Shown: piece after piece, positions 1 to 21,115 of the stretch | Numbering within the stretch: position 1 is the first letter of the stretch | Layout of the letters: each line of letters starts with the position of its first letter | Assembly: GCA_037445735.1 (NCBI GenBank) | Contig: JBBIJY010000026.1 | Coordinates: forward strand, 1 to 21,115 | Reading direction: 5' to 3' | From: Armatimonadota bacterium | GTDB lineage: Bacteria; Armatimonadota; Fimbriimonadia; Fimbriimonadales; GBS-DC | DNA: 21,115 nt | Notes under the pieces: generated by a model | Seen by the model: the letters and a program-made list of their open reading frames with translations, nothing else | Database searches by the model: none | Told to the model about the DNA's origin: nothing | Made by a program: the position numbers and the translations under genes

Positions 1-140
1 TGACGATTTCGCGCAGGGGATATTTAGGCGGGGCGCCGCGGTGTTTGCGTTTGCGTCCGTAGAGGGCTTTTTTGAGGAGGGGTTCGAGGAGGGCCCACTC
101 GTTCGGTCAGGTCGCTCGGATAAGGTTTTCTGTGGCTCAT
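1..140 (-). pseudogene. IS5-family transposase, N-terminal part (DUF4096-type), frameshifted; runs off the window edge
   Basis: Manual translation from ATG 140 gives MSHRKPYPSDLTE. After a frameshift near 101 it reads EWALLEPLLKKALYGRKRKHRGAPPKYPLREIV, matching the IS5-family YPSDLTDxEWxxxEPLL...YPLREIV N-terminus. The unshifted frame stops at TAA 26-24. Confidence 0.8.
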
Positions 141-149
141 AGCGGGAGA

Positions 150-157
150 ATTATACC
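150..157 (-). promoter_or_regulatory. -10 element GGTATAAT, 9 nt upstream of the transposase ATG
   Basis: Plus-strand attatacc at 150-157. No Shine-Dalgarno sequence between it and ATG 140. Confidence 0.55.
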
Positions 158-230
158 CAGCCTCGCTTTCCTCGATCGCTTCTGATAACCCTGCGTCCCC
201 TGTGCTGCTGGGTTTACTTCCCTGGACAGT

Positions 231-440
231 CTATTCCGAGGCGTCCTTCTGGGCTGGTTGTGTCGGGGGTGGTTCGGCTTCTTCAGCCAGCAGCACGGGG
301 ATGCCCTCGCGGATGGGGTAGCGGCGTCCGCACTGGTCGCACACCAGTGCGCCCTCCTGCCAGCGCAGCGGCGGGCGCTCCTCACACGCAGGGCACGCCA
401 GCATCTCCAGCAACTCCATCGGCAGCGGCACGCTCTCCAT
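231..440 (-). CDS. Trm112/YcaR-family small protein
   Basis: C-terminal 69 aa of ORF 231..785: LLEMLACPAC...LVCDQCGRRYPIREGIPVLL is the Trm112 signature. ATG 440 overlaps the nadA TGA (TGATG). GTG at 431 is an alternative start. Confidence 0.85.
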   Translation of the reverse strand: MESVPLPMELLEMLACPACEERPPLRWQEGALVCDQCGRRYPIREGIPVLLAEEAEPPPTQPAQKDASE

Positions 441-1522
441 CACACAATCTCCAGCATCCGTTCGATGGCGCGTCGCGCCCGCGCCGCTATCTCGTCGGGC
501 ACGCGCACCTCGTACACCATGTCGCGCAGCGAGCGGTAAAGCTTGGGCAGCGTGATGGTCTTCATATATTCGCAAATCGCGTCGGCTTTCACAGGGATGA
601 ACCGCTTCTCGGGCGCCTCCTTCTTCAGGCGGTGCAGCATGCCGACCTCCGTCGCGACCAGATGCACAGGCGCGGGCGACTGACGCACATGCTTGACCAT
701 GCCGCCTGTGCCGTAGATGAAGGTGCGCTCGGCGGGCAGGTCGCCCTCCGACAGCGCGTACATGCACTGGCTCACACAGCCACATTCAGGGTGCATCAGC
801 AGATCGGCGTCGGGATGCTCACGCAGCATGGCCACAATATCTTCGGGTCGGATGCCTGCATGCACATGGCACTCGCCCATCCACAGGTGCAGTTTGCGCC
901 CCGTCATGCGCTGCACATACAGCCCCAGAAACATATCGGGCAGAAAGAGAATCTCGTTCTCTTCGGGGATAGCCTGCACGACCTTGAGCGCGTTGCTGGA
1001 GGTACAGCAGTAGTCGGCTTCGGCTTTCACATCGGCGTTCGTGTTCACATAGGCGACCACGACGCCGTTGGGATGGCGAGCCTTCCACTGGCGCACCTCT
1101 TCGGCGGTGACGGTCGCCGCCAGCGAGCAGCCCGCTTCGGGGTCAGGGATCAGCACCGTCTTATCGGGACAGAGGATGGCAGCCGTCTCCGCCATGAAGT
1201 GAACGCCGCAGAACACAATCACCTTCGCGTCGGTCTGTGCTGCCTGTTGCGAGAGCTGCAGCGAATCGCCCACGAAGTCCGCCAGGTCCTGAATGATGGG
1301 CAGCTGATAGTTATGCGCGAGGATAATCGCGTCGCGCTCTTTGCGCAGGCGCTGGATGCGCTCGATCAGCTCCGTCTCGCTCAGGTGCGGGATTTCGGGG
1401 TCCTGCTGGATGGCGCGCGTTGCCTCGGTGAGCGCGACCGACGGGCGCGTTTTGGAGCGGGGCACCACCATCGGCAGCTCCGCAGGCGTTTCTAACTGCT
1501 CGGGCAATGTTGGGTTTCTCAT
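440..1522 (-). CDS. nadA: Quinolinate synthase A
   Basis: Motifs ILAHNYQ, VGDSLQL, IVFCGVHFMAETA, GCSLA, CCTSSNA, GECHVH, HPEC and CEYMK. Confidence 0.97.
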   Translation of the reverse strand: MRNPTLPEQLETPAELPMVVPRSKTRPSVALTEATRAIQQDPEIPHLSETELIERIQRLRKERDAIILAHNYQLPIIQDLADFVGDSLQLSQQAAQTDAKVIVFCGVHFMAETAAILCPDKTVLIPDPEAGCSLAATVTAEEVRQWKARHPNGVVVAYVNTNADVKAEADYCCTSSNALKVVQAIPEENEILFLPDMFLGLYVQRMTGRKLHLWMGECHVHAGIRPEDIVAMLREHPDADLLMHPECGCVSQCMYALSEGDLPAERTFIYGTGGMVKHVRQSPAPVHLVATEVGMLHRLKKEAPEKRFIPVKADAICEYMKTITLPKLYRSLRDMVYEVRVPDEIAARARRAIERMLEIV

Positions 1523-1536
1523 CGGCTATCGACAAT

Positions 1537-1544
1537 AGTATACC
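1537..1544 (-). promoter_or_regulatory. -10 element GGTATACT upstream of nadA
   Basis: Plus-strand agtatacc, 14 nt from ATG 1522. Same motif as at other gene starts in the window. Confidence 0.5.
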
Positions 1545-1600
1545 CCTCAACCGCTCTCGGCGGCAGAGGGGTTTACCGGGGCGCCCAGAAGGCTTGGGAG

Positions 1601-2335
1601 CTACTGAATAAACACCTCATCCAGCCCGATTTCGCACCACATTGCTGTGGGATTGGTATGGGCAGCGCCCATCCACAGGCTCAGTGGGCTTATCAGCGAG
1701 GGGGTGCTGGGCGGCGCAAAGGTGAAGCTGCCCGCAGCAGTGCCGTTAATGAAAAAGGTGCCCGTGCCTGCACCGAGGTCCACACTCACACCCACCCGTG
1801 TCCAGGCGCCAGAGTTAGTGGTCGGATCATAGTTAGCTGGCACAGTGGCGGTGGCGGCGAAGGTGTTGCCCAGCATGCGCAGCTTGGGACGCGCCACATT
1901 GCCCGGTTCCCCTTCAAGGTAGAAGGTGTAGCCTGCCCCTGTGTTCGAATCCCAGGTGTCGACGATGGGGTAGAAGACGCCCGCCCCGCAGATGACAGGT
2001 GCCACCCGCGCCTCCAGATAAAAAGTTTTGGGGTTGAGGTCGGCGGTGTTCGGCACTTCCACACGAATGCTGCCGTCACCAGGGAAGTATAGACCTCTGT
2101 TCACAGCGGCGGACACCGTGACAGGACCCGTGAAGTTGCCCCATGAGGTTACCGGACCCGGTTGAGTCGTGCCGTGGTTGTTGACGGGATTGGCAACACT
2201 GTCTGCAATCGTGCTGCTGCCTGGCGTTTCGTCCAGCTTCCAGTAAGCAATATAGTTGGGCGATGAGGTGGATGAGCCACCGCATCCAGCCAGCACCATC
2301 AACAATGCAAGCAATGAGTATTGTGCCTGTTTCAT
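1601..2335 (-). CDS. Lipoprotein with LamG-like (concanavalin A) jellyroll domain
   Basis: Signal peptide with lipobox LAGC followed by a Gly/Ser linker. IAYWKLDE start, WTRVGVS..GTFFING and GLDEVFI end are typical of LamG-like domains. GGAGG RBS upstream. Confidence 0.75.
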   Translation of the reverse strand: MKQAQYSLLALLMVLAGCGGSSTSSPNYIAYWKLDETPGSSTIADSVANPVNNHGTTQPGPVTSWGNFTGPVTVSAAVNRGLYFPGDGSIRVEVPNTADLNPKTFYLEARVAPVICGAGVFYPIVDTWDSNTGAGYTFYLEGEPGNVARPKLRMLGNTFAATATVPANYDPTTNSGAWTRVGVSVDLGAGTGTFFINGTAAGSFTFAPPSTPSLISPLSLWMGAAHTNPTAMWCEIGLDEVFIQ

Positions 2336-2414
2336 TCTGATCCTCCATGCGGTATTGGGCTCGCCAGTTGGCGGTTCTTTTAATATCGGTAACGATTCGC
2401 ATGGAGTTCAGAGT

Positions 2415-3548
2415 CTATTCGGGCAGGGTGAACGCTGTGGTGCTGGCGCCGTTCACTGGCTCACAGACGATGAACTGTGGGCTGTAGCGGCTCTGGGCGC
2501 GGTAGGAGTCGTCGGCGGCTTTGAGGAAGGCATCGATGCGGGCGCGCTCGACGAGCGCCACGCACGCGCCGCCGAAGCCCGCACCTGTCAGCCGCACGCC
2601 CACGCAGCCCGGCGCGTCGAGGCAGGCTTCAACCATCCGATCCAGTTCGGGGCAGCTCACCTCGTAGTCGTCGCGCAGCGAGGCGTGGGACGCCAGCATC
2701 AGGTGGCGGATGGCGGGCGCATCGGCGCGCGCCAGAGCGTCCAGAAACGCCTGCACGCGCGCGTTCTCGCTGATCACATGGCGGGCGCGACGGCGTGCTG
2801 GCTCGGTCAGGAGCGGCAGATAGAGCGCGGCGGCTTCGGGCGACACATCGCGCAGCGCATTCACCGAATCGCTCAGCACCGCTCGCAGCTGCTCCACCGC
2901 CTGCTGGCACTCCGCCCGACGCTGGTTATACTCCGAGCCGCTGAGCGTGCGCGGCTTGCCCGTGTCCGCCACCACAATCAGCCAGTGCGCGGGCAGCGGC
3001 ACATGGCGCGTCGTGAGTGTGCGTGTGTCCAGAAAGAGCGCGTGCCCGCGCTGGGCGAGCAGGCTCGCCGCCTGATCCATAATCCCGCACTGCACGCCCG
3101 CGTACTCATGCTCCGCCCGCTGACACAGCTTCGCCAGCGTCCAGCCGTCCAGATTGAGCTGGTCGAGCGCGTTCCAGAGGGTGGCGAAGGCGGCTTCGAG
3201 CGCGGCGGACGAACTCAGCCCCGCGCCAGTGGGCAGTGTCGAAGACACCACGCCCTCGATGCCTGTCAGCGTACGCCCCGTGTGGCGCATCAGCATCGCC
3301 GCGACACCCGCCACATAGCGCGTCCAGCCGTCTGGCAGTGCGTCGGGCGACGCCTGCGCCAGACCAGCAAGGTCAAACTCGATCTGCTCGTCCAGCGTCT
3401 CCGAATAGATCTGGCAGCGATGGTCGGTGCGGGGTCGCGCGTGGAGGTGGATCTCGCGGTCGATGGCGACGGGCAGCACGAAGCCGTCGTTATAGTCGGT
3501 ATGTTCCCCGATGAGGTTCACCCGCCCCGGTGCCCGCACGCGCATCAT
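2415..3548 (-). CDS. galK: Galactokinase
   Basis: RAPGRVNLIGEHTDYNDGFVLP galactokinase signature, GAGLSSSAA GHMP ATP loop, CGIMDQ and LTGAGFGG. Confidence 0.96.
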   Translation of the reverse strand: MMRVRAPGRVNLIGEHTDYNDGFVLPVAIDREIHLHARPRTDHRCQIYSETLDEQIEFDLAGLAQASPDALPDGWTRYVAGVAAMLMRHTGRTLTGIEGVVSSTLPTGAGLSSSAALEAAFATLWNALDQLNLDGWTLAKLCQRAEHEYAGVQCGIMDQAASLLAQRGHALFLDTRTLTTRHVPLPAHWLIVVADTGKPRTLSGSEYNQRRAECQQAVEQLRAVLSDSVNALRDVSPEAAALYLPLLTEPARRRARHVISENARVQAFLDALARADAPAIRHLMLASHASLRDDYEVSCPELDRMVEACLDAPGCVGVRLTGAGFGGACVALVERARIDAFLKAADDSYRAQSRYSPQFIVCEPVNGASTTAFTLPE

Positions 3549-3549
3549 G

Positions 3550-3954
3550 CTACTCCTCCGTCAGGGGCTTGCGAGCGCTGAAGCCTGTGTCCAGCTCGTG
3601 CCAGTAGCGGACGCGCTCCTCGCCCAGCCGCCAGCACAGGAACACTTCGCGTCCGTCGCGCAGGTGTGGAAAGTCGACGATGCCGTGTTCCACATCGCGC
3701 AGGATGACGCCCAGCGCGTGCAGTTCATCGACGGCTTTGTGGATGGCTTCGGCGATCGGGGACGGCTCCCAATCGGGCGGGTGTCCGTTGCGCTGTTCGA
3801 GTCGGACGACCTGCTGTGCCTGCTCGCCGAACTCCTCGCGCAGGCGTTCCAGCATCGCCTGCAGGCGCAGCAGCTGCTTTTGCAGCTCCGGGATGAGCGC
3901 ATTCGCTTCCGCCACTGTGAAGTAGCGTCGGAACGGCTTGCGTCGGCGTCTCAT
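3550..3954 (-). CDS. DUF2203 family protein
   Basis: RYFTVAEANALIP...GVILRD..GIVDFP....REVFLCWRLGEERVRYWHELDTGFSARKPL matches the DUF2203 pattern. Abuts galK. Confidence 0.85.
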   Translation of the reverse strand: MRRRRKPFRRYFTVAEANALIPELQKQLLRLQAMLERLREEFGEQAQQVVRLEQRNGHPPDWEPSPIAEAIHKAVDELHALGVILRDVEHGIVDFPHLRDGREVFLCWRLGEERVRYWHELDTGFSARKPLTEE

Positions 3955-3963
3955 GCTGTGGGG

Positions 3964-3971
3964 ATTGTACC
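3964..3971 (-). promoter_or_regulatory. -10 element GGTACAAT, 9 nt upstream of the DUF2203 ATG
   Basis: Plus-strand attgtacc, lying between the tmRNA 3' CCA and ATG 3954. No SD. Confidence 0.5.
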
Positions 3972-3977
3972 TGATTC

Positions 3978-4328
3978 TGGTGGAGGCGGGGGGAATTGAA
4001 CCCCCTTCCAGAGCAGCTGTTCACCCAGCTTCTACGAGCGTAGTCCGTCTTTAGTTCTCGCGCCGCGCGTCCCGACGGACAGGGTGTCGCGGTGCCAGCC
4101 CGATTTCGGGTCCTCCCTCTGCCTCGGGCGGGGCATCGGGAGCCAGTCGGTGTAGCCCACGCTCGACCGCGCCCGCACCGACGACAGGCACGGCGGCGGC
4201 TGCCTTCAATTAGGCAGCAAGAGCATAGTTGTAGTTCGCACTTCTTGTGCGCCGTTTTTTAACGAGGCCAACGGCACCTCGGCTCGCCACTGAGCGTCAG
4301 ACCTGCCCTGTCGAACCCTGACGCCCCC
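3978..4328 (-). ncRNA. ssrA: tmRNA (transfer-messenger RNA); tag peptide (A)ANYNYALAA* at 4239-4210
   Basis: 5' end GGGGGCGTCAGGGTTCGAC, 3' end GGGGGTTCAATTCCCCCCGCCTCCACCA (T-arm, Ala acceptor stem, CCA). Internal tag frame gcg aac tac aac tat gct ctt gct gcc taa ends in YALAA. Length 351 nt. Confidence 0.96.
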
Positions 4329-4340
4329 ATGTTCCTCTCT

Positions 4341-4348
4341 ATTATACC
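4341..4348 (-). promoter_or_regulatory. ssrA promoter -10 element (GGTATAAT)
   Basis: Consensus TATAAT 12 nt upstream of the mature tmRNA 5' end. Confidence 0.7.
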
Positions 4349-4409
4349 ATACCCGATGGACAAAAGGTTCCCCGTTAGTCGACCTTCATCCCCAGAGGGG
4401 AAAACTCAA

Positions 4410-4515
4410 CCCTCTCCCCCGCAAGCGGGGGAGAGGGTACGGGTGAGGGGGCTAAGATTCCCCGCGCGTTGAGGCACCCCCTCACCCCAACCCTCTCCCC
4501 AGAGGGGAGAGGGGG
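4410..4515. repeat. Pair of inverted BoxC/REP-like palindromic elements (4410-4451 and 4477-4515)
   Basis: CCCTCTCCCCCGC-AA-GCGGGGGAGAGGG-TACGGGTGAGGGGG and CCCCTCACCCCAA-CCCTCTCCCC-AGA-GGGGAGAGGG. This is the CCCTCACCC..CCCTCTCCC/GGGAGAGGG architecture of BoxC-like elements. A degenerate partial copy lies at about 4389-4401. They sit just downstream of greA. Confidence 0.85.
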
Positions 4516-4525
4516 TGATTTTCGC

Positions 4526-4993
4526 TCACTCAATCGCTTCGATTTTGTAGCGCACGACGCCTTTGGGCGTCTGCACCTCCACCTCGTCGCCGACCGATTT
4601 GCCCAGCAGCGCTTCGCCCAGGGGCGACACGATGGAGATGCGATCCTGCAACGGGTCTGCCTCGAAGGAGCCGACGAGCGTGATGGCACGCTCGCGTCCT
4701 GTATCGAGGTCGCGCAGGCGCACGCGCGAGCCAAGATGCGCGATCTCGCCCGCATGGTCGGGGCGTGGCACGACCCGCGCCCGCTGCAGCACATGCTCCA
4801 GGTCGCGGATGCGCCCCTCCAGCATCGCCTGCTGACGCCGCGCGTCCTGATAATCGAAGTTCTCGCTCAAATCGCCCAGCGAACGCGCATGGCGCAGCCG
4901 CTCCGCGATCTCCCGACGCTTGACCGTCTTCAACTCCTCCAGCTCACGCTTCAATCGCTCGTAGCCCTCTGGCGTCATGAGAATCTCAGGCAT
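4526..4993 (-). CDS. greA: Transcription elongation factor GreA
   Basis: MTPEGYERLKRELEEL...ARSLGDLSEN...EADP...ISIVSPLGEALLGK.VGDEVEV.TPKG. The acidic D/E residues of the coiled-coil tip are retained. Confidence 0.95.
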   Translation of the reverse strand: MPEILMTPEGYERLKRELEELKTVKRREIAERLRHARSLGDLSENFDYQDARRQQAMLEGRIRDLEHVLQRARVVPRPDHAGEIAHLGSRVRLRDLDTGRERAITLVGSFEADPLQDRISIVSPLGEALLGKSVGDEVEVQTPKGVVRYKIEAIE

Positions 4994-5036
4994 GGTAATC
5001 TCTATTTATACCCTATCGCAGGGGAGGAGACAACCG

Positions 5037-6317
5037 ATGCGACGGAAACTGTTCTGGCTCGGGATTCTGTTGAGTGTGGGCATCGGTGCACGCGCCGATC
5101 TGCCCGGCTATGTGAAAGCCGAATCGACCTACGACTGGAGCAAGACGCTGGAGGGCAAGGTGCTGAACAGCCAGTTCGTGGAGATTACGATGGTCTCCCA
5201 GAAGTGGCGCGAGTTCACCTGGCGCCATCGGCTGCGCCTGGTGAAGCCGCCCGAGGTGCGCCATCCCGAAACGGCGATTCTTTACATCACAGGCAGTGGC
5301 GACGGGCGCAACGAACTGCAGCTGATTGCCCGTGCCGCCGAGCGCGTGGGCGCGATTGCCGCCGTGCTGCACGATGTGCCCAACCAGCCCCTGATCCGAC
5401 CCGACCTCGTGGAAGATAACCTCATCGCGCACACCTTCGTGCAGTACGCCGACACGGGCGACGAGACCTGGCCGCTGCTGTTCCCGATGGTGAAATCGGC
5501 TGTGCGCGCGATGGACACCGTTCAGGCGTTCGCCCGGAAAGAGTGGGGACTGCAGGTCAAAGGCTTTCTGGTGACGGGCGGCTCCAAGCGCGGCTGGACG
5601 ACCTGGCTGACCGCAGCGGTGGACACCCGCGTGCGAGCCATCGCGCCGATGGTGTTCGATAACCTCAACTTCTTCGCCCAGATGCCCCATCAGCTCAAAA
5701 CATGGGGGCGATACAGCGAGCAGATTTCCGAATACTCGGAGCGCAACCTGATGGCGATGATGAACACCGAGCGCGGGCGCAAGCTGGTCTCGATGGTCGA
5801 CCCCTACTTCTACCGCGAGCGCTATACGATGCCCATCCTCATCATCAACGGCGCGAACGATCCCTACTGGGCGATCGACGCGGCGCAGTTCTACTTCAAC
5901 GACCTGCCCTCCACCCGCAAATACGCGCTCTATGTGCCGAACGGCGGGCACGGACTGGGCGATTACGAGCGCGTGCTGAACAGCATGACGGCGTTCTATC
6001 GCATGGTGGTGGGCGAGCTGGCGTTCCCGAATCGCATCACGGGTTCCGCCAGCCGTCAGGACAACCGCGTGCGCTACCGGGTTCAGACCGACGGCACGCC
6101 CGAAAAGGTGCAGGTGTGGGTGGCACGCTCGAACACGCTCGATTTTCGCCCGTCGCGCTGGGAGCCAGTGGACGCCAGCCGTGAAGGGCGCGAATGGGTC
6201 GCCACTATCGAAATCCCGCAGGACGCGAACCTTGCCCTGTTCGCCGAGCTGACCTTCCGCGCCGGCGACCAGACCTTCACCCTCTGCACGATCCCGACAG
6301 TGGTCAGCAACCGCTAA
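5037..6317 (+). CDS. PqaA-type (PhoPQ-activated pathogenicity-related family) secreted alpha/beta hydrolase
   Basis: AGGAG RBS then ATG 5037 and signal peptide MRRKLFWLGILLSVGIGARA. Motifs SQKW, W.H.L, VPNQP, LLFPMVKSAVRAMD, GGSKRGWTTW, VDPY.Y and PNGGH are typical of PqaA. Confidence 0.88.
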   Translation: MRRKLFWLGILLSVGIGARADLPGYVKAESTYDWSKTLEGKVLNSQFVEITMVSQKWREFTWRHRLRLVKPPEVRHPETAILYITGSGDGRNELQLIARAAERVGAIAAVLHDVPNQPLIRPDLVEDNLIAHTFVQYADTGDETWPLLFPMVKSAVRAMDTVQAFARKEWGLQVKGFLVTGGSKRGWTTWLTAAVDTRVRAIAPMVFDNLNFFAQMPHQLKTWGRYSEQISEYSERNLMAMMNTERGRKLVSMVDPYFYRERYTMPILIINGANDPYWAIDAAQFYFNDLPSTRKYALYVPNGGHGLGDYERVLNSMTAFYRMVVGELAFPNRITGSASRQDNRVRYRVQTDGTPEKVQVWVARSNTLDFRPSRWEPVDASREGREWVATIEIPQDANLALFAELTFRAGDQTFTLCTIPTVVSNR

Positions 6318-6320
6318 CGC

Positions 6321-8006
6321 ATGGAGCTGCGCACGCGATTATTGATAGTGGGTGGCGGGCTGGGCGGGTGCGCCGCGGCGATGGCGGCGACCGCGCTCGG
6401 CATCCCAACCATCCTGACCGAAGAGAGCGACTGGCTTGGCGGGCAGCTCACGGCGCAGGCGGTGCCGCCCGACGAACACCGCTGGATCGAGCAGCAGGGC
6501 TGCACGCGCCGCTACCGCGCCCTCCGCGACGCCATCCGCGACCACTACCGCCGCTTCTATCCGCTGCTCGAATCGGCGCGCGCCGACCCGTTGCTCAACC
6601 CCGGCGGCGGGCTGGTCAGTCGCCTGTGCCACGAGCCGAAGGTCGCGCTCGCCGTGCTGAACGCGATGCTCGCCTATGCGCAGACGGCAGGTATGCTGCA
6701 GGTGCTGCTCGGCGTCCAACCTGTCGAAGTGCTGACCGACGGCGACTTCGTGCGGGCGGTGCGATTTAAGGGTTGCCCTCACCCCCAGCCCCTCTCCCGA
6801 AGCTTCGGGAGAGGGGAGTGCCCCTCACCCTTACCCTCTCCCCAGAGGGGAGAGGGGATGCAGAAGTCCCTCTCCCCCGCCTGCGGGGGAGAGGGTACGG
6901 GTGAGGGGGGCGATGCGCAGGATGAAATCATTATCTATGCCGACTACATTCTGGATGCCACCGAAACGGGCGAGCTGTTGCCGCTGGGCGGCGTGGAGTA
7001 TGTAACGGGCGCGGAATCGCAACGGGAGACGGGCGAGCCGCACGCGAAGCCCGAAGCCGAACCGCTCAATATGCAGGCGTTCACATGGTGCTTCGCGATG
7101 GCGTACGACCCGAACGGCGACCACACCATCCCGAAACCGCCGAACTATGAGCGGTGGCGGGCGTTCCAGCCGCCGTTCTGGCCGGGTCCCCTGCTCGGCT
7201 GGACGGATGTGAACCCCATCACGCTGCAGCCGCGCCGATTGAGCCTGTTCGGTGAGGATGGCACTTTCCCCTTGTTTGCCTATCGGCAGATAGTGAACCC
7301 TGCGCTCTACCCGCCCGAAATCGCGCCCCGCCCCGTCACGATTGTGAACTGGCCGCAGAACGACTATTTTGTGGGCAATCCGTATGAGGTGCCGGAGGCG
7401 GCACGCCATCGGGCGGGGGCGCGCGAGCTGAGCCTGTGCCTGCTCTACTGGCTGCAGACGGAGGCGCCGCGCCCCGACGGCGGCACAGGCTACCCCGGTC
7501 TGCACCTGCGCCCCGATATAACAGGCACGCCCGACGGCTTCGCCAAGACGCCTTACATCCGCGAATCGCGCCGCATCCGCGCCCGATTCACCATCTGCGA
7601 GCAGCATGTGAGCGCGGCGTGCCGCCCGAACGCCACGCTCGCCGAGCCGTTCCCCGATAGCGTCGGCGTCGGGCACTACCGTATCGACCTGCACCCCAGC
7701 ACGGGCGGCGACACCTATCTGGACATCGAGGCGCTGCCGTTCCAGATACCGCTCGGCGCACTGATCCCCATCCGCGTGCGCAACCTCCTGCCCGCCTGCA
7801 AGAACATCGGCACCACGCACATCACCAACGGCTGCTACCGCCTGCACCCGGTGGAGTGGAACATCGGCGAATCGGCGGGGCTGCTGATCGCGTTCTGCCT
7901 GTTGCGCCGCGTGGAGCCGCATCAGGTGTACGAAACGCCTGCGCTGCTGCAGGAGTATCAGAGCCTGCTGCGAACGCAGGGCATCCAGCTGGAGTGGCAT
8001 TTTTAG
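6321..8006 (+). CDS. FAD-dependent oxidoreductase (FAD_oxidored/PF12831-like) carrying an in-frame palindromic repeat insertion
   Basis: N-terminal IVGGGLGG, EESDWLGGQLT, ILDATETGELL, PYIRESRRI, PFQIPLGALIP, KNIGTTHITNGCYRLHPVEWNIGE. Confidence 0.9.
   Translation: MELRTRLLIVGGGLGGCAAAMAATALGIPTILTEESDWLGGQLTAQAVPPDEHRWIEQQGCTRRYRALRDAIRDHYRRFYPLLESARADPLLNPGGGLVSRLCHEPKVALAVLNAMLAYAQTAGMLQVLLGVQPVEVLTDGDFVRAVRFKGCPHPQPLSRSFGRGECPSPLPSPQRGEGMQKSLSPACGGEGTGEGGDAQDEIIIYADYILDATETGELLPLGGVEYVTGAESQRETGEPHAKPEAEPLNMQAFTWCFAMAYDPNGDHTIPKPPNYERWRAFQPPFWPGPLLGWTDVNPITLQPRRLSLFGEDGTFPLFAYRQIVNPALYPPEIAPRPVTIVNWPQNDYFVGNPYEVPEAARHRAGARELSLCLLYWLQTEAPRPDGGTGYPGLHLRPDITGTPDGFAKTPYIRESRRIRARFTICEQHVSAACRPNATLAEPFPDSVGVGHYRIDLHPSTGGDTYLDIEALPFQIPLGALIPIRVRNLLPACKNIGTTHITNGCYRLHPVEWNIGESAGLLIAFCLLRRVEPHQVYETPALLQEYQSLLRTQGIQLEWHF
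6776..6910. repeat. Three BoxC/REP-like palindromic elements inside the CDS (6776-6816, 6821-6857, 6868-6910)
   Basis: Includes the perfect 28-bp palindrome CCCCTCTCCCGAAGCTTCGGGAGAGGGG (6789-6816). Elements 2 and 3 each differ by only 2 nt from the intergenic copies at about 4478-4514 and 4410-4451. Confidence 0.9.
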
Positions 8007-8020
8007 TAAAATAAAGGGCG

Positions 8021-9088
8021 ATGAGGGTGGCGGTTATCGGACTGGGCGCGGCAGGCAGTGCCGCGTTGCGATTCCTGGCGCAAAATGGCTACGAAGCGGT
8101 GGGCTTCGAACAGTTTCAGGTCGGGCACACGCGCGGCAGCTCGCACGGCGAGTCGCGCATCTATCGCCTGACCTATCCGGATCCGCGCTATACCCGCCTG
8201 ATGCGCGAGGCGCTCCCCCTGTGGCAGGCACTGGAACGCGAGGTGGGTGAGGAGTTGATAGTGCCCTGCGGAGTCCTCTGGTTCGGCAAGCCGACCAGCG
8301 CCGAGCTGAACCAGATTATCGAGAGCCTGCGGCAGGAGGGCGCATCGTTCGAGATTCTCGACGCGCAGGGGGTGGCGAATCGCGTCCCTGCTTTGCGCCT
8401 GAAGGCAGATGAAATCGCGCTCTTTCAGGCGGAGGGTGGCTTCCTGCGAGCCAGCGCATGCGTGCGGGCATGTATTCGCTCCGCGCTGAATGCAGGGGCA
8501 CAACTGCGCGAGAACACCCGCATTCTGAACCTGGAGCCAGTTCCGCAGGGCATCGACCTGTATCTGAGCAATGGCACACGGGAGCGGTTCGACCGCGTTA
8601 TCCTGACAGCAGGCGCATGGCTGCCCAAACTCCTGCCCCAGCTGGCTCTACCGCTCACCGTCACGCGCCAGACATATGCCTACTTCGCCATTCGTCAGCA
8701 CCCGGAGCGGTTTGACCGCGCGGCGCTGCCCGTCTGGATCGAGGCGGATACCCACTTTTATGGATTCCCGCTGGACGGTCGGCAGGCAGGTGTTAAGATT
8801 GCCCGACATCAACGGGGCGAGGCGCATGATCCAGACGAGTTAGCGCGCCCGCCCGATGAACAGGATATGCAACCGTTGCGCGACTATGCTGGTTCTCGCT
8901 TCCCTGATCTGGACATGCGCATCCTGCACGCCGCGACCTGCCTTTACACCAACACGCCCGACGAGCATTTCCTGATGGCACCGCTGCCCGACGAGCCGCG
9001 CGTGTGGTACCTCAGCGCCTGCTCCGGACACGGCTTCAAGTTCTCTATCCTGATGGGGGCACGCGTGGCGGAATCGGTGGTCAGCTGA
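8021..9088 (+). CDS. solA: N-methyl-L-tryptophan oxidase / monomeric sarcosine oxidase family
   Basis: VAVIGLGAAGS, GSSHGESRI, TCLYTNTPDEHF (flavinylation Cys) and SACSGHGFKF. Exact substrate unknown. TAAAAT lies 8 nt upstream of the ATG. Confidence 0.85.
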   Translation: MRVAVIGLGAAGSAALRFLAQNGYEAVGFEQFQVGHTRGSSHGESRIYRLTYPDPRYTRLMREALPLWQALEREVGEELIVPCGVLWFGKPTSAELNQIIESLRQEGASFEILDAQGVANRVPALRLKADEIALFQAEGGFLRASACVRACIRSALNAGAQLRENTRILNLEPVPQGIDLYLSNGTRERFDRVILTAGAWLPKLLPQLALPLTVTRQTYAYFAIRQHPERFDRAALPVWIEADTHFYGFPLDGRQAGVKIARHQRGEAHDPDELARPPDEQDMQPLRDYAGSRFPDLDMRILHAATCLYTNTPDEHFLMAPLPDEPRVWYLSACSGHGFKFSILMGARVAESVVS

Positions 9089-9093
9089 GCCTC

Positions 9094-9413
9094 TCAATCC
9101 CGAAGCAGGTTCACCGATTCGATATCGATGGTCTCGCGCAGGCGGAAAATCGCCACGATGATGCCCAGCCCGATTGCCACCTCCGCCGCCGCCACGCCAA
9201 TCACGAACAGCACGAACACATGCCCCGCCACCTGCGCTAACAGACCCGGCTGATGCAGTGCGAAGGTGAGAAAAGTGAGGTTCACCGCGTTCAGCATCAA
9301 CTCGATACACATAAAGATGACGATCGGGTTGCGCTTGATCAGCACGCCCACCGCGCCAATCGCGAACAGGAACGCCGCCAGGGTCAGATAGGCATTCGCG
9401 GGCACGGCACCCA

Positions 9414-9417
<4 letters not shown>
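9094..9417 (-). CDS. nuoK: NADH-quinone oxidoreductase subunit K
   Basis: C-terminal 107 aa of ORF 9094..9888: [49 protein letters not shown], and ATG overlaps the nuoJ TGA. Confidence 0.95.
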
Positions 9418-9906
<489 letters not shown>

Positions 9907-9914
<8 letters not shown>

Positions 9915-11136
9915 GGGGCACCTCCGTTTGCGGGCGGCGCTGATAGGGGCGCGCCTCCGCGTACAGGATCACGCGCCGACGATCGATTCGCCGCGAGCGA
10001 CCCGCCGCCCAGAACGCATAGAGCAGAATCGCCAGCGCGTAGCCCATCAGCGCGGGCAGCCAGCCAGACACCAGATAGACCGTCAGCAACGCCAGATTGA
10101 TCAGTCCGACGGGGATCAGCACGCGCCAGCCAAGGTTCATCAGCTGGTCATAGCGCAGGCGCAGCAGCGTCGCCCGCACCCACACGAAGCAGAAAAAGAG
10201 CGCGCCGAGTTTCAGGATGAACCAGAGGGGCGGCGCGAGCGCACCCGTAACCGCCGCCAGCGGCACCCATAGCCCGCCCGCCGAACCCGCCAGCGCCTGA
10301 ATCGGCGACCAGTTCAGAGGCGCCAGATAGCCGCCCAGAAAGCAGCTGGTCATGATCGCGCTGATGGTCACCAGCGCCATATATTCGCCCATAAAGAACG
10401 CGGCGAACTTCATACTGCTGTATTCGGTCTGATAGCCCGCCACCAGCTCGCTCTCGGCTTCGGGCAGGTCGAACGGCGCGCGGTTCGTCTCCGCCAGCAT
10501 GCAGACGAAAAAGAGCGCGGCGCCCACCAGCCCCCACGGCGTGAACACAAGCCAGTTGGGAATGAAGCTGATAAGCCCCCACAGCGGCTGCGCCTGCACC
10601 GCCACCATCTCGGTCATGCGCAGGCTACCGCTGGCTAAGATTGCCGTCGCCAGCGCCAGCCCCATGCCGAGTTCGTAGCTGATGACCTGCGCCGATGCCC
10701 GCAACCCGCCCAGCAGCGAATATTTGTTGTTGGACGACCAGCCCGCCAGCAGCACGCCATACGCCGCCAGCGACGACATCGCCAGAAAGTAAAGGATGCC
10801 AATCTCCACATCGGCGACGGGCGTCAGCAGGCGGTTGGGTCCCCACGGGATGGTAGCCGCTGCCACCAGCGCAGGGAACAGCGACAGCGCAGGCGCCAGC
10901 GACCAGATGAGCCGATCGGCGTCCGCAGGCACAATCTCCTCCTTGAAAAAGAGCTTCACCGCGTCGGCGACCGGCTGGAACAGCCCGAACGGTCCCAGAC
11001 GATTGGGACCGATCCGGTCCTGGAACCAGGCGAGCAGTCGCCGTTCGAGCCAGATGAACAGCGGCAGCGTGCCCAGCAGAAAGCCCAGCACAATCGCCAC
11101 CCGCACCAGCGCCCAACCGAGTTCCGCAACTGTCAT
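9907..11136 (-). CDS. nuoH: NADH-quinone oxidoreductase subunit H
   Basis: WLERR...QDRIGPNRLGPFGLFQPVADAVKLFFKE, SNNKYSLLGGLRASAQVISYE, AETNRAPFDLPEAESELVAGYQTEYS, RLRYDQLM. Confidence 0.97.
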
Positions 11137-11144
11137 GCGAGGGG

Positions 11145-11152
11145 ATTATACC
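11145..11152 (-). promoter_or_regulatory. -10 element GGTATAAT, 8 nt upstream of the nuoH ATG
   Basis: Plus-strand attatacc. No SD in the 8-nt spacer. Confidence 0.6.
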
Positions 11153-11321
11153 TGCTCATTCTCCTGCGCTTGCATGGGGCGATTGGGTTCATGATGCGCC
11201 CCCTGTTGTGCAGTTTACAGGAGAGATTCTGCAGCAGGCGCACCTCTTTTGCCAGCGGGGATAGCAGATGTGGAGGAGTGGGGGGATGGTATTGATGTGC
11301 TGGCGCATTTAGACAGAGGGG

Positions 11322-11351
11322 TTGACACAGGGGGAGGGGAGGGGGTATAAT
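11322..11351 (+). promoter_or_regulatory. Consensus sigma70/sigmaA promoter for the NlpC/P60 gene
   Basis: TTGACA (11322-11327), 18-nt G-rich spacer, TATAAT (11346-11351). Confidence 0.85.
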
Positions 11352-11359
11352 GCCCCCAT

Positions 11360-11415
11360 CATGCGACTTCGGTCGCATGGACGCTCGTCAGGAACCCCGT
11401 TAATCTAACGGGGTT
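11360..11415 (+). promoter_or_regulatory. Two-hairpin structured 5' leader
   Basis: CATGCGAC-TTCG-GTCGCATG (11360-11379, cUUCGg tetraloop) and AACCCCGTTA-ATC-TAACGGGGTT (11393-11415). Confidence 0.6.
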
Positions 11416-11441
11416 GAAACGCTTTACCAGGGAGGGCAGGC

Positions 11442-12179
11442 ATGGGTAATGTTCTCAAAATCGGAGGGCTATCAGCCCTGTTTTTAAGTCTAATCGTTAG
11501 TGCTGTTGCACAAAGAACTATTCGATACACCGTTAAGGAGGGCGATTCGCTCTATGCGATTGCTCACCGTTTCGGGTTGCGACTGCCTGAGCTGCTGCGG
11601 GTCAACAAGTTCCGCAACCCGCACAAAATCAAACCGGGCGATGTGGTCTACATCCCGGTGAAGGGTGCGTCGGCAAGCGGTAAGCGATCATCATCGGTGC
11701 GCCCTGCGAATGGGAGCCAATCGTCGGGTGTCAGGCAGTCGGTATCGAGGCGCAACCCGTCGCGGACAGCGGCGCTGACGGCGTTGAAGGGCAACAGTGG
11801 GCTAAGCCCAACGGCGCGGCGCGTGCTGGAAATCGCCCACCGCTATCTGGGGCGACCCTATCGCTACGGTGGCAGCAGCTCGCGCGGGTTCGATTGTTCG
11901 GGCTTCGCGCTGCATGTCTATCGCAGTGTGGGTGTCCGCCTGCCACACAGCGCGAGTGCCCAGGCACGGCTGGGTAAACCTGTACCCCGCAGCCAGCTGC
12001 AGCCGGGCGACCTGGTCTTTTTCCGCACGCGCGGGCGTCGCATCTCGCATGTGGGTATCTACATCGGCAACGGCAGGTTTATTCACGCCTCCAGCGCGCG
12101 CGGGCGCGTGCGAATCGACTCGCTGAACACAGGCTACTACCAGCGGCGCTATGTGTGCGCTCGCCGCATCAGCCGCTAA
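11442..12179 (+). CDS. LysM + NlpC/P60 peptidoglycan endopeptidase (secreted)
   Basis: Signal peptide, then LysM YTVKEGDSLYAIAHRFG...IKPGDVVYIP, a Ser/Arg linker, and NlpC/P60 LGRPYRYGG...GFDCSG...LQPGDLVFF...SHVGIYIGNGRFIHASS. GGAGG RBS. Confidence 0.95.
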   Translation: MGNVLKIGGLSALFLSLIVSAVAQRTIRYTVKEGDSLYAIAHRFGLRLPELLRVNKFRNPHKIKPGDVVYIPVKGASASGKRSSSVRPANGSQSSGVRQSVSRRNPSRTAALTALKGNSGLSPTARRVLEIAHRYLGRPYRYGGSSSRGFDCSGFALHVYRSVGVRLPHSASAQARLGKPVPRSQLQPGDLVFFRTRGRRISHVGIYIGNGRFIHASSARGRVRIDSLNTGYYQRRYVCARRISR

Positions 12180-12214
12180 GTCGATTCGTTTCGTTAAATG
12201 CCTTCCAGACAGCA

Positions 12215-12244
12215 AGCGGGCTGGGTCAGTTGACCCAGCCCGCT
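12215..12244. terminator. Inverted repeat between convergent genes (probable bidirectional terminator)
   Basis: AGCGGGCTGGGTCA-GT-TGACCCAGCCCGCT, 14-bp arms, between the NlpC/P60 and clpC stops. U-tracts are weak. Confidence 0.6.
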
Positions 12245-12282
12245 GTTGATTCAGCGATTCACACGGGCAGCAGCCCTGTGCT

Positions 12283-14775
12283 TCAATGCGCGACGGCAGG
12301 GGCGCTCAGGTCGCTCTCGTCGTCGGGCAGTGGTGGCTCGCCCTTCACGAACACGATCTCACCCGCGTCGTTGAGCCGGGCGATAATCGTGTCGCCCTCT
12401 TCGAACCGACCCAGCAGCAGCTGCTCGGAGAGCGGGTCTTCAATCATCTGCTGAACCACGCGCCGCAGCGGGCGCGCGCCGAAGTTCGGGTCATAGCCCT
12501 TCTCGGCAAGCAGCTCTTTGACCGCCGGCTCCAGAATGAGCTGCATCCGATGCGTGCGCAGCTGCTCCTGAACCCGCCCGACCATCAGATCCACAATCTG
12601 CAGAATTTCCTCGCGCGTGAGCGGGTGGAACACAATCACCTCATCCACGCGATTGAGGAACTCCGGGCGGAACAGCTTTTTCATCTCGTCCAGAATGCGG
12701 TTGCGCATCGCTTCGTAGGCGCGCGGGTCTTCGGGTGAGGTGCGGCTCTTGCGGAAGCCGACGCCGCCCTCTTCCATGATGGAGCGCACGCCCACATTGC
12801 TGGTCATGATGATAATCGTGTTGCGGAAGTCGACCGTGTGCCCCTGCGAGTCGGTCAGTCGTCCGTCCTCCATCACCTGCAGCAGCAGGTTGAACACATC
12901 GGGGTGCGCCTTCTCGATCTCGTCGAGCAGCACCACGCTGTAGGGCTGGCGGCGCACCGCCTCGGTCAGCACGCCACCCTCCTCGTAGCCGACATAGCCG
13001 GGCGGCGCACCGATCAGGCGCGAGACATTGAACCGCTCCATGTACTCGCTCATGTCGATGCGGATGAGGTTGTTCTCGTTATCGAACAGGTAGGCGGCGA
13101 GTGCGCGTGCCAGCTCGGTCTTGCCGACACCAGTGGGTCCGAGGAAGATGAAGGTGCCCATCGGGCGCTTCGGGTCTTTGAGACCGGAGCGGGCGCGGCG
13201 CAGGGCGCGTGCCACCGCCGACACCGCCTCATGCTGACCGATCACGCGCTTGTGCAGCTCCTCTTCGATGCGCAGCAGCTTCTCGGTCTCGCCCTCCACC
13301 AGGCGGGCAACCGGGATGCCGGTCCAGCTCTGCACAATCTGCGCCACATCGTGTTCGGTCACGAGCGTGGTCATCTCGTGGCGCTGGGCTTCCCATTCCT
13401 CTTCCATGCGGTCGATATCAGCTAACAGCTCGCGACGACGCTCCTCGAGCTCTTCCGCCTGTTCGTACTTGCCTTGCTGTTTGAGGCTCTGGATGTCCTT
13501 ATCGAGCATTTCGAGCTTGCCTTTGGCGCGGCGCAGCTCCAGCGGCGGCAGCGATTGCTGAAGACGCACGCGCGACGAGGCTTCGTCTATCAGGTCGATG
13601 GCCTTGTCGGGCAGGAATCGGTCGTTGATGTAGCGCGAGGAGAGCCGCACGGCGGCTTCAATCGCGCTATCGGTGATAATCACGCGGTGGTGCGATTCGT
13701 AGCGGTCGCGCAGCCCCTTGAGAATCTCGATCGCCTCTTCGGGGGTTGGCTCGCGCACCTGAACGGGCTGGAATCGTCGCTCCAGCGCGGCGTCCCGCTC
13801 GATATATTTGCGATATTCGTCCATTGTGGTGGCGCCGATGCACTGCAGTTCGCCGCGTGCGAGAGCGGGCTTCATGATGTTGGAGGCGTCGATAGCGCCT
13901 TCGGCGGCGCCGGCGCCCACCAGCGTGTGCAGCTCATCCACAAACAGCACCACTTCGCCCTGCGCCTTGCGCACTTCTTCCAGCACGCGCTTCATGCGCT
14001 CTTCGAACTCGCCGCGATATTTGGTGCCAGCGACCAGCCCCGCCAGATCGAGCGACACGATGCGCTTGTTTTTGAGCGCGTCGGGCACATCGCCCTGCAC
14101 AATGCGTTGTGCCAGCCCTTCCACGATTGCCGTCTTGCCAACGCCTGGCGGACCGACCAGCACGGGATTGTTCTTGGTGCGGCGTGCCAGAATCTGCATC
14201 ACGCGCTCCACTTCGGTATGGCGTCCGATCACGGGGTCCAGCTTGCCCTGGCGAGCGAGTTCGGTCAGGTCGCGCCCGAACTCATCGAGGGTGGGCGTGC
14301 GGGAGCGTTGGGCGCGTGGTGTTGGCGCGGAGTGCCCCTCGTGATCCTGCAGCTGGAGCACCTCACGGCGGGCACGCTCCAGATCGACGCCCAGCTTGTG
14401 CAGCACTCGTGCCGCCAGCCCGTCACCTTCGCGAATCAGCCCCAGCAGCAGATGCTCGGTGCCGATGTAGTTGTTGTTCAGCTGGCGTGCCTCGTCGTAG
14501 GCAAGGTCAATCACGCGCTTGGCGCGCGCCGTCAGTTGCATCTCCTGTCCCAGTCGGGCATCGCCGCGCGGCGCGTAGCGCTCGATCTCGGCGCGAATGC
14601 GCTGCGGGCTAACGCCCAGCCGGTCGAGAATGCGGGCGGCAACGCTATCCGTCTCGCGGATAAGTCCCAGCAGCAGGTGTTCGGTGCTGACCTGCGATTC
14701 GCCCAGTCGCTGCGCTTCCTCCTGCGCGTAGAAGATGACCTTCCGCGCGCGCTCCGTAAATCGCTGCCACATCAT
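12283..14775 (-). CDS. clpC: ATP-dependent Clp protease ATP-binding subunit ClpC
   Basis: Double Clp-N repeat. D1: [30 protein letters not shown]. Short UVR-type M domain. D2: [29 protein letters not shown] ClpP-docking loop. Start set at ATG 14775 after the GGAGG RBS. Confidence 0.96.
14399..14774. repeat. Direct repeat copy 1: 376 bp identical to 16056-16431 (Clp-N coding region)
   Basis: Base-by-base visual comparison found no mismatch. About 20 further nt to the left align with 3 mismatches. Confidence 0.9.
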
Positions 14776-14825
14776 TCTCGACCCTCCATCGCGGCGCAAC
14801 CGCCGTACTGATAGATTGTTTCCAT
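14772..14825 (-). CDS. Putative leader peptide [17 protein letters not shown] upstream of clpC
   Basis: GGAGGT 3 nt before ATG 14825. The TGA stop overlaps the clpC start (ATGATG). Confidence 0.3.
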   Translation of the reverse strand: METIYQYGGCAAMEGRE

Positions 14826-14909
14826 ACGACCTCCGTTATTTTCTCTGGGGAATCGGCTCCCATGCCCTATTATCGGGAAAGTGCCTGCATGGGTTCCCTC
14901 CCCACCTAT

Positions 14910-14918
14910 ATTGTAGCA
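14910..14918 (-). promoter_or_regulatory. Extended -10 element (TGcTACAAT) for clpC
   Basis: Plus-strand attgtagca in the intergenic region between the paralogue and clpC. Confidence 0.5.
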
Positions 14919-14935
14919 CATGGCGGGGCTAAAAA

Positions 14936-16432
14936 TCAAGGGGCGTCCGCCATGAGCTGCTCGATCGGGATGCCTGTCCACTCGTGGAGCTGTTCGGCGA
15001 CATGCTGCGGGGTGAGCGTCGTTGGCGGCTCCTGCTCCGCCTCCAGATGCTGAATGAGCTGCCGCACGCGCTGCTTCTGCTCCTCCAGCAACTGAGCCAT
15101 CTGCTGCGATTCGGGCTGAGCCTGCTGGAGCTGTTCCAGCAGCTGGCGCAGATAGTGCAATTGTTCCTCTTTGCGCAGGCGCGTCGGTTGACCCTCTTCT
15201 GCCAGCCGCTGGTAATATTCGGGCGGAAGCAGGGTCGAACGGAGGCTCACCCGTGCGACCGCCGATTCCAGCAGGTCGATGGCTTTATCGGGCAGGCGGC
15301 GGTCGGGCAGGTAGCGCATCGATAGCTGCACGGCTTTCTCGATGGCTTCATCGGTAATCTGCAAACCTGACTGCTGATGGAGCAGGTGGCGTCGTCGATG
15401 CAGCATCCGGATAACCGCTTCGGGCGTCGGCTCGCCAATCGGTACCTTCTCAAACAGCGACTGCAGCTGTGCCAGCCGCTCGCTGTCGTGCGGACTGCCT
15501 GTGTTGTACACACCGATACAGCGCACACCGCCGATATTCAGCACCTGCTTCAGCGCGTGCAGCGGCTCAACGGGTGATGTTCGCGAGCCGAGGTCAAACA
15601 GGCTCTCCAGATCATCGATAAACAGAATCAACCGGTCAGCTATGCGATGCAGCTCGTTCACAAATCGCGCGGCGATGCTGACCGACGCCATTTGCCACAT
15701 CAGCACATCGGGCGGGAGCGCGACCACCTGCACGCCCTTAAGCGGTTCAGGCGGCTCGCCGTACACCAGCACATTCACCACGCCATGCACAATCGTGGTC
15801 TTGCCGACGCCGCGCTCGCCAACCAGCAACGGGTTGCGACGGTTGAGCTTCGCAAGGATTTGCAGCACGGTGTAGATTTCGGCATCGCGCTCGTAGGCGG
15901 TGCCCAGCTTGCGTTCGAACGCCAGCCGATTCATGTCCTGCCCCAGCTCGTGGATCAGCGACGGGCGAGCTTCGGGTGCGGGGACAACCTCGGCAGGTTG
16001 ATCCTGAATCTGCCTCACCTCGTTTCGTGCCCGCCCCAGATCGACGCCTAACTTATGCAGCACTCGTGCCGCCAGCCCGTCACCTTCGCGAATCAGCCCC
16101 AGCAGCAGATGCTCGGTGCCGATGTAGTTGTTGTTCAGCTGGCGTGCCTCGTCGTAGGCAAGGTCAATCACGCGCTTGGCGCGCGCCGTCAGTTGCATCT
16201 CCTGTCCCAGTCGGGCATCGCCGCGCGGCGCGTAGCGCTCGATCTCGGCGCGAATGCGCTGCGGGCTAACGCCCAGCCGGTCGAGAATGCGGGCGGCAAC
16301 GCTATCCGTCTCGCGGATAAGTCCCAGCAGCAGGTGTTCGGTGCTGACCTGCGATTCGCCCAGTCGCTGCGCTTCCTCCTGCGCGTAGAAGATGACCTTC
16401 CGCGCGCGCTCCGTAAATCGCTGCCACATCAC
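14936..16432 (-). CDS. Truncated ClpC paralogue: Clp-N domain + degenerate AAA (D1) + coiled coil, no D2
   Basis: The first ~130 aa are identical to ClpC. Walker A GERGVGKT is kept, but Walker B reads FIDDLE, the pore loop is absent and the Arg finger ALERRF is replaced by [21 protein letters not shown] is kept. Ends at WTGIP...MADAP, before D2. Confidence 0.88.
   Translation of the reverse strand: MMWQRFTERARKVIFYAQEEAQRLGESQVSTEHLLLGLIRETDSVAARILDRLGVSPQRIRAEIERYAPRGDARLGQEMQLTARAKRVIDLAYDEARQLNNNYIGTEHLLLGLIREGDGLAARVLHKLGVDLGRARNEVRQIQDQPAEVVPAPEARPSLIHELGQDMNRLAFERKLGTAYERDAEIYTVLQILAKLNRRNPLLVGERGVGKTTIVHGVVNVLVYGEPPEPLKGVQVVALPPDVLMWQMASVSIAARFVNELHRIADRLILFIDDLESLFDLGSRTSPVEPLHALKQVLNIGGVRCIGVYNTGSPHDSERLAQLQSLFEKVPIGEPTPEAVIRMLHRRRHLLHQQSGLQITDEAIEKAVQLSMRYLPDRRLPDKAIDLLESAVARVSLRSTLLPPEYYQRLAEEGQPTRLRKEEQLHYLRQLLEQLQQAQPESQQMAQLLEEQKQRVRQLIQHLEAEQEPPTTLTPQHVAEQLHEWTGIPIEQLMADAP
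16056..16431. repeat. Direct repeat copy 2: 376 bp identical to 14399-14774
   Basis: Offset 1657 bp. Identity ends exactly at the start codon (GTG vs ATG). Confidence 0.9.
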
Positions 16433-16459
16433 GAATGATCTCCCCGCTTCCTTTGACCG

Positions 16460-16467
16460 ATTCTACC
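16460..16467 (-). promoter_or_regulatory. -10 element GGTAGAAT upstream of the clpC paralogue
   Basis: Plus-strand attctacc, followed on the minus strand by a GGAG RBS and GTG 16432. Confidence 0.45.
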
Positions 16468-16561
16468 GCTGGCGAGTTTCTCATTCTATCGCCTTCCAGA
16501 GGCACTTAAGCAGGATTCGCACTTGCTCCTGCGAACCGAAATACTCACAGGAGGTACTGAC

Positions 16562-16839
16562 ATGTCGAACGGAAGCAGCTCGAATGCAACTCTGATACTG
16601 GTGCTGGGTATTTTGAGCCTGGTCTGCTGCGGGCTTCTTGGACCCGTGGCATGGATTATGGGCAACAACGCGTTGCGTGAGATTGATGCGGGCATCGGCA
16701 ACCCCAGCGATCGAGGGCTGGTCGTGCAGGTCGCATTCTGGGAATCATCGCCACCGTGTTGATGATTCTGGGAATTGTCGTTTATGGAGCGCTGTTCATG
16801 CTCGGTATGCTGGGAGGGATGGTAGGGGGTTTGCCGTAG
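16562..16839 (+). pseudogene. DUF4190-like small membrane protein, frameshifted (1-nt deletion near 16726)
   Basis: AGGAGGT RBS, then MSNGSSSNATLILVLGILSLVCCGLLGPVAWIMGNNALREID...RGLV. The shifted frame continues AGRILGIIATVLMILGIVVYGALFMLGMLGGMVGGLP* to TAG 16839. Total 278 nt = 93 codons minus 1 nt. Confidence 0.75.
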
Positions 16840-16924
16840 TGCGGGTAAGGTTCCGCTTGCCATCTGATCTTCTCTGCCCGAAAGGGAGCATACCCCTTTG
16901 CAGGGGGTATTCTATTGGGTCAGG

Positions 16925-18046
16925 ATGGATACGGCACGGGAGCGGTTGCCGGCGGAGGTGCGCGCGCTGTGGGTGGTGCGCACCTCGATGGTTTCGCCGC
17001 AGGCGATTGAGCGTGTGGTGGAGCTATCGCGGGCGTATGGGTTCAACACGCTGTTTGTGCAGGTACGCGGGCGGGGCGACGCCTACTATCGCTCCAGCTA
17101 CGAGCCGCGCGCGGAGGCGCTGGCGAATCAGCCCGCCAGCTTCGACCCGCTCGGCTACCTGCTGGAGCGAGCGAAGGCGGCGGGGCTGATGGTGCATGCG
17201 TGGCTGAATGTCTATTATGTCTGGAGCCGCCCGCAGCCGCCGCGCAGCCCCCTGCATGTGGTCAGCCGCGCGAGCCGCTGGATCGCCCGCGACGGACGCA
17301 ACCGCTATCAGATGACCACTGCTGGGCGCGTGGAGGGCGTCTACCTGTGCCCCAGCAATCCCGATGTGCGGGCGCACCTGCTCCAGGTGTTCGCCGAGGT
17401 CGCCCGCAACTACCCCACGCTGGACGGCATCCATCTCGACTATGTGCGCTACCCTTACGAAGGCTACTGCTATTGCGAAGGTTGTCGCGCCCGATTCCGC
17501 GCCTCAATCGCTCCGCAGGTGAGCGAACAGCGACGGCGCGAGTTGGACCGCAAGGCGCTGCGTAATCCGCTGGCGTGGACACAGGCGTTCCCCGCTGAAT
17601 GGAGCGAGTGGCGCCGCGAGCAGGTGGACGCCTTCGTGAAAGCCTTCGCCCAGCAAACCCGCCAGATCCATCCCAGCCTGATTCTGTCGGCGGCGGTCTA
17701 TCCCAACCCGCTCAGCGCGTATCGGCGCAAACTGCAGAACTGGACGCTCTGGCTGCGCCGCGACTGGCTGGACACCGTGCTGCCGATGGCGTATGACACC
17801 GACACGGGCGCGGTCATCCGCCAGATCCAGCTGGCGTTGCAGGCGGCGGCAGGTCGCCCCGTGATTGGGGGCATCGGCGCGTGGCGAATCACACCCGAAA
17901 GCACCATCAACAAAATCCGCGCCATGCGACGGCTCGGCACGCGCGGATTCTGCCTCTTCTCCTACGATGTGATCACCCGCTACGGCGCCAGCGAGGACTA
18001 TCTGAGCCAGATTGCTTCGGTGGTGAACGACGCAAACCGCGCCTGA
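16925..18046 (+). CDS. Glycosyl hydrolase-like family 10 (GHL10/DUF187, YddW-like) protein
   Basis: EVRALWV, FNTLFVQVRGRGDAYY, FDPL, VHAWLN, DGIHLDYVRYP and PMAY. Start placed at ATG 16925 (GGTATTCT 11 nt upstream); TTG 16898 is an alternative. Confidence 0.85.
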   Translation: MDTARERLPAEVRALWVVRTSMVSPQAIERVVELSRAYGFNTLFVQVRGRGDAYYRSSYEPRAEALANQPASFDPLGYLLERAKAAGLMVHAWLNVYYVWSRPQPPRSPLHVVSRASRWIARDGRNRYQMTTAGRVEGVYLCPSNPDVRAHLLQVFAEVARNYPTLDGIHLDYVRYPYEGYCYCEGCRARFRASIAPQVSEQRRRELDRKALRNPLAWTQAFPAEWSEWRREQVDAFVKAFAQQTRQIHPSLILSAAVYPNPLSAYRRKLQNWTLWLRRDWLDTVLPMAYDTDTGAVIRQIQLALQAAAGRPVIGGIGAWRITPESTINKIRAMRRLGTRGFCLFSYDVITRYGASEDYLSQIASVVNDANRA

Positions 18047-18053
18047 ACGGTCA

Positions 18054-18061
18054 GGTATACT
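18054..18061 (+). promoter_or_regulatory. -10 element GGTATACT upstream of the DegT gene
   Basis: Matches the recurrent GGTAnnnT motif and lies just after the GHL10 stop. Confidence 0.5.
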
Positions 18062-18136
18062 ATGCCCGATGAGATTCGAATCAACAGCTCCGCCGAAACG
18101 GGCGGCGCTTGTGAGACGACAGGGAGGTATCGCACT

Positions 18137-19255
18137 TTGCAAGTCAGGATGGCAGATTTAGGCAGTCAGTACCGCCGAATTCGGGCGGAAGTGGAGCCGT
18201 TGCTCCACGCGGTGCTGGAGAGCGGGCGCTATGTGCTGGGCGAGCATGTGCATGCGCTGGAGCAGGAGATCGCCACGCTCTGCCACGCGCCCTATGCCGT
18301 CGGGGTGAACTCGGGCACGGACGCCATCAAGCTCACCCTGCGCGCAATCGGTATCGCACCCGGCGACGAGGTTATCACCACGCCCTTCACCTTCGTCTCC
18401 ACAGCCGAAGTGGTGGTGCTGCTGGGCGCACGACCCGTTTTCGTGGACATCGATCCGCTCACCTACAATCTGGACCCCGACCAGGTGGCGCGCGCCATCA
18501 CGCCGCGCACGCGCGCCATCCTGCCCGTTGATCTGTATGGTCAATCGGCGGAGATGCGGGTGCTGCGCGAAATCGCGGATCGGCACGGGCTGTGGCTGAT
18601 CGAAGACGCGGCGCAGGCGATTGGCGCGACCCATCACGGTCAGCCGATTGGCGCCTTCGCGCACGCCGCCACGCTCAGCTTCTTCCCCACCAAGAACATC
18701 GGCGGCGCGGGCGACGGCGGCATGGTCATCACCCATGAGGAAGCCATTGCCCGCAAGGTGCGCAGCCTGCGCGTGCATGGCATGAACGGCGGCTACTACT
18801 ACGAAGACATCGGCTACACCAGCCGACTCGACGAGCTGCAGGCGGTGATCCTGCGGGTGAAGCTACGCCACCTGAACGACTGGACCGACCGCCGCCGCTA
18901 TCACGCTGCGCTCTATCGCGCCCTGTTAGAGGACACCGATATCGGGTTGCCCTTCACCGCGCCCCATAACTACCATGTCTATCACCAGTTCACCATTCGC
19001 CATGCGCGGCGCGACCAGTTGCGCGAGCATCTGCGCGAGCGGGGCATCGAGAGCGCGGTCTACTACCCGCTGCCGCTGCACCTTCAGCCCGCCTATCGAT
19101 TCCTGGGCTATGAGGCGGGCGCGTTCCCGCACGCCGAGCGCGCCGCGCAGGAAGTGCTATCTATTCCCATCCACTCGGAACTCACCGAAGACCAGATCGC
19201 CTTCGTTGCGGAGGCGATTCGCGACTTTGTGCAGGCGGAGGTCGCGGTGCGATGA
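18137..19255 (+). CDS. DegT/DnrJ/EryC1/StrS PLP-dependent sugar aminotransferase
   Basis: VNSGTDA, GDEVITTPFTFVST, IEDAAQAIGA, SFFPTKNIGGAGDGG (PLP Lys) and SRLDELQA. TTG 18137 follows GGAGGT and gives a family-like MQVRMADL start; ATG 18062 is less likely. Confidence 0.93.
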   Translation: MQVRMADLGSQYRRIRAEVEPLLHAVLESGRYVLGEHVHALEQEIATLCHAPYAVGVNSGTDAIKLTLRAIGIAPGDEVITTPFTFVSTAEVVVLLGARPVFVDIDPLTYNLDPDQVARAITPRTRAILPVDLYGQSAEMRVLREIADRHGLWLIEDAAQAIGATHHGQPIGAFAHAATLSFFPTKNIGGAGDGGMVITHEEAIARKVRSLRVHGMNGGYYYEDIGYTSRLDELQAVILRVKLRHLNDWTDRRRYHAALYRALLEDTDIGLPFTAPHNYHVYHQFTIRHARRDQLREHLRERGIESAVYYPLPLHLQPAYRFLGYEAGAFPHAERAAQEVLSIPIHSELTEDQIAFVAEAIRDFVQAEVAVR

Positions 19256-20295
19256 AAGCGATGATTCTGGCGGCGGGCGTCGGCTCCCGCCTCGACCCGC
19301 TCACTCGCGCCATCCCCAAGCCGATGGTGCCCATCGTGAACCGACCCGTGATGGAGCATCTGGTCAATCTGCTCAAAAAGCATGGCTTCACCGACATCAT
19401 GGTGAACCTGCACTATCTGGGCGACCAGATCAAAGCCTACTTCGGCGACGGCACCCGCTGGGGCGTGCGAATCCACTACTCGGAAGAGGAGCAGCTCTGG
19501 GGCGACGCGGGCAGCGTCAAACGCTGTGAGGCGTTTTTCGACGACACCCTGATTGTGATTGGCGGCGACGACCTGACCGATTTAGACCTCACGCGCCTGG
19601 TGCGCTTCCACAAAGAGAAGCGCGCCCTCTGCACGATTGCCCTCTCGCTGGTGGAAGACCCGTCCGAGTACGGCATCGCTCTGCTGAACGAGCGGGGTCG
19701 CATCACCCGCTTCCTGGAGAAGCCCAGAGGCGAGATGATTTTCTCCAACGCCGCCAACATCGGCATCTATGTGCTGGAGCCAGAGGCGCTGGAGCTGATC
19801 CCCAAAGGCAAGCCATACGGCTTTGGCGCGAACCTGCTGCCGCTCCTTATCGAGCGCAAACTGCCCCTGTACGGCTTCCTCACCTCCAGCTACTGGAAGG
19901 ATGTGGGCAACCTGAAGACCTATCAGCAGGCGCACTGGGACGCGCTCGCCGGGCGCGTGAACCTGCAGATGCCCTACCCCGAACGCCGCAAATATGTGTG
20001 GATTGGCGACGAGGTGCAAATCGCCAAAGATGCGGAGGTCGGGTATCCCGTCGTGATTGGCTCCGGCACCCGCATCGAATCGGGCGCGCGCGTGCTGGAA
20101 AACTGCATCCTGGGCGAAAACTGCATCGTGGAAGCGGGCGCGGTGGTGCAGGAGAGCATCCTGTGGGACGGCGCAGTGGTGATGCGCGACACGATGCTGG
20201 TGCGCTGCGTCGTCGGACGCAACTGTAAGGTGAAATCAAATGTCGCCATCTTCGACGGCGTGATCGTCGATGCAAAACCCCGCAGCAATAGCTAA
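19252..20295 (+). CDS. NDP-sugar pyrophosphorylase (mannose-1-phosphate guanylyltransferase-like) with C-terminal left-handed beta-helix
   Basis: MKAMILAAGVGSRLDPLT..PKPMVPI.NRP, GDDLTD, FLEKP, YWKDVG, hexapeptide repeats. ATGA overlap with the DegT gene. Confidence 0.92.
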   Translation: MKAMILAAGVGSRLDPLTRAIPKPMVPIVNRPVMEHLVNLLKKHGFTDIMVNLHYLGDQIKAYFGDGTRWGVRIHYSEEEQLWGDAGSVKRCEAFFDDTLIVIGGDDLTDLDLTRLVRFHKEKRALCTIALSLVEDPSEYGIALLNERGRITRFLEKPRGEMIFSNAANIGIYVLEPEALELIPKGKPYGFGANLLPLLIERKLPLYGFLTSSYWKDVGNLKTYQQAHWDALAGRVNLQMPYPERRKYVWIGDEVQIAKDAEVGYPVVIGSGTRIESGARVLENCILGENCIVEAGAVVQESILWDGAVVMRDTMLVRCVVGRNCKVKSNVAIFDGVIVDAKPRSNS

Positions 20296-20351
20296 ACGCT
20301 TTCGGATAGCTGCTTAACTGAGGATGGCTGTAAGAAATGCTGAACCGCCTT

Positions 20352-20996
20352 TCACTCCTCGCCTTCGAAGAGGGTACGCACAGCAATCTCCAGCATCGGC
20401 TCAAACAGCGGACACACCACCTCCTCCAGACCATAATACCGCAGCCAGCGATACCGCGCATTGAACGCCGTCCCCGCCGCCGGCGACACCGGCTCCCGAT
20501 ACACCTCCAGACACCGCTCCACCAGGTTCACGATCCAGTATTCGGGTATCCCCACCGAGGCATATAAACTCATCTTCTCGGTGCGGTCGTACTCCAGCGA
20601 GGTGTCGGCAATCTCGATGACCAGCAGGGCGGTGGTGGGGTGCTGCTGGCGGTAATCGCTGGGCTTGCCCGGCACAATCGCAATATCGGGAAACGGCTCA
20701 CTATCCCCCAAACGCAGGGGGTCTTCTATGCGCACATGCCATTCCGAGTGGGCGCGCCGCTGCCATGGGCGAGCCGAGTAGGTTTTGCATACTGAATGCT
20801 CAGGACCGACGGGTGCCATCTGGACGATCTCTCCTCCGATCAGTTCCACGCGCTGGTCGCGAAACAGCTCCAGCGCCCCCAGCTGTTCAAACTGTTCGGG
20901 CGTAAACCGATAGCGCTGCACGCCCAGCGAAACCGCTTCCGCAGGCTGAAGCGCACCAGAACGCTTGCGTGGGCGAGATTGTATTTGAGTTGCCAT
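20352..20996 (-). CDS. Uma2-family (DUF820) PD-(D/E)xK putative endonuclease
   Basis: RVELIGGEIVQMAP.GPEH, EPFPDIAIV, LLVIEIADTSLEYDRTEK..LYA..GIPEYWIVNL. Start at ATG 20996 (MATQIQ), 15 nt after GGTATACT at 21012-21019. Confidence 0.92.
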   Translation of the reverse strand: MATQIQSRPRKRSGALQPAEAVSLGVQRYRFTPEQFEQLGALELFRDQRVELIGGEIVQMAPVGPEHSVCKTYSARPWQRRAHSEWHVRIEDPLRLGDSEPFPDIAIVPGKPSDYRQQHPTTALLVIEIADTSLEYDRTEKMSLYASVGIPEYWIVNLVERCLEVYREPVSPAAGTAFNARYRWLRYYGLEEVVCPLFEPMLEIAVRTLFEGEE

Positions 20997-21061
20997 TCTC
21001 TCACCAGATAGAGTATACCTCACAATCCGTAGTGGCGAACACAACGCGCCACCCACTCTGT

Positions 21062-21115
21062 TCACTCCTCGCCTTCGAAGAGGGTACGCACAGCAATCTC
21101 CAGCATCGGCTCAAA
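21062..21115 (-). CDS. 3' end of a second Uma2-family gene (partial, continues beyond window)
   Basis: 21061-21115 is identical to 20351-20405 and encodes FEPMLEIAVRTLFEGEE*. Confidence 0.75.
   Translation of the reverse strand, partial: FEPMLEIAVRTLFEGEE

Follow-up and report, generated by a model that had tools for sequence, protein, structure and literature searches.

What could be the role of a half-length ClpC whose ligand-binding domain is identical to that of the intact ClpC encoded next to it? This question is raised by a locus of an uncultured Armatimonadota bacterium (the window, i.e. the whole stretch of DNA analyzed, comprises 21,115 nucleotides of contig JBBIJY010000026.1). An earlier note, made from the sequence alone, had described an uninterrupted 498-aa ORF directly upstream of an intact clpC, and both ORFs were found as described on the minus strand. 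The paralogue ORF is intact and lies 160 nt upstream of clpC (Table 1). An alternative start for the paralogue is the ATG at 16429, resulting in 497 aa, and for clpC the TTG at 14799, resulting in 838 aa. The clpC product contains two Clp_N repeats, D1, M, D2 (AAA_2), D2-small and a GVGF loop.

Table 1. Coordinates of the features discussed in the text (positions within the window).
Feature	Position	Strand	Remarks
Short ClpC paralogue	14936..16432	-	498 aa from GTG 16432; TGA stop 14936-14938
Paralogue upstream region	16433..16562	-	GGGGAG and two TAGAAT boxes
N-domain, double Clp_N, aa 1-145	15998..16432	-	Pfam and family alignment
Degenerate D1 large subdomain, aa 176-335	15428..15907	-	Alignments; AAA+ core strands in model
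Walker A GERGVGKT, kept	15797-15820	-	Alignment
Walker B region ILFIDDLE	15605-15628	-	Alignment
D1 small subdomain (AAA_lid_9), aa 336-400	15233..15427	-	Holds conserved motif
M-domain-like coiled coil and tail, aa 401-498	14939..15232	-	Ends WTGIPIEQLMADAP
Identical tract, paralogue copy (gene-conversion tract)	16056..16431	-	376 nt; spans both Clp_N repeats, aa 1-126
Identical tract, clpC copy	14399..14774	-	376 nt
Paralogue-clpC spacer	14776..14935	-	clpC promoter-like site and conserved leader
17-codon upstream ORF	14772..14825	-	Its TGA overlaps clpC ATG ATG
Intact clpC	12283..14775	-	830 aa from ATG ATG

The paralogue had also been credited with a ribosome binding site and a -10 box of its own. 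A GGGGAG is located 7 nt ahead of the GTG and both TAGAAT boxes are readable, but the consensus scan called no full promoter upstream of the paralogue; its sole match was the promoter-like site upstream of clpC (TTGATT-18-TACAAT, 14939..14910). The paralogue's upstream region is not conserved among lineages. Between paralogue and clpC we found no terminator-like site on the minus strand.

With about half the length of ClpC the paralogue comprises two Clp_N repeats, one AAA+ module and a coiled coil. Pfam detects Clp_N (132 bits, 2 stretches) and AAA_lid_9 (62.6 bits); the AAA match is weak at 25.7 bits (cut-off 21.2) in comparison to 91.8 bits in ClpC. AAA_2 and ClpB_D2-small gave no Pfam match and the protein ends with WTGIPIEQLMADAP (WTGIPIEQL), the point where D2 of ClpC begins, in line with the claim that it stops before D2 and the ClpP-docking loop. 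Having D1 only, it possesses one of the two AAA+ modules of a class I Hsp100, and with the NCBIfam models for ClpB, ClpA, ClpK, ClpG and ClpV it scored 215 bits at best (cut-off 1232). A 12-aa insertion in the coiled-coil region is common only to the paralogue and the copy in genome G011.

Motifs were compared in a family alignment of 11 members from 6 lineages, in which length, end point and the pattern of kept and lost motifs are identical in 11/11. As previously noted, Walker A is kept. G205, G208-T212 (Walker A), D273 (Walker B Asp) and N310 are invariant in all 11 members, as is the motif LPxKAxDL. The reported losses of the Walker B glutamate, the pore loop and the Arg finger were all found. 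FVDELH of ClpC reads FIDDLE in the paralogue, DE having changed to DD in 10/11 members and to DN in one, so that none of the 11 carries Glu at this position; the Asp that takes the place of this Glu (10/11) together with an invariant E276 two residues on could leave some hydrolysis. In place of the pore loop KYRGEFE all members carry a different segment that lacks Tyr and aligns with a 4-residue gap, and with LERRF changed to LQSLF (LxxLF in 11/11) both Arg fingers are lost. Sensor 1, which had been counted among the losses, is changed rather than lost, since the invariant Thr of ClpC (T317) aligns with N310 and Asn is the usual sensor-1 residue of AAA+ proteins. Most of the D1 motifs invariant in ClpC (GAGxxxG, LKPxLARGE) are absent from the paralogue, as are the acidic D1 residues that anchor the ClpC N-domain; H349 and H352 stand at the positions of ClpC D357 and E360. 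The aligned coil tip is without the aromatic residue that ClpC uses for its resting state, found in S. aureus ClpC (F436) and in the ClpC of the window (Y437). AYERDAEIY, DDLExLF and YNTG are invariant in the family but absent from ClpC. In the N-domain, T7, R9, E32, K86, E107 and R123 are invariant in 11/11 and align with S. aureus T7, R9, E32, K85, E106 and R122; T7, R9, E32/E106, K85 and R122 are reported as ligand-site residues of S. aureus ClpC (PMC12583610).

The designation as a dead AAA ring therefore stands in part. The catalytic motifs are gone, but Walker A, the Walker B Asp, the sensor-1 Asn and LPxKAxDL are invariant and D1 is under purifying selection (see below). Judging from these motifs, nucleotide binding is probably kept in the paralogue.

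The identity of the Clp-N domain with that of ClpC was confirmed at both sequence levels. Residues 1–132 are identical and the first difference occurs at residue 133, while identity over the whole length is 51% (257/508; BLASTP) and about 35% beyond the identical stretch. On the DNA level nt 2–377 of both coding sequences are identical. Past this tract the DNA identity falls sharply, and no alignment was obtained for the 68 nt ahead of the two starts.

The family is real but rare and lineage-restricted, occurring in uncultured, Fimbriimonadales-like Armatimonadota. Among 5.8 billion proteins we found 5 clusters (305–764 bits), the next matches being ordinary ClpC proteins with at most 167 bits; a set of 1.84 billion proteins contained one full-length representative. 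Where the gene exists it mostly forms the same pair, with a tandem arrangement in 8 of the 9 loci with a readable downstream side. Absence from relatives, which the earlier note had named as counter-evidence, applies in part: the gene is present in only 3 of the 228 species genomes of the order and has been cleanly deleted in the closest sister species. Seven metagenome loci carry it in addition. In G011 it is not adjacent to clpC. The earlier note had named frames riddled with stops in relatives as evidence against a function; the frame is open in every copy found (9/9 loci and all 5 protein clusters), including lineages that are separated by dS values above 1. Upstream neighbors differ: G000 has a small divergent ORF, G001 an O-methyltransferase gene, and the metagenome lineages an HD_5 gene that ends 4 nt ahead of the paralogue ATG. 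In relatives Clp_N is also fused to an O-methyltransferase, an isochorismatase-like domain and an ornithine carbamoyltransferase, so that the domain is reused as a module in this order.

For the analysis of selection we used the unsaturated pairs of lineages mgA, mgB and mgC (dS 0.49–0.87). D1-M of the paralogue is under purifying selection: dN/dS is 0.13–0.19, far from the value of about 1 that had been proposed as a sign of decay, and 0.10–0.16 for the D1 large subdomain alone. The corresponding values for D1-M of ClpC are 0.045–0.068, i.e. selection on the paralogue is 3–4 times weaker. For the N-domain dN/dS is 0.03–0.20.

The DNA of the paralogue N-domain is in each case closest to the ClpC of its own genome (99.2% in G000, 86.2% in G001, 84.4% in G011, 89.4% in mgB and 88.1% in mgC), the similarity to any other paralogue or ClpC being lower. 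Within genomes dS is 0.03, 0.54 and 0.48 in comparison to 0.9–2.0 between genomes. Exact runs shared by paralogue and clpC extend up to 371, 119 and 88 nt; no shared run of at least 25 nt was found in non-cognate pairs among the more distant lineages G000, G001 and G011, and in the close mg lineages the longest run common to a non-cognate pair has 57 nt. In L095 an unusual VGPEHLLL is common to both genes. Since in every lineage the paralogue N-domain is nearest to the resident ClpC, the sequence pattern indicates repeated gene conversion that homogenizes it with the clpC of the same genome. Concerted evolution of this kind is possible without selection for identity, and conversion is easier where copies stay similar.

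We favor the reading that the paralogue is a functional derivative of ClpC which binds nucleotide but threads no substrate, and which buffers the N-domain ligands of ClpC or competes for them, and assign it a probability of roughly 45%. Without D2, ClpP loop, pore-loop Tyr, Walker B Glu and Arg fingers the protein cannot work as a ClpC-type unfoldase coupled to ClpP, and the claim that it neither unfolds substrates nor recruits ClpP agrees with these missing parts. It would bind nucleotide with little or no hydrolysis, and would neither thread substrates nor feed ClpP. Its N-domain would bind the ligands of ClpC, namely phospho-arginine-marked proteins, adaptors and N-domain-targeting peptides. 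As the same ligands would be bound without threading or feeding of ClpP, the paralogue would act as a non-degrading competitor or buffer, limiting the ligand that reaches and activates ClpCP. In favor of this reading, the genome encodes an McsB-like kinase and one clpP, with no match for MecA. The predicted fold (mean pLDDT 79) has ClpC structures as its best Foldseek matches, including ClpC(1-485):MecA (3pxg, rank 9, E 8.9e-25). The nucleotide-bound D1-M body would provide a defined, possibly oligomeric, state. Because the acidic residues that dock the ClpC N-domain onto D1 at rest are missing, the N-domain of the paralogue would probably always be exposed. Its level may follow clpC transcription, given that no terminator-like site separates the genes, though clpC has a promoter-like site of its own. 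Against a buffer speaks that the gene is dispensable, considering its absence from 225/228 genomes and from the closest sister species. Moreover, D1 and M are conserved though a pure N-domain sponge needs neither, so the body must do something that the buffer model leaves unspecified.

A 376-nt exact repeat in a metagenome-assembled genome is a classic risk, and the identical N-domain might result from a chimeric or collapsed assembly. We consider this extremely unlikely: contigs of the X1 run with 0 differences (records 5, 6 and 8) break off 30 nt into the repeat at each of its four borders, record 6 bridges 14745–16085, the same protein is also found on another contig of 35,854 nt, and the tandem pair recurs in G001 and 6 metagenome loci. 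A synonymous G>A at 14706 in one X1 contig fits an artefact better, and implies that the two tract copies may differ by about one base. Very unlikely, if less so, is a decaying duplicate, functionless and with a frame that only chance or conversion from clpC has preserved. The patchy distribution, the recent deletion in the sister species and a dN/dS above that of ClpC are in its favor, and the existence of such remnants is illustrated by P0258, a short and degenerate ClpC-like singleton of another phylum. However, frames are open over divergences with dS above 1, the constrained D1-M lies outside the conversion tract, and length, end and motif pattern are the same in 11/11 members.

In the main rival, which we regard as unlikely, the paralogue co-assembles with ClpC via D1, and subunits without D2, pore loop and Arg fingers enter the ring or the resting-state spirals, lowering or retuning activity. 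The core fold and nucleotide pocket of D1 are kept, and the genes are mostly in tandem. For ClpC 150–497 with paralogue 146–498 and 2 ATP, a D1-M contact was predicted with weak support, scoring 0.44 in comparison to 0.00 for the best of 3 controls; at least 41% of the contacts are common to the runs, with a partner pLDDT of at least 79. The mark was reached by 58/80 solved complexes and 2/110 mismatched pairs, scores up to 0.60 comprising 7 of the 80 solved complexes and both mismatches that passed. As ClpC rings have already been solved, resemblance to these structures may be all that lies behind the pass. Loss of the Arg fingers, of most ClpC-invariant D1 motifs, of the aromatic residue at the M-domain tip and of the acidic residues anchoring the N-domain argues against co-assembly, as does the separate location in G011; C-terminal truncations of M. 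tuberculosis ClpC1 are reported to lose oligomerization (PMC3527473). Less probable still is a new independent function, the paralogue reading phospho-arginine or other N-domain ligands as an ATP-gated scaffold, holdase or adaptor for an end other than damping ClpC, for example by protecting marked proteins or by signaling with the neighboring HD-domain protein. The three invariant motifs absent from ClpC, the closely spaced HD_5 gene and the diverse Clp_N enzyme fusions would fit, but the upstream neighbor changes among lineages and clpC is the sole constant partner.

A further reading is put forward as a speculation that is somewhat unlikely as a whole. Here the paralogue, locked by ATP into an oligomer or capping ClpC as a subunit, would display ClpC-identical N-domains as a natural substrate trap or anti-activator of the phospho-arginine/ClpCP pathway. 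Among bacterial Hsp100 proteins it would then be the first pseudo-unfoldase devoted to the machine it derives from, with conversion keeping the match also after transfer to another genome (G011).

The N-domain of ClpC restrains the unfoldase until it is occupied by adaptors, phospho-arginine-marked proteins or toxic peptides, which turn ClpC on. Activation without control is reported to be lethal (PMC12583610). In mycobacteria ClpC1 is shielded by two small partial homologues that resemble its N-domain. These proteins, ClpC2 and ClpC3, are reported to compete for ClpC1 ligands and to work as a sponge (PMC10030653, PMC12678426). If the buffer reading is true, an unrelated phylum has found a second, structurally different solution, consisting of N-domain, nucleotide-binding pseudo-D1 and coiled coil, encoded beside clpC and sequence-matched to ClpC, and buffering of the recognition domain would be a recurrent need. 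The paralogue would also offer a natural N-D1-M fragment for studying the contributions of D1 and M-domain apart from threading, and the conversion that links an essential machine with its derivative, limited to one domain, a clean example of a decoy staying matched to its target.

The earlier note did not recognize the architecture as described, and our literature searches likewise found no description of it. With ClpC of B. subtilis and S. aureus and ClpC1 of M. tuberculosis the paralogue shares the double Clp_N, the D1 fold with Walker A, AAA_lid_9 and a short coiled-coil M-domain, but not D2, the ClpP loop or the catalytic residues. Given the presence of a ClpC-type ligand-binding domain and the loss of its catalytic motifs, it would be a non-proteolytic protein like ClpC2 and ClpC3, which carry such a domain. 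Actinobacterial ClpC2, termed a "molecular sponge", is described as an N-terminal dimerizing, DNA-binding part followed by a C-terminal Clp-repeat domain, and as repressing its own gene (PMC10030653). It is without AAA+ or coiled coil, whereas in the paralogue Clp_N is N-terminal and followed by both; a difference in architecture had been pointed out by the earlier note. The plant proteins SMAX1/SMXL/D53 are described as Clp/Hsp100 descendants with a double Clp-N that act as regulators rather than unfoldases. Their ATPase motifs are degenerate. In contrast to the paralogue they are eukaryotic transcriptional co-repressors, keep both nucleotide-binding-like domains and show no linkage to the gene of a parent unfoldase. 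AAA+ unfoldases with a Walker B "trap" mutation, a laboratory tool with intact Walker A and a replaced catalytic Glu, are expected to bind ATP but hardly to hydrolyze it. The same would be expected of the paralogue; here, however, pore loops, Arg fingers and the whole second ring are missing as well, and the protein could hold ligands only via its N-domain. Nearly the same domain boundaries are found in the engineered ClpC(1-485) (N-D1-M, crystallized with MecA), but that construct was shortened in the laboratory from an active ClpC and has its catalytic motifs intact, whereas the paralogue is a natural gene.

The window holds two clpC-type genes in tandem, the shorter paralogue directly upstream of clpC. 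Both ORFs lie where the earlier note had placed them, and the N-domain described there as identical is so at the DNA level as well: residues 1-132 are the same in both proteins and 376 nt of the two coding sequences match exactly. Beyond this tract the DNA match ends abruptly, protein identity falls to about 35% (51% overall, 257/508), and the regions upstream of both genes do not align. According to Pfam, ClpC of the window consists of two Clp_N, AAA, AAA_lid_9, AAA_2 and ClpB_D2-small domains, and it carries a GVGF loop in D2. In the paralogue Pfam detects two Clp_N domains (132 bits), AAA_lid_9 (62.6 bits), a weak AAA match (25.7 bits at a cut-off of 21.2, versus 91.8 for D1 of ClpC) and no D2 domain. 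It remains far under the cut-offs of all NCBIfam Hsp100 models, with 215 bits versus 1232 in the best case.

Positions of the features discussed (in the window unless a locus or contig is named)
Feature	Position	Strand	Remarks
Paralogue (short gene)	14936-16432	minus	498 aa from GTG; next ATG at 16429
clpC	12283-14775	minus	830 aa from ATG ATG; complete
Tract identical in both genes	16056-16431 = 14399-14774		nucleotides 2-377 of each CDS
Promoter-like TTGATT-18-TACAAT with TG	14939..14910	minus	in the 160-nt spacer between paralogue and clpC; sole site called in 12000-17000
Strongly conserved promoter-like site plus clpC leader	14772-14939	minus	TTGAxT...TGTGCTACAAT; leader about 130 nt
Small ORF divergent from the paralogue	16523-16762	plus	AGGAGG, then hydrophobic stretch (…LILVLGILSLVCCGLLGPVAWIMG…)
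Segment missing exactly in sister species G002	14949-16498		1550 nt
Joint of this deletion in G002	L081 6938-6948		9 other letters
Paralogue of G011	L079 9313-10785		not beside clpC
HD_5 (HD-GYP-like) gene of metagenome lineages	L095 5311-5967	plus	ends 4 nt before the paralogue ATG; L093, L094 alike
Split clpC of G003	C95 3384-4223; C9 1-1413
Clp_N fusion	L035 1535-2722	minus
Clp_N fusion	L036 1589-2680	plus
Clp_N fusion	L037 800-2281	plus	further fusions at L038, L041, L042
Further Hsp100-like gene, G001 (contig C42)	L040 1526-4246		907-aa frame
Further Hsp100-like gene, G002 (contig C9)	L039 1631-3196		frame breaks off at 522 aa

The sequencing run X1, which is labelled as a subsurface metagenome and may be the source sample of the window, contains 0.97 of the sampled words. 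Its contigs (records 5, 6 and 8, with 0 differences) stop 30 nt into the repeat at each of the four borders, as is expected for a true exact repeat in such contigs. Record 6 covers 14745-16085, comprising the spacer and the entire unique part of the short gene. The two N-domain copies may differ by about one base, because one X1 contig carries a synonymous G>A at 14706. The same paralogue protein was also recorded from a second contig of 35,854 nt.

We aligned 11 family members from six lineages. Invariant are G205 and G208-T212 of Walker A, the Walker B Asp D273, E276, N310-T311, R182 in ERD and the stretch L380-P381-x-K383-A384-x-D386-L387. The position after D273 is occupied by Asp in ten members and by Asn in one. 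None of the 11 has the pore-loop Tyr or either Arg finger, and all end directly after WTGIP(I/V)(E/D)Q. The motif changes listed in the earlier note (Walker A kept; Walker B Glu, pore loop, sensor 1 and Arg finger lost) all reappear in the alignment, with one correction: the ClpC invariant sensor-1 T317 aligns with Asn (N310) in 11 of 11 members, and since Asn is the usual sensor-1 residue of AAA+ proteins, this motif is changed, not lost. In the N-domain the paralogue residues at the pArg and anchoring sites of S. aureus ClpC are invariant (T7, R9, E32, K85, E106 and R122, as given in PMC12583610). The D1 pair that docks the N-domain in resting ClpC (S. aureus D356/E359, window ClpC D357/E360) is acidic in none of the six paralogue lineages, where H or P is followed by H, Q, S or Y. 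The aligned M-domain tip carries no aromatic at the position of S. aureus F436 and window ClpC Y437, an observation that is tentative because the coiled-coil alignment has low identity. An AlphaFold model of the paralogue (7-row alignment; mean pLDDT 79, pTM 0.53) predicts an AAA+ core of five strands besides the N-domain, the lid and a helical hairpin; its top Foldseek matches are ClpC chains, among them the engineered ClpC(1-485):MecA complex.

Selection on the degenerate AAA+ module with its M-domain-like coiled coil (D1-M) was assessed by dN/dS from Nei-Gojobori counts. Distant pairs were saturated (dS 1.3-2.4) and gave 0.26-0.38 for D1-M of the paralogue. In an unsaturated set of three metagenome lineages (dS 0.49-0.87) the D1-M ratio is 0.13-0.19 for the paralogue versus 0.045-0.068 for ClpC in the same pairs; for the large subdomain of D1 the values are 0.10-0.16 and 0.010-0.020. 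This indicates that the degenerate domain evolves under purifying selection, roughly 3-4 times weaker than that on ClpC over D1-M, and not at the ratio of about 1 that the earlier note had named as speaking against a role as decoy, adaptor or inhibitor.

A search of the divergent part (residues 145-498) against 5.8 billion proteins returned five clusters (305-764 bits, 491-504 aa) with 64 member sequences in total; after a gap the next matches were ordinary ClpC proteins of up to 167 bits. When the whole protein was searched against 1.84 billion representatives, P0003 was the sole full-length relative found as a single matched stretch. Most matches of this search were multi-Clp_N proteins, and the top ones, such as P0121 (665 aa), P0122 (557 aa) and many others, consist solely of three or four double Clp_N domains in a row. 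Residues 146-498 gave nothing but generic AAA and AAA_lid_9 clusters in the protein-cluster atlas. A D1-M alignment search of genome contigs, dominated by the GVGKT pattern, yielded no orthologue among 34 loci; all were ordinary Clp relatives of 24-33% identity, except for one 48-residue match of 49%.

Within the order the paralogue is encoded by 3 of 228 species genomes (3/170 of high quality; 2/68 genera). These are the window's own genome (G000), G001 and G011, all in the window's own family. The closest named ClpC relatives (85-88% identity) carry the labels Fimbriimonadales or Armatimonadota. Eight loci emerged when metagenome contigs were scanned with a DNA pattern, and seven of them encode the paralogue. 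At six of these seven clpC follows directly downstream on the same strand; the seventh contig stops inside the paralogue. With G000 and G001 counted in, the tandem is present at 8 of 9 loci with a readable downstream side. Because four metagenome loci hardly differ from one another, the independent cases amount to five lineages with the tandem and G011, whose paralogue sits elsewhere. Read by eye, the latter is flanked (L079; L005) by an AAA_14/DUF4143-like ATPase gene on one side and two Uma2-like copies on the other.

A match in G003, a genome of the same genus (contig C95; 73% over residues 1-240), was rejected as a paralogue, being the ClpC N-terminus cut at a contig end. The two contigs carrying the split clpC of G003 both break in or near the N-domain and overlap over residues 23-260, possibly owing to a repeat or a mixture of strains. 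Short N-D1-M proteins whose motifs have degenerated exist in other lineages as well. P0258, one of 492 aa with Arg in place of the Walker A Lys and without Arg fingers, was not accepted as evidence of a recurring architecture: it is a singleton on a 2.2-kb contig, and its nearest relatives are ordinary Planctomycetota ClpC proteins (54% identity). P0217, a short N-D1-M protein of another lineage (477 aa), has DD in Walker B and has lost the pore loop.

The closest species genome, G002 (94-96% DNA identity), has deleted the gene. It keeps the final 13 nt of the paralogue ORF and the entire clpC spacer with the promoter-like site. Contigs of the runs X2 and X3 (one each, depth 11.5 and 22.5) have the same joint, likewise with 9 other letters. 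A repeat-mediated deletion was rejected, since the missing segment does not correspond to a single repeat unit and the spacer next to clpC is kept. The paralogue is dispensable in nature. Both gene states occur within the samples of one study, with the paralogue in X1 and a sister population without it in X2 and X3. Absence from relatives or stop codons there, which the earlier note had also counted against such a role, is therefore found in part, as absence from most genomes of the order and from G002.

Across the 378-nt N-domain every paralogue is most similar to the ClpC encoded in the same genome. In G000 identity is 99.2% to its own ClpC and 96.6% to the best other, that of the sister species G002 (other lineages up to 84.1%); the ClpC N-domains of G002 and G000 are 95.8% identical at the DNA level. 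Own ClpC versus any other ClpC or paralogue gives 86.2% and at most 83.3% for G001, 84.4% and at most 74.9% for G011, and, in the metagenome lineages, 89.4% and at most 88.4% for mgB and 88.1% and at most 86.0% for mgC. N-domain dS between paralogue and ClpC is 0.03, 0.54 and 0.48 within genomes versus 0.9-2.0 between genomes. The longest exact run shared with the own clpC measures 371 nt in G000, 119 nt in G001 and 88 nt in mgB; non-cognate pairs of distant lineages have no common exact run of 25 nt or more, whereas in those of the close metagenome lineages such runs reach up to 57 nt. In all pairs identity drops near nt 420. At L095 the paralogue and clpC have an unusual VGPEHLLL in common.

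The paralogue family is monophyletic (100/100) and sits at the end of a very long branch, in a tree in which the ClpB row of the window's genome is oddly placed and long-branch joins are possible. In the D1-M tree the copies of G000 and G011 group together (100/98) and the G001 copy is basal, which conflicts with the ClpC tree and with the order of the species. This conflict and the different location in G011 suggest that the gene was transferred horizontally to G011 and its N-domain then converted to that of the new host's ClpC. Conversion would fit selection that keeps the recognition domains matched, without proving it, because similar N-domains alone can let conversion continue. When comparing L093 with L096, L099 and L100, we noticed near-identical paralogues (dS 0.02) and differing neighbouring clpC D1-M regions (dS 0.62, dN 0.09), which suggests that recombination has made the locus a mosaic.

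The clpC spacer is strongly conserved, G011 and G002 included, in contrast to the sequence upstream of the paralogue. Based on the promoter-like site in the spacer, clpC is predicted to have its own promoter. No terminator-like site was called on the minus strand in 12000-17000, so that read-through from the paralogue into clpC is possible. The comparison of promoter and leader also included L007, L008, L011, L012, L014, L017, L018, L078, L080 and L093-L095. In the middle of the leader lies a short hairpin, variable in its loop, and at the leader's end an upstream ORF of 17-24 codons (ME[TIL]xY...[AV][LM]EGR[EA]) with a TGA that overlaps the start codon of clpC. This ORF is present at 7 of 12 examinable loci of relatives (of 27; the others lie on the opposite strand or are too short), the seven all belonging to the window's own family and the five loci without it to other families. 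Rfam returned 0 matches for 12000-17000 at E up to 1, and the leader is therefore not a described RNA family. In the metagenome lineages 43 nt of it are duplicated.

CtsR-type control through a GGTCAAA heptad upstream of the paralogue was considered and dropped, as this heptad is the only good one and the region is unconserved. The close spacing of the HD gene in the metagenome lineages suggests that HD gene, paralogue and clpC form an operon there. In the window the small ORF divergent from the paralogue may have been shortened by a frameshift. The G000 genome has genes for one ClpP and for a McsB-like guanidino kinase; its Clp_N domains are confined to clpC, the paralogue and a ClpB-like gene, and a Pfam search of the genome found no MecA.

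Elsewhere in the order, a ClpC-like double Clp_N (up to 80% identical to that of the window) is fused to unrelated enzymes. In G023 the partner is an O-methyltransferase, orthologous to the one encoded just upstream of the G001 paralogue; G038, G040, G031 and G034 have an isochorismatase-like domain in this place, and G027 an ornithine carbamoyltransferase. The further Hsp100-like gene of G001 and G002 has an intact D1 (GVGKT, LFIDELHT, GATT, ALARRF) and a long C-terminal extension; no Clp_N is recognisable in it by eye.

Judged by its sequence, the paralogue combines a ClpC-matched N-domain, a kept nucleotide pocket, purifying selection and linkage to clpC, and it has none of the parts of ClpC for hydrolysis, threading and ClpP coupling. 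We propose that it would bind the ligands of the ClpC N-domain without processing them and in this way buffer ClpCP activation, with nucleotide-bound D1-M as the body that sets its state or valency. Some residual hydrolysis via D274 or the invariant E276 is conceivable, and relocated catalytic residues are described as possible in pseudoenzymes (PMC10211241). The main rival explanation, co-assembly of the paralogue with ClpC, is weakly suggested by modelling: a predicted complex of the D1-M parts of both proteins with ATP scored 0.44 versus 0.00 for the best of three controls, at least 41% of the contacts agreed between runs, and the partner pLDDT was at least 79. This pass may reflect no more than likeness to known structures, because ClpC rings have already been solved. 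Of 80 solved complexes 58 attain the score mark, as do 2 of 110 mismatched pairs; at 0.60 or below it is attained by only 7 of the 80, together with both passing mismatches.

The buffering reading has a counterpart in ClpC2 and ClpC3, which are reported to buffer ClpC1 likewise (PMC10030653 and PMC12678426). The paralogue is known from the sequence of uncultured organisms and should be of interest to Clp specialists. A full-text literature search, mostly outside subscription journals, found no description of a degenerate N-D1-M ClpC paralogue, in agreement with the earlier note, which had not recognised the architecture as described. By its sequence features the protein probably belongs with the non-catalytic look-alikes of the ClpC recognition domain. 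In contrast to ClpC, it has neither two rings nor a ClpP loop, and the catalytic Glu, the Arg fingers and the pore loop are missing; ClpC2 and ClpC3 have another architecture and gene context and come from a different phylum.
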